Positions 1 to 64,000 of a stretch of DNA of 64,000 nucleotides are shown here, one piece after another. Every line of letters begins with the position of its first letter. The stretch's first letter is position 1. Location: positions 73,243 to 137,242 of the forward strand of contig JBAZKH010000001.1 in NCBI GenBank assembly GCA_041650935.1, read 5' to 3'. A program made the position numbers and the translations under genes. Below the pieces are notes generated by a model. The model worked only from the letters and a program-made list of their open reading frames with translations, was not told the DNA's origin and did no database searches. This DNA is from Candidatus Omnitrophota bacterium. GTDB lineage: Bacteria > Omnitrophota > Gorgyraeia > 2-01-FULL-45-10.

Positions 1-1
1 C

Positions 2-634
2 GCCAAGGCCGGAGTGGGGCTATTTTTGAAGATCGGCGGCGTCGAATCGGTGAAGGACATCAAGGATTCGGTCGATCTCGGTGTCGATGGGATCATAGCC
101 CCGATGGTCGAGACCAAATTCGGGGTAAAGAAGTTCATGCAGGCTTTTGGTAGCATTTATAAAGACGAGCGGGTGCATCTTGCGATTAATATAGAGACCA
201 AAAATGCCGTTAACCAGATAGACGAGATACTGGAATACGCTAGTGGCAGGATCGATTCCATTACCATCGGCAGGACGGACTTGTGCGCATCATATTTCCA
301 TAAGAACGTGGTGCCGGACAGCGAATTTATAATGAATGTTCTCGAGATGGTCGGCGAAAAAACCAGGCGATATGGGATGGGGGCGGCAATAGGCGGGAGC
401 CTTGGCAAAACCAGCATAAACATCTTTAAGAAAAATAGGAGGATACTCGGGTTATTCGACAGGATGGAGACCCGCAAGGTCATATTGCCGTCAAGTGTGA
501 TGGTGGGAAATAAGAAAGCGATTAACGAAGCGCTCAGGTTCGAAGAGCTATACATACTGTCGAAGAAAGAGATAAACGACGTCTTCCTCGAATCGGAAAT
601 AGCAAGATTGACGCAGCTTGAAAGGAGGCTGTAA
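2..634 (+). CDS. PEP/pyruvate-binding TIM-barrel superfamily protein (HpcH/HpaI class II pyruvate aldolase-like), 5' end truncated by the window
   Basis: The ORF is open from the window start, with the first in-frame GTG at 14. Motifs GVDGIIAPMVET and ITIGRTDL resemble the HpcH/HpaI aldolase / citrate-lyase-beta fold. It sits directly upstream of two cytidylyltransferases. Confidence 0.5.
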   Translation, partial: AKAGVGLFLKIGGVESVKDIKDSVDLGVDGIIAPMVETKFGVKKFMQAFGSIYKDERVHLAINIETKNAVNQIDEILEYASGRIDSITIGRTDLCASYFHKNVVPDSEFIMNVLEMVGEKTRRYGMGAAIGGSLGKTSINIFKKNRRILGLFDRMETRKVILPSSVMVGNKKAINEALRFEELYILSKKEINDVFLESEIARLTQLERRL

Positions 635-636
635 AG

Positions 637-1317
637 ATGAATAAAAATATTGCCGTAATCATACCGGCCCTGGACAGGAACAGGTATCACGAAGAAGGCG
701 ATCTGGTCAGGTTTGGCGACCTTACTTTGCTGGAGTGGAAGTTTATCCAGTTGGAAAAGTTCACAGATAAGAAGAATATCTATGTATCTACTCCCTCCCG
801 TAAAGTCGAAAAGGTGGTGAAGGAGTCCGGTATTAATGTTATCAGGCGTAAGAAAGGCATAGATCTTGCCACTACGGTATATGACTCCGTGAAAGCGGCG
901 AGCGGTGAAATAATAATGTGGACGCACGCGACATCCCCTTTTGTCAGTCATAAAGATTTCGATAATATGTTCAACAAGTTCATGCGGCTGCCGAAAAAGT
1001 ACGATAGTCTTATTTCCGTCTACAGGCTGCAGGAGATGATCATTTATAAAAATGAACCGCTTAACTTCGATACCGTAAAAGAATGCTGGAGGAGCGGCAT
1101 CGAGCCGGTCTACAGGATAACGAACGGTTGCTCGATAGCCAGGAGAGATACGTGCCTGAAATACAAGAACCATTTCGGGATGAGCCCGTTTTTATTCGAG
1201 ATCGACATACTATCGTCGATGGAGATAAAGGACGTCGAGGATCTTCCCATAGCGAACGAGATGATATCGCTCTTTATAAAAAAAGAGATCGGTGCGTCCG
1301 CGCGGAGCCGGGGATGA
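637..1317 (+). CDS. Acylneuraminate/CMP-sugar-acid cytidylyltransferase family protein (CMP-NeuAc / CMP-Kdo synthetase-like)
   Basis: N-terminal IAVIIPALDRNRY resembles the IAIIPARxGSKxxxxKN signature. The size of 226 aa fits the family, and there is an ATGA stop/start overlap with the next gene. Confidence 0.65.
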   Translation: MNKNIAVIIPALDRNRYHEEGDLVRFGDLTLLEWKFIQLEKFTDKKNIYVSTPSRKVEKVVKESGINVIRRKKGIDLATTVYDSVKAASGEIIMWTHATSPFVSHKDFDNMFNKFMRLPKKYDSLISVYRLQEMIIYKNEPLNFDTVKECWRSGIEPVYRITNGCSIARRDTCLKYKNHFGMSPFLFEIDILSSMEIKDVEDLPIANEMISLFIKKEIGASARSRG

Positions 1318-2054
1318 CCGGTATGAAAATCGCTGCTCTATTGACAGGAAGAGGCGGCAGCTCGCTGCGCGATAAGAATGTCCGTAAGGTGCTGGGCAAG
1401 CCGCTCCTCGCTTATCCGGCCCTGGCTGCTACCGGCGCCGGGCGCATAACATTTTTTTATGTCAGTAGCGACGATAAGAAGATACTCGATGCCGCGAGCA
1501 GGTATGGTTATGTGAAGATCAGGAGGCCGGAGTATCTTTCCGCAGCCTCTGCCCAGCACGGCGACGTCATTATGCATGCGCTTGAAGTGATGGAAGAGCT
1601 GTACTCTGTTATTCCCGATGTTCTGGTTGTCCTCTTGGCCAACTCAGCCTGTGTGAAGACCGAGTGGATAGACGATTGCATAAGGGAGATAGTAAAAGAC
1701 CGCACTCTGTCGGCAGTCGTGCCCGTGTGTGAAGATTCCGACCATCATCCGTTCCGCGCAAAGAAGATGAGCGCGGGTGGATTGCTTGTGCCGTTCTTCG
1801 ATTTCGGCAAAAAGAAGGTATCGACCAACAGGCAGGACCTGGACCCGGCATATTTTCTGTGCCACAATTTCTGGGTCCTCAATTTAAAGAGATCTGTCTT
1901 TTCAGAGGGCGGCCAAAAACCATGGGAGTTTATGGGGAACAGAATAAAACCTTATCCCATAAAAGAATGCTGCGATGTCCATTGCGAGAAAGACCTGATA
2001 AGGACGAAAGAGTGGATCGCGCAGAACCTTAAGAAAAGTAAGCGAGGTAAGTAA
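1314..2054 (+). CDS. Second cytidylyltransferase (CMP-NeuAc synthetase family)
   Basis: Internal start ATGACCGGTATG gives MTGMKIAALLTGRGGSSLRDKNV, matching the GRGGSKGIPGKN-type motif. The stop of the previous gene overlaps this start (ATGA). The ORF-track start at 1083 is an upstream out-of-family extension. Confidence 0.7.
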   Translation: MTGMKIAALLTGRGGSSLRDKNVRKVLGKPLLAYPALAATGAGRITFFYVSSDDKKILDAASRYGYVKIRRPEYLSAASAQHGDVIMHALEVMEELYSVIPDVLVVLLANSACVKTEWIDDCIREIVKDRTLSAVVPVCEDSDHHPFRAKKMSAGGLLVPFFDFGKKKVSTNRQDLDPAYFLCHNFWVLNLKRSVFSEGGQKPWEFMGNRIKPYPIKECCDVHCEKDLIRTKEWIAQNLKKSKRGK

Positions 2055-2056
2055 TT

Positions 2057-2962
2057 GTGAAAATATTGATCACAGGCGGGACAGGGCTTTTAGGCAAGGC
2101 ACTCGTAGAAACCAACAATAGCGTTCGCGATATAACGGCTGTATATATCGGCAATTACGCCATGCAGGACGGCAGCAGTGCAAAATATATAAAGGCCGAT
2201 ATATGCGATAAAGATGCCATGGGCGATATCTTCGCCTCTACTATACCCGACGTCGTTATACATACCGCAGGGGCGGCGAATGTCGATTTTTGCGAAAAGA
2301 ACCAGGCCTCCGGACGCCGGGCCAACGTTTATGGGACCGAAGTCATAACATCCCTGTGCAAAATATACGGTTCGAAGATGGTCTTTATATCGACGAACGC
2401 CGTTTTCGATGGTAAGAATGCTCCTTATTCCGAGGCCGCTGCGCCGTGCCCGCTGAATATTTACGGTAAGATGAAACTGGAGGCCGAAAAGATAGTCTCC
2501 TCGAGCGGGCTTAAATACCAGATAATAAGGCCGATATTGATGTACGGCTGGAACGATGAGCGTGAAAGGGCTAATCCGGTAACGTGGCTTATAAATAAAC
2601 TCAAGAATAAAGAGACGGTAAATATGGTCGATGATGTTTACGAAAACCCGCTATTCAGTAATCACTGCGCCGAGATCATCTGGGCGCTCATCGATAAAAA
2701 TAAGGAAGGCTATTACCATGTGGCCGGGACCGATGTTGTGAACAGGTACCAGTTTGCTCATATTGTCGCGGAAATCTTCGGACTGGATAAAAACCTGGTA
2801 AAGGCGGTGCCTAGCAGCTTCTTCAAGGATATTGCTCCCCGACCCGCGAATACAAGTTATTCTACGGCGAAAGTCGAAAAGGATCTGAATATTAAATTGC
2901 CGGGCCTGCGAAAGAGCCTTGAACTCATGAAGAATATGAAAGGCGCAGGATGCCCAAAGTAA
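2057..2962 (+). CDS. RmlD-like NAD(P)-dependent sugar reductase/epimerase (dTDP-4-dehydrorhamnose reductase family)
   Basis: GTG start; KILITGGTGLLGKAL Rossmann motif; ~300 aa; catalytic YGKMK region. Confidence 0.65.
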   Translation: MKILITGGTGLLGKALVETNNSVRDITAVYIGNYAMQDGSSAKYIKADICDKDAMGDIFASTIPDVVIHTAGAANVDFCEKNQASGRRANVYGTEVITSLCKIYGSKMVFISTNAVFDGKNAPYSEAAAPCPLNIYGKMKLEAEKIVSSSGLKYQIIRPILMYGWNDERERANPVTWLINKLKNKETVNMVDDVYENPLFSNHCAEIIWALIDKNKEGYYHVAGTDVVNRYQFAHIVAEIFGLDKNLVKAVPSSFFKDIAPRPANTSYSTAKVEKDLNIKLPGLRKSLELMKNMKGAGCPK

Positions 2963-3885
2963 GCGTAGTCATACCCGCGTATAATTGCGAGCGGTTCATA
3001 TCCGGGGCGATAGACAGCGTTTTCAACCAGACCTACGGGAATTACGAGATTATTGTAGTGAACGACGGCTCTAAGGACAGGACGGCGGAGATACTTTCCG
3101 GCTATGGTACCCGTATTACGAAGATAGACCAGCCGAACAAAGGGCCGGCCGAGGCTAGGAATGCGGGAGTCCGGGCCGCGCGCGGTGAGTACATAGCTTT
3201 TCTCGACCAGGACGACGAATGGCTGCCGCATAAGCTTAAGGCGCAGGTGGAACTTATGGATAAGAACAGTAGGGTGGGGCTTGTTTATAGCGATACCTAC
3301 ATAATCAGGGATTCGGAGTTTTCGCATGCCGGTACGAAAAGTCGGCGCAGTTTTCAATCAAGGCGGCCGTATAGGGGTATGATTCTCGAGCGGTTGTTCA
3401 TGGATAATTTTATTTCGACGTCATCCGTTATGGTCAGAAAAGAATGTTTTGCGAAGGCCGGCATGTTCGATCCGGCGATAGTTCCTTCAGAAGACGTCGG
3501 CATGTGGCTGAACATAGCGGCTTTTTATGAAACCGACTATGTCGATATGCCGCTGGTAAAATTCAGGGACCATGTTGCGTGTTTCAGTTCCAATAAGGTG
3601 CGGACTTTGACCCACATCATAGACATGCTGAACAATACTTTAGCCGGGCACCCTGTTCTTAAAACCTCGCTGGGGCGAAAAGCTGCGGAACGAGTTTCCG
3701 ATTTTCATGTCATGCTGGGGAAAGCGTATCTTTCGAAAATGAAATTCAAAGAGGCGTTCGGCAATTTTAACGCCGCTTTAAGACTTGCGGGGTCCCCGGC
3801 GATGCCATTTAATATTTTGTTCTCTTTTATTGCGGAGAGTTTTTTGGACCTATTACGGCGTTTTAAAACCGCGGCGCGTGCTTAG
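2950..3885 (+). CDS. Family 2 glycosyltransferase
   Basis: VSVVIPAYNCERFISGAIDSVFNQTY...IIVVNDGSKDRT...LDQDD is a classic GT2 (DXD) N-terminus. Confidence 0.8.
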   Translation: MPKVSVVIPAYNCERFISGAIDSVFNQTYGNYEIIVVNDGSKDRTAEILSGYGTRITKIDQPNKGPAEARNAGVRAARGEYIAFLDQDDEWLPHKLKAQVELMDKNSRVGLVYSDTYIIRDSEFSHAGTKSRRSFQSRRPYRGMILERLFMDNFISTSSVMVRKECFAKAGMFDPAIVPSEDVGMWLNIAAFYETDYVDMPLVKFRDHVACFSSNKVRTLTHIIDMLNNTLAGHPVLKTSLGRKAAERVSDFHVMLGKAYLSKMKFKEAFGNFNAALRLAGSPAMPFNILFSFIAESFLDLLRRFKTAARA

Positions 3886-3917
3886 GGAAATGGTGTTAAA
3901 TAAAGAAAGGGAATGGA

Positions 3918-4883
3918 ATGCGTAGAAAATTGCTGGATATACTGGTATGTCCGAAATGTAAAAAGACGCTGACGCTGAAGGATGAGGTTGCCTCCGGCGA
4001 ACGGATAAAATCCGGCACCCTGAAATGCCGGGGGTGCGAGGCTTCATATGAAGTGCGGGATTATATACCGCGTTTCGTCGCTTCCGATTCGTATGTCGGG
4101 AACTTCAGCCTGGAATGGACGATCCATTCCAGGACGCAGGTGGATAACGCTTATTCGCAGGAGTCGCTCAAGACCTTTGCGCAGAAGACCGGGTTCGCGC
4201 GTGAAGATATACGCGGCAAGCTTGTCCTCGATGTCGGATGCGGCTCGGGCCGTTTTGCCGACATAGCCCTCAAGTGGGGAGGCGAAGTGGTGGGTGTGGA
4301 TATGAGTTACAGCGTCGATGCGGTCCGTAAGAACTTTGCGAATAAAGATAAGCTGGATCTTGTCCAGGCCGATATCTTTTACCTGCCGTTTAAAGATAAT
4401 GCGTTCGACATAATATACAGCATAGGCGTTCTTCACCATACAAAGGATTGTAAGGCCGCCTTCAAGCGTCTGCCGTCCTTATTAAGGAAAGGGGGCAAGA
4501 TCGCCATATGGGTCTATTCCGCGCACCTCTATCGCGGCATAGACGCCCGGGTGATGGAATTATACCGGCAGGCGGGGTCTAGGCTGCCGAAGAGGCTCTT
4601 ATATCTATTATGCGCTATGGCATCATTCTCTTATCCTTTATGGAACGGCCGTTTCATGTATAAATTCTGGCACATGGTGCTGCCGGGTTTTTTATTCCAT
4701 TCCGTGCCGGTGCTGACCGATTACAGGAAATACGACTGGCGCTTACTCGATAATTTCGATTTCTATTCGCCGAGATTCCAGTCGAAACATTCGTATCCCG
4801 AGGTCTTCTCCTGGTTTAAGGAGGAGAACCTGACGAATATTAAACCATTGGACTTCGAAGTTGCGGTGCAGGGTGAAAAATAA
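3918..4883 (+). CDS. Trm112-like zinc-ribbon fused to class I SAM-dependent methyltransferase
   Basis: N-terminal LLDILVCPKCKK...CRGCE is a Trm112/UPF0434-type CxxC..CxxC knuckle. It is followed by VLDVGCGSGRF (methyltransferase motif I). Confidence 0.7.
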   Translation: MRRKLLDILVCPKCKKTLTLKDEVASGERIKSGTLKCRGCEASYEVRDYIPRFVASDSYVGNFSLEWTIHSRTQVDNAYSQESLKTFAQKTGFAREDIRGKLVLDVGCGSGRFADIALKWGGEVVGVDMSYSVDAVRKNFANKDKLDLVQADIFYLPFKDNAFDIIYSIGVLHHTKDCKAAFKRLPSLLRKGGKIAIWVYSAHLYRGIDARVMELYRQAGSRLPKRLLYLLCAMASFSYPLWNGRFMYKFWHMVLPGFLFHSVPVLTDYRKYDWRLLDNFDFYSPRFQSKHSYPEVFSWFKEENLTNIKPLDFEVAVQGEK

Positions 4884-6018
4884 GGCCAGGATCCTATATC
4901 TTGTTAACCACCTGCGCTACGGCGGCGCGGAGATAGGGCTCCTTACCACCCTCAAGAATATAGACCGGGCCAGGTTCGACTGCTCGGTGGTAAGCGTGGA
5001 GAAAAAGGGCGAGGTTGCCGAAGAGATAGAGAGCGCGGGGATACCGGTAACGTATCTCAATACGCGCTCCGCGCTCTATAATTTGCCGGCCATCCTGGCG
5101 GTCCTGGATATTATAAAGAAGGAGCGGCCCGACATACTGCATACATCGCTATTCTATTCGAATTTTTTCGGCAGGATCGCCGCGCTGATGCTCTTTGGAC
5201 CGAAGCCCATTATTATAACGGAAGAGCGGAGCATGTATACGGAAAAGCGGTTTTATCATGTTATTATAGATAACCTCCTTAGCCATGTGACCGACAGGAT
5301 AATAGCGTGCTCGAAATCGGTCGTCGATTTTACCGCGCGGCAGGAAGGAATAAGAAAAGAAAAGTTTCACCTTATCTATAATGCGGTTGATTCGACCAGG
5401 TTCGATATACCGGAAACCAAAGATGCGATAAGACGGCGGCGCGGGTTTTCGGAGAGAGATTTTATCGTTGGTACCGTCGGGTCAATTATACCCAAGAAAG
5501 GGCACAAGTTCCTGATAGACGCGTGCGCCGGTCTGGCCGGCGACATCCCGGAACTGAAATTGGTAATAGTGGGCGACGGCGAGATTAGGACGCGCCTTGA
5601 GCGTTACGTGAGCGCGCAGGGGCTGGCCCAGAAGATAAAATTCCCGGGCCAGAGAAAAGATGTACCGGAAATCGTAAAGATGATGGACGTATTTGTCCTG
5701 CCGTCTTTGCAGGAAGGTTTCCCCAGGACGCTTGTGGAGGCGATGTATGAGGCCCTGCCGGTCTGCGCCGCGCGGATAAGCGGCATACCGGAACTTATCC
5801 GTGACGGCGAGAACGGCTTTCTCTTCGAACCGGGCAATGTGACGGAGATAGCCGAAAAGATATTTATGCTATATAATAATGCGGACCTGCGTAACAGGAT
5901 CGGAGCGAGCGCCAGAAGGACGATAGAGTCAGGATATCTTCCGGCGGACTACCTTAAGAGCCTGGAAGGCCTTTACGTGGACTTATTAAAAAGAGGAACA
6001 TCGAAAGCGCGATGGTAA
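4861..6018 (+). CDS. Family 4 (GT-B) glycosyltransferase
   Basis: RILYLVNHLRYGGAEIG N-terminus; C-terminal GT4 region LPSLQEGFPRTLVEAMYEALPV...ENGFLFEPGN. The start is ambiguous: TTG at 4861 or GTG at 4873. Confidence 0.8.
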   Translation: MRCRVKNKARILYLVNHLRYGGAEIGLLTTLKNIDRARFDCSVVSVEKKGEVAEEIESAGIPVTYLNTRSALYNLPAILAVLDIIKKERPDILHTSLFYSNFFGRIAALMLFGPKPIIITEERSMYTEKRFYHVIIDNLLSHVTDRIIACSKSVVDFTARQEGIRKEKFHLIYNAVDSTRFDIPETKDAIRRRRGFSERDFIVGTVGSIIPKKGHKFLIDACAGLAGDIPELKLVIVGDGEIRTRLERYVSAQGLAQKIKFPGQRKDVPEIVKMMDVFVLPSLQEGFPRTLVEAMYEALPVCAARISGIPELIRDGENGFLFEPGNVTEIAEKIFMLYNNADLRNRIGASARRTIESGYLPADYLKSLEGLYVDLLKRGTSKARW

Positions 6019-7136
6019 AGAATAAGAATATAAGGATTCTTAACGTTGTGGGCGCCAGGCCCAATATGATGAAGATAGCTCCGCTTCTCGACGAGATGCG
6101 AAAGCGCAGGGAGATAGAGCCGCTCCTTCTCCATACGGGCCAGCATTACGACAGGCGGATGTCGAAAGTATTTTTCGAGGATCTTGCGATACCGGAACCG
6201 GACATATATCTGGGCTCGGGATCGGGGAGCCATGCCGAACAGACTGCCGGCATCATGGTCAAGCTGGAGCGCGTCCTTATGAAACTTGAGCCGGATCTCG
6301 TCGTGGTGGTCGGCGACGTAAATTCGACGCTTGCCGCCGCTATCACGGCCTCTAAACTCGCGATACCGGTTGCGCATGTCGAGGCGGGCCTGAGGAGCTT
6401 TGACAGGACGATGCCGGAAGAGATAAACCGTATAGTCACGGACAGCATATCCGATTATCTCTTTGCGCCGTCGCCGGATGCGGTAACGAACCTGATAAAC
6501 GAGGGTCATTCCCGCAGGCAGATATTTTTCGTCGGGAACATAATGATAGATACTTTGATGCGGCAGAGGTCCAGGGCAGAGCGCTCTGCGATACTGGAAA
6601 AGCTGGGCTTGGCGAAAGGCGAGTATGCGGCCCTTACGCTTCACCGCCCCGCAAATGTGGACGATCGCGCCAGCCTTGATAGTATCCTGACGGCCGTTGA
6701 GCGGATAGAGAAAGACATAAAGATAGTCTTCCCGATGCATTTGCGTACCAGGAAGATGGCGGAGCGGTTCGGTATGTTAAAGCGCATGCACAGGATGCGG
6801 AACGTTGTAATGACACACCCGTTGGGATATCTCGATTTTCTGAATATACTCTGCAAATCAAAATTCGTTCTTACCGATTCCGGAGGGATCCAGGAAGAGA
6901 CGACCGCGCTCGGTATACCGTGTATAACGTTACGTGACAATACCGAGAGGCCCTCGACTATAACGGTGGGGACTAACATACTCGCAGGCAATGATACAGT
7001 AAAGATAGTGCGGGCCGCCGGCAAGATCCTTAAGTCCGGCGGCAAACAGGGCAAGGTGCCGAAGTTTTGGGATGGCAGGACGTCCGGAAGGATAGTCGAC
7101 ATAATCACAAGAAAGGTTGGCCTAGCGCATGGATAA
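6012..7136 (+). CDS. wecB: UDP-N-acetylglucosamine 2-epimerase (non-hydrolysing)
   Basis: Motifs MKIAPLLDEM, LLHTGQHYD, DIYLGSGSGSHAEQTAGIM and HVEAGLRSFD are diagnostic of WecB/MnaA. Confidence 0.85.
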   Translation: MVKNKNIRILNVVGARPNMMKIAPLLDEMRKRREIEPLLLHTGQHYDRRMSKVFFEDLAIPEPDIYLGSGSGSHAEQTAGIMVKLERVLMKLEPDLVVVVGDVNSTLAAAITASKLAIPVAHVEAGLRSFDRTMPEEINRIVTDSISDYLFAPSPDAVTNLINEGHSRRQIFFVGNIMIDTLMRQRSRAERSAILEKLGLAKGEYAALTLHRPANVDDRASLDSILTAVERIEKDIKIVFPMHLRTRKMAERFGMLKRMHRMRNVVMTHPLGYLDFLNILCKSKFVLTDSGGIQEETTALGIPCITLRDNTERPSTITVGTNILAGNDTVKIVRAAGKILKSGGKQGKVPKFWDGRTSGRIVDIITRKVGLAHG

Positions 7137-8094
7137 AAGATTCAGGGTGCTTAACGGGAAGACGGTCCTTGTTACCGGCGGTGCCGGCGCCATCGGAGGG
7201 AACCTCGTAAAGTTTCTCTCCGCGCATGGCGCGAAGGTGGTCGTTATCGATGACCTCTCAGCCGGTTTCGCGGATAATCTTTCTTTAGGGCGGAAAGTGG
7301 TATTCTACGAAGATACCATCCTGAACGACGAGATCCTCAAGAAGGTCTTTAAGGAAAGGATAGACTATATCTTCCATCTGGCGGCACACTTTGCCAACCA
7401 GAATTCCATAGATCATCCCTGCGAAGATCTTTTAACGAATGCTCTCGGGACGCTGAAGCTTCTGGAGTACGGCCGGCGGCATGCGGTCAAGAGATTTATA
7501 TATGCTTCCTCGTCCTGCGTTTACGGTTCTACGGATAAAAAGATGACCGAAGACCTGATAACGAGACTGGAGACGCCATACGCCGTGTCTAAATTGACCG
7601 GCGAAGAATATGTCCATTTCTATCATCGTTATTACAGGATGAAAGCAACGGTCGTCCGGTATTTTAACGCATACGGGCCGGGAGACCCTCCGGGCAGGTA
7701 TCGCAACGTGATACCGAACTTCTTTATGCTGGCCGCTAAAGGCAAGCCGCTTGTAATAACGGGCACCGGCCGTGAGACGAGAGATTTTACGTTTATGGAT
7801 GATGTCATCCGCGGGACGGTGCTTACAGTCACCACAGACGCATCTATGGGCGAGATATATAATATAGGAAGCGGCAGGGAGACCGAGATACTGCGTCTTG
7901 CGAAATCGATAAATAAGATAACCGGCAGCAAGGCAGGCATAGAATTTACCGCCCTGCGTAAATGGGACGCTATACGGAAGAGGGTTGCCAACATAAAAAA
8001 GTCGCGGAATCAATTGGGCTATGAACCGGTCGTCGGGCTGGAGGACGGCCTTGCCAGGACGTGGACGTGGTTTAAGGAAAGGTACGGCGTTTAA
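7129..8094 (+). CDS. NAD-dependent sugar epimerase/dehydratase (SDR; UDP-glucuronate decarboxylase-like)
   Basis: VLVTGGAGAIGGNLV; catalytic SSSCVYG ... YAVSKLTGE (S/YxxxK). Confidence 0.8.
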   Translation: MDKRFRVLNGKTVLVTGGAGAIGGNLVKFLSAHGAKVVVIDDLSAGFADNLSLGRKVVFYEDTILNDEILKKVFKERIDYIFHLAAHFANQNSIDHPCEDLLTNALGTLKLLEYGRRHAVKRFIYASSSCVYGSTDKKMTEDLITRLETPYAVSKLTGEEYVHFYHRYYRMKATVVRYFNAYGPGDPPGRYRNVIPNFFMLAAKGKPLVITGTGRETRDFTFMDDVIRGTVLTVTTDASMGEIYNIGSGRETEILRLAKSINKITGSKAGIEFTALRKWDAIRKRVANIKKSRNQLGYEPVVGLEDGLARTWTWFKERYGV

Positions 8095-8097
8095 TAT

Positions 8098-8832
8098 ATG
8101 ACGATAATACTCCTACCCGTTTATAACGAAGAAGAGAATATCGGTAAACTGCTGGAGCGTTTCGAGGCGCTGAAATTTTTTAAGAACGGGCTTAAGATAG
8201 TCCTTGTAAACGACGGGTCCAAAGACAGGTCTAAAGATGTCATAGAAACTTTCGCTCTCCGGCTGCCGATCCTTCTAGTAAATCACCCGGTCAATAAAGG
8301 CGTGACGGAGGCGATCAAGACAGGCCTTAACGAGGTCTCGAAATTTCTTAAGGATGACGACCTGGTCATTACCATGGATAGCGATAATACCCATGATCCG
8401 GCTTCGATCATAAACGTAATGGATAAATTCGACGAGGGCTACGATATAATAAACGGTTCCCGCTATTGCAAGGGCGGCAGTATGGTCGGGGTGCCGCTCT
8501 ACAGGTTATTCTTCAGTTATTCATGTAAGTTCCTCCTGACGAGAGTCTTTCCCATCGACGGGATACTGGACTATTCGATATTTTACAGGGGATACCGGGG
8601 GCGGCTCATACGCAAGGCCATCGAACTATACGGCGACAACCTTTTCCAGACAAAAGGTTTCGTGGGAATACCGGAACTGCTGATAAAAATGTCGCGTCTC
8701 GGCGGCCGCACCATCGAGATACCGCTAGTCGTAAGGTACGACATAAAATTAGGCGGTAGCAAGATGAAGGTTGCGAATACTGTCAAACACTATCTGGATA
8801 TGATATGGCTCTTAAAAAGACAGAAGCTGTAA
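8098..8832 (+). CDS. GT2 polyprenyl-phosphate glycosyltransferase (DPM1/GtrB/ArnC-like)
   Basis: ILLPVYNEEENIGKLLERF...VNDGSKDRS...TMDSDNTHDP is the DPM1/GtrB-type motif arrangement. Confidence 0.7.
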   Translation: MTIILLPVYNEEENIGKLLERFEALKFFKNGLKIVLVNDGSKDRSKDVIETFALRLPILLVNHPVNKGVTEAIKTGLNEVSKFLKDDDLVITMDSDNTHDPASIINVMDKFDEGYDIINGSRYCKGGSMVGVPLYRLFFSYSCKFLLTRVFPIDGILDYSIFYRGYRGRLIRKAIELYGDNLFQTKGFVGIPELLIKMSRLGGRTIEIPLVVRYDIKLGGSKMKVANTVKHYLDMIWLLKRQKL

Positions 8833-9617
8833 TGGCGAGAGATCACGAAGACTGGGATAAGATATGGGGCAGTGATCGCGTGCCCGACTGGGACTACCTT
8901 TCGCAGGTTATCCTGCGTATCCTGGAGGATGAGGCGGGTCCCATTAACGGCAAGGCTATGCTGGAGGCGGGCAGCGGCACGGGCAGGATATCGCTTAGAT
9001 TGGCCAGGGCGGGCGCGGCCGCAACACTGCTGGACAACTCCGCGCGCGCGATAGATTTTAGCAGCACGCTCTTTGCGCGCGACGGCAGGAAAGCCGTTAT
9101 AACCTGCGCGTCGATCGACGCGATGCCGTATGCCGCGGATTCTTTCGACGTCGTATGGAACGCCGGGGTGGTAGAGCATTTCATCGGCGGGGAGCAGGAC
9201 AGGGTATTAAAAGAGATGGCGCGGGTTTGCAGGCGGGGAGGGCTCATAGTTACGATAAATCCTTACGCAAAATCCATTCTCCACAGTTTCGGCAAATTTG
9301 TTATAGAACGGATGGGGCGGTACCCGTTCGGCGACGAAGTGCCCATAATAACGCTCAAGGATAAAGGCGGTATCCTGGGGTGCGAGCTGAAGAAACGCGA
9401 ATACTCCGCAGGCTTTATCGTGCTATGGGTGGGCATGTTCAAGAGACTGACATTGCTGCCGGCGGGAAAGATCTTCAGGCCCCTCGAGCGGTCGCTCAAC
9501 GCGATAGCCTGCTTTATCGACTCGTCTTTTTGCGGAAAAGTACTGCGGCGGGTAGATCTTATTCTCTCGAGGCTATTCGGCGGGTATCTGCTTGTAACGG
9601 TGTTTAAAAAGAGATGA
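8805..9617 (+). CDS. Class I SAM-dependent methyltransferase
   Basis: MLEAGSGTGRISLRLA (motif I) and VWNAGVVEHF. The start is either ATG 8805 or ATG 8832 (TAATG coupling). Confidence 0.65.
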   Translation: MALKKTEAVMARDHEDWDKIWGSDRVPDWDYLSQVILRILEDEAGPINGKAMLEAGSGTGRISLRLARAGAAATLLDNSARAIDFSSTLFARDGRKAVITCASIDAMPYAADSFDVVWNAGVVEHFIGGEQDRVLKEMARVCRRGGLIVTINPYAKSILHSFGKFVIERMGRYPFGDEVPIITLKDKGGILGCELKKREYSAGFIVLWVGMFKRLTLLPAGKIFRPLERSLNAIACFIDSSFCGKVLRRVDLILSRLFGGYLLVTVFKKR

Positions 9618-9624
9618 GGTAAGG

Positions 9625-11145
9625 TTGCCGGTACTATTTTTTATCATAGCGTTACTTTTCAGGATCCCCGGTCTGGCCAGGCCTACGATCATGGACGAGG
9701 CGAAAGCGCTTCTCTATGCTACGCTCCCCCTTAAAAAGCTGCTCGATTTATTGATCGTGGACTCTCAACCGCCGTTATATTTTTATATATTGAAATTCTG
9801 GTCCTGGATCTCGCCCGACCCATTCCGCCTGCGGCTGCTTACGGTATTTTTGGGAGCATTTATATGCGTGCTCCTATTCAGGATCGTAAAGAGACTTTAC
9901 GGCGTCCCGGCCGCGAACTATGCTTTTATATTCGCGGTCCTGTCGCCGCAGTTGATATTCCAGTCCCAGTATCTCAGGCCTTATTGTATGGGGACTTTCT
10001 TTTCCATACTTCTCGTATATCTTTTCATCGGGTTCATGTATGATGAAAAAAGGCAGCTCCTCTATGTCGGGATATTGGGTCTTGTAACGGCGTTTTGCCT
10101 ATACAGCTTCTACATGTCTATATTTATAGTAGCCGCTATGAATATTTTTGCCCTGTACTTTTTCTGGAAGAGGAAAGAAAAGCTCCTGTGCTGGATAGGA
10201 TCGCAGGCCATAGCCATGGCGTTATTTTCCTTTTGGTTTCCCGTATTTATGCTTCAGAAACGTCTTGTCGAAGAAGGTTTAACATGCCATCTGCTCGAGA
10301 TAAACAATGCCGGGATAGGTTTTTATGTAGGTAAGATACATGCCGGAGACCTGATAAGGGTCGCTATGGCGTATCTTCACTTCGACGATATCCTGGGAGA
10401 AGGGAGGAGGTACTCGGAATATATAAAAAATGTCCCGGTCTTCCTGGCCGTTATGTCTGCATTCGGCGCTCTGATAGCGGCTTGTGTCGTCAGGGGTGCC
10501 AGGGCTATGTTCAAAACGGAGCGCGTAAAGGGCGCCTCTCTTCTTCTAGTGCTATTAATGTTGGTGCCGGCTATTTCTTTTATCGCACTCTCGGTGGGAG
10601 GCGATCTGGGCTTATGGGGTTATGCCGTGGTAAATATAAGGTATTTCAGCCAAAGCTCCATATATGCCCTCGTATTATTAGCGGTCTTCTTAGCCGGCAT
10701 TACGAATAGACTGCTGAAGAGAGCCTTCTTCTCCGCCATTATCATAATCTTTATTTTGTTGGACCTTAATATTTATCGGCACCCTATGGAAATATACAGG
10801 CCGGCCGTAAAGTATCTCTCCGACGCGGGTAGAAACTGCCGCGTCGTAGTGCTGGGCCCACACAATGCCCTCGCGTTCCATAACCCGTTTTCCGACAAGC
10901 GGTTTTCTGATTATATCCTTCTGGAGTACGATGCCGATAAGAAAACGACCAGGGCAGTCAAAGAAAAGATAGGCAGTATCGATAAGCTCTATTTCTATTA
11001 TTTCAAATCCGCCGAAACAATGGTCCTCTTCCCGGACCTTGATACTAAGTTCGAAAAGTTCATCGGCGGTTTGGGATTTGTAAAGAAAAAGACGCGCAAA
11101 ATAAACGATATACTCTTCATCTCCTATTTCGAAAGGCGCCGGTAA
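9625..11145 (+). CDS. Polytopic membrane glycosyltransferase, GT-C fold (GT39/GT83 PMT/ArnT-like)
   Basis: TTG start after GAGGTAAGG. Many predicted TM helices. The early periplasmic-loop motif TIMDEAKALLYA matches the DE..YA signature of ArnT/PMT enzymes, which use polyprenyl-P-sugar donors. Confidence 0.55.
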   Translation: MPVLFFIIALLFRIPGLARPTIMDEAKALLYATLPLKKLLDLLIVDSQPPLYFYILKFWSWISPDPFRLRLLTVFLGAFICVLLFRIVKRLYGVPAANYAFIFAVLSPQLIFQSQYLRPYCMGTFFSILLVYLFIGFMYDEKRQLLYVGILGLVTAFCLYSFYMSIFIVAAMNIFALYFFWKRKEKLLCWIGSQAIAMALFSFWFPVFMLQKRLVEEGLTCHLLEINNAGIGFYVGKIHAGDLIRVAMAYLHFDDILGEGRRYSEYIKNVPVFLAVMSAFGALIAACVVRGARAMFKTERVKGASLLLVLLMLVPAISFIALSVGGDLGLWGYAVVNIRYFSQSSIYALVLLAVFLAGITNRLLKRAFFSAIIIIFILLDLNIYRHPMEIYRPAVKYLSDAGRNCRVVVLGPHNALAFHNPFSDKRFSDYILLEYDADKKTTRAVKEKIGSIDKLYFYYFKSAETMVLFPDLDTKFEKFIGGLGFVKKKTRKINDILFISYFERRR

Positions 11146-11149
11146 ATAG

Positions 11150-12070
11150 ATGGTCAACTTCATCAGGCGGAATAAATATCTGAAGATAGTGAAGAATATG
11201 CTTGAGAATGCGGTCTGTGCATTCAAGATAAAGGCCGGGCTGTATCGCCATGAATTTGGTTCGACGCATAAAGATTTTTCCGTTGCCGAGAGCCTTGCTT
11301 ATATCGACGCCGTCTTCGAGGACTATTTGAGATACGGCGGTATTTCCGCGGAGAAGTTGTCGGGTAAAACGGTGCTGGAGATCGGCCCCGGAGATAACCT
11401 CGGGGTTGCGCTTAAGTTTATCGCGTACGGCGCCGCCAGGGTAGTCTGCGTCGACAGGATCTATTCCGCCCGGGACAGGAAGAAAGAATTTGCCGTCTAT
11501 TCGGCGCTGAGGGAGAGTTTGGGCGGCGCGGAGATGAAATCCAGGTTCGATTCGGCCCTTGAGCTGGATAAAGGCGAATGCATCTTCAACGATAATAAAC
11601 TTGTCTATATTTACGGTTTGGATATAGGCGAGCGCGGCGCGGCGCTTAAAGAAGACAGCTTCGATTTAATAATATCACGGGCGGTCCTGGAGCACATCTA
11701 TAATATCGATTCAGCATTCGACTTTATGGATAGACACTTAAAAAGAGGCGGTTGCCATCTGCATAAGGTGGACCTGAGGGATCACGATATGTTTACCCGC
11801 GATGGGCATAATCCGCTGACGTTTTTAACGATACCGGAATTTTTCTGGAGCCTTATGACGCGGTATTCCGGTAAGCCGAACAGGCGCCGGGCGGATTATT
11901 TCGAAAAGAAATTGTCGGGGTTCGGGTATGACTACGATATCTCGATAACCAGTAAAGAGGATATGAGTTCCATAGATGCCGTAAGGCCCAAATTGGCCGC
12001 GGAGTTTAAGGGTCTGCCGGACGAGAATCTTCTCGTCGGCGGGATCTTTATCGCGGCAAGAAAGAAGTAG
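11150..12070 (+). CDS. Class I SAM-dependent methyltransferase
   Basis: VLEIGPGDNLGVALKFIAYGAARVVCVD (motif I) and ISRAVLEHI (motif II-like). Confidence 0.6.
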   Translation: MVNFIRRNKYLKIVKNMLENAVCAFKIKAGLYRHEFGSTHKDFSVAESLAYIDAVFEDYLRYGGISAEKLSGKTVLEIGPGDNLGVALKFIAYGAARVVCVDRIYSARDRKKEFAVYSALRESLGGAEMKSRFDSALELDKGECIFNDNKLVYIYGLDIGERGAALKEDSFDLIISRAVLEHIYNIDSAFDFMDRHLKRGGCHLHKVDLRDHDMFTRDGHNPLTFLTIPEFFWSLMTRYSGKPNRRRADYFEKKLSGFGYDYDISITSKEDMSSIDAVRPKLAAEFKGLPDENLLVGGIFIAARKK

Positions 12071-12076
12071 GGCGGA

Positions 12077-13510
12077 ATGAAAACAATTGGAAAGATACTG
12101 ATCGGGATATTGCTGGGGATTATATTCAGTTTCTTTCCGGGCGGATTTCTTGTCTTCTCAGTCTTCTTATCGGTACTATATTTTATGAACCGGTATCTAA
12201 ATACTCCGTCGAAAGATTTGTTGATAAAGTTATTTATGCTGGGCTTTGCGGTGAGGGTAATTATGGCGTTCGTGAATTATTACGTTGCCGTCGATGTGAT
12301 GCATGACGGCGTCGATACCCAGCCCGACGCAGTCATCTATAATAACAACGCTTATTATATAGCCAATCACCTGAAACCATTCGATAACTATTCGGAAGAT
12401 ATAACCAGAGACCAAAGACTAAAGCTCAGCATGGAGCGTGCGAAGAAGTGGCAAGGTAACAGGATCCCGCCTGTGGGGTCGTATCAGAATGGGTTTTATG
12501 TATTCGTTATAGGGCTCTTCTATTCATGGCTGGGATACTGCCCTATAGCGGCTAAGGTCATGAATTGCATCTTTGGATGCGGGTGTGCGGTATTGACCTA
12601 CTTTATAGCTAAGCATTTGTCCGGTTCCGAGACAATTGCAAAGGCATCCTATGTTGTCACCATGTTCTTCCCATCGCTTATGCTATGGTCGGCTACCCTT
12701 CTGCGTGATTCGATAGCCAATTTTTTATTCCTTGCTTATATGCTATCGTGTCTTCTCTATCTTAAATTTGGAAGAAACCGGGCTTTGCCGGCGGCTTTTG
12801 CAATGATAGTCCTGCTGGCTCTCTTCAGGTTGAAGATAGAGCCTATCCTGACGGCAGGGCTGGGGATCGTAATAATCGCGGGTTTATTGAAAAAGTTCTT
12901 CCCCGCGAAGCGGCTGACAGTTTTTTTTGCGGTTATATTCATTCTTATTATTTCGGCGGTTATGATTGGAAAGAACATCGACTTTGTGACCAACCAGGTA
13001 AATAGTAAGATCGTATTGGCATTCAAGCACCATCAGGCTTATTCGACGCACGATGTGGCATCCGTCTATAAGATATTCAAGGGAGATCTTTACGGGAAGG
13101 CAAATATGAATATCCGTGATTTTCTCGACGTCTCTTTATGTTTTTCCATGCTTAAAGGCCTGGCCTACTATTTTCTATCCCCGTTCCCGTGGCGGATACC
13201 ATGGAATCATTTCTGGCTGTTGATCTTCTATCCCCAGGTTATCGTAACATTTATCTTTCTGCCGTTTATAGCGCTGGGGCTGCTGGTGTCGGCGCGCCGC
13301 GATATTTACGTAACCGCAGTTATGCTGACGGTTTTGGCCATCGTTATCCTGCCTAATGTATTTTCGGAAGGAGTTATCGGTATCGTAGTGCGTCACAGGG
13401 ACATGTTCACGCCATTTTTGATTATCTTCGCGAGCTATGGTTTCTACTCGCTGATGCTGCCAAAAAAGCATCCGGAGGATGTATATCCCATCGGGAGGGA
13501 TGCCCGATGA
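12077..13510 (+). CDS. Polytopic integral membrane protein (putative GT-C glycosyltransferase or glycan polymerase)
   Basis: At least 10 hydrophobic segments and no recognisable soluble catalytic motif. Located inside the glycan cluster. Confidence 0.4.
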   Translation: MKTIGKILIGILLGIIFSFFPGGFLVFSVFLSVLYFMNRYLNTPSKDLLIKLFMLGFAVRVIMAFVNYYVAVDVMHDGVDTQPDAVIYNNNAYYIANHLKPFDNYSEDITRDQRLKLSMERAKKWQGNRIPPVGSYQNGFYVFVIGLFYSWLGYCPIAAKVMNCIFGCGCAVLTYFIAKHLSGSETIAKASYVVTMFFPSLMLWSATLLRDSIANFLFLAYMLSCLLYLKFGRNRALPAAFAMIVLLALFRLKIEPILTAGLGIVIIAGLLKKFFPAKRLTVFFAVIFILIISAVMIGKNIDFVTNQVNSKIVLAFKHHQAYSTHDVASVYKIFKGDLYGKANMNIRDFLDVSLCFSMLKGLAYYFLSPFPWRIPWNHFWLLIFYPQVIVTFIFLPFIALGLLVSARRDIYVTAVMLTVLAIVILPNVFSEGVIGIVVRHRDMFTPFLIIFASYGFYSLMLPKKHPEDVYPIGRDAR

Positions 13511-14961
13511 ATATCGTCCTGATATATCCGCTTCTGTCCAGACAGAGGAGCCTCGTCGACGAGAATAAGCAGTATTGGCCTCCTCTGGGCCTGGCGTATA
13601 TAGCCGCGGTCCTGGAGAGGAACGGCCATAAGGTAACTATTATAGACAGGGATGCGCTGCTTCACAGGCAATCGATGTCTTTTGAAAGGACGGACGAGGA
13701 GACGTTGGGCACGATAAAGCGGGTACGGGCAGATATCGTCGGGTTCAGCGCTACGACGCCCAATATAGCGGATGTCTTCGCCTTGTCGACAAAGATCAAA
13801 AAGATTTCCAGGGAAATAAAGATAGTGCTCGGAGGCCCTCACTCGACGGGTGAGCCGGAACTCACTCTCAAGCTTACGGATGATATAGATGCGGTTTGCA
13901 GGGGCGAGGGCGAATTTACGATGCTCGATCTGGCCGGCGGCAAAGGGTTAAAAGAGACCGCGGGCCTGAGCTTCAAATCCGGTCCGGAGATAGTACATAA
14001 CCCGGAGAGGATGCTTATAAACAATATAGACGATCTGCCGGCCCCGGCGCATCATCTGCTCGACATGGAGTTTTACTTAAGGCCCAGCAGGTTCACCAGC
14101 AGGAACCTGAGTCTGCGCACGACGTCCATCTTTACCGCGAGGGGCTGCCCCTACAGGTGCAATTTCTGCGCGGGCCCGCTCATCTTCTCCGGTAAGGTGA
14201 GGTTCCATTCCGCCGGACGGGTTATCGGCGAGGTGGAACGTTTAATAACCGACTACGGGATCGAAGCGCTATATTTTGCCGAAGATATGTTTTTGAGCGA
14301 CAGGCGAAGGGCCGGTGAGATACTGGAGCTATTTGTGCGTAACGGTATAAATAAGCGGTTGCGCTGGTTTGCCCAGGCAAAAGTGAATGTGATAGACAGG
14401 GATCTTCTTATGCTCATGAAGAGTGCCGGCTGTGCAGGCATCGAATATGGTTTCGAATCCGGTTCGCAGGCGATATTGGATAAGATGAATAAGAGAAGTA
14501 CCGTCGAGGATAATATAAAAGCGGCAAAACTGACGCAGGCGGCGGGTTTAAGGTACCAGGCGAACATAATAGCGGGGTATCCCGGCGAGACGGAACGCGA
14601 TTTCGAACTTACGATCGATTTTCTGAAGAAGATAAAACCCGGCAATATCGGGTTCAATCTATTCATGGCGCTTCCCGGCACGCCCGAGTATATAAAGCTG
14701 AAGAAAACAGGGGATATCTCTTATGACTGGGAGAATGTGGGCAACCCGGAGGGTGGTAAAAATTATACCGCAATGAGCGACCGGGTCTTCCAAAAGATGT
14801 ATGCCAGGGCCAGGCTCAGCGTGATTCTTCCCCTTAATCTGGCGAATTTTATAAGGTATAATATCAGGAACCCGCTCAGGTTCATATATCTTATCCTGAC
14901 ACAATCGCGGGGAATAATAGTCAAGACTGTCCGCTCCGACCTGAAGAGGCTCTTAAGATGA
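13507..14961 (+). CDS. B12-binding domain radical SAM enzyme (class B)
   Basis: N-terminal Rossmann-like B12-binding region (NIVLIYP...LAYIAAVLERNGHKVTIID). Canonical cluster motif ARGCPYRCNFCAG. ~480 aa. Confidence 0.8.
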   Translation: MNIVLIYPLLSRQRSLVDENKQYWPPLGLAYIAAVLERNGHKVTIIDRDALLHRQSMSFERTDEETLGTIKRVRADIVGFSATTPNIADVFALSTKIKKISREIKIVLGGPHSTGEPELTLKLTDDIDAVCRGEGEFTMLDLAGGKGLKETAGLSFKSGPEIVHNPERMLINNIDDLPAPAHHLLDMEFYLRPSRFTSRNLSLRTTSIFTARGCPYRCNFCAGPLIFSGKVRFHSAGRVIGEVERLITDYGIEALYFAEDMFLSDRRRAGEILELFVRNGINKRLRWFAQAKVNVIDRDLLMLMKSAGCAGIEYGFESGSQAILDKMNKRSTVEDNIKAAKLTQAAGLRYQANIIAGYPGETERDFELTIDFLKKIKPGNIGFNLFMALPGTPEYIKLKKTGDISYDWENVGNPEGGKNYTAMSDRVFQKMYARARLSVILPLNLANFIRYNIRNPLRFIYLILTQSRGIIVKTVRSDLKRLLR

Positions 14962-16160
14962 AGATACTTTACATCTCCTATAACGGCGCTTTGGAGCCCC
15001 TTCTTCAATCGCAGGGCATACCTTATATAATGGGCGTTCACAGGAACGGCCATCAATTTCATATCATGACGTTCGAGCCTGGTAAAAGTATAGGGCGGCG
15101 CGCGCCGGCATTTTTAAATATGAAGAATAGCCTGTCCGGGGCGGGGATTAGCTGGACGCCCTTACATTTCCATAGCTGGCCCGGCTTTATAGCCAAGGCT
15201 TACGATCTTCTGACGGGTGCGGTAGTTTCATTTATCTTGTCCGTCAAATTTAAACCCGACGCTATCCATGCCAGGGGGCTCTTCTCCGCGCTCGTTGCTC
15301 TTCCGGCAGCTTCCGTACTGAAGAAGCCCGTGATATTCGATATGAGGAGCAAATTGTCCGAGGCCTATGCGATAAGCGGCAAATGGCGGGATGGCGGGGC
15401 TGTTTCGAGACTGATGAGTTCTCTGGAAGATCGATGTTTGAGGAGAGCGGCGGCCGTAATCGTCGAAACGACGGAACACAAAAGGGAGGTGGAAGAGTTC
15501 CTGGCCGGGAACAGGACGCGGAAACCTGTCGAGGTAATACCTTGCTGCGTGGACCTGGAGAGATTTAAGGATGCGCGAAAGATTGCGGGGCGGGCTCCGG
15601 AATTTATGATAGCATATCTCGGTTCCCTGAGCGGCTGGTATTGTCTGGAAGAGACAGTGCGTTTTTTCGAAAAATTAAGCAGGACGATCCCGGGCAGTAA
15701 GATGATATTTTTAACAAAAGACGATCCGAAAAGTATCCTGAAATATCTGAAGGATAGCAATATCCCGGACGGCGCTGTCACCATAACCGGGGTGGCTCCG
15801 GGAATGGTCCCTGAGCGCCTGGCAAGATCGACGGCAGGTATACTTTTCAAGTACCCGAACCGGAGATTGAGCTCGTTTCCCGTCAAGATAGGGGAGTATC
15901 TTGCGGCGGGGATACCGGTCATAATCAATCGCGGTATGGGGGATGTGGAAGATTTTGTTTTGGGTAATGGGGTGGGCGTTGCAGTCGACGGGTTCGATGA
16001 CGGTGCGTTCGACAAAGGTATTGCGGCGCTGATTGCCTTGGCCAAAGATAAGGATATCGTGGAAAAGTGTTTTACTGCGGCACGGAAGCTCTCGACGGAG
16101 ATTGGCGTACAAAAGTACTTAGGTGTTTATGAACTTATCGAAAGAAAAACGGCGGCATAA
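14958..16160 (+). CDS. Family 4 glycosyltransferase
   Basis: MKILYISYNG N-terminus; C-terminal GT-B region with GEYLAAGIPVIINRGMGDVEDFV. Confidence 0.7.
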   Translation: MKILYISYNGALEPLLQSQGIPYIMGVHRNGHQFHIMTFEPGKSIGRRAPAFLNMKNSLSGAGISWTPLHFHSWPGFIAKAYDLLTGAVVSFILSVKFKPDAIHARGLFSALVALPAASVLKKPVIFDMRSKLSEAYAISGKWRDGGAVSRLMSSLEDRCLRRAAAVIVETTEHKREVEEFLAGNRTRKPVEVIPCCVDLERFKDARKIAGRAPEFMIAYLGSLSGWYCLEETVRFFEKLSRTIPGSKMIFLTKDDPKSILKYLKDSNIPDGAVTITGVAPGMVPERLARSTAGILFKYPNRRLSSFPVKIGEYLAAGIPVIINRGMGDVEDFVLGNGVGVAVDGFDDGAFDKGIAALIALAKDKDIVEKCFTAARKLSTEIGVQKYLGVYELIERKTAA

Positions 16161-16161
16161 T

Positions 16162-17202
16162 ATGCGGGTGCTTTTTATAGTACCGTATCCGACCTCGGGG
16201 CCCAGTAACAGGTTCCGGGTCGAGCAATACCTGCCCTATCTGGAAGGGCGGCGGGTATCGTATTGCCTGAGGCCGTTTTGCAACCCTGATTTCTATCTTC
16301 TCTTACGAAAGAGAGGGCATTATTTCAAGAAGGCCTATTACCTCCTGGTCTTCCTCTTCAGCAGGTTCGTCGATCTCCTCAGGGTACCCTACTACGACAT
16401 CGTATTTATCCACAGGGAAGCTTTCCCGGCCAAGGACTATATATTCGAGTGGCTATTCAGGATATTCAGCCGGAGGCTCGTCTATGATTTTGACGATGCC
16501 ATCTTCCTGAAGAAGCCCGCCAAGACCAGGGCAATAATCAGGTTGTCGGACCATATAATAGCGGGGAACGGTTTTCTAAAAAGTTACGCCGCGTCGCTTA
16601 ATAATGCGGTAACTATTTTACCGACGTGCATAGATACCGGCAGATACAGGCCGATCGAAAAGAAATGCGCCGGAGAAAAGATAGTAATAGGATGGATGGG
16701 GACGGCCACTACGTCGGAATATTTAGGAGAGCTCCGGAATGTCTTTAAATTCATACTGGATAAATACGGGAATGTGGAGATCAGGATCGTCGGGGGGATG
16801 TCCGAAGGCTTCCTGGGACCCGGCCTGGTATATAAGAACTGGTTTTTGGATAGTGAGATACTCGACCTGCAGGAATTCGATATAGGTATTATGCCTATGC
16901 CGGATAGCGATTGGACCAAAGGTAAATGCGCCTTTAAGATAATACAGTATATGGCGGTCGGGATCCCGTCGGTAGCCGCGCCGGTCGGCATGAACCTGGA
17001 AGTCATACGCCACGGCGTGAATGGTTTCTTTGCGTCTGGCGAAAAGGAATGGATTGACAGGCTGTCGCGCCTTATAGAGGATGCCGCCTTGCGCGGCGAG
17101 ATCGGCAAAAACGGAAGAAGAACGATCGAGGAGCGATACGCGCTCAAGATCGCGGAACCAAGATTCGTTGGAATATTGGAACAGACGTTGTCGAAAAGGT
17201 AA
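16162..17202 (+). CDS. Family 4 glycosyltransferase
   Basis: ATG immediately after the TAA of the previous gene gives MRVLFIVPYPTSGPS. C-terminal QYMAVGIPSVAAPVGMNLEVIRHGVNGFFA. The ORF-track start at 16123 is an upstream extension. Confidence 0.75.
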   Translation: MRVLFIVPYPTSGPSNRFRVEQYLPYLEGRRVSYCLRPFCNPDFYLLLRKRGHYFKKAYYLLVFLFSRFVDLLRVPYYDIVFIHREAFPAKDYIFEWLFRIFSRRLVYDFDDAIFLKKPAKTRAIIRLSDHIIAGNGFLKSYAASLNNAVTILPTCIDTGRYRPIEKKCAGEKIVIGWMGTATTSEYLGELRNVFKFILDKYGNVEIRIVGGMSEGFLGPGLVYKNWFLDSEILDLQEFDIGIMPMPDSDWTKGKCAFKIIQYMAVGIPSVAAPVGMNLEVIRHGVNGFFASGEKEWIDRLSRLIEDAALRGEIGKNGRRTIEERYALKIAEPRFVGILEQTLSKR

Positions 17203-17209
17203 TTTATAT

Positions 17210-19102
17210 ATGTGCGGTATTTGCGGAATTATAAATAATAGACCCGGGATCGCGGGTGAAAATGCGGTCAGGGCAATGTCGGATAAGCTGATCCATAGGG
17301 GTCCTGATGATGCCGGGATATATCGGGATAAGGCTTCTTTGCCGGAAGCGGTGCTGGGCCACAGGCGTCTTAGCATAATAGACTTAAGTCCGCGCGGGCA
17401 TCAGCCCATGTCGAATGAAGACGGCACTATATGGCTCGTAATGAACGGGGAGATCTATAATTACAGGGAACTAAAACTCGAGCTTGAAGCGAAGGGGCAC
17501 AAATTCAGCTCCAATACCGACACCGAAACGGTGGTACATCTGTATGAGGAATACGGTGAGGAATGCGTTACGCGCTTGAGGGGAATGTTCGCATTCGCCG
17601 TATGGGATGCCGGGAAAAAAATGCTGATGGCGGCCAGGGACAGGGTTGGGAAGAAGCCGCTGGTCTATTATCATGACGGCGGAACATTCTGTTTCGCGTC
17701 CGAGCTCGCCTCGCTGCTTGCAAGCGGTCTTATAAAGACCGATATAAATCACGAAGCCATAGACAACTATCTCACGCTTGGTTATATACCGGCGCCGTTG
17801 ACCGCTTATCGACGGATCCTGAAACTGCCGCCGGCGCATATCCTCACCTTCCGGGATAACAAGGTGACGATAAAGCGTTACTGGGAACTGGACTACTCCA
17901 ATAAGATCAAAATTACCGAAGGGGAAGCGGCCGAAGAGGTCTTGAAGCTGCTAAGAGAAGCCGTCAAGATAAGGCTCTACAGCGATGTCCCGCTGGGAGC
18001 CTTCTTAAGCGGCGGGATAGACTCGAGCGCGGTAGTTGCTTTGATGAGCAGGGTAAGCCCGGCCAGAGTCAAGACCTTTTCGATAGGCTTCGAAGAGAAG
18101 GCGTATAACGAGCTATCGTATGCGCGCTCCGTGGCGGAGCGGTTCGGCACAGAACATCACGAGTTTATCGTAAGACCCGACGCAATGGCTATCCTGCCCG
18201 CGCTGGTCGAGAGATACGGCGAGCCCTATGCTGACTCCTCCTGCATACCAACTTATTATGTCGCGAAAGAGACCAAACGGTATGTCACGGTTGCGTTAAA
18301 CGGAGACGGAGGGGACGAGTCGTTTGCGGGGTACGAACGTTATCAGGCTATGATAGCTTCGAAGATATATCGAATAGTGCCGCAACCGCTGCGCAAAGTA
18401 TTTAAAGGCGCTATGCAAGCCCTGCCCGGTTCCATGGACTATAAGAACAATCTGATAAGGATACAGAGATTCCTCGAGGGAGTAGAACTGCCGACGCTCC
18501 AGCGGTATGCGCGGTGGGTAAGTATCTTTAATCCAGGGATTAAAGATACTATGTATACAGCAGAGTTCAAGGCCGGACTTTCCGGCGAAGGCCATCTCGG
18601 ATTACTGCGGCCTTATATTGAAGGCAGTGGTAAGATCGACCTTCTGGACCGCATTCTCATGGCAGATGTGAATACATATCTCCCGGATGATCTTCTGGTG
18701 AAAGTGGATATAGCGAGCATGGCCAATTCGTTGGAGGCCCGTTCGCCGTTTCTCGACCACAAGCTTATGGAATTCGCCGCAGCCCTGCCTCCACAATATA
18801 AGATGAGGAATTTTGTCAAAAAACATATTTTAAAGAAGGCTCTCAAAGGCCTGGTGCCGGCGGGCAATCTTCACAGGCGGAAGATGGGCTTCGGGATGCC
18901 CGTCGGCGCATGGTTCAGGGGAGAGCTCAAAGGTTTCGTCAGGGATACTATCCTCTCCGGTAATTCTTTTTGCAGCCTTTATTTTAACGGGGAGGCTGTG
19001 CGTAAGATGATAGATGACAATGCGGAGATGAAGAGAGATCATACATACCGTCTCTGGGCGCTTTTGATGCTTGAACTATGGTATCAGAAGCAGGAGCTGT
19101 AA
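17210..19102 (+). CDS. asnB: Asparagine synthetase (glutamine-hydrolysing) family amidotransferase
   Basis: MCGICGII with the N-terminal nucleophile Cys2; PP-loop SGGIDSS; ~630 aa. In glycan clusters such homologs amidate sugar carboxylates. The ORF-track start at 17081 is an out-of-domain extension. Confidence 0.85.
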   Translation: MCGICGIINNRPGIAGENAVRAMSDKLIHRGPDDAGIYRDKASLPEAVLGHRRLSIIDLSPRGHQPMSNEDGTIWLVMNGEIYNYRELKLELEAKGHKFSSNTDTETVVHLYEEYGEECVTRLRGMFAFAVWDAGKKMLMAARDRVGKKPLVYYHDGGTFCFASELASLLASGLIKTDINHEAIDNYLTLGYIPAPLTAYRRILKLPPAHILTFRDNKVTIKRYWELDYSNKIKITEGEAAEEVLKLLREAVKIRLYSDVPLGAFLSGGIDSSAVVALMSRVSPARVKTFSIGFEEKAYNELSYARSVAERFGTEHHEFIVRPDAMAILPALVERYGEPYADSSCIPTYYVAKETKRYVTVALNGDGGDESFAGYERYQAMIASKIYRIVPQPLRKVFKGAMQALPGSMDYKNNLIRIQRFLEGVELPTLQRYARWVSIFNPGIKDTMYTAEFKAGLSGEGHLGLLRPYIEGSGKIDLLDRILMADVNTYLPDDLLVKVDIASMANSLEARSPFLDHKLMEFAAALPPQYKMRNFVKKHILKKALKGLVPAGNLHRRKMGFGMPVGAWFRGELKGFVRDTILSGNSFCSLYFNGEAVRKMIDDNAEMKRDHTYRLWALLMLELWYQKQEL

Positions 19103-19251
19103 TGAGCTATTCTCCGTCCGGCCCGGATAAATTTATCCTCCTTCGCAGAAAACCCCGGGCTTTCAAGCTCAAAGATGAACGCGCAGGCCGCGGCGGTGAC
19201 GAACATCGAATTGCAGGGTTTTCTGCTCCGGAGGATTCCGCCAACAGGCGA

Positions 19252-20190
19252 ATGGAAACTCCGGCCTTTAGGCCGGAGAGCTTCATTCCGGCTGTCAGTG
19301 TTGTCATAGTGGCGTATAACCACGCTGAATATATCGGCCAGGCTATCCAGTCGGTGCTCGACCAGACTTTCGGCGATTTTGAAGTGGTCGTCTTCGACGA
19401 CGGTTCGCGCGACAACACCAAAGACGTGGTTGCGTCCTTCCATGACGAGCGTATAAAGTATTACCGCCAGGAAAACAGCGGCCTTCCCGCAAAAGGCAGG
19501 AATGCCGGTATGCGGCTGGCCAGGGGCAGGTATATAGCTTTGATGGACGGCGACGATTTCTGGTATAAGGAGAAACTGGATAAGAGCATAAGGGCATTGG
19601 ATACAATGAAGGATGTAAGCCTCATATGTCATAACGAGGATATTATATACGGGACGCGGATACTGCCGCATAAATCGTACGGCCCTTACAGGGCGGATAT
19701 GTATTCAAGCCTTCTCTTTAACGGTAATTGCCTGCATTCTTCGGCCGTTACCATAAGGAGAGAGGTATTCTTCGACGATGGTATGCGGTTCTGCGAGGAC
19801 AAAGATCTCTTTGCCATAGAAGATTACGAATACTGGATGAGACTTTCGCGGAGGTACAAGTTCTATTTCCTGCCCGACCGCCTCGGTTGTTACAGGGTAA
19901 TAGATAAAGGCGCTTTCTTAAGCAGTAACGAGACGAACACAAAGAACTTGCTGTGCCTGCTGGAACGGCATTTTTCAAAACTAAACCGGCAGGACGACAA
20001 ATTCCGGGCCATGGCCAGACGGCGCAGATCCTCGGTGATGTGCGCGGCCGGTAGGATGCAGCAGCATAAGGCCAACTTTAAAGAGAGCGGCAGATGGTAT
20101 ATCATGGCATTAAGGGAGTATCCTTTTAACTATAAGGCATTGATAGGACTTGCGTTATCGACGCTTAGGATAAAACTGTTTTATGGATAG
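19252..20190 (+). CDS. Family 2 glycosyltransferase
   Basis: METPAFRPESFIPAVSVVIVAYNHAEYIGQAIQSVLDQTF...VVVFDDGSRDNT...MDGDD. The upstream 19078-19251 in-frame stretch is Arg-rich junk, so the start is placed at ATG 19252 (uncertain). Confidence 0.7.
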   Translation: METPAFRPESFIPAVSVVIVAYNHAEYIGQAIQSVLDQTFGDFEVVVFDDGSRDNTKDVVASFHDERIKYYRQENSGLPAKGRNAGMRLARGRYIALMDGDDFWYKEKLDKSIRALDTMKDVSLICHNEDIIYGTRILPHKSYGPYRADMYSSLLFNGNCLHSSAVTIRREVFFDDGMRFCEDKDLFAIEDYEYWMRLSRRYKFYFLPDRLGCYRVIDKGAFLSSNETNTKNLLCLLERHFSKLNRQDDKFRAMARRRRSSVMCAAGRMQQHKANFKESGRWYIMALREYPFNYKALIGLALSTLRIKLFYG

Positions 20191-20218
20191 AGAACGCAGT
20201 TAATTCTGGAGAGTGAAT

Positions 20219-21679
20219 ATGGCACGAGTATGTCTTGTCCGGCCGCCGTTTTTTAAACTGTACGGAATAGAGAAGGTCCATTTTCCCCTTAGCATAGGTT
20301 ATCTTGCTTCTTATCTCGAGCGGGGCGGGCACGAAGTTAGTTTCGTGGACGGAGAGGTATTCGATTATGGCTTATATGAAGGTATCCTGTATAAGGGCAT
20401 CATTAACGCGGCGCTCTTTTACGCGGACCCGTATTTTATAGAGCGAAAATTCAACGTTGTCGGGAAGGTCATGGAAGATCCGAGGCATAGGGTGTGGGAT
20501 ACATTGATCGGGCGGATCGCGGCCGCCAGGCCTGATGTCGTAGGCATAAGTTGTTATACCATAAACATGACGGCGGTTAATATTATTTCCGAAAGGATAA
20601 AGTCGGAGATAGGCGATATCCCGGTTGTCCTCGGAGGCATACACCCGACCGCGCTTCCCGCCGAAACATTGGAACAGGTCCGCGCTGCCGATTTTGCCGT
20701 TATGGGCGAAGGTGAAGTCACCCTGCTCGACCTGGTCAATGATATCGGGGACGGTAAGAGGACGGGTTTACATATCGCGGGAGTCGTCGAGAGAGGCAGC
20801 GCCGATTTTAAACCGAGGGAATTGATAACGGACCTAGACTCTATTCCTTTTCCGAAGCGCGACTTCTATGACAAGTCAAATTATATATTCGGCGCGCCCC
20901 TTCTGACGTCGCGGGGATGCCCTTTTTCATGTACTTTTTGCGCTTCTCACCTGATGTGGGGGCGCAAAGTGCGCAACAGGAGCGTCCGGAACGTGATAGA
21001 GGAGCTTAAAGTCCTGGCAGGGAAATTCGATGCCGGGCGGATACGCATACTCGATGACACCTTCGTACTGAATAAGCCCTGGATCATGGAATTTTGCGCG
21101 GAACTTAAGGCGAGCGGTCTCAAGCTGAGCTTTAATTGCAGCGGCAGGATAAATACGGTGGACGAGGACCTCTTCAGGGTCCTTAGCGACAGCGGCTTCG
21201 ATTCCATTGCCTTTGGCATCGAGAGCGGCAGCGACAGGATAGTTAAGTCTATAAATAAGAATATAGACCTGTCCCGCGTTGTAGATGTTATCAAGACGGC
21301 AAACAGGTACGGGTTCGACACGACCTCGTTCTACATGACCGGCCACCCCGGCGAGACCGCTGAGGATATCAGGAAATCGGCCGATTTGTTTATACGGTCG
21401 ATGTCTAAACGCGGCGAGCTGAGCATGCTTGTCCCGTATCCGAAGACGGATGCAGGCGAGCGGGCGGTTAAACAGGGTTTCGAATTCAGGGTCGGCGATG
21501 CCTATAAGATGCAGCACGCAAGGAATAGAGTGCTCTTCAATATGACACAGATGCCTGATGCGGCCTTCCTGGCTGAGCATAAGAGGTTCGAAAGGATCAT
21601 TATGCGCCGAAATTATATGACTTTATTCAAAAAGATGGCCAAAATGGCCGTACGTTTCATCACGGGCAGGTTAAAATAA
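20219..21679 (+). CDS. B12-binding domain radical SAM enzyme (class B), paralog 2
   Basis: RBS GGAGAG then ATG gives MARVCLVRPP. B12-binding N-domain; TSRGCPFSCTFCAS; ~486 aa. Confidence 0.8.
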   Translation: MARVCLVRPPFFKLYGIEKVHFPLSIGYLASYLERGGHEVSFVDGEVFDYGLYEGILYKGIINAALFYADPYFIERKFNVVGKVMEDPRHRVWDTLIGRIAAARPDVVGISCYTINMTAVNIISERIKSEIGDIPVVLGGIHPTALPAETLEQVRAADFAVMGEGEVTLLDLVNDIGDGKRTGLHIAGVVERGSADFKPRELITDLDSIPFPKRDFYDKSNYIFGAPLLTSRGCPFSCTFCASHLMWGRKVRNRSVRNVIEELKVLAGKFDAGRIRILDDTFVLNKPWIMEFCAELKASGLKLSFNCSGRINTVDEDLFRVLSDSGFDSIAFGIESGSDRIVKSINKNIDLSRVVDVIKTANRYGFDTTSFYMTGHPGETAEDIRKSADLFIRSMSKRGELSMLVPYPKTDAGERAVKQGFEFRVGDAYKMQHARNRVLFNMTQMPDAAFLAEHKRFERIIMRRNYMTLFKKMAKMAVRFITGRLK

Positions 21680-21739
21680 CGTACGCGTGTCAAACTCGCC
21701 CCGTTCTCCAATCCTGCAAATAAGGTCTGCAATATTGGG

Positions 21740-21768
21740 TTGTCATGCGCGGCTGTTTACTGTATAAT
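21740..21768 (+). promoter_or_regulatory. Sigma-70-like promoter (TTGTCA-17-TATAAT)
   Basis: TTGTCA at 21740-21745, a 17-nt spacer, and TATAAT at 21763-21768, 46 nt upstream of ATG 21815, in the only sizeable intergenic gap of the upstream half. Confidence 0.5.
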
Positions 21769-21814
21769 ATTATGCTAAATTAAACAAATATCTTATTAAT
21801 AGGGATATCGGTTA

Positions 21815-23680
21815 ATGATCAAGAACGAGAATATAGTCTGCATATCGTCGATAGATTGGGACTTCATCTGGCAGGGGCACCAGGAGATAATGGATGCCTT
21901 TGCCAAGAACGGCAACAGGGTCCTTTTTATCGAAAATACAGGCGTCAGGTCGCCGGGTATCAAGGATATCCCGCGCTTACGGAAGAGGCTGGTAAGCTGG
22001 ATAAAGAGCGCCAAGGGTTTCAGGGAAGAACGGGAGAACCTTTTTGTATATTCCCCGCTTGTTCTGCCGTTTCCGTATTCCCGGCTGGCCCGGTTCATTA
22101 ATAAATATACACTCCTCAGATCCCTTAAGAGATGGCTTAAGGTCATGGGCTTTCGTGATCCCATTATCTGGACGTTCCTGCCTACGGGTACGGCCGTCGA
22201 TATAGCAGGTAATATAGACGGTAAATTGCTTATCTATTATTGCATAGCGGATTTCTATAAACTGGTCGACAATTCAGCGAAAGTCAAGAGGACGGAAGAC
22301 GAGTTGATAAAGAGATGCGATCTGGTATTTGCCCAGGGGGATCTGCTGAAAGAGAGATGCCGGCGCCTGAATAAGAATGTCCATAAATTCCCATTCGGGG
22401 TAAATATCGAGGCATTTGAAAGTTATGACCGGCTAAACGGTAAGCTGCCGAAAGAGCTGGAGGGGATAAGAGGACCCGTTGTCGGATATGTGGGAGGTCT
22501 CCACAGGCATGTAGACTTCGAGCTCATAAGGTTCATTTCAGATAAGCATCCTGATTGGTCTATTGTGATGATCGGGCCTGTGCAGGCGGATATATCCGAG
22601 ATCGATAAACGGAAGAATATCCTGCTTTTAGGCAAGAAAGATTTTAATGATCTGCCGGCATATATAAACAGGTTCGACGCCTGCATGATACCGTATATCA
22701 TCAATGACTATACCATGACGGTCTTCCCTACCAAGCTGAACGAATATCATGCCATGGGCAAGCCGGTCGTTTCTACGAGCTTGCCGGAGGTTATCGACTT
22801 TAACAAGAAGAATAACGCTCTCATAGCGGTAGCGGCGGCTAGGGAGGATTTTGACAGCAAGCTGGCGGCGGCGGTTGCCGACAAGAGCGGCGGACTTGCC
22901 GATATGCGGATAAAATCTGCTAAGAATAATAGCTGGACGGAACGTATCGAGGAGATGAGCCGTCTTATCCAATCGACTATGGAGAGGAAGGCGGTCAGTC
23001 CTCCGCACTGGCGGGAAAGTTTCCTGCAGTTATATAAGACCGCCAGGGTACGCATGATAAAGATCCTGGCTGCGGCTATAACCGTTTATGGTCTCATATT
23101 TTATACTCCTATTATCTGGTATGCCGCAAAACCGCTTTTGATTTCCCAGACACCGGTTAAAGCGGATTGCATAGTAGTTTACGGCGGCGGCGTGGGGGAA
23201 TCAGGGAAGGCCGGACAGGGGTATGAAGAGAGGGTACAGCGGGCTGTCGAGTTATACAAAAGCGAATACGCCGGCAAGATGATCTTTTTGTCGGGTTACG
23301 CGTATCTCTTCAAAGAGCCGCTCGTCATGAAGGCGCTGGCTATATCGCTAGGCGTGCCGGAAAAAGATATAATATTGGAAGATATGGCGAAGAATACGTT
23401 CGAGAACGTGGAATTCACCAGGCGTATAGTGCAAAAGCACGGATGGCGGCATATTCTTCTGGTAAGTTCGCCTTACCATATGGGCAGGGTCTCTTTAGTC
23501 TTCCGCAAGATCGCAGGAGATATCGATGTTACGTATACACCGATTGTGAACGGCCATTTTTATGCTCGCACACCCGGCAACCTGGGCTCGAGGTGGAAGA
23601 GGATAAATATAGAACAGATCCGCGGAATACTTCATGAATATATCGGGATTCTCTATTATTGGTTTAAGGGGTATATATAA
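21815..23680 (+). CDS. GT4 glycosyltransferase fused to C-terminal DUF218 (YdcF/ElyC/SanA-like) domain
   Basis: N-terminal ~400 aa is GT-B with KLNEYHAMGKPVVST. C-terminal ~200 aa carries DCIVVYGGGVG...LSGY...LLVSSPYHMGRV, a DUF218 signature. Confidence 0.65.
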   Translation: MIKNENIVCISSIDWDFIWQGHQEIMDAFAKNGNRVLFIENTGVRSPGIKDIPRLRKRLVSWIKSAKGFREERENLFVYSPLVLPFPYSRLARFINKYTLLRSLKRWLKVMGFRDPIIWTFLPTGTAVDIAGNIDGKLLIYYCIADFYKLVDNSAKVKRTEDELIKRCDLVFAQGDLLKERCRRLNKNVHKFPFGVNIEAFESYDRLNGKLPKELEGIRGPVVGYVGGLHRHVDFELIRFISDKHPDWSIVMIGPVQADISEIDKRKNILLLGKKDFNDLPAYINRFDACMIPYIINDYTMTVFPTKLNEYHAMGKPVVSTSLPEVIDFNKKNNALIAVAAAREDFDSKLAAAVADKSGGLADMRIKSAKNNSWTERIEEMSRLIQSTMERKAVSPPHWRESFLQLYKTARVRMIKILAAAITVYGLIFYTPIIWYAAKPLLISQTPVKADCIVVYGGGVGESGKAGQGYEERVQRAVELYKSEYAGKMIFLSGYAYLFKEPLVMKALAISLGVPEKDIILEDMAKNTFENVEFTRRIVQKHGWRHILLVSSPYHMGRVSLVFRKIAGDIDVTYTPIVNGHFYARTPGNLGSRWKRINIEQIRGILHEYIGILYYWFKGYI

Positions 23681-23687
23681 GTCAGGC

Positions 23688-23846
23688 TAAGGTAGTCCCT
23701 CGGTGCAGGACTTAGATTGTTGCACCTCGGGACGATTTGTCTAAAGTTAGATACAAATTAAGGTAGCCCCTCGCTGCCGGAGTTAGACAGTAGCAGCTCG
23801 GGACGATTTGTCAGAGTTAGATAATAACAAATCGGAGGTATGTATA
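23688..23846 (+). promoter_or_regulatory. Structured 5' leader: 2 tandem units of conserved RNA module A (bipartite hairpin) each followed by module B hairpin; terminal B hairpin abuts the SD
   Basis: Unit 1 is GTCCC-tc-GGTGCA-[ggacttagattgt]-TGCACC-tc-GGGAC. Unit 2 is GCCCC-tc-GCTGC-[cggagttagacagta]-GCAGC-tc-GGGAC, with compensatory inner-stem changes. Then GATTTGT-[cagagttagataata]-ACAAATC, then GGAGG, then GTG 23847. Confidence 0.6.
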
Positions 23847-24371
23847 GTGGCGAAGATAATCGATGAGAAGGGCAGGCTTTTCGGTATTATTAATGTAATA
23901 GACCTCGCCGTTATCCTGGTGATACTCTCTTTTGTGCCGATAATATTCATAGGGTATAAGGTTATGAACAAACCGGAAGAGATAACCGGCGCAAAGCAGG
24001 TAGTGATACGTACGGAAATGGTCTCTGCCCGGATAAAATTTTGGGATATAGAGCCCGAATTCAGCGGTATCATAACAAAGGGTGATGTCGAGCGAGATGC
24101 TGCCGGAAAGAAGATAAGCGAAGTTGTAGACATAGTGAGCGTCAACCCTTCCAAAACATGGGTGGTGGTCGAAAATAAGGCGTTAGCGATGATAGAGCAC
24201 CCTGCGAAGAAAGATGTCGTCATCGATGCCAGGATCCTGTGCACGAAGACGGACGGCATCTTATATCATAAGTCCGCGCTTGTAAAGATAGGCAGCCCGA
24301 TAATATTCACTACGGACCTGTATAATTTCCCGGGTCGGATCGTGGGATTGAAGACCGATGATAAAAACTAA
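23847..24371 (+). CDS. Small membrane-anchored protein of unknown function, first gene after the structured leader
   Basis: GTG start 8 nt after GGAGG. One N-terminal TM segment (LAVILVILSFVPIIFIGY) then a ~130-aa soluble domain. No family recognised. Confidence 0.5.
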   Translation: MAKIIDEKGRLFGIINVIDLAVILVILSFVPIIFIGYKVMNKPEEITGAKQVVIRTEMVSARIKFWDIEPEFSGIITKGDVERDAAGKKISEVVDIVSVNPSKTWVVVENKALAMIEHPAKKDVVIDARILCTKTDGILYHKSALVKIGSPIIFTTDLYNFPGRIVGLKTDDKN

Positions 24372-24951
24372 CTTTAGGATTTACGTCCGCGGCAACCTAT
24401 TGCGAAATAGCATAAGCGCCGGGATCGCAAAAGAGGTTCTTGAAAAGAACCGTTCTTTCGAGATGAATGCGTCGGAGGTATACAGAAACAGCGTCTTATG
24501 CGGCGCTATGCGGATGTCCTGGAAAGCATTTAAAGAGTATTCCAGGCAGAGCTTTTTGGGCAGGCTTACGGAATGGAGAACGGACGGTTTTTTGGATGTC
24601 GCGGATAGCAGGATAGCGGCATGGCCTACCCGCTTTCTCAGAGAAAGCGGGGGAAGGACGGCGGAGTATTTTGAGCATAGTAAAGTAAGTTCACTCACCC
24701 GCCGCGCGAAGAGGAGCCTTTGCGCGGATCCGTTAAAGACGGTCTGCGCGGTAGGCGTGGCGGCTATCCTGACCAATGCGGTGATCTCTCCGGCCATAAA
24801 GAGCGAGATAGACTTACCCGGCTGGATAACGAGGGCGATATTTGTGCTCTTCGGCATGACTGTTATATCGAGCGGTGTTAGCTGGGATGCCGCGAAGAGG
24901 ACCAGCCTCTTTGCCAGATTTTTTACCCGATACGAAAAGACGCCGGTTTGA
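24358..24951 (+). CDS. Hypothetical protein (C-terminal TM segment)
   Basis: ATG overlaps the previous stop by 14 nt. No recognisable motifs. Confidence 0.4.
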   Translation: MIKTNFRIYVRGNLLRNSISAGIAKEVLEKNRSFEMNASEVYRNSVLCGAMRMSWKAFKEYSRQSFLGRLTEWRTDGFLDVADSRIAAWPTRFLRESGGRTAEYFEHSKVSSLTRRAKRSLCADPLKTVCAVGVAAILTNAVISPAIKSEIDLPGWITRAIFVLFGMTVISSGVSWDAAKRTSLFARFFTRYEKTPV

Positions 24952-24954
24952 TCT

Positions 24955-26169
24955 ATGGCAATGGTCCGGAAAGATGGAAATAAGATTAGGATAGTCAGGG
25001 TGATAACCAGGCTGAATATAGGCGGCCCGGCTATCCATACGATATTGCTTACAGAGGGCATAAATAAAGAGATTTTCGAGACGCATCTTGTGGCCGGTAT
25101 GCCTGATGCGTCCGAGGGTGATCTTTCAGGGTTGGCGCGGCGGCAGAATATCAGCGTCGATTTTATACCCGAACTCGGCAGGGAGATAAGTTTTAAAGAT
25201 ATTACGGCTTTCGTGAAACTGCTGAAGATATTGTTGAAAGTACGGCCGGATATAATCCATACGCATACGGCCAAAGCGGGAACGCTTGGAAGGCTCGCCG
25301 CTATCCTGGCGGGCGTTCCGGTCAGGATACATACTTTCCACGGGCATATCTTCGACGGTTATTTCAGCCCGGTAAAGACAAAGTTCTTTCTTGCGATCGA
25401 GAAGTTCCTGGGGGTTTTTACCGACAGGGTTGTAGTGGTCAGCGAAAAGGTCAGGAGCGAGATAGTCGATAAATTGAAGGTGGTGCCCGGCAAAAAGTGC
25501 ATAGTCCTGAAATTAGGATTCGATCTCAAAGATTTTTTGGATAATGACCGTTTCAAGGGCGCCCTTAAAAAAAAGCTGGGCATAGCGCCGGATGTCATGC
25601 TTATCGGTATTGTAGGCAGGCTCGTTCCGATAAAGAACCATACGATGTTTTTGGCTGTGGCGGGTAAGGTAATAGCGGGCATGCCGGATGAGCGGGTGAA
25701 GTTTCTCATAATAGGCGACGGGGAGTTGCGGCAGTCTCTGGCGGCGGCGGCCGCGCGGATGGGGCTTGCGGATAAGGTAATATTTACAGGCTGGATCAGA
25801 GATACCGCCAAAATATACGCGGATCTTGATATAGTGGTTCTCACATCCCTTAATGAAGGGACGCCGGTTTCGCTTATAGAGGCGATGGCGTCGGCAAAGC
25901 CGGTCGTTGCGACAGATGTAGGCGGTGTGGCGGATATAGTTAAGGATGGCGGGAACGGGTTATTGTTCGGCGCGGACGATATCGAAGGTTTTGCCCGGGG
26001 AGTATCGATTCTTATAAAAGACCGGCAAAAGAGATCGGAATTAGGCGCTGCCGGCAGGGAATTCGTAAGGAATACTTTCCATAAAGACCGGTTGATCAAA
26101 GAGATGGAGGATCTATATATGGATTGTTTAAGACGGAAGAATAAAATTAAATATGCCGGAGGGCGGTAA
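24955..26169 (+). CDS. Family 4 glycosyltransferase
   Basis: IVRVITRLNIGGPAIH N-terminus; VLTSLNEGTPVSLIEAMASAKPVVATDVGG...NGLLF. Confidence 0.8.
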   Translation: MAMVRKDGNKIRIVRVITRLNIGGPAIHTILLTEGINKEIFETHLVAGMPDASEGDLSGLARRQNISVDFIPELGREISFKDITAFVKLLKILLKVRPDIIHTHTAKAGTLGRLAAILAGVPVRIHTFHGHIFDGYFSPVKTKFFLAIEKFLGVFTDRVVVVSEKVRSEIVDKLKVVPGKKCIVLKLGFDLKDFLDNDRFKGALKKKLGIAPDVMLIGIVGRLVPIKNHTMFLAVAGKVIAGMPDERVKFLIIGDGELRQSLAAAAARMGLADKVIFTGWIRDTAKIYADLDIVVLTSLNEGTPVSLIEAMASAKPVVATDVGGVADIVKDGGNGLLFGADDIEGFARGVSILIKDRQKRSELGAAGREFVRNTFHKDRLIKEMEDLYMDCLRRKNKIKYAGGR

Positions 26170-26175
26170 CTAAAG

Positions 26176-27162
26176 ATGAAAAATCTTATAACGGGCGGCG
26201 CGGGTTTTATTGGATCGCATTTGGCGGAAAGGTTACTTGCCAGAGGCGAGGAGGTCGTGATAATAGATAACCTTTCGACCGGTTCCATGAAGAATATAGA
26301 GCATCTTAAGAGCGACCCGAACTTTTCTTATCATATCGATACTATAATGAATAAGGGGTTGATGAAACGTCTCATTAAAGGGAGCGATGCCGTTTACCAT
26401 CTGGCCGCGGCCGTCGGCGTTAAGTATATAATCGATAACACCCTGGACTCTATCAACACTAATGTTGAAGGTACCCAGGTAGTCTTGAGCCTTGCAAACA
26501 GGCTTGGCAATAAAAAAGTAATAGTGGCCTCGACGTCGGAGATATACGGCAAGGACAGGCCGGGGAAGAGGATATTCAAAGAGGATGACGACAGGGTCCT
26601 GGGCGCTACGACCATATCGAGGTGGAGTTACTCCTGCACGAAGGCGATCGACGAATTTCTTGCGCTCGCATATTGGAGAGAGAAAGGGCTGCCCGTTGTT
26701 ATAGTGAGATTCTTCAACACCTGCGGGCCCAGGCAGACGGGCAGGTATGGCATGGTTGTGCCGCGATTTATCTCTCAGGCGCTTTCGGGTAAGCCGATAA
26801 CGATATACGGCGACGGTAAACAGTCGAGATGCTTTACCGATGTCAGGGATACCGTTGCGGCGCTAGTCTTGTTGGCAAAGAATAAAAAAGCGGTGGGCAA
26901 GGTCTTCAATATAGGCAATCCGGATAATAAGGTGACCATAGGAGCATTGGCGAAAAAGATAAAGGTAATGACATGTTCCGGGTCCAGGATCGTAACGATC
27001 CCTTACGAGAAAGCGTTCAAGGAAGGCTTCGAGGATATGCGGCATAGAGAGCCGGACATAACCAGGCTGAAGTCGTTTACAGGTTTTAGGCCTAAGATTA
27101 AAATGGACGATATGCTCGAAGACATGATAGAGGATATCGGTAGAAGCAGGGATAGGATATGA
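26176..27162 (+). CDS. NAD-dependent sugar epimerase/dehydratase (UDP-GlcA decarboxylase / UDP-glucose 4-epimerase-like)
   Basis: LITGGAGFIGSHL; STSEIYG; YSCTKAIDE. Confidence 0.8.
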   Translation: MKNLITGGAGFIGSHLAERLLARGEEVVIIDNLSTGSMKNIEHLKSDPNFSYHIDTIMNKGLMKRLIKGSDAVYHLAAAVGVKYIIDNTLDSINTNVEGTQVVLSLANRLGNKKVIVASTSEIYGKDRPGKRIFKEDDDRVLGATTISRWSYSCTKAIDEFLALAYWREKGLPVVIVRFFNTCGPRQTGRYGMVVPRFISQALSGKPITIYGDGKQSRCFTDVRDTVAALVLLAKNKKAVGKVFNIGNPDNKVTIGALAKKIKVMTCSGSRIVTIPYEKAFKEGFEDMRHREPDITRLKSFTGFRPKIKMDDMLEDMIEDIGRSRDRI

Positions 27163-28193
27163 ACTATATCCAGATAATAGATGTCTTTTTTATTTCAGGT
27201 TTCGTAACATACTTATTGACGCCCTTTGTCAGGACGATGGCGGTAAAATTCAATTATCTGGACCACCCTCAGAATAATAAGGTGCACGCTCACCCCACGC
27301 CTCTCCTGGGAGGTATTGCCATATTCGCTGCTTTTATAATAGCCCTGTTGTCGAAAGAAGCGATCGTCTCTTTATCGCCGGTACGGGCGATGCTTATAGG
27401 CGCATTTATACTGGTTATCATAGGGCTTATCGACGACAAGATGGGGATGATGCCGAATTTCAAGCTTCTCGGCCAGTTTCTGGCGGCGATGGTCGTAATA
27501 AAGGCCGGGTTGAGGGTGGAGTTCATACAAAACTATTATCTCAGCGTTGTAGTTACCTATATATGGATAATCGGTATAACCAATGCCTTTAACCTGCTCG
27601 ACAACATGAACGGCCTATCTGCGGGGATAGCTTTTATAGCGTCCGTATTCTTCGGCAGTATATCGTACATGAACGGGCAGTATGAGGTTAGCGCCGTGGC
27701 TTTTGCGCTTGCGGGGAGCTCTCTTGGATTTCTCAGATACAATTTTCCAAAGGCCGGCATATTCATGGGCGATACCGGAAGTCTCGTATTAGGTTACGTG
27801 CTTGCCGCCATAGCGATAATGGGAAGCTGGAAGACATATATATTTACGACCTCTATCATGATACCGGTGCTGGTACTCGGTTACCCGATATTTGATACGA
27901 CGCTCGTTTCCGTAATGCGCATACTGGAAGGAAGATCGGTCTTCCAGGGCGGCAAGGATCATTCTTCGCACCGCCTGGCTCTTATGGGATTTAAGCGCTT
28001 CAGGACCGTTCTCGTTATTTATGCTATATGCATCTTTTTGGGGACGGTAGCGCTTGTTATAAGCAATGTGCATTGGCGTATAGGCCTTCCCATACTTGCC
28101 GCTACGGCTATTATAATGCTTGGCTTCGGTGTGCGTCTAGGCTTTGTCGACACAAAACGCTATGGAAGGAAAAAAGGCGCTTATGAAGATTGA
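27159..28193 (+). CDS. Polyprenyl-phosphate N-acetylhexosamine-1-phosphate transferase (WecA/MraY family)
   Basis: NAFNLLDNMNGLSAG and MGDTGSLVLGY motifs; ~10 TM helices. Confidence 0.85.
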   Translation: MNYIQIIDVFFISGFVTYLLTPFVRTMAVKFNYLDHPQNNKVHAHPTPLLGGIAIFAAFIIALLSKEAIVSLSPVRAMLIGAFILVIIGLIDDKMGMMPNFKLLGQFLAAMVVIKAGLRVEFIQNYYLSVVVTYIWIIGITNAFNLLDNMNGLSAGIAFIASVFFGSISYMNGQYEVSAVAFALAGSSLGFLRYNFPKAGIFMGDTGSLVLGYVLAAIAIMGSWKTYIFTTSIMIPVLVLGYPIFDTTLVSVMRILEGRSVFQGGKDHSSHRLALMGFKRFRTVLVIYAICIFLGTVALVISNVHWRIGLPILAATAIIMLGFGVRLGFVDTKRYGRKKGAYED

Positions 28194-29412
28194 CAAAGCG
28201 AAAACAGTTTTCTTCCTGGATAAGGCGGCGGCATGGTCGCTCTATGCAATTATCTTTACACTGCCATTCTCCAAGTCCATGGTAGAGATCTCCATAGTCA
28301 TTGGCATCCTGAGTGTAGTAGCGAAGAAGATCATTGTTAAAGAACGGTTTGTTGCGAATACTCACATAGAGATACTGCTTTATATATTTATCATGGCATC
28401 CCTTATCTCTATATTTAATACGCAGGCATCTCAGATGGGGCTTAGCATGAAGGCTTTATTCTCCAAGGTGCTTAAGTTCGCGGCGCTTTTCCTAATAGCT
28501 AAAGATGTCATAAATACGCGCGAAAAACTTAAGGATTTTCTGATAATCGCTTCGTTGTCATGCGTTATCATAGTGATAGACGCTTTTGTGCAGTATTACG
28601 TAACGCACATGGATTTTTTGCATAACTACCCGGCCTTCTTGTACAGGCCGGAGGTACAATCTGTGCGCGGTGTGCCGACGGCATCATTCCCTTTCCAAAA
28701 CGATTTTGCCGCCTGGATACTGGTATTCATCTTCCCGGCATTATGTTTAGCCATCTTTGGAAAAATCGGCCGGCGTGGGACCGTATTCGCAGTATCGGCC
28801 TTTATAGGATTGCTTTATCTCTTGATCCTGACAAAAGTCCGAGGCGCGTGGATAGCTTTTGTTATCTCTTTTATAATACTGTCGGTCGTAAAGTTGAAGA
28901 AGGCCGGATGGGCCCTACTAGTAGTTATCGTATTATTGGGTCTTGCCTATAACGGGCGGAATATCATGTCCAGGCCGAGCATAAACGACAGGTCGGTTAT
29001 GTGGAATAACGGCATGACAATCTTTATGCGTCACCCGGTAATAGGCAATGGATTGAATACTTTTTATGATAACTATATGAAGGTCCGTGAGGATAAGCAT
29101 AAAAATATCCGCGGCAGTTATGCCCATAATTGTTATCTACAAATGGCGGCGGATATAGGGTTGGCAGGGCTTGCCGCTTTCCTTCTGTTTGCGATCGCCG
29201 TCCTGGCGTCCGGTTTCCGGGCGCTCAAGGCCGCCGGGGATCCGCTATGTTATTCTTTGATCCTTGGGATAAGCCTGGGGCTTATAGCGTTTCTGGTGCA
29301 TAGCTCGGGAGATACAAACCTCTATTCGCTTCCTTTAGCGGCTCTCTTCTGGCTCTCCTCCGGTATATTATTGGCTGTGGTCAAAATTTCCGGACCAAGG
29401 AGCGGGGCTTAG
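28183..29412 (+). CDS. O-antigen ligase / Wzy-like polytopic membrane protein
   Basis: ATG 28183 (MKIDKAK) overlaps the upstream stop. ~12 TM segments with a large periplasmic loop near the C-terminus, typical of the Wzy_C / O-antigen ligase family. Confidence 0.55.
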   Translation: MKIDKAKTVFFLDKAAAWSLYAIIFTLPFSKSMVEISIVIGILSVVAKKIIVKERFVANTHIEILLYIFIMASLISIFNTQASQMGLSMKALFSKVLKFAALFLIAKDVINTREKLKDFLIIASLSCVIIVIDAFVQYYVTHMDFLHNYPAFLYRPEVQSVRGVPTASFPFQNDFAAWILVFIFPALCLAIFGKIGRRGTVFAVSAFIGLLYLLILTKVRGAWIAFVISFIILSVVKLKKAGWALLVVIVLLGLAYNGRNIMSRPSINDRSVMWNNGMTIFMRHPVIGNGLNTFYDNYMKVREDKHKNIRGSYAHNCYLQMAADIGLAGLAAFLLFAIAVLASGFRALKAAGDPLCYSLILGISLGLIAFLVHSSGDTNLYSLPLAALFWLSSGILLAVVKISGPRSGA

Positions 29413-30489
29413 GTGAAGATACTGATCATTAACCCCTTTGGGATAGGAGATGTGCTCTTTTCGACCCCACTGATAGAGGCTATAAAGAGAATATTCCCGC
29501 AGTCTTATATCGGATATATCTGTAACAGGAGGGTCTCGGAACTAATAAGGACGAATCCGCACCTGGGCAGGATATTCGTATATGAAAAAGACGATTACAG
29601 GGAGATATGGCGCCACTCCAAGATGAGATGCCTGGTAAAGATACTCGCTTTTTTGCGGGATGTCAGGAAAGAGCGGTTCGACGTATCGATAGACCTTTCG
29701 CTGAATTACCAATACAGCATGCTCTTTAAGCTGATAGGCATAAAGACGCGGGCGGGTTTCAATTACAGGAACAGGGGTAAGTTCCTTACGCACAAAATAG
29801 ATATCGAAAGTTTCGACGATAAACATGTTGTTGAGCATTATCTCGATGTTTTACGGCTTCTGGGTGTCGATCCGTCGAAGGGCATAGCCGCTCCGAAAAT
29901 ATATGTCTCCGAAGAAAGCCGGCGTTTCGGTGAAAAATTTCTGGAAGAAAATAGTATCGCTAAGACGGACCTGCTGATAGGCATGGTGCCCGGTTGCGGC
30001 GCCAGCTGGGGACGGGATGCCGGCCGCAGGCGGTGGGAGGGTAAAAATTTTGCCATTGTTGCCGATAGGCTCATCGAAAAATATAACGCGCGGGTCGTTT
30101 TGCTGGGCAATTCCAAAGAGACAAATATATGCGAAGATGTCCGGGCGGCGACAAACGACAGGGCTATAAACTATAGCGGTAAGACCTCGATCGAAAAACT
30201 TATAGGTATTCTCAGCAGGTGCAAAGTCCTGATAACGAACGAAGGCGGTATGCTTCATATGGCGGCCAGCCTCGGTATCAGGACGGTGTCGATCTTCGGC
30301 CCTGTCGATGAGACCACCTACGGTCCGTATCCCAGGAGCGCAGACCATATTATCCTAGCCAAAAAGGACATTCCATGCAGGCCGTGTTATAAGCGGTTCA
30401 AATATAACGATTGCGATGAAAGGCGCTGTCTGGAGGCTATTACCGTCGATGAAGTCTTCCGGGCCGCGGAGGGCGCGATTAGGCGATGA
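29413..30489 (+). CDS. Family 9 glycosyltransferase (heptosyltransferase-like)
   Basis: MKILIINPFGIGDVLFSTPLIEAIKR...; C-terminal GGMLHMAASLGIRTVSIFGP. Confidence 0.8.
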   Translation: MKILIINPFGIGDVLFSTPLIEAIKRIFPQSYIGYICNRRVSELIRTNPHLGRIFVYEKDDYREIWRHSKMRCLVKILAFLRDVRKERFDVSIDLSLNYQYSMLFKLIGIKTRAGFNYRNRGKFLTHKIDIESFDDKHVVEHYLDVLRLLGVDPSKGIAAPKIYVSEESRRFGEKFLEENSIAKTDLLIGMVPGCGASWGRDAGRRRWEGKNFAIVADRLIEKYNARVVLLGNSKETNICEDVRAATNDRAINYSGKTSIEKLIGILSRCKVLITNEGGMLHMAASLGIRTVSIFGPVDETTYGPYPRSADHIILAKKDIPCRPCYKRFKYNDCDERRCLEAITVDEVFRAAEGAIRR

Positions 30490-31640
30490 AGTGCGATATC
30501 GTAATACCGGTCTGGAACCAGCCGGAGACTACCAGGGAATGCATCGCGGCCATAAGAAGGACGACGCGCTATCCTTACAGGCTCATAATCATAGACAATG
30601 GGAGCGGAGACGAGACGCGGAATTACCTGAAAGAAACGGCGCGGCTATATCCGTCTGAAGTAGAGATTGTGCGGAACGATACGAATCTCGGGTACGTTAA
30701 GGCGGTGAACCAGGGGCTTAAAATTTCAACCGCGCCCTACGTATGTGTTATGAATAACGATACCATACCAGGCGCAGGATGGCTGGAGAGGCTGATAAAT
30801 TTCGCCGAGACACACCGCGGGATAGGGCTGATGAATCCTCTGTGTAACGGTCACGGCAGCCTTTCGATAGATGAGTACGCCGCGCATGTCGCACGGAACG
30901 CGGATAGATATATGGAGATGAACCAGTGCTTCGGATTTTGCACGCTCATCCGCCGCGAGGTCATAGATAAAGTGGGCTGCCTGGACGAGGTCTTCGGGAT
31001 GGGCGGTTACGACGATACGGATTATTCGATGAGGGCATGCAGGGCAGGATACCTTTGCGCGTCGGTCCACTCCGCGTATGTATATCACAAAGAGCACGTC
31101 TCTTTCAGGGCCATGGGTGCCAAAGACAGTTCTACGCTTAAAGGGCAGGCGGAATACCTTAAAAAGTGGCCGCGCCATCTGCGGGTCGGATTGACTTTTT
31201 CTGTCGATAGCAGGACCGATAGGCCTGAGATCGCTTCTGTTTTGAAGGCGATATTGTTTCTGGCCAGGGAGTGGTGCTGGGTCAATTTCTGGATCATAGG
31301 CGACGAAAAAGAGAACAGGGAGAAGATAGCGTCGGTTTCTGCCGAAATCGGCATGCCGCTGCACCAGAATATAAAATTCAATTTTATCCCGGCGGCCTTT
31401 GCGAAACTCCAGACTTTAACGAGAGTTATCGAGCGCGCCTTCGGAACGAAGAGAAGGAAGAGGTATGATGCGGTCCTTGTCGATAACGACGGTGTTGCGG
31501 CGCTCCTGAATTTCTTCTTCGTCGTGCATAATACAAGGATAATCCTGGCAAAGCCCGGATCCGGGATGACGGCGGAAGCATGCCGGATGATTGCCGAGAT
31601 ACGGAAGAGCGGGGAGAGGTTGTACGCAATTAACGCGTAG
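30486..31640 (+). CDS. GT2 domain + conserved ~130-aa C-terminal extension of unknown function (paralog A of 4)
   Basis: MKCDIVIPVWNQPETTRECIAAI...IIIDNGSGDET...DTNLGYVKAVNQG; KKWPRHLRVGLTFSVDSR extension. Confidence 0.7.
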   Translation: MKCDIVIPVWNQPETTRECIAAIRRTTRYPYRLIIIDNGSGDETRNYLKETARLYPSEVEIVRNDTNLGYVKAVNQGLKISTAPYVCVMNNDTIPGAGWLERLINFAETHRGIGLMNPLCNGHGSLSIDEYAAHVARNADRYMEMNQCFGFCTLIRREVIDKVGCLDEVFGMGGYDDTDYSMRACRAGYLCASVHSAYVYHKEHVSFRAMGAKDSSTLKGQAEYLKKWPRHLRVGLTFSVDSRTDRPEIASVLKAILFLAREWCWVNFWIIGDEKENREKIASVSAEIGMPLHQNIKFNFIPAAFAKLQTLTRVIERAFGTKRRKRYDAVLVDNDGVAALLNFFFVVHNTRIILAKPGSGMTAEACRMIAEIRKSGERLYAINA

Positions 31641-31659
31641 TTTAAGGAGGGGTTCTACA

Positions 31660-32778
31660 GTGGAGAAGGTGCTGGTTACGGGAGGGGCGGGATTCATCGG
31701 TTCCCATCTGGTTGATGAGCTCATCAACCGTAAGTATAAGGTAAAGGTCCTCGATATCTTCGATCGGCAGGTCCATGGCGGTAAGAGGCCCGGCTATTTG
31801 AATAAAAGATGCGAATATATAAAAGGGGACGTTCGCAGGCCCGGGGACCTGGAGAAAGCGGTCTCTGGCGTAAACGTGGTCTTCCACCTCGCCGCACAGG
31901 TCGGAGTGGGGCAATCGATGTATCAGATCGCGAAGTACGTTGACCATAACACTCTCGGCACGGCCATCCTTATGGAATATATTATATCGAACCGCCGCAG
32001 GCTCGGTATCAGGAAGGTAGTGGTTGCGAGTTCGATGAGCATATACGGCGAAGGCGCTTACCGGTGCAGCAAGTGCGGCCCGGCCGAACCTGTAGAGAGG
32101 GATGAAGCGGATCTGAAGAAGAGGGTCTGGGAATATTCATGCCCTAAGTGTTCCGGCCCGCTGAAACCGGCGGCGACTACGGAAGAGAAGAGTTTGCGTT
32201 CAAATTCTATTTATGCGATTTCGAAGAAGGATCAGGAAGAGATAGTGCTCAATCTGGCCAAGGCGTATAAGCTGCCTGCAGTAGCTTTAAGGTTCTTCAA
32301 CGTTTACGGGCCCAGACAATCCCTTTCCAATCCTTACACGGGGGTTTGTGCCATATTCCAGTCGCGGATAAAGAACGATAACCCTGTCCTGATATACGAA
32401 GACGGCCGCCAGACGAGGGATTTCATAAGCGTAAAGGATATAGCCGCCGCTAATATCTTTGTCATGAATTCTCCGGCGGCGGACTACCGGTATTTCAATG
32501 TCGGAACCGGGCGGGCCACCAGCGTCCTTGATATAGCCAGGACGCTCAGCCGTCTTTACGGTAAAGAACCAGACATGATAATAAAGAACGAATACAGGAT
32601 GGGCGATATCCGTCACTGTTTCGCGGATATATCGAAAATAAAGAGCATAGGCTTTAAGCCGTCCGTCAATTTCGACGACGGCATGCAAGAGATGGTGGAG
32701 TGGGGCAAACGGGCCGTTTCCGTCGACAGGGTTAATGAGGCGGATAAGCTGCTTGCGCGGATGAATTTAAAGATATAG
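31660..32778 (+). CDS. SDR sugar epimerase/dehydratase with an inserted CxxC...CxxC zinc-ribbon
   Basis: RBS AGGAGGGG then GTG gives MEKVLVTGGAGFIGSHL. Catalytic SSMSIYGE ... YAISKK. A 40-aa insert YRCSKCG...YSCPKCSG (four Cys) lies between the catalytic Ser and Tyr. Confidence 0.75.
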   Translation: MEKVLVTGGAGFIGSHLVDELINRKYKVKVLDIFDRQVHGGKRPGYLNKRCEYIKGDVRRPGDLEKAVSGVNVVFHLAAQVGVGQSMYQIAKYVDHNTLGTAILMEYIISNRRRLGIRKVVVASSMSIYGEGAYRCSKCGPAEPVERDEADLKKRVWEYSCPKCSGPLKPAATTEEKSLRSNSIYAISKKDQEEIVLNLAKAYKLPAVALRFFNVYGPRQSLSNPYTGVCAIFQSRIKNDNPVLIYEDGRQTRDFISVKDIAAANIFVMNSPAADYRYFNVGTGRATSVLDIARTLSRLYGKEPDMIIKNEYRMGDIRHCFADISKIKSIGFKPSVNFDDGMQEMVEWGKRAVSVDRVNEADKLLARMNLKI

Positions 32779-32785
32779 GTGCCGG

Positions 32786-33886
32786 GTGAACGTAAAACGT
32801 TGCGACATAATACTGCCGACGTGCGGACAGACCGCTCTTATCAAAGATTGCATAGAGAGCCTCATTAGGTCGACCAGCTACCCGGTCAGGCTTATAGCGA
32901 TCGATAACGGCGCGTCGGAAGAAGCCTCCGCCTATTTGAAAGAGATGTCGGTATCCGGCAGGCTCGATATGATCCTGATAAAGCCGCCTGAAAATTTAGG
33001 CTGGGTCATGTCGATAAATAAAGGGCTTGAACTCTCGAAAGATTCCGAATTTGTCTCTTTCCAGAACGATGATACCGTATTTGCTTCGGGCTGGATGGAA
33101 GAGCTCTCGGACATATTTGCCAAAGACCCAAAGATCGGCATAGCAAATCCGGAATGGGAACTGCCAGAAGGCCGGGACGTAGAGAACTTTGCCGCCGGGT
33201 TAAAGAAATATGCCGGCCAGACGATCGATATGGACTGGTGCAGGGGACACTGTTTTGTCGTAAAGCGTGAAGTAGTCGATAAATTAGGCGGTTTTGATCC
33301 GGCATATATTCCTGTTTACTATGACGACAGGGATTATTCTTTGAAAGCAATAGCGGCCGGCTACAGGTGCGTGAAGGCGAAGGGCGCTTTTGTCTATCAC
33401 ATCAGGAATGTGACGATGAAGAAGACGATGCGGCAGGATAAGATCTCCGACCTGATGGCGCGTAACGGCAGGATATTCTATAAGAGGTGGGGGTATCCGT
33501 TACGTCTGGTATTTACGCTTAACGATCTGGCCGGCGCGAAGGGCTTGCTTAAAAAGATGTGCATGGACCAGAATAAGGTAGTCGTGATGGCGCCAAAAGG
33601 GAGCGCGGTGCCGTATGAACATACGAATATGAAGGTGCTGGGGTTCGGGAAGGCTCTATTCAATATCTCGGCCCTTGCGTACATAATTTCTAACAGGAGC
33701 AGGAAGCATCAGAAGCGGACCGACTTTATATTTACGGATGACGGAAAATTTTATTCTCTGATAAAGCCTTTTATCCGGCTTGTCCCGGCAGATGTCGTCT
33801 TCGAGCCCGACATCGCTTCTTTGACGGCGGCGGCGGTAAGACTCACGAAAGAAAAAAAAGATAAAGACAGGAGCGCGATAGAATGA
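32786..33886 (+). CDS. GT2 domain + C-terminal extension (paralog B of 4)
   Basis: CDIILPTCGQTALIKDCIESL...IAIDNG...; YKRWGYPLRLVFTLNDL extension. Confidence 0.65.
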   Translation: MNVKRCDIILPTCGQTALIKDCIESLIRSTSYPVRLIAIDNGASEEASAYLKEMSVSGRLDMILIKPPENLGWVMSINKGLELSKDSEFVSFQNDDTVFASGWMEELSDIFAKDPKIGIANPEWELPEGRDVENFAAGLKKYAGQTIDMDWCRGHCFVVKREVVDKLGGFDPAYIPVYYDDRDYSLKAIAAGYRCVKAKGAFVYHIRNVTMKKTMRQDKISDLMARNGRIFYKRWGYPLRLVFTLNDLAGAKGLLKKMCMDQNKVVVMAPKGSAVPYEHTNMKVLGFGKALFNISALAYIISNRSRKHQKRTDFIFTDDGKFYSLIKPFIRLVPADVVFEPDIASLTAAAVRLTKEKKDKDRSAIE

Positions 33887-34722
33887 CGACCCCGCGCAAA
33901 AGAGAAAAACTGTCGGTAGTCGTTTTGACCAGGAACGAGGCGGATATCATAGTCCGGTGCCTGGAGAGCGTCGGGTGGGCGGATGAGGTCATCGTCATTG
34001 ACGACAACTCTGCTGACGGGACCGCAGGTATAGCGAAAGAATATGCGGATAAAGTCATAGTCCATCCGCTCGATAATAATTTTTCGGACCAGAGGAACTT
34101 CGGGACCGGCTGCGCTTCGGGCGATTGGATATTACAAATGGACGCGGATGAGCGCGTTACGGAAGCTTTGCGCGGGAAGATAGAGGCGGTATTGGCAGGC
34201 GGCTCTAAGATGGCGGCTTTCAGGTTCAGGAGGTCGAATAATTTTTGCGGTAAATTTCTCACCGCCGGCGGGGAGGACAGGCACAGGCCCCTGCGGCTCT
34301 TCAGGCGGGGGCGAGCGCGCTTCTCCGGCGGGAGGATACATGAAGAGCTGGCCGTAGACGGTCCCGTAGGCGAAATAGATGCCGTAATGGAACATTATAA
34401 CTTTCCGGATATAAGCCATTACGTTGCCACGCAGGATTTTTACTGCGGTCTGGAGGCCGTATCATTGCAGGAAAGCGCGGGTCTTCTGCCCAAAAAGAAA
34501 CTTCGACGGGAATTGACCATCGGTCCGGTGAAATTATTCTTCAAGATATATATGAAGAAAAGGGCTTACAAGGACGGTATGCACGGACTCGTATTCGCTA
34601 TACTTTCGGCATGGCGGAGGTTTCTCATATACGCGAAATACTGGGAAGCGAATCAGGAGAAATATCGGGATAAATACGAATTTCGAAATCCGGATTCCGA
34701 AACAATTTCGAAATCCGAATGA
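33883..34722 (+). CDS. Small family 2 glycosyltransferase (KdtX/WaaE-like), paralog of 37888..38649
   Basis: LSVVVLTRNEADIIVRCLESVGWADEVIVIDDNSADGT. The 3' end runs into an AT-rich repeat element. Confidence 0.7.
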   Translation: MTTPRKREKLSVVVLTRNEADIIVRCLESVGWADEVIVIDDNSADGTAGIAKEYADKVIVHPLDNNFSDQRNFGTGCASGDWILQMDADERVTEALRGKIEAVLAGGSKMAAFRFRRSNNFCGKFLTAGGEDRHRPLRLFRRGRARFSGGRIHEELAVDGPVGEIDAVMEHYNFPDISHYVATQDFYCGLEAVSLQESAGLLPKKKLRRELTIGPVKLFFKIYMKKRAYKDGMHGLVFAILSAWRRFLIYAKYWEANQEKYRDKYEFRNPDSETISKSE

Positions 34723-34805
34723 CCGAATGTCAAGAATATCATATTTGTAAATGTGAATTTGGTAATTCGACGTTGTGTCTAATTTCGATATTCGTATTTT
34801 GAGTT
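34660..34805. repeat. AT-rich element with terminal inverted repeats and reiterated (A)ATTTCGAAAT(C) words; related to the element at 52040-52165
   Basis: Left arm AAATACGAATTTCGAAAT versus right arm AATTTCGATATTCGTATTT (near-perfect reverse complement). Internal AATTTCGAAATCC occurs twice, plus CCGAAACAA. Confidence 0.45.
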
Positions 34806-34827
34806 TTTTTGTAAAAGTGAGGCATCG

Positions 34828-36537
34828 ATGAATATTCTTGGTTTCGGAGGTCCGGGGTTTTTGCATGACCCGGCCGCGGCCATAGTGATAGATGGTAAGG
34901 TTACGGCTGCCGTCGAAGAAGAGAGGCTCATAAGGGAAAAGCACGCCGTCGGTAAACCGTGCCTTAAGTCGATAGAATTTTGTCTAAAAGCCTCCGGCCT
35001 TCGTCCTGAGGATATCGATGCCGTTGCTTTTCCGTGGTCCTTCGAGGCGTTTAACCGCAAAAAATGGCTTTACGCATTCAATACCATCCTCTCCGAACCT
35101 TCGCGCGCATATAAAACGATAGCTAGATCCGCCAGGCAGTCCGCCGGCACAAAGAAGGCGGTTTTTCAGATGCTGGACCATTTTGGTATCAGGGTGCCTC
35201 CGGAGAAGGTATTCTTTGTGGAACATCATATGGCGCATGCCGCGAGCGCTTACCTCCTGGCGGGTTTTAACGAAGCGGCCGTTATGAGTATTGACGGAAG
35301 CGGTGAATTTACCTCGACCCTCTTTGCCGAAGTATCGGGAGGGCGGATGAGGAAGATAAAAGAGATAGATATACCGGACTCCCTTGGCAGATTCTACTCC
35401 ACGATGACGGCATATTTGGGTTTCGATCCGAACGACGGTGAATATAAACTTATGGGAATGGCGCCGTACGGCGACGCGTCCAAAGCCGACCTTTCGGATA
35501 TCATCTCGTGCGATGGCCGCACATTCAAAACGAACCCCGAATACGTATGGCCCATCCGCTCCCGCAGATACCAAAAGGAAGCGATGATCCCGCGGAAGCT
35601 AGTCGATCGTTTTGGGCCGCCGAGGCAGGGGGATGGGCTCGCGGCGCCGTATATACATATAGCGGCCGCGACGCAGAAGGCCTTCGAGGAGACGGTGCTA
35701 AAGCTGATGGATTTCCATCTGGGCGGCACCTTGCGGCGGACAGGAAATCTTGCCTATGCCGGAGGGTGCGCGCTCAACGTTTCATTGAACCGTAAACTTG
35801 TCGAAAATCCGCTCGTGAAGAATATGTTCGTCCAGCCTGCATCGAATGACGCCGGCACGTCGCTTGGCGCCGCGGTATTCGCGTCCAGCATGATGGGCGA
35901 TAGCATCTTGCCGATGAAGGACGTTTATCTCGGCCCGGGATACGCTAACGACGAGGTAGCCTCCGCGCTAAAGAGGCCCGGGCTTAAATATTCCCGCTCA
36001 AACGATATAGAGAAAGAGGTAGCCCTGCTTCTTGCGAACGGCGATGTCGTCGGATGGTTCCAGGGCAGGATGGAGTTCGGTCCCCGCGCGCTCGGCAACA
36101 GGTCGATACTCGGCAATCCCACGATACCCGGGACGAGCGACCGCATAAATGAGATGGTGAAGTTCAGGGAGAAGTGGCGGCCGTTCTGCCCGTCGATACT
36201 GCGTGAATACGCAAAAGATATTATCGGCAGGGATATGGACGCGCCGTTCATGACGCTCAGTTTCGCAGTTACGAATAAGTGGAAGGACCGCATACCGGAA
36301 GTCGTTCATGTGGACGGTTCGATGCGGCCGCAGACCGTGAGCCAGGGCGCTAACCCGAGGTTCTACCGGCTGATAAGGCATTTTTTCGAAAAAACCGGCG
36401 TGCCGGTCCTGATAAATACGTCTCTCAACAGGAGGGGTGAACCGATGGTCGCGAGTCCCAAAGATGCCGTGGATATGTATCTGGGCTCAGGGCTCGACTA
36501 TCTGGCGATCGGCGACTATTTGGTTAGCAGGAATTAA
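34828..36537 (+). CDS. Carbamoyltransferase (NodU/CmcH family)
   Basis: MNILGFGGPGFLHDPAAAIVIDGKVTAAVEEERLIREKH and HHMAHAASAY are diagnostic of the NodU/CmcH N-domain. ~570 aa with a C-terminal YrdC/Kae1-like half. Confidence 0.85.
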   Translation: MNILGFGGPGFLHDPAAAIVIDGKVTAAVEEERLIREKHAVGKPCLKSIEFCLKASGLRPEDIDAVAFPWSFEAFNRKKWLYAFNTILSEPSRAYKTIARSARQSAGTKKAVFQMLDHFGIRVPPEKVFFVEHHMAHAASAYLLAGFNEAAVMSIDGSGEFTSTLFAEVSGGRMRKIKEIDIPDSLGRFYSTMTAYLGFDPNDGEYKLMGMAPYGDASKADLSDIISCDGRTFKTNPEYVWPIRSRRYQKEAMIPRKLVDRFGPPRQGDGLAAPYIHIAAATQKAFEETVLKLMDFHLGGTLRRTGNLAYAGGCALNVSLNRKLVENPLVKNMFVQPASNDAGTSLGAAVFASSMMGDSILPMKDVYLGPGYANDEVASALKRPGLKYSRSNDIEKEVALLLANGDVVGWFQGRMEFGPRALGNRSILGNPTIPGTSDRINEMVKFREKWRPFCPSILREYAKDIIGRDMDAPFMTLSFAVTNKWKDRIPEVVHVDGSMRPQTVSQGANPRFYRLIRHFFEKTGVPVLINTSLNRRGEPMVASPKDAVDMYLGSGLDYLAIGDYLVSRN

Positions 36538-36554
36538 CTGGAAAAGAGAGCTAT

Positions 36555-37571
36555 ATGAACTGCGATATTGTTATACCTGTCTGGAATCAGCTTGCCCTTA
36601 CGCGGGACTGCATAGATTCCATCTTCAAGAATACCGCGGATATTGCATTCAAGCTGATCGTAATCGATAATGCCAGTAATGAGGAGACGAAGTCATATCT
36701 TGCAGACCTCCGGAACCAGAAACCCGGGCAGGTCATCGTCGTATGGAACGCGGCCAATCTTGGTTTCGTGAAGGCGGTTAATCAGGGTATAGCCGCTTCC
36801 AGCGCGCCGTACGTCTGCCTGTTAAATAACGATACGCTCGTTACGCGGAATTGGCTTAAAGAGATGATCGCGGTCGCGGAATCCGCCGACGATATCGGGC
36901 TCGTGAACCCGTCGAGCAATAATCTGGGGCAGGCGCCTGCGCGGGGTGAGCCTATCGAGCTTTATGCCGGGAAAATAGCTAAAGAGTCCGGCGGTTTTAT
37001 CGAACTGGGCGCGGCGATAGGGTTCTGTATGCTCATCAAGAGACGGCTCTTCGAAAAGATAGGGGTCTTCGACGAAATATACGGTATGGGGAATTTCGAC
37101 GATACGGACTTTTCGCGGAGGGCGGTGCAGGCGGGCTACCGGTGCGTAAGGGCCTGCGGCGCCTATGTCTATCACAGGCAGAATACGTCTTTCGATAAGG
37201 TCAGGACCTTCGACGAAGATTTTAAGCGCAACCGCGAGATATATGAGTTCAGGTGGGGACGGCCGCGGAGGATCGCGTATATCCTCGACAAAGTCGATAC
37301 CAACAATTTAAGACGGATAAACGGCGATGCGATGACGCTTGCGAGGAGCGGCAACTGGATATGGTATTTCATAAAGGATCCTATAGCCGTTCCGAAACAT
37401 TCCAATATTATCATTAAATATTTCCAGGGACAGTGGTTCTACCCAAAAGTCATATTCACTATATTAAAGAAAAAGAAGAGATTTAACGAGATAAATATCG
37501 GCGCCGAACGGGTGGGCGGGTTTTTATCGGGCCTGACTTTCGTCCATAAAGCGAAGATAAAATTTTTCTGA
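36555..37571 (+). CDS. GT2 domain + C-terminal extension (paralog C of 4)
   Basis: MNCDIVIPVWNQLALTRDCIDSI...VIDNASNEET...ANLGFVKAVNQG; FRWGRPRRIAYILDKV extension. Confidence 0.7.
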   Translation: MNCDIVIPVWNQLALTRDCIDSIFKNTADIAFKLIVIDNASNEETKSYLADLRNQKPGQVIVVWNAANLGFVKAVNQGIAASSAPYVCLLNNDTLVTRNWLKEMIAVAESADDIGLVNPSSNNLGQAPARGEPIELYAGKIAKESGGFIELGAAIGFCMLIKRRLFEKIGVFDEIYGMGNFDDTDFSRRAVQAGYRCVRACGAYVYHRQNTSFDKVRTFDEDFKRNREIYEFRWGRPRRIAYILDKVDTNNLRRINGDAMTLARSGNWIWYFIKDPIAVPKHSNIIIKYFQGQWFYPKVIFTILKKKKRFNEINIGAERVGGFLSGLTFVHKAKIKFF

Positions 37572-37587
37572 ACAGGTAGAGTCAGTT

Positions 37588-37887
37588 TAAAGGTAGTCCC
37601 TCGGCGCGGGAGTGAGAGCGTTGCACCTCGGGATGATTTGCAGGAGTGAGATAAGGGCAAATCACGGTACAATTTGTCTAAAGTTAGATACAGATTAAGG
37701 TAGTCCCTCGGCGCGGGAGTTAGATTGTTGCGCCTCGGGATGATTTGCAAGAGTGAGATAAGGGCAAATCACGGGACGATTTGTCTAAAGTTAGATATAA
37801 ATTAAGGTAGTCCCTCGCTGCCGGAGTTAGACAGTGGCAGCTCGGGACGATTTGTCTAAAGTTAGATAATAACAAATCGGAGACATA
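37588..37887 (+). promoter_or_regulatory. Structured 5' leader: three tandem 107-nt units (module A + module B/B') ending at the SD of the GT2 gene
   Basis: GTCCC at 37596, 37703 and 37810, an exact 107-nt period. Inner stems GGCGCG/TGCACC (imperfect), GGCGC/GCGCC and GCTGCC/GGCAGC covary. Loops carry GGAGTTAGA. B' is GATTTGCA-[rgagtgagataaggg]-CAAATC. The final B is GATTTGT...ACAAATC, then GGAG, then ATG 37888. Confidence 0.6.
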
Positions 37888-38649
37888 ATGGAGAAGATAC
37901 CGGTATCGGTAGTGGTCATAACAAAGAACGAAGAAAATAATATAGCAGATTGCTTAAAGAGCGTCTCGTGGGCGGACGAGATCGTGGTGCTCGATGACGA
38001 TTCTACCGACAAGACCGTAACCATAGCCAGGCAATATACCGACAGGGTCTCCGCGCGCAAGATGGACATAGAGGGGCGGCACAGGAACTACGCGTACGGC
38101 CTGGCTAAAAATAAGTGGGTCCTGTCGCTCGATGCCGATGAACGCGCAAGCGCCGAGTTGGAAAACGAATTGCGCGGGCTCTTCAACGGCGGGATGAAAG
38201 CGGCGGCCTATTCGATACCTATAAAGACTTTCATAGGAAAACGCTGGATAAGATACGGCGGATGGTATCCCGCCCCTAAGGTGCGGCTCTTCGACAAAGG
38301 GCGCTTCAAGTATGAAGAGGCCGAGGTCCATCCCAGGGCATTTATAGACGGTACATGCGGCCATCTTACGAAGGATATAGTCCATTATTCATACAGGGAT
38401 TTTCACGATTTCTTCCAGAGTCTCAACAACCAGACGACGTTAGAGGCAAAAAAATGGTTCAAAGAACGCCGAAAGATAGGGTTTTTGAAGATGTACCGGA
38501 AGGCCATAAGCAGATTCTTGAAGGCCTATCTCCAGAAGGCCGGTTTCAGGGACGGGCTCCTGGGGTTCGTCATATCTTATGGCGGCGGCCTGTATCAATT
38601 CATGAGCTACGTAAAATACCGCGAGATGCTTGATAATGAAGGCGAATAG
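37888..38649 (+). CDS. Small family 2 glycosyltransferase (KdtX/WaaE-like)
   Basis: VSVVVITKNEENNIADCLKSVSWADEIVVLDDDSTDKT. Preceded by three tandem structured leader repeats and GGAG. Confidence 0.7.
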   Translation: MEKIPVSVVVITKNEENNIADCLKSVSWADEIVVLDDDSTDKTVTIARQYTDRVSARKMDIEGRHRNYAYGLAKNKWVLSLDADERASAELENELRGLFNGGMKAAAYSIPIKTFIGKRWIRYGGWYPAPKVRLFDKGRFKYEEAEVHPRAFIDGTCGHLTKDIVHYSYRDFHDFFQSLNNQTTLEAKKWFKERRKIGFLKMYRKAISRFLKAYLQKAGFRDGLLGFVISYGGGLYQFMSYVKYREMLDNEGE

Positions 38650-39718
38650 CTGCGACATAATAATTCCGGTCTGGAACGAGCCGGATGTTACCAGGGAGTG
38701 CATAGATTCTATAGCCCGGCATACGCATTATCCTTACAGGCTGGTCGTGATAGACAACGCGAGCGCGGAACCCGCGCGGAGTTATCTGGCGGGCCTGAAA
38801 CGCCGGGGCGATATGACAGTGGAGCTCATAAGGAACGAAACGAATCTGGGTTTCGTGAAGGCCGTGAACCAGGGGATAAGGTTTTCGGACGCGCCTTATA
38901 TATGTATCATGAATAACGATACCATCGCCACGGACGGCTGGCTGGAAGCGATGATAAAGGCGATGGAGACCAACTCCGGCGTCGGTCTGATAAACCCGAC
39001 GAGCAATACATTCAGCCACTATCCGGACGATAACGAAACGATAGATGAATATGCCGCCAGGCTGCGTCTTTTTAGCGATGCCATACAGGAGCTGCATTGC
39101 TGCCGCTTCTTCTGCACCGTTATAAAACGCGAGATCCTGGAAAAACTGGGGCCGCTGGACGAGATCTACCATCTCGGCTATTTCGACGACACCGACTATT
39201 GCAAGAGGGCCCAGGCCCTGGGCTACAGGACCGCCCGCGCGAAGAGCGCATACGTCTACCATAAAGAGAATACGACTTTCAAAAAGCTCGCCGACAATAG
39301 CGCCCTATTCAAGGCAAACGAAAATATATTCCTCAAGCGATGGGGCCGGCACGTAAGGGTGGGCTACTTTGTAGATAAAGTAAGATCGCGGGAGCGCATA
39401 GAGGCTATCGCCATAGATGTGGCAAGGCGCGGCCACCAGGTATTCATCTTTATAAAAAAAGGTCTGGAGTGGCCGGTGGGTCTGGACCACTACAATATAG
39501 TAAAGGTAGAGGTCAGCCCGCGCCTCTTCGGCATCGTCTCGCTCTATAAGATACTTAAAAGAAAGAAGAAGAAGGCCCTGGAGATACTTTTGACGGACAA
39601 TCCTCTATTCGGCGCTGTACTGAATATTTTAAAGTTCCTTCACGGGGCCGATCTGTTTGTAAGCGCCGGAAAAGAGGAACTTGTGGATAGGCTTAAAGAG
39701 AGGTCGAGTGTATTCTGA
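38636..39718 (+). CDS. GT2 domain + C-terminal extension (paralog D of 4)
   Basis: ATG 38636 gives MKANSCDIIIPVWNEPDVTRECIDSI...VIDNASAEP...TNLGFVKAVNQG; LKRWGRHVRVGYFVDKV extension. Confidence 0.7.
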   Translation: MKANSCDIIIPVWNEPDVTRECIDSIARHTHYPYRLVVIDNASAEPARSYLAGLKRRGDMTVELIRNETNLGFVKAVNQGIRFSDAPYICIMNNDTIATDGWLEAMIKAMETNSGVGLINPTSNTFSHYPDDNETIDEYAARLRLFSDAIQELHCCRFFCTVIKREILEKLGPLDEIYHLGYFDDTDYCKRAQALGYRTARAKSAYVYHKENTTFKKLADNSALFKANENIFLKRWGRHVRVGYFVDKVRSRERIEAIAIDVARRGHQVFIFIKKGLEWPVGLDHYNIVKVEVSPRLFGIVSLYKILKRKKKKALEILLTDNPLFGAVLNILKFLHGADLFVSAGKEELVDRLKERSSVF

Positions 39719-39779
39719 AAAAATAGGAGACAATTTAAATGGTAAATACAGGTATTAGTATAACCAGAGAAGGTGCTGA

Positions 39780-40481
39780 ATGTCTGGCGATATAAGCTTA
39801 TCGGTTGTTATGCCGGTTTATAATGAAAAAGAGTACGTCCTGAAGATCATCGACAGGGTCCTTGCGCTCGATATGGTAAAAGAGCTCATAGCGGTCGACG
39901 ACTATTCGACGGACGGGACGCGCGAGCTTCTCGAGAGCACGAAGTTCGACGGGCGGGTCAAGTGCCTTTATCACGACAAGAACATGGGGAAAGGCGCCGC
40001 CCTGCGCACAGGATTTGCGCAGACGACAAAAGATGTGGTCGTGGTGCAGGACGCGGACCTGGAATACGATCCGGACGAATTCAAAGAGATGATAAAACCC
40101 ATAGCGGCGGGCCAGGCGGACGTCGTATACGGCTCGAGGCTCTCCGGCGGCAGGCCGCAGAGGGTATATATGTTCTGGCACAGGATAGGGAACGACTTCC
40201 TATCATTTGTCACGAATCTTCTGTATAATTCCACCCTCACCGACATGGAGACCTGCTACAAGATGTTCAGGAAGGGCGTTATAGATAATATCAGGATAAA
40301 GTCAAACGATTTTTCCGTAGAGCCGGAGCTGACGGCCAAGATACTGAAAGATAAGCGGCTAAGGGTCTACGAGGTGCCGATCTCTTATTACGGCAGGACG
40401 TATGCCGAGGGTAAGAAGATATCGTGGCGGCACGGTTTCGGCGCCATCTGGGCGCTTTTAAAGTACAGGTTCGTAAATTAA
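39780..40481 (+). CDS. GT2 polyprenyl-phosphate glycosyltransferase-like (DPM1/GtrB-like, short form)
   Basis: LSVVMPVYNEKEYV...AVDDYSTDGT...VQDADLEYDP. Confidence 0.7.
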   Translation: MSGDISLSVVMPVYNEKEYVLKIIDRVLALDMVKELIAVDDYSTDGTRELLESTKFDGRVKCLYHDKNMGKGAALRTGFAQTTKDVVVVQDADLEYDPDEFKEMIKPIAAGQADVVYGSRLSGGRPQRVYMFWHRIGNDFLSFVTNLLYNSTLTDMETCYKMFRKGVIDNIRIKSNDFSVEPELTAKILKDKRLRVYEVPISYYGRTYAEGKKISWRHGFGAIWALLKYRFVN

Positions 40482-40482
40482 G

Positions 40483-41862
40483 ATGAAGATACTTTTGTTA
40501 AAACCGTTCAACAAGAGCGACCATATCCAGCCGTCGCTGGGCCTCGGGTACCTGGCGGAGTCCGTCCGCAGGGACCATGAGGTGATGATACTCGACTGTA
40601 TCAAGGATAAAATCAGCGTTGATAAATTGGAAGGTGTGCTGAAGCGCTGCAGGCCGGACGTTCTCGGTATGCAGTGCTATACCTTCGACCTGAATTTCAT
40701 CGATGCCGCGCTGGTGTCCGCGAAGGCATTCGATAAAAATATCGTTACCGTAACGGGCGGTCCGCATCCCTCGGCAGCCGCGGCGGAGATGATGGATATG
40801 TTCCGGGGCCGGCTAGACTTTGCTTTCTCAGGCGAGGCGGAAATAGGATTCCCGAAACTTTTGGATTGCCTGAAGAACGGCGGCAGGAATTTTGACGGTG
40901 TGCCGGGGCTTATGTGGAGAGAGGGCGCGGTATTGAAGTCGAATCCGAAGACGGTCTCTGAGGACCTTGACAATATCCCGATGCCCGCCTGGGACCTTAT
41001 CCGTCCCGAGACGTACCCGGAGTCACAGCACGGAGCTTTCTTCAAACAGTTCCCGATAGCGCCCATCATGATAACGCGGGGATGCCCTTACCCGTGCACC
41101 TTCTGCGCCGGGGGAACGGTCTCCGGAAAGAAGGTCAGGCACAGGTCCATCGATAATGTGTTAAAGGAGCTCATCTACCTTAATAAGGAGCGCGGGATCA
41201 AAGAATTTCATGTCATCGATGATAATTTCACCATGGATATGGGTTACGCCAAAGAATTCCTGCGCAGGCTGAAAGCCTTAAACCTCGGCATGACCTGGGC
41301 GGTCCCGAACGGCGTCCGGATGGATGCTCTCGACGACGAACTTCTGAAGCTTATGAAGGAGACGGGGTTGTATATGATTTCTTTAGGGATAGAATCCGGC
41401 TCCGACAAGGTCCTGCGCGACATGAAGAAGAGCCTTACGATATCTAAGATAAAGGAATGCGTGAAAAGGATAAACGACGGCGGTATAGACGTCTCCGGCT
41501 TCTTCATACTCGGATTTCCCGGAGAGACCGAGGAGTCGATAAGAGATACCATACGTCTTTCGCTTGAACTGAAGCTCGTCAGGGCCAACTTCTTCACATA
41601 TCTTCCTTTCCCGGGGTCCGAAAGCTATGAGCGATTGCGCGCCGAAAATAAACTTAAAGGGATAGACTGGAACAACTTCTATTTCATGACCGCCTCCTAT
41701 GCGCCCGACGGAATGACAAGGGCGCGGCTCAAGAATCTGCAGCGTTTCGCTTTCGCCAGGTTCTATCTCCGCCCGCGTATCATCGCGTATAACATTATGT
41801 CTATACAGTCGTTTAGACATTTTCTGTTTCTATTCAAGAGGTTCTTCCGATGGCTCGCTTAA
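40483..41862 (+). CDS. B12-binding domain radical SAM enzyme (class B), paralog 3
   Basis: MKILLLKP B12-binding-like N-domain; TRGCPYPCTFCAG. Confidence 0.8.
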   Translation: MKILLLKPFNKSDHIQPSLGLGYLAESVRRDHEVMILDCIKDKISVDKLEGVLKRCRPDVLGMQCYTFDLNFIDAALVSAKAFDKNIVTVTGGPHPSAAAAEMMDMFRGRLDFAFSGEAEIGFPKLLDCLKNGGRNFDGVPGLMWREGAVLKSNPKTVSEDLDNIPMPAWDLIRPETYPESQHGAFFKQFPIAPIMITRGCPYPCTFCAGGTVSGKKVRHRSIDNVLKELIYLNKERGIKEFHVIDDNFTMDMGYAKEFLRRLKALNLGMTWAVPNGVRMDALDDELLKLMKETGLYMISLGIESGSDKVLRDMKKSLTISKIKECVKRINDGGIDVSGFFILGFPGETEESIRDTIRLSLELKLVRANFFTYLPFPGSESYERLRAENKLKGIDWNNFYFMTASYAPDGMTRARLKNLQRFAFARFYLRPRIIAYNIMSIQSFRHFLFLFKRFFRWLA

Positions 41863-42254
41863 TAGTATTCTATGCCGTCTTTGCGGCCTGGGTAGTGATG
41901 TGGGGATGGTTTCTGGTCAGGGAGGTCTTTGTCAAGGGCGCCATAAAGGATTATAAGGTGCTTATTTCGCGGCCCCTGGAAGGAAGACGCGCGTATGTCA
42001 CGAAGGACAACCTGTATGAGTTCCTGACCTTTTGCAGGGAGAATCTGCCGCGGGATTCCAGTTATAGTCTGGTAGGGCCGGAACCGGGGGCGATAGAAAG
42101 GGTGAGGGCCGTGTACTATCTCTATCCCAGGATCGAATCTACGGATCCGCAATATATACTTGTTTATGGTACGCCCGGCGTCGGGCATGAAGGATATCGC
42201 CTTATCAAAAAGCTCGACGATTCCCGGTATATGCTTAAAAAGATAGAAGGATGA
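41850..42254 (+). CDS. Small hypothetical protein with N-terminal TM helix
   Basis: 134 aa; LIVFYAVFAAWVVMWGWFLV hydrophobic N-terminus; no family recognised. Overlaps the upstream gene by 13 nt (operonic). Confidence 0.4.
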   Translation: MARLIVFYAVFAAWVVMWGWFLVREVFVKGAIKDYKVLISRPLEGRRAYVTKDNLYEFLTFCRENLPRDSSYSLVGPEPGAIERVRAVYYLYPRIESTDPQYILVYGTPGVGHEGYRLIKKLDDSRYMLKKIEG

Positions 42255-42260
42255 TATAAC

Positions 42261-43646
42261 TTGGCGCTATTGAATTTATCGACGGCAATACTCTTTATCA
42301 TATTCGCAGGCGCGAATATGCTCTGCCTTATCTTCCGCCGCGCGGATACGGGCCTTTCGATGGCGGAGAAGTTAGCCATGGCCTACGGCCTGGGCATAGG
42401 TTTTATAAGTCTCGAGATGCTGGCGCTGTCATTATTAAAGATGCGTTTTACATTCTTTAATATTGCCGCGCCGTGGCTCGTTATCCTGATCGCCAATGTC
42501 ATTCTGTTATCGAAGAAAGCCCCCGGGCATAGTATTAAGCCGGACCTGTCCGCTAAAGATGACAGTAAAATCCTCGTCCTTAAAATTGTATTGCAGGCCG
42601 GGATCGCCCTCGAAATTTTTTACGCGTTCTTCAGGGCCCTGATAAAACCGATAGAGTCTTATGATGCCGTTGCGATCTATGCGATAAAATCAAAAATATT
42701 CTATCTTGCAGGGATCATCCCGTCGGACTACTTCACGGCGCTTGCAAAACATTTCCCGCATCCCGACTACCCGCTCAACATACCTCTTATCGAGACGTTC
42801 ATTTACCTGACGCTGGCTAGCCTCAACGATGCGCTGGTAAAGATCGTATTCCCTTTGTATTTCATCGGGACGCTTGCGATGCTCTATTTTGCGGTCAGGC
42901 GGTTTGCCAATAGTAACTACGCGCTCATATTTACTTTTATGCTGGCGACCATCCCGCAGTTCAACGCTTACGCCTGCAATGCGTATATCGATCTTCCGCT
43001 GGCATTTTACTGCTTCACGAGCGCCATATTCTTATTCGAGTACTTCAGGGACAGGACCAGGATTCACTTTATGGTATTGTCAGCCGTTATGGCGGCCCTG
43101 GCAGGCTGGACGAAAAACGAGGGGTTGATGTATTGTGCGGCGTATATCGTTACCATGATCATATATTTTGCCTTTAATCTTAAGAAGAGTTCCGTAAAGG
43201 ATATCATCTCCGCGCTCCTATATGTCATTATAATAGCGGCGATATCGGTCCCGTGGCTCTTGATCAAAAAGATTTTCGGCCTGGTCAATAACGATATGGG
43301 CCTGATGGATATGAGCCCGGCGTCCCTGGTTAACAATATCTATAAGCTCGGACCTATCTTCTACGAATTCCAGAAAGAGCTGTTCGGTCCGAAGAAATGG
43401 AACATATTTTGGGCGGCGGCGGCCTGTATCTTCATAATCCGCATTAAAGCCGCGTTCAGCGGGCACCGGCGATATGTTACGATAACGCTCTTCCTTATTA
43501 TATCCGGTTACGTCCTGGCATATATGGTCTCTCCTATAGATATAAGGTTTTTCCTCGCCAAGACGTGGAGCAGGTTTTTGGTGCAGTTTCTCCCCATTGC
43601 TGTTTACTGGCTGGCTCTTATGTTAAAGGACGATATTGATCTATGA
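42261..43646 (+). CDS. Polytopic integral membrane protein (possible GT-C-type glycosyltransferase)
   Basis: TTG start; at least 11 TM segments; sits downstream of a DPM1-like GT2. Confidence 0.45.
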   Translation: MALLNLSTAILFIIFAGANMLCLIFRRADTGLSMAEKLAMAYGLGIGFISLEMLALSLLKMRFTFFNIAAPWLVILIANVILLSKKAPGHSIKPDLSAKDDSKILVLKIVLQAGIALEIFYAFFRALIKPIESYDAVAIYAIKSKIFYLAGIIPSDYFTALAKHFPHPDYPLNIPLIETFIYLTLASLNDALVKIVFPLYFIGTLAMLYFAVRRFANSNYALIFTFMLATIPQFNAYACNAYIDLPLAFYCFTSAIFLFEYFRDRTRIHFMVLSAVMAALAGWTKNEGLMYCAAYIVTMIIYFAFNLKKSSVKDIISALLYVIIIAAISVPWLLIKKIFGLVNNDMGLMDMSPASLVNNIYKLGPIFYEFQKELFGPKKWNIFWAAAACIFIIRIKAAFSGHRRYVTITLFLIISGYVLAYMVSPIDIRFFLAKTWSRFLVQFLPIAVYWLALMLKDDIDL

Positions 43647-44203
43647 GGCCGATCTTTGTAGACAGGGATGGAGTTATAAACAAGGATCCGGGCGGCTGGA
43701 CGGAGCATAGTTACGTTACAAAGTGGGCGGAGTTCCGTTTTCTACCCGGCGCGAAAGAGGCGTTAAAACTGCTTACCGATAACGGGTATGATATAATCAT
43801 AATCTCGAACCAGGGCGGAGTCAGCAAAAAATTCTTTTCGCAGGATGCTCTGAATGCCGTAACCGGTAAGATGCTTGAGGAGCTTGCGAGCGCCGGGGCG
43901 CGGGTGAAGAAGGTATATTACTGTATCCACCATGATAAGGATAATTGCGATTGCCGTAAGCCCAAGATAGGCATGTTTATCCAGGCGGAAAAGGATTTTG
44001 GGATAAAGGCTAAAGGGTGCTACTTTATCGGCGACGGGCGGATGGATGTCGAGGCTGGTTCGAGGGCGGGTCTGAAGACGCTGCTTGTTCTCAGCGGGAA
44101 GTCGTCGCCGGCGGACGTGGAGACGTGGGAGACGCGGCCGGATCACACATTTGAAGGTTTGACGGAAGCTGTTGAATTTGTTCTGAGGGGAGAAACAAAA
44201 TGA
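43643..44203 (+). CDS. gmhB: D,D-heptose 1,7-bisphosphate phosphatase (HAD family)
   Basis: MRPIFVDRDGVIN (DxDGV HAD motif I), ITNQGG-like IISNQGG, and the CxC zinc motif CDCRKPK typical of GmhB. Confidence 0.75.
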   Translation: MRPIFVDRDGVINKDPGGWTEHSYVTKWAEFRFLPGAKEALKLLTDNGYDIIIISNQGGVSKKFFSQDALNAVTGKMLEELASAGARVKKVYYCIHHDKDNCDCRKPKIGMFIQAEKDFGIKAKGCYFIGDGRMDVEAGSRAGLKTLLVLSGKSSPADVETWETRPDHTFEGLTEAVEFVLRGETK

Positions 44204-45237
44204 GAATTCTTGTAACGGGCGGGGCGGGTATGGTCGGCAGCCACACCGCGGAATATTATGCCTCGAGACAGGCGGAAGTCGTCGTCCTCGATAACCTTAT
44301 GCGCTCGCAGTTATTCGAGTACGACAAGAGGAGCGTGGAGTATAACTGGAATTATCTCAAACAATACAGGAATATCAAGCGTATACGGGGCGATGTCAGG
44401 GACAAGCGCGACGTACTTGCGGCCATAGGTAAGGGCGTCGATCTCTGCATCCACACGGCGGGTCAGCCGGGCGTCGGGCTCTCTATCAAAGAGCCGCTCG
44501 AGGATTTCAGCATAAATGCCTTCGGGACCCTAAATGTTCTCGAGGCTCTGAGACAGAGATCTAAAGAGGCGTGTTTTATATATTGCTCGACCAATAAGGT
44601 GTTCGGCGAAAACGTAGATAAGATAAAACTGGCCGAGAAGGAGAAGCGGTATATATTTGCCGGAGGCGAGAGCGTGAAAGAGGAGATGCCGGTAGATCTG
44701 ACCGGCCACACGCCTTACGGGGCGAGCAAATACACGGGCGATATCTATGCCCAGGAGTATGCGCGCATATACGGGATGAAGACGGCGGTCTTCAGGATGA
44801 GCTGTATATATGGGACTAGGCAATTCGGATTCGAGGACCAGGGATGGATAGCCCATTTTGTAATATCGAATCTGTTGAACCGCCCGGTGACGATCTATGG
44901 CGACGGTAAGCAGGTGAGGGACATGCTATATGTCGAGGATCTCGTCGCGGCATACGATAAATTTTTTCGGAGTACCGTTAAACATAATGTTTATAACATA
45001 GGCGGAGGCGCGGAGAATACGACGTCGCTTTTGGAGCTTATAGAAACTATAGAAGGCCTGACCGGTATCAAGATGGTATATAAATTCGGAGACTGGAGGC
45101 CGTCGGACCAGCGGGTCTACATTTCGGACATATCGAAAGTATCCGGCCAGCTCGATTGGCTGCCGAAAATCACACCCTCTTACGGGGTGAAACTGTTAAC
45201 GGAATGGGTCAAAGACAACATAAGGATATTTAAATGA
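44200..45237 (+). CDS. NAD-dependent sugar epimerase/dehydratase (SDR)
   Basis: ILVTGGAGMVGSH; CSTNKVFGE; YGASKYTGD. Confidence 0.8.
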   Translation: MRILVTGGAGMVGSHTAEYYASRQAEVVVLDNLMRSQLFEYDKRSVEYNWNYLKQYRNIKRIRGDVRDKRDVLAAIGKGVDLCIHTAGQPGVGLSIKEPLEDFSINAFGTLNVLEALRQRSKEACFIYCSTNKVFGENVDKIKLAEKEKRYIFAGGESVKEEMPVDLTGHTPYGASKYTGDIYAQEYARIYGMKTAVFRMSCIYGTRQFGFEDQGWIAHFVISNLLNRPVTIYGDGKQVRDMLYVEDLVAAYDKFFRSTVKHNVYNIGGGAENTTSLLELIETIEGLTGIKMVYKFGDWRPSDQRVYISDISKVSGQLDWLPKITPSYGVKLLTEWVKDNIRIFK

Positions 45238-45238
45238 C

Positions 45239-45270
45239 CCCGTACCACTCACTTCGTTCGGGTACGGGGC
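45239..45270 (+). terminator. GC-rich hairpin (terminator or attenuator-like, no U-tract)
   Basis: CCCCGTACC-[actcacttcgttcg]-GGTACGGGG, a perfect 9-bp stem, immediately after the stop at 45237. Confidence 0.35.
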
Positions 45271-45288
45271 ACGGAAAGGAGCAGTTGA

Positions 45289-46416
45289 GTGAAGAAGATA
45301 TTGATCCTTTATGCGACGGCGGGGATAGGCCATAAGAAAGCGGCCATAGCGGTAAAGACGGCGTTCGACGAATTGAATATCAGCGGCTGTGAAGTGACGC
45401 TTGCGGATGCGCTCGATTACACCAACGCCTTCTTTAAATGGTCATATCTCAAGGCATATCTTCTTATGGTAAATAAGCTTCCGACATTCTGGGGATTTTC
45501 CTACTATCTTACGGATAATTTTTACGCGAACCTTATAATATCGAAACTGCGCCGGTTCAATAACTGGCTGAATTCGGGAAAGCTGACGAAGTATCTTATC
45601 GCCGAGAACCCGGACGTGGTCATATCTACGCATTTCTTCGCGACCGAGGTGATATCGGAGCTGAAGAAAGCCGGCCGGTTAAACTCAAAACTCGTCACGG
45701 TCGTTACCGATTACAGGCTCCACTCATGGTGGGTTGCCGGCCATAGCGATATGTATGTAGTTGCGGGCCGGGACGCGTATGACGATCTTGTGCGATGGGG
45801 CATAGATAAGTCCAGGATAAAGATACTAGGCATTCCCGTCGAGCCGGTATTCGCGCGGCAGCTTGACAGGGCGAAGATATTGCAGACGACGGGGCTCAAA
45901 GATAAGATCTTTACAGTCCTGGTTATAGGCGGCGGGTTCGGCGTCGGCCCGATAGAGGATATAATTAAGACGATAGGTAATATTCCGCAACCTATACAGG
46001 TCGTGACGATCTGCGGACACAATGAAGAACTGGCCAGGAAACTGGAGGCCCTGAAGCCGTCGCTTAAATCCGATATAAAGGTATTTGGTTTCGTCAACAA
46101 TGTCTATGAATATATGAATATAGCGGACCTTCTTATTTCGAAGTCCGGAGGTATCACGGTCTCCGAGAGCCTGGCCAGGGAACTGCCGATGGTAATAATA
46201 GCTCCGATCATGGGCCAGGAGACGAGGAATAGCGACTATCTCATAAGACACGGCGCAGCGGTCAAGATCGCGAAGGCCTCTGACCTGAAAGAGGTCGTAG
46301 AGTATCTGGTGCTCCACCCGGAGCGGATGGCGGCAATGAAAGAGGCCATTCGTGCTATAAGGAAGCCGGCGGCCTGTTACGATATTGCGAAATTGTCGGT
46401 CGATATATGCGGATAG
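45289..46416 (+). CDS. GT28-like glycosyltransferase (MGDG synthase / UgtP / MurG-like)
   Basis: GTG start after AAGGAG. ILILYATAGIGHKKAA resembles the UgtP/MGD N-terminus. C-terminal GG(I/F)TVSESLARELPMVI. Confidence 0.6.
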   Translation: MKKILILYATAGIGHKKAAIAVKTAFDELNISGCEVTLADALDYTNAFFKWSYLKAYLLMVNKLPTFWGFSYYLTDNFYANLIISKLRRFNNWLNSGKLTKYLIAENPDVVISTHFFATEVISELKKAGRLNSKLVTVVTDYRLHSWWVAGHSDMYVVAGRDAYDDLVRWGIDKSRIKILGIPVEPVFARQLDRAKILQTTGLKDKIFTVLVIGGGFGVGPIEDIIKTIGNIPQPIQVVTICGHNEELARKLEALKPSLKSDIKVFGFVNNVYEYMNIADLLISKSGGITVSESLARELPMVIIAPIMGQETRNSDYLIRHGAAVKIAKASDLKEVVEYLVLHPERMAAMKEAIRAIRKPAACYDIAKLSVDICG

Positions 46417-47081
46417 AAGGGTTGGAACCTATAATATCATCCATTAAATCTTACCTGGAGCTGGAACGCTCAACGGGGATCGAAGAGTTTTTTTTCGCCT
46501 CACCGGAAGGTAATGCCGCGAAAGGAACCGCCTCACCGGATGCTCTCGCGGCTCTAAAAAAAGAGGTGCTCGGCTGTCAGGAGTGCGATCTGTGCCGGAC
46601 GCGGACCAATGTCGTCTTCGGCGCAGGCAACCCAAAAGCGAAGCTCATGTTTGTAGGAGAGGCGCCTGGCCAGGAAGAAGATAAACAGGGGCTGCCGTTT
46701 GTGGGCCGCGCAGGACAGCTATTAACCAAGATAATCGAGGCGATGGGCCTGAAGCGCCAGGATGTATACATCGCCAATATACTGAAGTGCCGCCCGCCCA
46801 ACAACCGTCCGCCGCTTCCCGCCGAGATACTCGCCTGCCGGGATAATGTAAAACGGCAGGTGGAGATAATAAAACCCCGCGTGATATGTACGCTGGGGAA
46901 GTTTGCCAGCCAGACGCTCCTTGCCAAGGAGACGCCTATTTCGGCCCTGAGGGGAAATTTCTATGAATATAACGGCATAAAAGTTATGCCGACCTTTCAT
47001 CCTGCTTACCTTTTAAGAAATCCCGAAGACAAGCGGCTGGTCTGGCAGGACATGAAGAAAGTGATGAAAGAGTTGAAGTGA
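46407..47081 (+). CDS. Uracil-DNA glycosylase, family 4
   Basis: [50 protein letters not shown] is the family-4 UDG signature. Confidence 0.8.
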
Positions 47082-49081
47082 TGGATCATTTCGCGGAAGT
47101 AGCGGTAGCCCTCCCAATAGACAGGACATTTCACTATTCCATACCACAAAAACTTTCGGCGGAAATAGCTGTCGGCAAAAGAGTTTTCGTTCCGTTTCAG
47201 TCGAGAGCCATAGTGGGCTATGTCGTCGGTATCAGTCGCGAGGCGGATGTGAAAGACGTGAAGCCGGTAATCTCCGTAATAGACAGGGCGCCCGTCTTAA
47301 GCGAGGAGATGCTTAAACTTACCAAATGGGTCAAGGAGAACTATTTCTGTTCCTGGGGCGAGGCTATAGCGGCTGTCATACCGGCAGGGATAAAGAAGGG
47401 GCAAGAGGCGATCGGCGCACGGCTTAAAGAGGCCGCTAAGACCCCCGGAGAGTTCCAGCCGTCCAAGCCGCATGACCTGATGGAGGAGCAGTCGCGGGCG
47501 CTCAAGACTGTCATAGAATCCGTAGATAAGCATGAACACAAAGTATTCCTCCTCCATGGCATAACCGCGAGCGGTAAGACCGAGGTATATCTGCAGGCGA
47601 TCGATCATGTTTTGAGGCAGGGCAAACAGGCGATAGTCCTTGTGCCGGAGATAGCCCTTACGCCGCAGACCGTCGAACGCTTCTCGTCGAGGTTTGGCGA
47701 GCACGTCGCGGTCATACATTCGCGCCTTACGGCTGCGCGGCGGTTTCTCGAATGGCGGAAGATAAAGGATGGGAGAGCGAATATAATTGTAGGTGCCCGC
47801 TCGGCTATCTTCGCGCCGGTCCAGCGCCTCGGCCTTATCATTATAGACGAGGAACACGAGACCTCGTATAAACAGGACGACGTTCCGCGTTACCATGCGC
47901 GCGATGTTGCCGAGGAGAGAGCAAGGCTCAACAGCTGTCCGCTGATACTGGGCAGCGCTACTCCGTCCCTGGAGTCATACTACAAGTCCAAACTGGGCGA
48001 GTACAAGATGATCAGGCTCACGAAGAGGGTCGATGAGCGGCTCCTGCCGAAAGTGAAGATCGTCGATATGCGGATGGAGCTGGCGACGCGGCGGAGGATA
48101 GAGGTATTTTCCAAGGTCCTGTTAGATGCGGTTGCGGATACATTGAAGCGCGGGAAACAGGCGATAATATTCCTGAACAGGCGCGGGTTTTCGACATTTA
48201 TAAATTGCAAGAGATGCGGGTTCGTCCTGAAATGCAAACGGTGCGACACCGTGCTTGTATACCATTTCGATACGAAAAAGCTTATCTGCCATTACTGTAA
48301 TTATGAGGCCAATCCTCCCGATATATGCCCGAAGTGCAGGTCCGACTATATAAAGTACCTGGGGCTGGGTACAGAGAAGGTGGAATCCGAAATGAGCCAT
48401 AGCTTTCCCGGCGCGCGGGTAGCGCGGATGGATTCTGATACGACGGTAAAACGCGGCTCGCATGACAGGATCCTTGGCGAATTCAAGACCGGAGCGGTTA
48501 ATCTGCTTGTCGGGACACAGATGATAGCGAAGGGCCTTGACTTCCCGGAGGTGACGCTTGTAGGGGTCGTCTCGGCGGACGTCAGTCTAAATATACCGGA
48601 CTTCCGGGCGAGCGAACGGACGTTTAACCTGCTGACACAGGTGGGCGGCCGGGCCGGCAGGGGCGACGCCGGGGGCGAGGTCATAATACAGACATACACG
48701 CCGCACCATTACGCGGTCCTCTCTGCGGCGAAACACGACTACGAAAAGTTTTACGAGGAGGAGATAGCCTCGCGTAAAGAGCTCTTCTTCCCGCCGTTCA
48801 TCAACTTGACGAAGGTTACCGTCCGTGCGCGGAACGATGAGTTGACCGCGAAAACCGCCGGGGAATTGGCGCAGGCGATTAGAACTGAGGATCCGTCGAT
48901 GCTCATGGCGGGCCCGTCGCCGGCGCCTATAGCCAGGATGCGCGGTTATTACCGCTACAATATAGTGTTAAAACATAAAGAGAGGCGCCAGTCCTGCGTG
49001 CTCCTAAAGAAGGTGCTCGGCTCTTTCAGGCGGCCGCACGGTGTCCTCATAGCCGTTGACGTCGACCCGGTGAGCATGTAA
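47078..49081 (+). CDS. priA: Primosomal protein N' (replication restart helicase)
   Basis: Walker A GITASGKTEVY, DEEHE box, and the Cys-rich zinc-binding region CKRCGFVLKCKRCD...CHYCNY...CPKC. Confidence 0.85.
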   Translation: MMDHFAEVAVALPIDRTFHYSIPQKLSAEIAVGKRVFVPFQSRAIVGYVVGISREADVKDVKPVISVIDRAPVLSEEMLKLTKWVKENYFCSWGEAIAAVIPAGIKKGQEAIGARLKEAAKTPGEFQPSKPHDLMEEQSRALKTVIESVDKHEHKVFLLHGITASGKTEVYLQAIDHVLRQGKQAIVLVPEIALTPQTVERFSSRFGEHVAVIHSRLTAARRFLEWRKIKDGRANIIVGARSAIFAPVQRLGLIIIDEEHETSYKQDDVPRYHARDVAEERARLNSCPLILGSATPSLESYYKSKLGEYKMIRLTKRVDERLLPKVKIVDMRMELATRRRIEVFSKVLLDAVADTLKRGKQAIIFLNRRGFSTFINCKRCGFVLKCKRCDTVLVYHFDTKKLICHYCNYEANPPDICPKCRSDYIKYLGLGTEKVESEMSHSFPGARVARMDSDTTVKRGSHDRILGEFKTGAVNLLVGTQMIAKGLDFPEVTLVGVVSADVSLNIPDFRASERTFNLLTQVGGRAGRGDAGGEVIIQTYTPHHYAVLSAAKHDYEKFYEEEIASRKELFFPPFINLTKVTVRARNDELTAKTAGELAQAIRTEDPSMLMAGPSPAPIARMRGYYRYNIVLKHKERRQSCVLLKKVLGSFRRPHGVLIAVDVDPVSM

Positions 49082-49103
49082 AATAAGGTAAAGTAAAATT
49101 TTG

Positions 49104-49126
49104 CCCGAGAGGAATCCCCTCTCGGG
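49104..49126 (+). other. Perfect 9-bp hairpin 23 nt after the priA stop
   Basis: CCCGAGAGG-aatc-CCTCTCGGG. Confidence 0.5.
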
Positions 49127-49181
49127 GTTGGCGTATCGCAGGGACGCTCAATTTTGGACCATGCCAAAATTTTCGCTCGGT

Positions 49182-49213
49182 AAAACTTGTGCGAACGCTG
49201 TCGCACAAGTTTT
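49182..49213 (+). other. Perfect 13-bp hairpin in a non-coding island
   Basis: AAAACTTGTGCGA-acgctg-TCGCACAAGTTTT. Confidence 0.5.
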
Positions 49214-49761
49214 AACGCCCTGCTCAACACCAACCCCTCGGGGGACCCCTCCAGCGAGAATGGCAAAAATTTTACTAGGGGAAGAGGAAAAGAAAAGTAA
49301 AACAATAAAACTTTATGATCGAAACGCCAACATTATTCATTTTAGGTGCAGGTGCAAGTGAACCATTTAAATACCCAACCAGTTGCCATCTAAGGGAAGA
49401 GATTAGAGGGGGGGCTGGGCAACGACATATCATTATTAATGCATTTAAACTATAATGAGTAGCGAGCAACTGATGTTTAAACGGTAGCTATATCTATTCC
49501 ACCCCGGGGTGGAATGGGAGCATAGTAGGGCGGGTGACGCGGCTTCTAGCCTTTTGTCGAATAGGGCGATTACGGGGTGGGGTTGGTGCTTTCGTCTTTG
49601 CCGTAGCATGATGACCGTTTAGGTTATATAGGTAGAGCTGATTAAATCAAGGATGCCGATATTAAAAGCCGCGCATGCACGCGGATAAAGCCCTATAGAA
49701 CAAAAGGCGAAGCCGTGGCAGGACCCGCCAGGGGTTAAGGTGGCCATTTAAGGAGTGGTAC

Positions 49762-50694
49762 ATGAAAGTCGTATTTTTCGGAACATCGGAGTTTGCGATA
49801 CCGGCGCTGAATGCGCTCATGGACTCGCCTTGCAAGGTCCTCGCCGTCGTGACACAGCCGGACAGGAAGCGCGGCAGGAACCTCAAGGTCTCCGCGCCGC
49901 CCGTGAAAGCCATGGCGATCGCCCATGATATTCCGGTCTACCAGCCGCAGGACGCCTCCGACGCGGCGGCCGCGGCGTATCTGAAATCGCTTAATGCCGA
50001 CTTGTTCGTGGTCATATCGTTCGGCCAGATACTGAAAGAGAATATCCTCACTATCCCTAAATTGTATTCGATCAATCTCCACGGTTCACTCCTGCCCGCC
50101 TATCGCGGTGCGGCGCCGACGAATTGGGCGATAATAAACGGCGAAAGGGTGAGCGGTGTTACCGTCATAAAGATGAACGAAAAGATGGACGAGGGCGACA
50201 TAATTTTAAGACATGAGACGGCCATATATCCGGAAGATACTAACATTACCCTGACCGAAAGGCTCGCGGATCTGGGCGCGCGCTCACTTGGCGCGGCGAT
50301 CGCCTTAATCGAAAATGGCGGCGCCGTTTTCGCGAAACAGGATAGCGCTAAAGCGACATATGCGCCGAAACTGAAAAAAACGGACGGCCTTATAGACTGG
50401 AATATGAAGGCCTGCGAGATCCACGCCAGGGTACGCGGCCTTCTGCCGTGGCCGGGCGCATATAGCCGTTATGGCGGCAGGATACTTAAGGTCCTGAAGA
50501 CCGAAATTGCCGGTTCCACCGGCGCGGAGTGCGCCAGGGGCGAGGTTGTAAATATAATCAAAGGTAAGGGGATCGTAGTCCGCACGGGCGCGGGCGACCT
50601 TATCGTACAATACCTCCAGCTTGAGGGGAAAAAAGTGCTCGATGCCGATTCTTTTGTGCGCGGGCACAAGATCGAGCGAGGATATCGCTTTTAA
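49762..50694 (+). CDS. fmt: Methionyl-tRNA formyltransferase
   Basis: MKVVFFGTSEFAIPAL...VVTQPDRKRGR; SLLPAYRGAAP. Confidence 0.9.
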   Translation: MKVVFFGTSEFAIPALNALMDSPCKVLAVVTQPDRKRGRNLKVSAPPVKAMAIAHDIPVYQPQDASDAAAAAYLKSLNADLFVVISFGQILKENILTIPKLYSINLHGSLLPAYRGAAPTNWAIINGERVSGVTVIKMNEKMDEGDIILRHETAIYPEDTNITLTERLADLGARSLGAAIALIENGGAVFAKQDSAKATYAPKLKKTDGLIDWNMKACEIHARVRGLLPWPGAYSRYGGRILKVLKTEIAGSTGAECARGEVVNIIKGKGIVVRTGAGDLIVQYLQLEGKKVLDADSFVRGHKIERGYRF

Positions 50695-50724
50695 TAATAT
50701 GCCTTACATGTTATAATTTTCATC

Positions 50725-52032
50725 ATGGCGAAAAAAGTAGCACCGAAAGAACTTATCCAACAGGATTTCCATAACCTGAAGACTCAGGAGAGGCTCTATA
50801 CCATTCCGAGAGTGGAGGATCTTGTCTTCATGCAGTCGATCGAAGGCAGGGCCCATAACGGCGCGGGTATCTTCAATAAGCACACCTATGTCAATACGAC
50901 CATGGAGGATATCGTCGGTGCGCTGGGCCGTTCCGCCAAGGTGGTAAAGGCCAAGCGCCAGGAGCTGATCGATGAGATAGTGGAGTATGTCGACAGCGTC
51001 TTTGCCGATGATCCGCGCGAGAGGCTTGTGACGCGGAACGGCCGTCCGCTTCTTGGGATCCCGCAGTTCAAAGAGAGGACGGTAAACTACCACGATATCT
51101 TAAAAGGGCTGTATCTCGGCGGGCTGAGGGACGATCCCGATATAAGGAAGAAGACGCAGGGGCTCTACAGCATAAATATAGGTTACGGCAAATGCTACAT
51201 GGTAAACACCAAGATAATGGAGGAGATGGCCCTCGACGGAGAGCAGTTGGCGCACCAGGAGAATGAGGACAGGATAAATTATTTCAAGTCCTGCGGGCTT
51301 ATAGTCGACGATGTAAAACCGAAACACAGCGCTTCGAAATATATAAAGTGGTTGTATATCCGCCATCACGTAGGCCCCGGCCAATCCGACGACGGCGCCA
51401 TCGTCGCAAGCGGCCTGATCTACAGCGTAGACGTTGCGCTCGGAGTCTTCCTATCGGACGCCATCGATACGCTCGAAAAGTACGTGAGCATCTACCGCGA
51501 CCAGGATAAGGAGCTCGCCCTCTATATTAAAGAGAAGTATCCGTTCCTCGATCTCGATGAGAAAGACGCCTATGAATTGGCATATCTGGCCGCCATACCG
51601 GGCGAGCGGGTGGATGAAATACCGGACAGCTCCTTAAGGTATCTGCTTGCCATAGACCAGGAGACCGGGCAATCTACCTTAGAGACGCACCTCAACTTTA
51701 TAGAGGGAAAGCCGTTTGCGCCGATCGCTATAAGTTATAAAAGGATAGCCATATCGCAGCTATACGATTTTATCAGGGAGAAGCTGAAGAGTATCAATAA
51801 AGAAGTTTTATTCAAGATACCCGAAGCCATAGTGAAAGAACTCGACTCCTCCGTTGCCAAAGTCATGCAAAGGAGATTTATAACGGTGAGCCCGCAGACG
51901 TCGTTGAAATCCGCGCTCGAAAAGGTTGAGGCGAGGAAAGGCGAACTGATAATAGTTAAGGATGAAAACGGAAATATTCTCGGCGTCGTAAACCCGAGCG
52001 ATTTTTTGGTATTCTTAAAAGGACGGAGCTAA
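50725..52032 (+). CDS. Hypothetical protein with C-terminal CBS-like domain
   Basis: 435 aa with no catalytic motifs recognised. The C-terminal FITVSPQTSLKSALEKV...IIVKDENGNILGVVNPSDFL looks like a single CBS module. Confidence 0.45.
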   Translation: MAKKVAPKELIQQDFHNLKTQERLYTIPRVEDLVFMQSIEGRAHNGAGIFNKHTYVNTTMEDIVGALGRSAKVVKAKRQELIDEIVEYVDSVFADDPRERLVTRNGRPLLGIPQFKERTVNYHDILKGLYLGGLRDDPDIRKKTQGLYSINIGYGKCYMVNTKIMEEMALDGEQLAHQENEDRINYFKSCGLIVDDVKPKHSASKYIKWLYIRHHVGPGQSDDGAIVASGLIYSVDVALGVFLSDAIDTLEKYVSIYRDQDKELALYIKEKYPFLDLDEKDAYELAYLAAIPGERVDEIPDSSLRYLLAIDQETGQSTLETHLNFIEGKPFAPIAISYKRIAISQLYDFIREKLKSINKEVLFKIPEAIVKELDSSVAKVMQRRFITVSPQTSLKSALEKVEARKGELIIVKDENGNILGVVNPSDFLVFLKGRS

Positions 52033-52039
52033 ATTCGAA

Positions 52040-52165
52040 ATTCTAAATCCGAAATACGAAACAAGTTCTAATTTTCCAAATCCTAATGCTCCAAACTTAT
52101 TTATTTTTGAATTTTGAATATTCTGATTTTGGATTTGTTTCGAATTTCAATATTCGGATTTAGGA
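52040..52165. repeat. AT-rich inverted-repeat element, second member of the same family
   Basis: TAAATCCGAAATACGAAACAA ... TTGTTTCGAATTTCAATATTCGGATTTA with ~60 nt between the arms. It shares AAATCCGAA, CGAAACAA and TTTC(A/G)ATATTCG with the 34.7-kb element. Confidence 0.45.
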
Positions 52166-52193
52166 GTTAAAGTCAATAATATATGAGAAAAAT

Positions 52194-53231
52194 ATGCCTG
52201 AGCTAAGACGCGATCCTGTAATCGGAAGATGGGTCATAATATCTACGGAGAGGGCGCGGAGGCCGGACCAGTTTGTTTCGGCGGCCGCCGAAAAAGAAGA
52301 GTTCCCGGCGGGCGGGAAGTGCCCGTTCTGTGAAGGCAATGAGGGTCTTACCGCTCCCGAGATCACCGCTGTCAGGCATCACGGCAGCCGGCCGAATAGT
52401 CCGGGATGGGAAATCCGCGTGATCCCCAGCATATCGCCGCTTTTGCAGATCGAAGGTTCTTTGGACCGCCATGGCCACGGTATGTATGATCTCATGAATG
52501 CCCGCGGCGCGCATGAGATAGTCATAGAATCGCCCCGGCATCTCAAGGAGTCCGAACTTCCGAAAGAGCAGATGGTCAAAGCCGTCAATGTTATCCTCGA
52601 CAGGATACACGACCTCGAGAAAGACAGGGACATAAAATATGTGCTGATCTTTAAAAATTGCGGCAAAGCCGCGGGCAGCGGCCGCATACAGCACGCAAGG
52701 ACGCAGATCATCGGGACACCCGTCAACCTGAAAAGGGTCAAGGAAGAGCTTGCGGGCGCAAAGGCGTATTATGATTACAAAGACAGGTGCATATTTTGCG
52801 ATATGCTTAAGCAGGAGATGCAGTCCGGCAAGCGCGTGATAGCGGAATCCAAACATTTTGTGGCGCTGGCCGCTTTCGCGTCGCGTTTTCCTTTCGAGAC
52901 CTGGATAATGCCTAAAGAGCATTCCTGCGATTTCTATAAGATCGATAGGACCAGGATACCGGACTTTGCCGAGATCATGGCGACGATATTTGCGAAGATG
53001 CGCAAGGTCCTGGGCGATTTCCCGTTCAATTTTGTACTGCATACGGCTCCTTTCAGGAGAGATTTAGGAAAACGCGGGTATTGGGAGACGATAGAATGCG
53101 ATTATCACTGGCACTTCGAGATACTCCCGATACTTACCCGCGTCGCCGGGTTCGAATGGGGCAGCGGGTTCTACATAAACCCGCTCTTACCGGAGGATGC
53201 GTGTAATTCCGTGAGAGAGGCAAAGATTTAA
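52194..53231 (+). CDS. Galactose-1-phosphate uridylyltransferase-like protein (HIT superfamily), active-site variant
   Basis: GalT zinc knuckle CPFCEGNE is present. The HPH nucleophile motif is replaced by HARTQ. Confidence 0.7.
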   Translation: MPELRRDPVIGRWVIISTERARRPDQFVSAAAEKEEFPAGGKCPFCEGNEGLTAPEITAVRHHGSRPNSPGWEIRVIPSISPLLQIEGSLDRHGHGMYDLMNARGAHEIVIESPRHLKESELPKEQMVKAVNVILDRIHDLEKDRDIKYVLIFKNCGKAAGSGRIQHARTQIIGTPVNLKRVKEELAGAKAYYDYKDRCIFCDMLKQEMQSGKRVIAESKHFVALAAFASRFPFETWIMPKEHSCDFYKIDRTRIPDFAEIMATIFAKMRKVLGDFPFNFVLHTAPFRRDLGKRGYWETIECDYHWHFEILPILTRVAGFEWGSGFYINPLLPEDACNSVREAKI

Positions 53232-53233
53232 TT

Positions 53234-54238
53234 ATGAACGAGCTTAGGCGCGATCCGATAACCGCAAGGTGGATCATCGTTCCGCTGGATAAGTCGGCGG
53301 ACGTCTCCGACTTTATTTCGGAACCGCACCTGAAGACTAAGGACTCCTGCCCGTTCTGCTACGGCGGCGAGACGATGACGCCGCCGGAGATAGTCGCGCA
53401 CCGGAAAAGCGGCAGTCCCAATACCCCGAATTGGACCGTGCGGGTTGTGCCGAACAAATTCCCCGCCCTTCGCATAGAGGGAGAGCTCGAGAGGCAGGGT
53501 GTCGGTATGTTCGATATGATGAACGGCGTCGGGGCGCATGAAGTCATAGTAGATACGCCGGATCACTTCAGGGATATGGCGGACTTGAGCCATGCGGAGA
53601 CCGAAGAGGTCATCTGGGCTTACAGGGCCAGGTCGCTCGACCTGAGGCGGGATAGCCGCTTCAAGTATATCCTTATATTCAAGAACTACGGACGCTCGGC
53701 CGGCGCATCTTTGGAGCATCCGCACAGCCAGCTCATAGCGCTGCCCATCGTTCCCAAGAGGGTCCACGAAGAGATGGAAGGCGCCGCAAAGTACTACGAT
53801 TATAAGGAGAGATGCGTATTCTGCGATATAGTGCGGGAAGAACTGGAAGAGACGGACAGGATAATATATAATGATGAAAAGTTCGTGGCCTTCTGTCCTT
53901 ATGTTTCGCGTTTTGCCTACGAGATATGGATATTGCCGAAAAAGCACGCGTCCGATTTTGCCAATATCGACAGGGACCATGTTTCGTCGTTTGCGCGGGC
54001 ACTCCGGGATTCCCTGGCAAAATTAAAAGGACTCTTGAAAGATCCGTCATATAATTTTATAATACATACGTCGCCGATCAATGGCCATGAGCGCGAGGAT
54101 TACCACTGGCACGTAGAGATAATGCCGAAGCTTTCGAAGGTGGCCGGCTTCGAATGGGGAAGCGGTTTTTACGTCAATCCGGTTTTACCCGACATCGCGG
54201 CGCGGAATTTGTTTGGTGTAAAAGTTCCGGAGAAATAA
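53234..54238 (+). CDS. galT: Galactose-1-phosphate uridylyltransferase
   Basis: CPFCYGGE and canonical EHPHSQLIALP. Confidence 0.75.
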   Translation: MNELRRDPITARWIIVPLDKSADVSDFISEPHLKTKDSCPFCYGGETMTPPEIVAHRKSGSPNTPNWTVRVVPNKFPALRIEGELERQGVGMFDMMNGVGAHEVIVDTPDHFRDMADLSHAETEEVIWAYRARSLDLRRDSRFKYILIFKNYGRSAGASLEHPHSQLIALPIVPKRVHEEMEGAAKYYDYKERCVFCDIVREELEETDRIIYNDEKFVAFCPYVSRFAYEIWILPKKHASDFANIDRDHVSSFARALRDSLAKLKGLLKDPSYNFIIHTSPINGHEREDYHWHVEIMPKLSKVAGFEWGSGFYVNPVLPDIAARNLFGVKVPEK

Positions 54239-54373
54239 AACAAAGGCCGAAAGATGGCTTGGACCTTAGGGTGAGGTTTTCAATATGTATCTTTCGGCAT
54301 TAAATTCGCCCCTGCATGAAGTGAGGCGAGCGACTTATGTCGCTATCGCTCCATAAGTCGTGGGCTCATTTAA

Positions 54374-55444
<1,071 letters not shown>

Positions 55445-55470
55445 ATTTTTTTGTCACAGAAGGAACCGGC

Positions 55471-55510
55471 AAAAGCCGCTCTCCGAAAAGGATGGCGGCT
55501 TTTGTTTTCT
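55471..55510 (+). terminator. Rho-independent terminator after gap
   Basis: AAAAGCCGC-[tctccgaaaaggatg]-GCGGCTTTT followed by GTTTTCTT. Confidence 0.6.
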
Positions 55511-55525
55511 TGGGAAAATAGATGG

Positions 55526-55553
55526 TTGTAGTAATGCGGGGTAATGATATAAT
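55526..55553 (+). promoter_or_regulatory. Putative promoter (TTGTAG-16-TATAAT) for the azoreductase-like gene
   Basis: TATAAT at 55548-55553 with a weak -35, 22 nt upstream of the RBS. Confidence 0.35.
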
Positions 55554-55575
55554 ATATGCGCTAAAGGAGGGTGTC

Positions 55576-56148
55576 ATGAATAAACTATTGCATATAATAG
55601 CCGCTCCTAGAGGAGCGGATTCAAGGACCCTTAAAGTAAGTCATGCCTTTTTAGATAGTTTTATCAAGAAATACCCATCCTGCCATATAGAGGGACTCGA
55701 GCTCTTCAAAGAGACGCTGCCGCCGCTTACACTGGAAGTTATCTCCGGGAAGTATGTATTGCTGGGCGGCAGATCGCTAGACGAAAAACTCCAGAATGCC
55801 TGGAAAGATGTAGAGCGCTATATAAATCAATTTCTTTCCGCGGATTTAATACTTATAAGCACGCCCATGTGGAACTTCAGTATCCCTTATTTTTTAAAAC
55901 AATATATAGATATAATAGTCCAGCCGAAGTATCTCTTCCGGTATACGGATAAAGGTACAGTGGGTCTGGCTGCGGACAAAAAGATGGTTGTGGTCACGAG
56001 CCGCGGCGGCGACTACACTCCGGGCAGTCCATCGGCGGCGTACGATTATCAGGAGCCGTACCTGCGCGCGATATTTGGGTTGTGCGGTATAAAAGGGATT
56101 ATTTTTGTGAATGCCCAGCCCGTGGACATGGGTAATGCGCTGCAGTAA
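55576..56148 (+). CDS. FMN-dependent NAD(P)H azoreductase / flavodoxin-like fold oxidoreductase
   Basis: RBS AGGAGGG then ATG gives MNKLLHIIAAPRGADSRT (AzoR/AcpD-like). ~190 aa. Confidence 0.6.
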   Translation: MNKLLHIIAAPRGADSRTLKVSHAFLDSFIKKYPSCHIEGLELFKETLPPLTLEVISGKYVLLGGRSLDEKLQNAWKDVERYINQFLSADLILISTPMWNFSIPYFLKQYIDIIVQPKYLFRYTDKGTVGLAADKKMVVVTSRGGDYTPGSPSAAYDYQEPYLRAIFGLCGIKGIIFVNAQPVDMGNALQ

Positions 56149-56212
56149 AAGGCGCTGGAAGAAGCGAAAGCGTCCGCGAAGAAAGCGGCGGAGCTGCTAT
56201 AGAAGGTACGAT

Positions 56213-57955
56213 ATGGACGATCTGAAACTATCCCTTAACAGTATGGAGGTGTTGAAGAAGAGATATCTCCTTAAAGATGACAATCAAAATATCGTCGAAA
56301 CGCCGGATGAGCTCTTCCGCCGGGTCGCCGGCAATATCGCGAAAGGCGAAAAGAATTTTAAGAGGGGCAACGACGCAGCCGGGGTGGAGGAGAGTTTTTA
56401 CGGGATGATGAAGGACCTGGAGTTCATGCCGAACTCGCCGACGCTCATGAACGCGGGGACATCCCTGGGGCAGTTGTCGGCTTGTTTCGTCCTGCCTGTC
56501 GGGGATTCAATAGGCGATATCTTCACATCGCTCGGCAATATGGCGAAGATCCACCAGACGGGCGGCGGCACGGGTTTCGACTTCTCGCATTTAAGACCAA
56601 AGGACGATCTGGTGTCGACGACGAAAGGCGGCGCTTCCGGCCCGGTCTCGTTCATGCGCATATTCGATACGGCTACCGGGGTGATTCTGCAGGGCGGCCG
56701 AAGGCGCGGCGCCAACATGGGGATTTTGCGATGCGACCATCCGGATATAATCGAGTTTATAGAAGCGAAGCTCGATAAGGGCGCATTTTCGAATTTCAAT
56801 CTCTCCGTAGGCATAACCGGCAAATTCATGAGGGCCGTCAGGACAGGAGACGACTTCGACCTGATAAATCCGCGGACGAAGAGAAAGGCGCGGAAGATAA
56901 GCGCGAGAGTGGTATTTAATCTCATAGCGCTCGCCGCCTGGCGCACGGGAGATCCCGGCCTAATCTTTTTAGACGCCATAAACGCGAAGAATCCTACGCC
57001 CGGCATTGGTGCCATAGAAGCGACTAATCCTTGCGGCGAACTGCCGCTTCTTCCGTATGAGAGCTGCAACCTGGCCTCAATAAATCTTTCAAAGATGGTG
57101 AGGGGTGGAAACGTCGATTGGAAAAAAATACGCTCTTGCGTGAGGCTGGGGATCAGGTTTTTAGATGACGTAATAGAGGTGAATAAGTTTCCTCTTACGC
57201 AGATAAGGAATATAACGTTTGATAATAGAAAGATAGGGCTTGGCGTTATGGGATTTGCCGATATGCTGATAAAGCTGGGGATACCGTATAATTCCGCCAA
57301 GGCCGTCTCGTTTGCCGGCGGCCTTATGAGGTTTGTACGCGCGGCATCGGTCGCGGCATCGGTAGATCTTGCCAGAGAAAGAGGCGTATTCCCTAATTAC
57401 AAAAGATCGATCTATGCGAAGAGGGGCCTGCGGCTCAGGAACGCTACGGTCAATACCATAGCCCCGACGGGAACCGTCAGTATAATAGCGGAATGTTCCA
57501 GCGGAATAGAGCCTATATTTGCCATCAGTTTTATCCGCAATATCCTGTCCGGCGCGAAACTGTTCGAGACCAACCCGATATTTAAAGAGATGGCTAAGGG
57601 CGGCTTGCGCAAAACAAAAGAGGTGCCCGCGGCTTTTAAGAAGATATTCATAACCGCGTTCGACGTGGCGCCGGAAACGCATCTGCATATTCAGGACGCG
57701 TTTCAAAAACATACGGACAATTCGGTTTCAAAGACGATAAACCTGCCGCAGGGCGCTACCGTTGAAGACGTAAAGAACATATACCTTACGGCTTACAAAT
57801 TGCGCTTGAAAGGCATAACTGTATACCGTTACGGCAGTAAAGAGGGGCAGGTCCTTTCTTTTAATTATGGCGCAAGGCATAAACTTGCGGCCGGGTCGGT
57901 AGTTGCCGGATCCGAATATTCGGGCGGATGCGTTGCCGGAATATGCCCGTTTTAA
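56213..57955 (+). CDS. nrdJ: Adenosylcobalamin-dependent (class II) ribonucleotide reductase
   Basis: MDDLKLSLNSMEVLKKRY start; active-site ATNPCGELPL; SCNLASINL. Monomeric class II architecture. The ORF-track extension from 56111 is an Arg-rich artefact. Confidence 0.75.
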   Translation: MDDLKLSLNSMEVLKKRYLLKDDNQNIVETPDELFRRVAGNIAKGEKNFKRGNDAAGVEESFYGMMKDLEFMPNSPTLMNAGTSLGQLSACFVLPVGDSIGDIFTSLGNMAKIHQTGGGTGFDFSHLRPKDDLVSTTKGGASGPVSFMRIFDTATGVILQGGRRRGANMGILRCDHPDIIEFIEAKLDKGAFSNFNLSVGITGKFMRAVRTGDDFDLINPRTKRKARKISARVVFNLIALAAWRTGDPGLIFLDAINAKNPTPGIGAIEATNPCGELPLLPYESCNLASINLSKMVRGGNVDWKKIRSCVRLGIRFLDDVIEVNKFPLTQIRNITFDNRKIGLGVMGFADMLIKLGIPYNSAKAVSFAGGLMRFVRAASVAASVDLARERGVFPNYKRSIYAKRGLRLRNATVNTIAPTGTVSIIAECSSGIEPIFAISFIRNILSGAKLFETNPIFKEMAKGGLRKTKEVPAAFKKIFITAFDVAPETHLHIQDAFQKHTDNSVSKTINLPQGATVEDVKNIYLTAYKLRLKGITVYRYGSKEGQVLSFNYGARHKLAAGSVVAGSEYSGGCVAGICPF

Positions 57956-57969
57956 AAAACGGCCGGAAA

Positions 57970-57979
57970 TGCTATAATG
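57970..57979 (+). promoter_or_regulatory. Extended -10 element TGcTATAAT upstream of rubredoxin
   Basis: TGCTATAAT lies 23 nt upstream of RBS AGAGGAG. Confidence 0.35.
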
Positions 57980-58001
57980 TCCGCTAAAAGAGGAGAAAAA
58001 T

Positions 58002-58160
58002 ATGGATAAGTATAAGTGTTTAGTTTGTGGATATATTTACGATCCGGCAAAAGGGGATCCGGATAACGGTGTGCCGGCAGGGACGAGTTTTGACAAGATA
58101 CCCGATGACTGGGTATGCCCGGAGTGCGGCGCTCCGAAGAGTGAGTTCGAAAAAGTGTGA
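58002..58160 (+). CDS. Rubredoxin
   Basis: 52 aa with CLVCGYIY...[10 protein letters not shown], the two CxxCG knuckles. Below the ORF-track length cutoff. RBS AGAGGAG. Confidence 0.8.
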
Positions 58161-58249
58161 AGCGGTCCCTCGGCGCGGCCTATAATTAGATAGTAGCCTT
58201 GCCCGGGACGGTTTGTAGAAGTAAAACTACAACAAATCGGAGGTAAAAA
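58161..58249 (+). promoter_or_regulatory. Divergent single copy of the same leader module upstream of porD
   Basis: GGTCCC-tc-GGCGCGG...CCTTGCC-c-GGGAC (degenerate inner stem), then GTTTGTAG...CTACAACAAATC, then GGAGG, then ATG 58250. It shares the GTCCCTCGG and ACAAATCGGAGG ends with the other copies. Confidence 0.45.
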
Positions 58250-58438
58250 ATGAAGGCAAAAATTGACGCAGATACATGCATTGGTTGCGGGCTTTGTGTG
58301 ACTACGTGCCCCGAGGTTTACAAGATGCAAGACGATAAAGCGGTTGTTTATGCAAGCGTCGCTCCTAATGGGTCGGAGGAGAGTTGTCAAAAGGCTGCAG
58401 ATGAATGCCCCGTGACGGCAATAACCGTAACCAGGTAA
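58250..58438 (+). CDS. porD: 4Fe-4S ferredoxin (PFOR delta subunit-like)
   Basis: CIGCGLCVTTCP ... CQKAADECP; immediately upstream of porGA. Preceded by a divergent structured leader copy plus GGAGG. Confidence 0.7.
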   Translation: MKAKIDADTCIGCGLCVTTCPEVYKMQDDKAVVYASVAPNGSEESCQKAADECPVTAITVTR

Positions 58439-58492
58439 AGCGCGAACCCCGCACCTTCTAGATAGGGTGCAGGGGCGGGAAGAAGGTGCGGT

Positions 58493-60166
58493 GTGGCGGA
58501 TTTTTCTGTCCTTATAGGAGGTAAAGCCGGTTTCGGCATAGACAGGGCCGGCTTCGCCATTGCGAATATTTTGAATCAGATGGGATATTGCTTGTATATC
58601 TATCGCGATTACCCGTCGATCATACGCGGCGGCCATACTTTTTCGCTTGTAAGGGCGGCGGCGCGCAAGATCGCGGCCCATAAGGATAGGATCGACACCC
58701 TGATCGCATTGAACCAGGATGCGTTCAGTCTGCATAAAGATAAGCTGACGCGGGACGCGGTGGTGATCTATGACTCGGATTCGGTAAATATAGAAAACGC
58801 GCCGCCGGCTAGCAAGACCGCCGGCCTGCCGATCACGAAGATCCTGAAGGAAGAGAATGCCCCCGAGATAATGCGCAATTCTTGTGTGATCGGCGCCTTC
58901 TGTAAGGCGGCAGGGATTTCGCCGGAGATCCTCGAAGGAGAATTCAGGAAGGATTTTCCGGAGGGGCTGGATCTTAACCTCAAGGTTGCGCGCCGGGGAT
59001 ATGATGCTGTTTCGGAAATTTATAAGATTAAAGCCGCGGGCCGGAAGCGGCTTCCTATTTTTACCGGGAACGAAGCCACGGCCCTGGGCCTTGTAAAGGG
59101 CGGTCTCGAGACCTATATCTCTTATCCTATGACGCCGAGTTCGCCCATACTTCATTATTTGGCCGCGCTCGCGGATGAATTTTCACTGAAAGTGATCCAT
59201 CCCGAGAGCGAGATATCGGTTATGTTGATGGCGCTTGGCGCAGCTTACTGCGGCGAGAAAGCCGCCGTCGGCACATCGGGCGGCGGGTTTTGTCTCATGA
59301 CGGAGGGATTAAGTTTTTCGGCTATGGCGGAACTGCCGGCTGTCATCGTCCTTGGCCAGAGGCCCGGACCGTCTACGGGACTTCCTACATATAGCGCTCA
59401 GACGGAGCTCCATTTTGCGCTCAATGCCGGCCAGGGGGAATTCCCCAGACTTGTAATAGCGCCGGGCGATGCGGAAGAGGCGTATTATATGGCACAGGTT
59501 GCTCTCAATATCGCGTGGAAGTGCCAGGTGCCGGCAATAATACTCACCGACAAAAACCTCGGAGAAGGCGTTTACAGTTTCGATAGCGGGCTTATCCCTG
59601 ATATTAAGGAAGACCGCCCTATCCTGTGGGACAGGAAATCGCCGTACAAACGATACAGCTATGCTGAAAATGGGGTTTCGCCGCTGGCCTTTGCTCCCGC
59701 CAAAGACAACGTCATTAAGATAAATAGCTATGAACACGATGAATTGGGATTGACCACAGAAGACCCGGCCGAAACAGAGAAGATGCAGGCCAAGCGCCTG
59801 AGTAAAGAGAAATATTTGCGCGCGGAATGCGCCCGTTATGAAACCGTCAAGACGTACGGGAATAAAAGCGCACGGACGGCCGTCATTTGCTGGGGTTCCA
59901 ATAAAGGCGCGGCAGTCGAAGCGGCGGAAGAATTGGATTTAAAGGTGGTTCAGCCGCTCTGTCTTTCGCCGTTCCCGGTTTCTCAGGTTGCGGAAGCGAT
60001 TGCCGGTGCCGAGAAATTAATAGCCGTGGAATCGAACGCGACGGGGCAACTCGTCAGGCTCATGAATCTGCACGGACTGAGTGTCCATAAAACCATATTG
60101 AAATATGACGGAAGGCCGTTTTCTGTAGAAGAACTGGTTTCGGAATTACGGAAGGCGATGAAATGA
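58493..60166 (+). CDS. porA: Pyruvate/2-oxoacid:ferredoxin oxidoreductase, gamma-alpha fusion
   Basis: N-terminal VLIGGKAGFGIDRAGFAIANIL (gamma), then FTGNEATALGLVKGGLETYISYPMTPSSPILHYLA (alpha). Confidence 0.8.
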   Translation: MADFSVLIGGKAGFGIDRAGFAIANILNQMGYCLYIYRDYPSIIRGGHTFSLVRAAARKIAAHKDRIDTLIALNQDAFSLHKDKLTRDAVVIYDSDSVNIENAPPASKTAGLPITKILKEENAPEIMRNSCVIGAFCKAAGISPEILEGEFRKDFPEGLDLNLKVARRGYDAVSEIYKIKAAGRKRLPIFTGNEATALGLVKGGLETYISYPMTPSSPILHYLAALADEFSLKVIHPESEISVMLMALGAAYCGEKAAVGTSGGGFCLMTEGLSFSAMAELPAVIVLGQRPGPSTGLPTYSAQTELHFALNAGQGEFPRLVIAPGDAEEAYYMAQVALNIAWKCQVPAIILTDKNLGEGVYSFDSGLIPDIKEDRPILWDRKSPYKRYSYAENGVSPLAFAPAKDNVIKINSYEHDELGLTTEDPAETEKMQAKRLSKEKYLRAECARYETVKTYGNKSARTAVICWGSNKGAAVEAAEELDLKVVQPLCLSPFPVSQVAEAIAGAEKLIAVESNATGQLVRLMNLHGLSVHKTILKYDGRPFSVEELVSELRKAMK

Positions 60167-61008
60167 AGGAGCTAAATACGACCGCAGTTAACACGTGGTG
60201 CCCGGGCTGCGGGAACTTCGCCATCCTTACCGCTATGAAATCGGTGTTGAACTCTCTTGCCGGCGAAGGTCTCGGGCTCGAAAATGTCGTTCTCGTTTCC
60301 GGTATAGGCTGCCACGCGAAGATAGTCGATTATATCAACGTGAACAGTTTCTACTCGTTACACGGCCGGGTATTCCCTCCCGCCACCGCGATCAAAGTTG
60401 CAAGACCTGGGCTTAAGGTCATCGGCCATGCCGGCGACGGAGATGCGTATGGCGAGGGGATAGAGCATCTCGTATTTGCCGCGAAAAGGAATGTCGATAT
60501 AACGGCAATAATCCACAATAACCGCGTCTACGGCCTTACCACGGGGCAATATACGCCGACATCTCCGCTTGGATACAAAGGCCGCTCCACCCCGTCGGGC
60601 ACAAAAGAGCGGCCGATAAATCCACTCGATCTTATGCTTTCAAGCGGCGCGACTTTTTTGGCGCGCGGGACATCTCACGGGCTTGAACTATTGAAAAAGA
60701 TATTTAAAGAAGCTATTTTACATAAAGGTTTTTCATTGGTCGACGTTCTGCAGGTTTGTGTTACCTATTACAATATGTATGAATATTACGATAAGCGTGT
60801 TTATGAACTGAAGGACCACGACCCTTTCGACTATGACCGGGCGGCGAAGAAGATAAGGGAATGGGACTATGATAAAGACGCTCCGATCGCCCTCGGTGTA
60901 TTTTATAAGAAAGCCGCGCCGACCTTCGAAGAAGGATTTGTTAAGACAGGATTGAGTGAAATTGAAAGACGGGAGAAGCTGAAAGCATTGATGCAAGGGG
61001 CGGAGTAA
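60163..61008 (+). CDS. porB: Pyruvate/2-oxoacid:ferredoxin oxidoreductase beta (TPP-binding) subunit
   Basis: WCPGCGNFAIL...GIGCH...GDGDAYGEGIEH. Confidence 0.85.
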   Translation: MKELNTTAVNTWCPGCGNFAILTAMKSVLNSLAGEGLGLENVVLVSGIGCHAKIVDYINVNSFYSLHGRVFPPATAIKVARPGLKVIGHAGDGDAYGEGIEHLVFAAKRNVDITAIIHNNRVYGLTTGQYTPTSPLGYKGRSTPSGTKERPINPLDLMLSSGATFLARGTSHGLELLKKIFKEAILHKGFSLVDVLQVCVTYYNMYEYYDKRVYELKDHDPFDYDRAAKKIREWDYDKDAPIALGVFYKKAAPTFEEGFVKTGLSEIERREKLKALMQGAE

Positions 61009-61081
61009 TTTTAAAGATTGGGATTTGGAAATTAATTTGTCATTTGGATTTTGACGTTAAAGTTGGGCCTTAAGTGAGTAA

Positions 61082-61600
61082 ATGATGGATCCTAATGTCC
61101 TGCACAATTTAAGTTACGGAATGTACATAGTTTCGTCGAATAAACTCGAACGCTTAAACGGCCAGATCGCGAACACCGTCTTCCAGATAACGAACGAGCC
61201 GGTGACTATCGCTATAAGCATAAATAAGAACAACCTGACGCACGAATTCATCGAGACTAGCCGCCAGTTTGCGGTATCGGTCCTAAGCGAGGAAGCGCCG
61301 CTTACGTTCATCGGTAAATTCGGGTTTAAAACAGGTAAGACGGAAGACAAGTTCAAAGACGTAAATTTTAAAAAACTTCCTTCCGGATGCCCTGTGGTAC
61401 TGGATTATTCCATATGTTATGTCGAAGCAAAAGTGGCGGGCAAATTCGATTGCGGGACGCATACCGTCTTCCTGGGCCAGATGACGGCTTCGGAGATGGT
61501 AAAACCGGGGAAACCCATGACGTATGAATATTACCATTTAGTCAAGAAAGGAACGACGCCGCGCCGAGCGCCGACATTTATAAAAGGAGAGAAAAGATGA
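61082..61600 (+). CDS. Flavin reductase-like (flavoredoxin) domain protein
   Basis: ~170 aa; YGMYIVSS...ANTVFQITNEPVTIAISI matches the flavin reductase-like FMN-binding split barrel. Confidence 0.6.
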   Translation: MMDPNVLHNLSYGMYIVSSNKLERLNGQIANTVFQITNEPVTIAISINKNNLTHEFIETSRQFAVSVLSEEAPLTFIGKFGFKTGKTEDKFKDVNFKKLPSGCPVVLDYSICYVEAKVAGKFDCGTHTVFLGQMTASEMVKPGKPMTYEYYHLVKKGTTPRRAPTFIKGEKR

Positions 61601-62784
61601 AGCCGCTTGAGATTAAAAAAGGGATATATTCCGTCGGAGTAGTCGATTGGAACATCAGGAACTTCCATGGGCACACTTATTCTACGCAAAGAGGGTCGAC
61701 TTATAACTCTTATCTTATTGTTGACGAGAAGATCGCCATAATTGACACCGTACTTGGTTCTTTCGCGAAAGAATTTATAGAAAGAATAAGAGAGGTCATC
61801 CCCCCGGAGCGGATAGATTACGTCATCGCGAACCACGTAGAGACGGACCACTCCGGCGCGATGCCGGCGCTTATGAAGCTTTGCCCGAAGGCGAAGGTCT
61901 ACGGTACCCAGAAATGCAAGGAAGGCCTTTACAGGAACTACTATGAGAATTGGGATTTTAATATAGTGCGGACGGGGGATAGATTGAAACTGGGAAAAAG
62001 GACTCTCTCGTTTGTCGAGGCGCCGATGATACACTGGCCGGACAGCATGTTCACATACTGTCCCGAAGAGGAACTCCTTATGCCTAACGACGCGTTCGGC
62101 CAGCATCTTGCTACGAACGAGCGTTTCGACGACGAAGTGGACCAGTGCGCCCTTATGGACGAGGCCGCCAAATATTACGGTAATATACTCTGGCCTTTAA
62201 GCTCGCTCATCCTGAAGAAGATAGAAGAAGTGCAGCGGATGAATATATCCATAAAGATGATCGCGCCGAGCCACGGCATCGTCTGGCGCAAGGATCCGAT
62301 GAAGATAGTAAATTCGTATGTCAGATGGGCGCGGAACGAGACTAAAACCAGGGTGGTTATCGTTTATGAGACTATGTGGAACTCGACCGAAAAGATGGCC
62401 AGGCGGATAGCCGAAGCTTTGACGGATTCCAATATCGACGTGAAACTCTTCGATATCGCGCAGTCCGATAGCACGGAGGTCATCAAGGAAATGCTGGATG
62501 CTAAAGGTTTTATAATAGGCTCATCTACGCATGATAACGATATGCTTACGACGATTGCAGGGTTCATGGAATTCCTGAAAGGGCTGAAGCCAAAAAACAG
62601 GCGCGCCGCGGCGTTCGGTTCATACGGATGGTCGGGCGGCGCGGTTGCGTCTATCGAGAAGGTGCTTAAAGAAGGAGGCATAGAAGTCGTTCAACCCGGT
62701 ATCGGTGTTAAATTTGTTCCGGACGGGGATGATTTAGATAAGATTTATCAGTTCGGGAAAGATTTTGGGGATAAGCTAAAGTAA
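61597..62784 (+). CDS. fprA: Flavodiiron protein (FprA; metallo-beta-lactamase + flavodoxin domains)
   Basis: HVETDHSGA diiron motif; C-terminal flavodoxin VVIVYETMWNSTEKMA...IGSSTHDNDM. Confidence 0.85.
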   Translation: MKPLEIKKGIYSVGVVDWNIRNFHGHTYSTQRGSTYNSYLIVDEKIAIIDTVLGSFAKEFIERIREVIPPERIDYVIANHVETDHSGAMPALMKLCPKAKVYGTQKCKEGLYRNYYENWDFNIVRTGDRLKLGKRTLSFVEAPMIHWPDSMFTYCPEEELLMPNDAFGQHLATNERFDDEVDQCALMDEAAKYYGNILWPLSSLILKKIEEVQRMNISIKMIAPSHGIVWRKDPMKIVNSYVRWARNETKTRVVIVYETMWNSTEKMARRIAEALTDSNIDVKLFDIAQSDSTEVIKEMLDAKGFIIGSSTHDNDMLTTIAGFMEFLKGLKPKNRRAAAFGSYGWSGGAVASIEKVLKEGGIEVVQPGIGVKFVPDGDDLDKIYQFGKDFGDKLK

Positions 62785-62839
62785 CCGTGGTATAATAAGG
62801 CAGATAGCGGAGTAAATAGTTTTGAAAAAAGGAGGGGCT

Positions 62840-63253
62840 ATGGCGGAAGCGAATGCTGCTATGGAGTTGAAAAGTCTCTTCCAGAGCGCCGACTGGAAGA
62901 AGGAAAAACATGTGCCTGTGATCGATGCGCCGGATAGCGCTAAGAAGGGCGAGTTTTTTAAGATATCCGTCTGTGTCGGCAAAGATATCCCGCACCCCAA
63001 CGCAACCGCTCATCACATAAGATGGATTGCGGTATTTTTCCTGCCCGAGGGAGAAAAAATCCCTTATCAGATAGGCCGGGCGGAATTTACGTCTCACGGC
63101 GAGTCTACGCTGGGCGCGGATACGAGCACCGTCTTCACCCATTCCGAGGCTGTGCTATCGATGAAGACGGATAAGCCGGGTACGATTATGGCTTCGTCGT
63201 ATTGCAACATACACGGCTTGTGGCAGGACTCGAAGAGGATAGGTATAAAATAG
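62840..63253 (+). CDS. Superoxide reductase (neelaredoxin/desulfoferrodoxin family)
   Basis: RBS AGGAGG then ATG gives MAEANAA. EKHVPVI and HPNATAHHIRWI...C...H are SOR centre II ligand motifs. Confidence 0.7.
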   Translation: MAEANAAMELKSLFQSADWKKEKHVPVIDAPDSAKKGEFFKISVCVGKDIPHPNATAHHIRWIAVFFLPEGEKIPYQIGRAEFTSHGESTLGADTSTVFTHSEAVLSMKTDKPGTIMASSYCNIHGLWQDSKRIGIK

Positions 63254-63259
63254 GTATCG

Positions 63260-63904
63260 ATGGTATATATAGATTCTATCTTTTTCGACATTGATGGTAC
63301 GCTCATCGACGCCAGAGGCGACATCGTCACGGCGATGAACTACGCTCTCCGGGAGATGGGTTTTCCCGAGAAGCCCTTTGAAGAGATAATTTCGTATGTC
63401 GGCACCGGCGTCACATACCTTATCTCAAAGAGCCTGGGTTCGGACGATGACAGCCTCGTCGCAAAAGGTGTCGAGCTATACGCCGGTTATTACGTGGCCC
63501 ATCCGGCGGACAAAGCGAGTCTCTTCCCGCATGCCAGGGAGATCCTGGAACATTTCAAGAAGAAGCGAAAGATCATACTCACAAACCGCTACACAAACTT
63601 CGCCGAACCTGTCCTCAACGCGCTTGGCATCAGGGGCTACTTTGAAGATATAGTGGGCGGAGACGACGAGAACTGCCTTAAGCCTTCCGCCTGCGTTCTG
63701 GACCCAATAGTTTCAAAATTACATATCGATAGATCGAAATCGCTTATAGTCGGCGATATGGCTATAGATATAATGACAGGAAAGAATTCCGGGATAAAGA
63801 CCTGTTGGGTCAGGCACGGACTTGGAAAGGCTGAAGATGTCCAGCCGTTGAAGCCGGATTTTGTAATAAGCGATCTTATGGAGTTAATAAATATAATACG
63901 GTAG
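63260..63904 (+). CDS. HAD-superfamily hydrolase (phosphoglycolate phosphatase-like)
   Basis: FFDIDGTLID (motif I), ILTNR (motif II), VGDMAIDIMTGKNSG (motif IV). Confidence 0.7.
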   Translation: MVYIDSIFFDIDGTLIDARGDIVTAMNYALREMGFPEKPFEEIISYVGTGVTYLISKSLGSDDDSLVAKGVELYAGYYVAHPADKASLFPHAREILEHFKKKRKIILTNRYTNFAEPVLNALGIRGYFEDIVGGDDENCLKPSACVLDPIVSKLHIDRSKSLIVGDMAIDIMTGKNSGIKTCWVRHGLGKAEDVQPLKPDFVISDLMELINIIR

Positions 63905-63920
63905 TTGCAAGTAACGGATA

Positions 63921-63953
63921 GGGCAGGTTTAAACCTGCCCTGCAATAGCTTTT
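63921..63953 (+). terminator. Terminator-like palindrome after the HAD hydrolase gene
   Basis: Perfect palindrome GGGCAGGTTTAAACCTGCCC followed by TGCAATAGCTTTT. Confidence 0.45.
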
Positions 63954-63967
63954 AATCGGAGGTGTAT

Positions 63968-64000
63968 ATGGCCAAAACCGTAACGGTATACAGCACGCCG
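63968..64000 (+). CDS. Glutaredoxin/thioredoxin-fold protein, 5' fragment (runs off the window)
   Basis: RBS GGAGGTG then MAKTVTVYSTP, the typical glutaredoxin/NrdH start preceding CPxC. Confidence 0.3.
   Translation, partial: MAKTVTVYSTP

What the first reader, a model, noticed from the sequence alone, without database searches (positions are those of the whole stretch)
52680..52720. Tandem galT-like paralogs; the upstream copy has lost the nucleophilic histidine (HPH to HAR)
Both ORFs (52194-53231 and 53234-54238) are full-length GalT-like proteins with the N-terminal CPFC zinc knuckle. Copy 2 has canonical EHPHSQLIA. Copy 1 reads IQHARTQII at the aligned position: the first His is kept, Pro becomes Ala, and the uridylyl-accepting His becomes Arg. 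A ping-pong uridylyltransferase cannot work without that His. Copy 1 is therefore either an inactive or regulatory partner, or has changed to a direct-displacement (phosphorylase or nucleotidyltransferase-like) mechanism. The pair sits between fmt/hypothetical and gap, outside the glycan island, behind an AT-rich inverted-repeat element.
Basis: seen in the sequence. Interest (0 to 1): 0.55.

Follow-up and report, generated by a model that had tools for sequence, protein, structure and literature searches.

The report
Two-gene enzyme sharing one active site
Two neighbouring copies of a sugar-nucleotide enzyme gene in an uncultured Omnitrophota bacterium have each lost a different essential piece of the active site, so they most likely work only as a pair with one catalytic centre, which shows how a duplicated enzyme can become a two-subunit one.

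Summary
ORFs 52194-53231 (copy 1) and 53234-54238 (copy 2) are 42% identical GalT-branch HIT proteins. Copy 1 has Arg169 (AGG) where the nucleophilic His should be; copy 2 keeps His164.

Their closest solved relative is Arabidopsis ADP-glucose phosphorylase At5g18200, not true GalT.

The new point is that the loss is reciprocal. Copy 2 has lost the invariant N-terminal arm ERA[KR]RP (E. coli GalT Arg28/Arg31, phosphate contacts reported to come from the opposite chain). Copy 1 keeps that arm but has lost the His, the ribose-site Asn and the alpha-phosphate Ser. Only a copy1:copy2 heterodimer rebuilds one complete site.

Supporting evidence:
- The ordered tandem occurs in 35 of 80 scanned loci, nearly all Omnitrophota, mostly with overlapping or near-abutting junctions.
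- Both genes are under equal purifying selection (copy 1 dN/dS about 0.06-0.09).
- Their distances co-vary beyond a neighbour-gene control.
- Sister lineages show progressively decayed copy-1 sites, and a conserved in-frame fusion whose catalytic half has no arm.

Single-copy relatives in other phyla usually sit next to glgA, which points to NDP-glucose and glycogen metabolism.

I read this as a new variant of a known kind (pseudoenzyme partner). It is inferred from sequence and not shown biochemically. Interest is moderate.

The parts
52194..53231 (+). Copy 1: GalT-branch HIT protein without the nucleophile (345 aa); proposed non-catalytic subunit that supplies the arm and sugar loop in trans
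   Evidence: ORF; Pfam/NCBIfam; PDB 1Z84 E 1.7e-61; AF2 model pLDDT 91.5, pTM 0.89; Foldseek top hit 2H39/1Z84; dN/dS 0.06-0.09
52248..52265 (+). Copy-1 N-terminal arm ERARRP (R20, R22, R23 = E. coli GalT R28, K30, R31), retained
   Evidence: Alignment to 1HXQ. R20 in 25/26 and R23 in 26/26 copy-1 orthologues, and R/R in 114 of about 116 clusters. Invariant also in the dead half of the fusion proteins
52428..52445 (+). Copy-1 SISPLL replacing the invariant NKFPAL nucleotide-site motif (Asn = E. coli N77 / human N97)
   Evidence: N is 79/79 in canonical proteins and S23/Y4 in copy 1; K to I; A to L/F. Role of Asn97/Asp98 from PMC5081055
52677..52712 (+). Copy-1 remodelled HIT loop S-G-R-I-Q-H-A-R-T-Q-I-I: AS changed to SG (GG in most orthologues), a one-residue insertion (R164), Glu changed to Gln/Lys (166), the zinc-ligand His167 kept, the nucleophile His changed to Arg169 (52698-52700), Gln171 kept
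53145..53171 (+). Copy-1 AGFEWGSGF loop (E. coli Y316/E317, human Tyr339/Glu340 region), which binds the hexose in the partner's site; retained
   Evidence: 26/26 conserved. Kept even in the decayed orthologues and fusions. Trans role from PMC5081055 and the BlGalT2 preprint
53234..54238 (+). Copy 2: catalytic subunit (334 aa) with an intact HIT motif but a degenerate arm
   Evidence: ORF; PDB 1Z84 E 1.4e-64; TIGR00209 119 bits
53288..53305 (+). Copy-2 degenerate arm DKSADV in place of ER-x-[KR]-R-P
   Evidence: Position 23 is Arg in 0 of 34 copy-2 orthologues and in 44/45 single-copy relatives; position 22 is P/V/A/L
53711..53737 (+). Copy-2 canonical LEHPHSQLI (zinc His162, nucleophile His164 at 53723-53725, Gln166)
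53229..53236 (+). TAA-TT-ATG junction, with a GAGG-type ribosome-binding sequence inside the end of copy 1; suggests translational coupling
   Evidence: In 32 orthologous pairs, 21 junctions lie between -14 and +5 nt
52033..52193 (.). 161-nt, 25% GC intergenic region with imperfect inverted repeats upstream of copy 1; probable promoter/leader region, not shown to be a structured element
   Evidence: RNA fold z = -1.06; no Rfam match
50725..52032 (+). Conserved upstream neighbour: 435-aa protein with an unknown roughly 370-aa helical domain and one C-terminal CBS motif; a possible but unproven functional partner
   Evidence: Directly upstream of the pair only in the window's subclade
54392..55444 (+). 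gap (GAPDH), the conserved downstream neighbour; gap-pgk-tpi follows the pair or the fusion in many Omnitrophota loci

Best explanation
The two genes encode the two subunits of an obligate heterodimeric NDP-hexose:phosphate (or hexose-1-phosphate) nucleotidyltransferase of the At5g18200 / class I GalT type, with one catalytic centre instead of two. Class I GalT-type enzymes are dimers in which each active site is built from both chains. Here the duplicated genes have degenerated in complementary ways. Copy 2 keeps the cis elements: the zinc knuckle, the ribose-site Asn74, Ser159, His162, the nucleophile His164 and Gln166. It has lost the N-terminal Arg/Lys arm. Copy 1 keeps that arm (R20, R22, R23) and the C-terminal AGFEW sugar loop, and would donate both in trans to copy 2's site. 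Its own site has lost the nucleophile (Arg169), the Asn (Ser79) and the Ser, and has gained a one-residue insertion. The enzyme would therefore run the normal ping-pong reaction through a nucleotidyl-His164 intermediate at one composite site. The second site would be catalytically dead. Shown here: the residue pattern, its conservation, the synteny, the fusion proteins and the selection on both genes. Inferred: physical heterodimerisation, the trans action of the arm, and the substrate. The substrate is most likely ADP-glucose/glucose-1-phosphate, judged from the closest solved relative and from the glgA linkage of single-copy relatives.
For: 1. Reciprocal loss. Single-copy relatives have both His and arm: 45/45 His, R20 45/45, R23 44/45, and 78 further clusters. 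The copy-1 clade keeps the arm but not the His. The copy-2 clade keeps the His but has 0/34 Arg at position 23.
2. Mapping. Copy-1 R20/R23 align with E. coli GalT R28/R31. PMC5081055 says R28/R31 contact UDP-Glc, and that human Arg48 (= E. coli R28) lies by Gln188 of the opposite chain. It also says the hexose site is made of Lys334-Gln346 of the other chain. The BlGalT2 preprint says class I GalTs and At5g18200 need the neighbouring subunit to complete the pocket.
3. Synteny. The same gene order (copy 1 then copy 2) occurs in 35 of the 80 loci scanned. Copy 2-type proteins are never found without copy 1. Junctions are mostly -14 to +5 nt.
4. Selection. Copy-1 dN/dS is 0.06-0.09, and copy 2 gives 0.05-0.12 where dS is not saturated. 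Mean divergence is equal, 0.395 against 0.384.
5. Co-variation. Distance matrices correlate at r = 0.76, against 0.52 and 0.51 with neighbouring GAPDH; partial r = 0.68.
6. Natural fusions. P0121, P0271 and P0272 are 52-56% identical to each other and sit in the same synteny ahead of gap-pgk-tpi. Their N-half has lost CPFC and the whole HIT motif but keeps E19-R20-A21-K22-R23-P24 and AGFEWGTG invariant. Their catalytic C-half begins at CPFC and has no arm.
7. Gradient of decay in orthologous copy-1 genes. In P0171/L092 and P0223/L091 the motif is eroded or deleted but the arm and GFE loop are kept. In those lineages copy 2's own GFE loop has drifted to EFD and GIE.
8. Fold. The copy-1 AF2 model has pLDDT 91.5 and its best structural match is ADP-glucose phosphorylase.
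Against: - There is no direct evidence of a physical complex. A heterodimer model could not be run.
- The trans action of the arm rests on one paper's statement, which partly cites a homology model, and on the logic of the fusion proteins. I could not inspect coordinates.
- Copy-2 position 20 still carries Lys or Arg in 26 of 34 sequences, so the arm is not wholly neutralised.
- Arg169, Ser79 and the GG-plus-insertion are strictly conserved in the window's clade. A merely dead site would be expected to drift, so the second site may have a function not captured here.
- A nested subclade of 9 copy-1 genes has His at the nucleophile position (H-[QLE]-H-[LI]-Q), so that site might retain activity there.
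- GalT-like proteins lacking the His also occur alone in unrelated contexts, so such proteins can have partner-independent roles.
- The substrate is untested, and no glgA lies in the 64-kb window.
Confidence: 0.68

Rival explanations
1. Copy 1 is an independent enzyme that replaced the covalent His mechanism with a single-displacement (phosphorylase or nucleotidyltransferase-like) reaction in which Arg169 stabilises the transition state.
For: Arg169 is invariant in 27/27 locus-derived sequences and 111 of about 116 cluster sequences. The surrounding loop is remodelled in a conserved way. Both zinc sites, Asn155 and Gln171 are kept. Purifying selection is strong.
Against: The ribose-site Asn and the alpha-phosphate Ser are lost as well. 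Close orthologues carry His or Ile at the same position. More distant orthologues in the same synteny, and the fusions, have eroded or deleted the whole site while keeping only the trans-acting parts. This reading does not explain why copy 2 lost its arm. No HIT enzyme with such chemistry was found in the literature searches.
Confidence: 0.07
2. The two proteins act separately. Copy 2 is a weakened but functional homodimeric enzyme. Copy 1 is a non-catalytic homodimer that binds a nucleotide-sugar or sugar-phosphate as a sensor or carrier.
For: GalT-like proteins without the His exist without an adjacent canonical partner (P0126, P0130, P0141). Copy 1 keeps the fold, both zinc sites and a conserved basic pocket. 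Copy-2 position 20 is often Lys.
Against: Copy 2-type (armless) proteins are never seen without copy 1 in 34 loci. Gene order and tight junctions are conserved. A conserved fusion joins the two, and its catalytic half has no arm at all. The losses are exactly complementary. The stand-alone proteins have lost both the His and the arm, so they are a different class.
Confidence: 0.14
3. Copy 1 is a decaying pseudogene, or the Arg is a sequencing or assembly error.
For: None beyond the loss of the catalytic His itself.
Against: The ORF is intact. The AGG codon differs from CAC at three bases. The identical protein is found on independent contigs. More than 100 orthologue clusters share the Arg. 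dN/dS is 0.06-0.09. The model is confidently folded.
Confidence: 0.01

Closest known systems
Arabidopsis At5g18200 ADP-glucose phosphorylase (PDB 1Z84, 2H39)
   Same: It is the best sequence and structure match for both copies (E 1e-61 and 1e-64; about 34% identity in the Foldseek alignment; Foldseek TM 0.82/0.91). It shares the CPFC zinc knuckle, the second Cys/His metal site, the HxHxQ motif (in copy 2), the ERAKRP arm (in copy 1) and the GFE loop.
   Different: At5g18200 is a homodimer with two equivalent sites, and every subunit has both His186 and the arm (R41, K43, R44). Here these features are divided between two genes. The bacterial activity is untested.
Class I galactose-1-phosphate uridylyltransferase (E. 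coli GalT, human GALT)
   Same: It has the same two-half-barrel HIT fold, a ping-pong mechanism through the second His of HxHxQ, and active sites completed by the neighbouring chain.
   Different: Identity is only about 20-23% in the Foldseek alignments. NCBIfam equivalog cut-offs are not met by copy 1, and PRK11720 is not met by either copy. No Leloir-pathway genes lie nearby. Relatives are linked to glycogen genes instead.
GlgC/GlgD of Firmicutes, and the small/large subunits of plant ADP-glucose pyrophosphorylase (from my own knowledge, not tested here)
   Same: A duplicated NDP-glucose enzyme in which one paralogue has lost catalysis and serves as a partner or regulatory subunit of the other. 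The genes are adjacent in bacteria, and the pathway is the same (glycogen/starch).
   Different: It is an unrelated fold (nucleotidyltransferase plus left-handed beta-helix) and forms heterotetramers. The catalytic subunit there is largely self-sufficient. Here both subunits appear to have lost something essential.
Pseudoenzyme-activated heterodimers such as trypanosomatid AdoMetDC/prozyme and deoxyhypusine synthase (from my own knowledge)
   Same: A paralogue that has lost catalytic residues forms a heterodimer with the active paralogue, and is needed for full activity because the active sites lie at the subunit interface.
   Different: These are different folds, in eukaryotic parasites. No gene fusions or graded decay series are known to me in those systems.

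Membership tests
GalT branch of the HIT superfamily (class I GalT / At5g18200 fold) | Two tandem HIT-like half-barrels in one chain | tested here: met
   Pfam GalP_UDP_transf plus GalP_UDP_tr_C in both copies. Copy-1 AF2 model has pLDDT 91.5; Foldseek TM is 0.82/0.91 to 2H39 and 0.79-0.82 to E. coli GalT. Copy 2 was not modelled.
GalT branch of the HIT superfamily (class I GalT / At5g18200 fold) | H-x-H-x-Q motif whose second His is the nucleotidyl acceptor | tested here: not met
   Copy 1 has H167-A-R169-T-Q171. Copy 2 meets the feature (H162-P-H164-S-Q166). The 'not met' status refers to copy 1, the subject of the finding.
GalT branch of the HIT superfamily (class I GalT / At5g18200 fold) | Structural zinc site (C-x-x-C plus two His) and second Cys/His metal site | tested here: met
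   C43, C46, H116 and H167, and C199, C202, H243 and H305/H307, are conserved in copy 1. The equivalents are conserved in copy 2. Metal binding itself was not tested.
GalT branch of the HIT superfamily (class I GalT / At5g18200 fold) | N-terminal arm with the Arg pair that contacts the substrate phosphates (E. coli R28/R31) | tested here: inconclusive
   Met in copy 1 (R20, R23). Not met in copy 2 (K20, D23; 0/34 Arg at position 23). The feature is split between the two genes.
Galactose-1-phosphate uridylyltransferase proper (NCBIfam equivalogs TIGR00209, PRK11720) | Score at or above the curated equivalog cut-off | tested here: not met
   Copy 1: 99.9 bits against 102.1, and 108.5 against 448. 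Copy 2: 119 against 102.1 (passes), but 133 against 448. No galK/galE nearby.
ADP-glucose phosphorylase (At5g18200-like) | Adenylyl transfer from ADP-glucose to phosphate | not testable with these tools
   Only similarity is available: the best PDB match; single-copy relatives directly upstream of glgA in 32 loci; fusions to GT5 and GH57.
Pseudoenzyme-partner heterodimer | Stable physical complex of the active and inactive paralogues | not testable with these tools
Indirect support: a conserved fusion, coupled junctions, and co-variation with r = 0.76 and partial r = 0.68.
Pseudoenzyme-partner heterodimer | The inactive paralogue is maintained by selection and retains the residues it contributes to the partner's site | tested here: met
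   dN/dS is 0.06-0.09. The arm and the AGFEW loop are invariant in copy 1, and even in the decayed orthologues and fusions.

The most novel reading that the evidence does not exclude
In the window's lineage the second site is not just dead. It has been rebuilt into a conserved basic pocket (R164 or His, Gln/Lys166, Arg169 in cis) that replaces the positive charges copy 2's arm no longer supplies. It would still be closed by copy 2's intact AGFEW loop. This pocket would bind a phosphorylated metabolite (phosphate, a sugar phosphate or an NDP-sugar) and control the single catalytic site allosterically. That would couple NDP-glucose/glycogen turnover to glycolytic state, which would fit the gap-pgk-tpi operon and the CBS-domain neighbour.
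Probability: 0.2. Interest if true: 0.7.

Novelty: new variant of a known kind. Interest (0 to 1): 0.55.

Why it matters
If confirmed, this would be the first heterodimeric member that I could find of the GalT branch of HIT enzymes. It would also be a clear natural record of how a homodimer with shared active sites becomes an obligate heterodimer through complementary loss. Intermediate, advanced and fused stages all survive in related genomes.

It makes specific predictions that are cheap to test: copy-1 R20/R23 are essential in trans, and copy-1 Arg169 is dispensable for catalysis.

It also draws attention to a large, uncharacterised bacterial family of At5g18200-like enzymes. These genes sit next to glycogen synthase genes in many phyla and are routinely annotated as 'galactose-1-phosphate uridylyltransferase', which is probably wrong.

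Tried and rejected
- A different His at the nucleophile position: rejected. The only His in the motif is the zinc ligand, and the inserted residue is Arg in the window.
- Pseudogene or sequencing error: rejected.
- The ADP-glucose phosphorylase structure paper (10.1021/bi052232m): not held, so the chain origin of the arm contacts could not be read from the primary source.
- Literature searches for a tandem or inactive GalT paralogue, a HIT heterodimer, or a galT-glgA link found nothing relevant.
- glgA, glgC and GH57 in the 64-kb window: none, only a weak GT hit.
- AT-rich inverted repeat as a structured RNA: not supported (z = -1.06; no Rfam hit). Promoter and terminator scans were uninformative.
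- CBS-protein N-terminal domain: no family and no fold match.
- 'All His-less GalT-like proteins are tandem partners': rejected. P0126, P0130 and P0141 stand alone and have also lost the arm.
Full report
**Observation.** The window carries two adjacent + strand ORFs, 52194-53231 (copy 1, 345 aa) and 53234-54238 (copy 2, 334 aa). They are 42% identical over their full length. Both match the N- and C-terminal GalT Pfam domains. Window 52686-52712 encodes IQHARTQII, with Arg169 as AGG at 52698-52700. Copy 2 encodes LEHPHSQLI at 53711-53737, with His164 as CAC. HMMER alignments to Arabidopsis At5g18200 (1Z84, and its H186G mutant 2H39) and to E. coli GalT (1HXQ) put Arg169 exactly on the nucleophilic His. 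The following Q-I-I-x-x-P block aligns without a gap. The only His in the motif, His167, is the zinc-ligand His. The one-residue insertion upstream is Arg in the window. No alternative His can therefore be moved into the nucleophile position.

**Source organism and identity of the proteins.** Copy 1 is 100% identical to a protein from a Candidatus Omnitrophota MAG. For both copies the closest solved relative is the ADP-glucose phosphorylase At5g18200 (E 1.7e-61 and 1.4e-64), well ahead of true GalTs. An AlphaFold2 model of copy 1 is confident (pLDDT 91.5, pTM 0.89). Its best Foldseek hits are 2H39/1Z84 (TM 0.82/0.91), followed by archaeal, E. coli and human GalT. Copy 1 falls below the TIGR00209 cut-off, and both copies are far below the PRK11720 cut-off. 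The genes belong to the GalT branch of the HIT superfamily, but 'galT' is probably a misnomer.

**The Arg is conserved and the gene is under selection.** Of the 120 best homologues of copy 1 (59-100% identity), all but six have H-x-R-x-Q; four have His and two have Ile. In a wider set, 111 of about 116 copy-1-type clusters carry Arg. Against orthologues, copy-1 dN/dS is 0.06-0.09. Copy 2 gives 0.05-0.12 where dS is not saturated, and the dN values are similar. Mean pairwise divergence of the two genes across 22 genomes is equal, 0.395 against 0.384. Copy 1 is a functional gene.

**Distribution.** A scan of one genome per species returned 80 loci.
- In 35 of them, nearly all labelled Omnitrophota, a copy-1-type gene is followed by a copy-2-type gene, always in that order.
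- In other phyla (Elusimicrobia, Nitrospirota, Acidobacteriota, Zixibacteria, Margulisbacteria and others) there is a single canonical gene.
- A neighbour-joining tree shows one copy-1 clade and one copy-2 clade with matching internal topology.
- The copy-1 clade is defined by a one-residue insertion and AGAS changed to AGGG just before the HIT motif, Asn changed to Ser and Lys to Ile in the P-N-K-F-P-A-L motif, and Arg at the nucleophile position in 27 of 36 sequences.
- A nested subclade of nine has H-[QLE]-H-[LI]-Q.

**The key result is reciprocal loss.** Single-copy relatives have an invariant N-terminal arm, E-R-x-[KR]-R-P: R20 in 45/45 and R23 in 44/45. Copy 1 keeps it (ERARRP at 52248-52265; R20 in 25/26, R23 in 26/26). 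The whole copy-2 clade has lost it. Window copy 2 reads DKSADV at 53288-53305. Position 23 is never Arg in 34 sequences, and position 22 is Pro, Val, Ala or Leu.

In about 230 further clusters the proteins fall into three classes:
- His plus arm (78 clusters);
- His without arm (about 36);
- arm without His (about 112).

The alignment to 1HXQ shows that copy-1 R20 and R23 correspond to E. coli GalT Arg28 and Arg31. According to the human GALT structure paper (PMC5081055):
- Arg28 and Arg31 contact UDP-glucose in the E. coli enzyme;
- human Arg48 (= E. coli Arg28) lies near Gln188 of the opposite chain;
- the hexose pocket is made from Lys334-Gln346 of the other chain.

A 2026 preprint on class II GalT states that class I GalTs and At5g18200 are homodimers whose active sites lie between the subunits and need the neighbouring subunit.

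On that basis, only a copy1:copy2 heterodimer assembles one full set of invariant residues. Copy 2 would give Asn74, Ser159, His162, His164 and Gln166. Copy 1 would give R20/R23 and the AGFEW loop (53145-53171, conserved 26/26). The other site would combine copy 1's altered cis residues with copy 2's armless N-terminus.

**Independent support from related lineages.**
- **Fusions.** Three proteins of about 597 aa (P0121, P0271, P0272) are 52-56% identical to one another. Two were located on contigs, both in the synteny tyrS-[fusion]-gap-pgk-tpi-secG. They are in-frame fusions of a copy-1-like half and a copy-2-like half. The N-half has lost CPFC and the entire HIT motif. It keeps E19-R20-A21-K22-R23-P24, the second metal site and AGFEWGTG invariant. 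The catalytic C-half starts at CPFC and has no arm at all. Because the arm is invariant in self-sufficient relatives, the catalytic half must receive it from the dead half.
- **Decay series.** Orthologous copy-1 genes in the same priA-fmt-[copy 1]-[copy 2]-gap synteny show further decay. P0171/L092 reads HSRSH. P0223/L091 has the motif deleted and CPFC lost. Both keep TERARRP and the GFE loop. In those genomes copy 2's own loop has drifted (GIE, EFD), as expected if the site it serves is no longer used.
- **Gene junctions.** In 32 pairs, 21 junctions lie between -14 and +5 nt. The window has TAA-TT-ATG with a GAGG sequence upstream.
- **Co-variation.** Pairwise distances of copy 1 and copy 2 correlate at r = 0.76, against 0.52 and 0.51 with neighbouring GAPDH (partial r = 0.68). 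I treat this as weak support only.

**Likely pathway.**
- In single-copy lineages the gene lies directly upstream of a GT5 glycogen synthase in 32 loci, often with GH57 enzymes and sometimes glgC.
- Natural fusions to GT5 (P0167) and GH57 (P0198, P0232) exist.
- In Omnitrophota the pair is followed by gap, and often by pgk and tpi. In the subclade that retains His in copy 1, glgA is still adjacent.

With At5g18200 as the closest characterised protein, the most likely reaction is reversible nucleotidyl transfer between an NDP-glucose (probably ADP-glucose) and phosphate or hexose-1-phosphate. This is inference. No glycogen gene lies in the 64-kb window.

**What remains open.** The physical complex is not shown, and the heterodimer could not be modelled. 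The trans action of the arm rests on the literature statement and on the fusion logic.

In the window's clade the second site is conserved rather than drifting. Ser79, Gly162/163, a basic inserted residue, Gln/Lys166 (Glu in canonical proteins) and Arg169 together give a net gain of positive charge in cis, just where copy 2's arm has lost it. Copy 2's sugar loop is also still intact. This leaves room for the second site being a ligand-binding, possibly regulatory, pocket. I give that reading about 0.2.

GalT-like proteins without the His also occur alone elsewhere, but those have lost the arm too and form a different class.

**Comparison and verdict.** The pair works like other enzymes that have a catalytically dead paralogous subunit, such as GlgC/GlgD, plant AGPase large/small subunits, or trypanosomatid prozymes (comparison from my own knowledge). 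I found no report of this in the HIT superfamily or for these genes.
- **Novelty:** a new variant of a known kind.
correct on the observation and on the 'inactive partner' option. It missed copy 2's complementary defect and the ADP-glucose phosphorylase affinity. Its direct-displacement alternative is unlikely.
- **Confidence in the obligate-heterodimer, single-site model:** about 0.68.
- **Interest:** 0.55.

Noticed in passing
window 23674-23840, 37575-37885, 58144-58245: A dispersed repeat family of about 107 nt with the core GGTAGTCCCTCGG...CCTCGGGAYGATTTG. It includes three head-to-tail units at 37590-37877 and a copy just after the ribonucleotide reductase gene. The whole window has no Rfam family at gathering threshold.
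   Followed up: partly
window 50725-52032 (+): A 435-aa protein with a single C-terminal CBS motif and a roughly 370-aa helical N-terminal domain. The N-terminal domain has no Pfam, NCBIfam, PDB-sequence or Foldseek match. The protein is 73-93% conserved in more than 100 Omnitrophota clusters, and lies directly upstream of the GalT-like pair only in the window's subclade.
   Followed up: partly
loci L084-L088 (proteins P0126, P0130, P0141): Stand-alone GalT-like proteins that have lost both the nucleophile His and the arm arginines. They sit in unrelated contexts: next to type III pantothenate kinase and a universal stress protein, next to a baeRF-family protein, and next to acetate kinase. 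Their function is unknown.
   Followed up: partly
loci L033-L080 (single-copy relatives); proteins P0167, P0198, P0232: The canonical single-copy At5g18200-like gene lies directly upstream of a GT5 glycogen synthase in 32 loci from many phyla. It is fused to GT5 or GH57 domains in some proteins. This suggests an uncharacterised role in bacterial glycogen metabolism for a family usually annotated as GalT.
   Followed up: partly
protein P0168 (871 aa): A single chain with two complete GalT-like units, each with an intact HxHxQ motif (HAHSQ at 314, HPHSQ at 702). It is a covalent dimer in which both sites appear to be retained.
   Followed up: no
window 52033-52193: The intergenic region upstream of copy 1 is 25% GC, against about 51% for the window. 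It holds imperfect inverted repeats (arms 52031-52053 and 52138-52168). As RNA it folds no better than shuffled sequence.
   Followed up: yes
locus L091 (4001-6020): In one divergent Omnitrophota lineage both partners have lost the CPFC zinc knuckle (ISFT in the copy-1 orthologue, SPFI in the copy-2 orthologue), and most of the second Cys pair. The structural zinc sites therefore appear to be dispensable there.
   Followed up: no

What the first reader, a model, noticed from the sequence alone, without database searches (positions are those of the whole stretch)
58161..58249. Divergent copy of the leader module upstream of the ferredoxin/PFOR operon links glycan and redox genes in one putative regulon
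A single degenerate module A (GGTCCCtcGGCGCGG...CCTTGCCcGGGAC) and module B (GTTTGTAG...CTACAACAAATC) precede GGAGG and porD. The outer stem and the ACAAATCGGAGG junction are conserved while the inner stem is decayed. The same element therefore sits in front of three unrelated gene sets: the small TM protein plus glycan operon, a GT2 gene, and porDGAB. This is more consistent with a trans-acting factor binding site or regulon marker than with a local repeat expansion.
Basis: seen in the sequence. Interest (0 to 1): 0.6.

Follow-up and report, generated by a model that had tools for sequence, protein, structure and literature searches.

The report
Omnitrophota double-hairpin gene-start RNA family
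The flagged spacer is a real but weakened copy of a roughly 75-base double-hairpin RNA element, absent from Rfam and from the papers searched, that sits directly in front of the ribosome-binding site or the first base of a tRNA at well over a hundred unrelated genes in Omnitrophota bacteria, so it marks gene starts in general and not a glycan/redox regulon.

Summary
Window 58165-58239 is a true, low-scoring member (49 bits, E about 2e-9) of the repeat family also found at 23689-23833 and 37590-37878.

Two pattern scans that did not include the Shine-Dalgarno sequence (SD) recovered about 125 non-redundant copies. In the genome collection they came from at least 12 Omnitrophota MAGs (plus one labelled Planctomycetia).

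- **Context:** all copies are in sense orientation. 100 abut an SD plus ORF, 11 abut a tRNA (at tRNA +1 in nine), and most of the rest precede another unit.
- **Genes served:** ribosomal proteins S20, S16 and L21, HU, ClpP, glutaredoxin, IscU, MlaD and others.
- **Structure:** covariation supports a "dumbbell". Hairpin A has 4 bp, a symmetric CUCG/CUCG loop and a variable stem. Hairpin B has 8 bp, its last pair using the first SD base. There is no linker between A and B.
- **Transcription:** canonical promoters lie upstream of the element, so it is transcribed.
- **Databases:** no Rfam match and no literature found.

The best reading (confidence about 0.4) is a factor-recognised boundary module for expression units, acting in processing, stabilisation or insulation. 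The glycan-redox regulon idea is not supported.

The parts
58165..58209 (+). Module A of the flagged copy. Outer stem U58166-C58169 pairs with G58205-A58208. The internal loop is UC opposite C (atypical; the family has UC/UC). An imperfect inner stem-loop follows.
58209..58239 (+). Module B of the flagged copy. GGUUUGU (58210-58216) pairs with ACAAAUC (58232-58238), with one G.U pair. The closing pair is C58209-G58239, and G58239 is the first base of the SD.
58239..58252 (+). SD GGAGG (58239-58243) and the ATG (58250) of the 62-aa ferredoxin gene.
57951..57978 (+). Promoter-like site (TTTAAA, 16 nt, TATAAT, with TG before the second hexamer; 10 of 12 matches) upstream of rubredoxin. It makes rub-[element]-fd-OFOR one transcription unit.
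23689..23833 (+). Two tandem family units (23689-23759 and 23760-23833), followed by GGAGG and the GTG at 23847 of a DUF4330 gene.
37590..37878 (+). Three tandem 107-nt units (covariance-model hits at 37590-37663, 37697-37770 and 37804-37878). The first two are the GGGAU...A variant, followed by ACGGKAC and an extra B hairpin. Then come GGAGA and the ATG at 37888 of a GT2 gene.

Best explanation
The flagged sequence is a weakened copy of a phylum-restricted, transcribed, cis-acting RNA module.

**Structure (shown).** The module has two hairpins with no linker between them.
- Helix A has a 4-bp invariant foot (UCCC/GGGA), a two-fold symmetric CUCG/CUCG internal loop, and a 5-7 bp freely covarying stem with its loop.
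- Helix B is 8 bp (C-GAUUUGY...RCAAAUC-G). Its last pair uses the first base of the SD, or the base at or next to tRNA +1.

**Inferred geometry.** The two helices stack into a dumbbell about 20 bp long. The 5' flank, which often carries the upstream stop codon in UAAGGUAG, and the 3' flank (SD or tRNA) leave at its centre.

**Inferred function.** The invariant central 12-14 bp is the recognition site of one conserved trans-acting factor, a protein such as an endoribonuclease or an RNA-binding protein. The module works post-transcriptionally as a boundary for an expression unit.
- It separates the downstream SD or tRNA from whatever is upstream.
- It probably defines or protects RNA ends: a 3' hairpin for the upstream RNA, and a 5' hairpin directly ahead of the SD for the downstream RNA.
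- This would support strong, context-independent expression of housekeeping genes.

The flagged copy would serve the ferredoxin/OFOR cistrons within the rub-fd-OFOR transcript.
For: **Family membership.** Covariance-model hit of 49 bits, E about 2e-9.

**Structure.**
- 92-98% of cells are paired.
- The covariation score is 0.27-0.28 against 0.08-0.11 in shuffles (0 of 500 reach it) and at most 0.12 in slid controls.
- Compensatory changes occur in four inner-A pairs and in the Y-R pair of B.
- The last base of A pairs with the first base after B: CG 100, UA 23, CA 3, UG 2. In a second alignment 48 of 48 cells are paired, against 41 of 48 for the rival pair.
- RNAalifold predicts the same fold independently.

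**Position.**
- Of 125 assessable copies, 100 precede an SD plus ORF, 11 precede a tRNA (offset 0 in nine) and 6 precede another unit; of the 8 left unclassed, four also lead into another unit, three are unclear and one is a chance match.
- The search patterns ended 25-30 nt before the SD.
- In about half of the first 45 copies an upstream same-strand ORF ends within 9 nt of the element. One example is the mlaF stop codon lying inside loop A.

**Transcribed, and not itself a promoter.**
- Sigma-70-like promoters matching at least 10 of 12 positions lie 7-61 nt upstream in 17 of 117 copies. The antisense strand gives 3 and shuffles give 1.3.
- In the window the promoter lies before rubredoxin.

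**Vertical conservation with changed stems.** The element recurs at orthologous genes: rplU, mlaD, thiS, tRNA-Gly, tRNA-Ser and rubredoxin.

**Unrelated, mostly abundant products.** S20, S16, L21, HU, ClpP, Grx, IscU, ThiS, MlaD and RibH.

**Any hairpin may do at the rub-fd site.** That spacer holds a stable hairpin in every orthologue even where the family element is absent. This fits a stability or processing role there.
Against: - No RNA-end, half-life or binding data exist. The factor is hypothetical.
- Predicted SD accessibility is only marginally higher than in control genes (0.51 against 0.46 unpaired; p = 0.01-0.09).
- The strand cannot be settled from the pairs. G.U cells number 18 and A.C cells 24, and the antisense strand folds slightly better. 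Its version of the loop would be a tandem G.A motif.
- The tRNA 5' end is not at a strictly fixed offset: it is +1 in L114 and -1 in L063. This argues against element-directed cleavage creating tRNA 5' ends.
- Simple insulation would not need an invariant core.
- The 5' tails between the predicted transcription start and helix A vary from about 1 to 50 nt, so the element is not always a 5'-terminal hairpin.
Confidence: 0.4

Rival explanations
1. The element is the operator of a global post-transcriptional regulator. A dimeric RNA-binding protein would bind the symmetric core next to the SD and repress or activate translation of a large housekeeping regulon.
For: - The core is invariant and two-fold symmetric (CUCG/CUCG) and directly abuts the SD.
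- Only some transcription units carry it: 3 spacers among about 60 genes in the window, and 16 exact hits in MAG STD1_81.
- The gene set is growth-related.
Against: - It also abuts tRNAs, which are not translated.
- The SD is not sequestered in the predicted fold.
- No alternative pairing with the SD was found.
- At the rub-fd site it is replaced by unrelated hairpins in relatives.
Confidence: 0.22
2. The element is a co-transcriptional signal. Like the two-hairpin put RNA of phage HK022, or boxA/boxB, the nascent dumbbell would modify RNA polymerase (antitermination or anti-pausing) for highly expressed genes, tRNAs and very long operons.
For: - Two adjacent stem-loops of about 75 nt sit in leaders of both mRNAs and tRNAs.
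- Copies occur inside a 64-kb array of genes that all lie on one strand.
- The comparison with put RNA rests on established knowledge and was not tested here.
Against: - The exact abutment to the SD or tRNA +1, and the base pair that uses the first SD base, are not needed for a polymerase-modifying RNA.
- Many copies precede single short genes such as rpsT (89 aa) and the 52-aa rubredoxin.
- No ops sequence occurs above chance, and no NusG paralogue is among the first ten genes of the window.
Confidence: 0.1
3. The element is a selfish or neutral repeat acting at the DNA level. In this reading it is REP/RAYT-like or MITE-like, forms single-stranded DNA hairpins, and owes its orientation to replication-strand bias and selection.
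For: - A conserved GTAG at the 5' foot of hairpin A occurs in about 70% of copies, as in REP sequences.
- Tandem expansions occur.
- Upstream ORFs sometimes run into the element.
- The strand test is ambiguous.
Against: - No inverted pairs occur and orientation is never random.
- The junction with the SD or tRNA is fixed at 0 nt.
- The same orthologous genes carry it in different species, with compensatory stem changes.
- No copies are found in viral contigs.
Confidence: 0.08
4. The element is a riboswitch or a self-cleaving ribozyme that senses a global signal or cuts at its own 3' edge.
For: - The internal loop and junction are invariant while the peripheral stems vary.
- The 3' boundary at the SD or tRNA +1 is precise.
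Against: - The conserved bases are almost all inside helices, not in junctions.
- Mutual information shows no pseudoknot or tertiary covariation.
- There is no Rfam ribozyme or riboswitch match even at E of 10 or less.
- There is no expression platform.
- The tRNA offset is not constant.
- Riboswitches are not known upstream of tRNAs (general knowledge, not tested here).
Confidence: 0.06
5. The element is itself a promoter or an intrinsic terminator.
For: - It sits immediately before genes, with a purine at the first base after it.
- A GC-rich hairpin is followed by AUUU.
Against: - There are no sigma-70 hexamers at the right spacing inside it.
- Canonical promoters lie upstream of it.
- The scans find no terminator-like sites.
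- It is never found at the 3' end of a gene without a downstream partner on the same strand.
Confidence: 0.03

Closest known systems
5'-UTR stabiliser hairpins of the ompA type (two stem-loops, the second next to the ribosome-binding site)
   Same: Two hairpins in a transcribed leader, the second directly 5' of the SD, at strongly expressed genes. The SD itself is left unpaired.
   Different: ompA is a single-gene leader with no shared invariant sequence. Here about 30 invariant nucleotides are shared by well over a hundred loci, including intercistronic sites and tRNA leaders. The 5' tail before helix A is variable.
Intercistronic RNase III processing sites of phage T7 early mRNAs, and REP/BIME stabilisers inside operons
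   Same: A structured element fills the spacer between cistrons on one strand, has an internal loop within a helix about 20 bp long, and lies just upstream of the next SD. It is plausibly a 3' protector for the upstream RNA.
   Different: No cleavage has been shown. The helix is a stack of two separate hairpins. Orientation is fixed and there are no inverted pairs, unlike BIMEs. The element also occurs at the first genes of operons and at tRNAs.
put RNA of phage HK022 (two-hairpin antiterminator that acts on RNA polymerase)
   Same: It is about 70 nt long, has two adjacent stem-loops, acts in cis, and lies in the leader downstream of the promoter.
   Different: There is no sequence relation. 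put is not tied to the SD or to tRNA +1. The present element is chromosomal, multi-copy and restricted to one phylum.
Synthetic insulators (RiboJ; Csy4 cleavage hairpins)
   Same: These are portable structured modules placed directly 5' of the SD. They make expression independent of upstream sequence, and Csy4 cuts at the 3' foot of its hairpin.
   Different: Those are engineered parts. A natural genome-wide counterpart has not been described, as far as these searches show.

Membership tests
The window's own repeat family (units at 23.7 kb and 37.6 kb) | Match to a covariance model of helix A plus helix B | tested here: met
   The flagged copy (58159-58238) scores 49 bits, E about 2e-9. The other units score 66-89 bits.
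The window's own repeat family | Invariant CUCG/CUCG internal loop | tested here: not met
   The 3' side reads CCCG with one base fewer, so this is a divergent copy.
Any described RNA family (Rfam 15) | cmscan hit at the gathering score or at E of 10 or less | tested here: not met
   No hit in the whole window. Only snoRNA noise at E above 7 in the element regions.
REP/BIME (RAYT-associated) | GTAG tetranucleotide at the 5' foot of an imperfect palindrome | tested here: inconclusive
   The consensus G-T-A upstream of helix A is present in about 70-75% of copies and absent in several lineages.
REP/BIME (RAYT-associated) | Copies in both orientations or in inverted pairs, mostly 3' of genes | tested here: not met
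   All copies are sense-oriented and 5' of a gene or tRNA. Only direct tandems occur.
REP/BIME (RAYT-associated) | A cognate RAYT transposase gene in the genome | not tested
MITE | Terminal inverted repeats, target-site duplication and variable insertion sites | tested here: not met
   The junction to the SD or tRNA is fixed, and the element recurs at orthologous genes in different species. No flanking duplication was seen in the aligned flanks.
Sigma-70 promoter | -35 and -10 hexamers at 16-18 nt spacing, placed to start transcription at the gene | tested here: not met
   No sense-strand site in an element is placed to start transcription at its gene; the few 9/12 hits are at chance level. 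Promoters lie 7-61 nt upstream of the element.
Intrinsic terminator | GC-rich hairpin followed by a run of U | tested here: not met
   No terminator-like sites in the three regions. Helix A is followed by GAUUUG only.
JUMPStart/ops (RfaH) leaders of polysaccharide operons | The ops 12-mer GGCGGTAGnnTG in the leader | tested here: not met
   Only 1-mismatch hits at chance level, none at the elements. The elements share GGTAG only.
CsrA-type leaders | GGA motifs presented in hairpin loops and at the SD | tested here: inconclusive
   G-G-A at the 5' side of loop A occurs in roughly half of the copies and is absent in whole lineages. It does not account for the invariant helices.
RNase III-type intercistronic processing site | Cleavage within a helix of about 20 bp that has an internal loop | not testable with these tools
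   The geometry is compatible: 5-7 bp, the loop, 4 bp and 8 bp stacked. There are no RNA-end data.
put-like antiterminator RNA | The nascent RNA binds RNA polymerase and suppresses downstream terminators | not testable with these tools
   Only the two-hairpin layout is shared.

The most novel reading that the evidence does not exclude
Omnitrophota use a dedicated RNA punctuation system. A phylum-specific nuclease, or the RNA itself, would recognise the invariant centre of the dumbbell and cut polycistronic and leader transcripts there. This would generate defined 5' ends at the SD of housekeeping mRNAs, release tRNAs from mRNA precursors, and leave protective hairpins on both products. It would be a bacterial counterpart of mitochondrial tRNA punctuation or of CRISPR-repeat processing, applied genome-wide.
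Probability: 0.2. Interest if true: 0.85.

Novelty: new variant of a known kind. Interest (0 to 1): 0.62.

Why it matters
Omnitrophota are uncultured, ultra-small and possibly host-dependent bacteria, and nothing is known about how they express their genes.

This work points to one conserved RNA module that serves ribosomal-protein, chaperone/protease, redox, envelope and tRNA genes alike, with dozens of copies per genome. That would be a lineage-specific layer of gene expression. It would also be a ready handle for finding its protein partner and for reading operon structure in MAGs, and it is a compact natural insulator part.

For annotation, it corrects a tempting over-reading. Shared leaders here do not mean a shared pathway regulon.

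Tried and rejected
- **Rfam.** The whole window at gathering scores and the element regions at E of 10 or less gave nothing.
- **tRNA-likeness.** ARAGORN found no tRNA in the window.
- **Promoter or terminator reading.** Rejected.
- **ops/JUMPStart.** At chance level. No NusG paralogue among the first ten genes of the window.
- **Pseudoknot or kissing loops.** An apparent GUCUAA/UUAGAC complementarity between the A and B loops of window copies does not hold in other copies. Mutual information with average-product correction shows only the helix pairs.
- **SD sequestration by the CCUC stretches.** At most 3-4 bp are possible, and the SD is predicted to be open.
- **SD-opening test.** The difference from control genes is marginal, so it is inconclusive.
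- **Gene-length comparison.** The control set was contaminated by spurious ORFs, so it was not used.
- **Strand test by G.U against A.C counts and by folding energy.** Ambiguous.
- **Antisense promoters inside the downstream genes.** 5 of 115 against about 2 expected, so not convincing.
- **Viral contigs.** No copies.
- **rRNA genes.** None among the fetched loci, so rRNA leaders could not be checked.
- **Literature.** Searches by phylum name, by topic and by the core sequence string found nothing relevant.
- **Source genome.** It is not among the fetched loci. The nearest DNA match is L086, 78% identity over 1 kb. Assigning the window to Omnitrophota is an inference from the element and from 79-87% identical Rub and Fd proteins in L025, L072 and L086; L025 is from an Omnitrophota MAG.

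Full report
**1. The observation**

In order it contains:
- GTCCCTCGGCGCGGCC...GGCCTTGCCCGGGAC (58165-58209)
- GGTTTGTAGAAGTAAAACTACAACAAATC (58210-58238)
- GGAGG (58239-58243)
- ATG (58250)

The core pattern occurs at 2 window sites (3 strand matches) against 0.14 expected. The repeat finder aligns this copy with repeats at 23.7 kb (two units) and 37.6 kb (three units of 107 nt). A covariance model built from 42 copies scores the flagged copy 49 bits (E about 2e-9), against 66-89 bits for the other five window units. The window has no further copies.

The copy is therefore real but divergent. The 3' side of the internal loop is CCCG where the family has CUCG, helix B has a G.U pair, and the inner stem is longer and imperfect. 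The downstream genes are a single-cluster ferredoxin and a two-subunit (fused gamma/alpha, then beta) 2-oxoacid:ferredoxin oxidoreductase.

**2. The family is much larger than the window shows**

A scan of one genome per species used the reverse complement of the core and included no SD. It returned 63 loci.
- 39 loci come from 12 Candidatus Omnitrophota MAGs, and one more comes from a MAG labelled Planctomycetia. MAG STD1_81 alone gave 16 exact hits, in 15 loci.
- The remaining loci are high-GC chance hits that lack the 3' arm of helix B.

Viral contigs hold none. Rfam 15 has no matching family, and seven literature searches, one of them on the core sequence string, found nothing.

**3. Anatomy**

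Across 128 non-redundant copies the following bases are invariant or nearly so:
- (G)UCCCUCG
- CUCGGGA(C/U)
- GAUUUG
- CAAAUC

The four innermost pairs of helix A and the Y-R pair of helix B change freely while keeping complementarity.

| Measure | First alignment (42 sequences) | Second alignment (48 sequences) |
|---|---|---|
| Cells paired | 92.5% | 98% |
| Covariation score | 0.282 | 0.267 |
| Shuffled mean | 0.107 | 0.082 |
| Shuffles reaching the observed score | 0 of 500 | 0 of 500 |
| Highest slid control | 0.12 | 0.09 |

A new pair emerged. The last base of A (C or U) covaries with the first base after B (G or A): CG 100, UA 23, CA 3, UG 2. In the second alignment 48 of 48 cells are paired, with 19 double changes. 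The alternative pairing of that base with the G at the 5' foot of A holds in only 41 of 48. RNAalifold predicts the same fold unaided.

The resulting structure has three features:
- Helix B is 8 bp and includes the first base of the SD.
- Helix A has a 4-bp foot, a two-fold symmetric CUCG/CUCG internal loop, a G-C pair and a variable stem-loop.
- A and B abut with no linker.

Stacked, they would form a dumbbell of about 20 bp whose conserved part is its centre, where both flanks leave. The stacking is inference. Mutual information shows no tertiary or pseudoknot signal.

**4. Context**

Of 125 assessable non-redundant copies (tRNAs confirmed):

| What follows the element | Copies |
|---|---|
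| SD plus a start codon and an ORF | 100 |
| tRNA (at tRNA +1 in nine, offset -1 and +1 in one each) | 11 |
| Another unit of the family | 6 by the automatic rule, about 10 by eye |
| Unclear | 3 |
| Chance hit | 1 |

No genuine copy lies antisense to its neighbouring gene or at a gene's 3' end without a downstream partner.

The genes served are unrelated. Pfam confirms S20, S16, L21, glutaredoxin, IscU, ThiS, MlaD, lumazine synthase, ClpP and HU. By their N-terminal sequences, others are glnA, pfkA, rny, xseB, thioredoxin and lipoproteins (these identifications are my reading and were not all tested).

The same genes carry the element in different species with different stems: rplU, mlaD, thiS, tRNA-Gly(CCC), tRNA-Ser(UGA) and rubredoxin. 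This indicates vertical inheritance under selection, not recent mobility.

In about half of the first 45 copies an upstream same-strand ORF ends within 9 nt of the element, often using the TAA or TAG of the conserved UAAGGUAG flank. In L007 the mlaF stop codon lies inside loop A.

**5. The element is transcribed and is not a promoter**

Where the upstream region is non-coding, a canonical TTGACN-17-TAnAAT promoter lies 7-61 nt upstream of helix A.
- Sites matching at least 10 of 12 positions occur in 17 of 117 copies on the sense strand.
- The antisense strand gives 3, and shuffles give 1.3.
- In L072 and L025 the -10 box ends 8 nt before helix A.

In the window the only strong promoter-like site near the finding is 57951-57978, before rubredoxin. 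No terminator-like site is present. The flagged copy is therefore intercistronic in a rub-fd-OFOR transcript.

**6. The flagged position in relatives**

Orthologous rubredoxin-ferredoxin clusters are present in L072, L025 and L086, and the oxidoreductase gene follows in L072 and L086.

| Locus | Upstream of rubredoxin | Between rubredoxin and ferredoxin |
|---|---|---|
| L072 | full element | perfect A module with a degenerate B |
| L025 | full element (72.8 bits) | unrelated hairpin |
| L086 | no family element | unrelated palindrome |

The spacer always holds a hairpin, but the family element is dispensable there. This matches the low score of the window copy. In L058 an element follows the orthologue of the GT2 gene at 36555-37571, as in the window.

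**7. Interpretation**

This is not a REP/MITE-type repeat, and a common recognition partner is a reasonable inference from the invariant core. But the element does not tie glycan and redox genes into one regulon. It is a general gene-start module.

I commit, with confidence about 0.4, to a post-transcriptional boundary function. Under this reading a conserved factor recognises the centre of the dumbbell, and the module insulates the downstream SD or tRNA. It probably also defines or protects RNA ends, giving a 3' hairpin to the upstream RNA and a 5' hairpin directly before the SD of the downstream RNA.

What has been shown:
- the structure
- the position and orientation
- that the element is transcribed
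- conservation at orthologous genes

What is inferred:
- the coaxial stacking
- the existence of a protein factor
- processing or stabilisation

Evidence against this reading:
- SD accessibility is only marginally raised.
- The strand test is ambiguous. The antisense strand folds slightly better, G.U and A.C counts are similar, and the antisense loop would be a tandem G.A motif. Antisense promoters are not convincingly enriched, and the sense RNA must exist for the downstream genes to be expressed.
- The tRNA offset is not perfectly fixed.

Rivals and my confidence in each:

| Rival | Confidence |
|---|---|
| Operator of a global translational regulator | 0.22 |
| put-like or boxA-like polymerase-modifying RNA | 0.10 |
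| Selfish DNA-level repeat | 0.08 |
| Riboswitch or ribozyme | 0.06 |
| Promoter or terminator | 0.03 |

**8. Comparison and novelty**

In function the element most resembles:
- ompA-type leader stabilisers
- T7 RNase III intercistronic sites and REP stabilisers
- HK022 put RNA
- synthetic insulators (RiboJ, Csy4 sites)

It fails the tested defining features of REP/BIME (orientation), MITE, promoter, terminator, ops and every Rfam family. The defining features of RNase III sites and put RNAs cannot be tested here.

It is a new family of structured leader/intercistronic RNA with an unusual combination of properties. It is phylum-wide and multi-copy, it abuts both SDs and tRNA +1 with no spacer, and it has an invariant dumbbell centre. 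I rate it a new variant of a known kind. The most novel reading not excluded is a genome-wide RNA punctuation system (probability 0.2).

Noticed in passing
window 58447-58496 (ferredoxin-OFOR spacer); L072 about 650-740: A second conserved hairpin. CCGCACCUUCU pairs with AGAAGGUGCGG (11 bp, -25.7 kcal/mol, z = -1.7). The pairing covers the SD-like AGAAGG directly before the GTG start at 58493 of the fused gamma/alpha OFOR gene. The arms are nearly identical in L072. It may be a translational control structure.
   Followed up: partly
window 1-64000: All of the roughly 60 plausible genes lie on the + strand. Most of the genes annotated here are glycan-biosynthesis genes (GT2, GT4, epimerases, cytidylyltransferases, methyltransferase). 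The element occurs at only three spacers.
   Followed up: partly
window 37635-37695 and 37742-37802; L086, L109, L171: A recurring extended variant. Helix A ends in GGGAU, then comes helix B', then A + CGGGAC (a second copy of the 3' foot of A), then another B hairpin. The single UCCC could pair with either GGGA, so alternative folds are possible.
   Followed up: no
L072 400-476; L114 85-156: A-only units followed by a different short segment (RAAAUUUUnnnAGAGKUAA) in place of helix B. This may be a second type of B module.
   Followed up: no
L007 5600-5640; several loci: Upstream ORFs end in the conserved UAAGGUAG flank or inside loop A. The mlaF reading frame runs 'IQGSPSPLR*' through the 5' arm of helix A. 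In the window's lineage the element carries stop codons in all three frames.
   Followed up: partly
L165 7316-7410: The element is followed by about 95 nt of GC-rich sequence starting GGAGAGGTACGGAAGCGG. ARAGORN and Rfam call no tRNA there, and tRNA-Ser follows at 7411. It may be an unannotated small RNA.
   Followed up: no
L126 2022-2102: A c-di-GMP-I-GGC riboswitch (67.9 bits) lies on an element-bearing contig. It appears unrelated to the element.
   Followed up: no
all copies: On the opposite strand the invariant UC/UC loop would read CGAG/CGAG, a tandem G.A motif, and the antisense fold is about 1.5 kcal/mol more stable on average. The B arms are identical on both strands.
   Followed up: partly
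window 30481-30799 and 38640-38958; 53100-53194 and 54098-54192: Paralogous coding repeats (71-76% identity) lie within the glycan cluster and in two adjacent genes further on.
   Followed up: no
L023 3893-3967 (same sequence in L081): The RNase Y-like gene (N-terminus judged by eye) is itself led by the element in one lineage. Endoribonucleases often autoregulate through their own leaders, so this is a weak lead for the partner.
   Followed up: no
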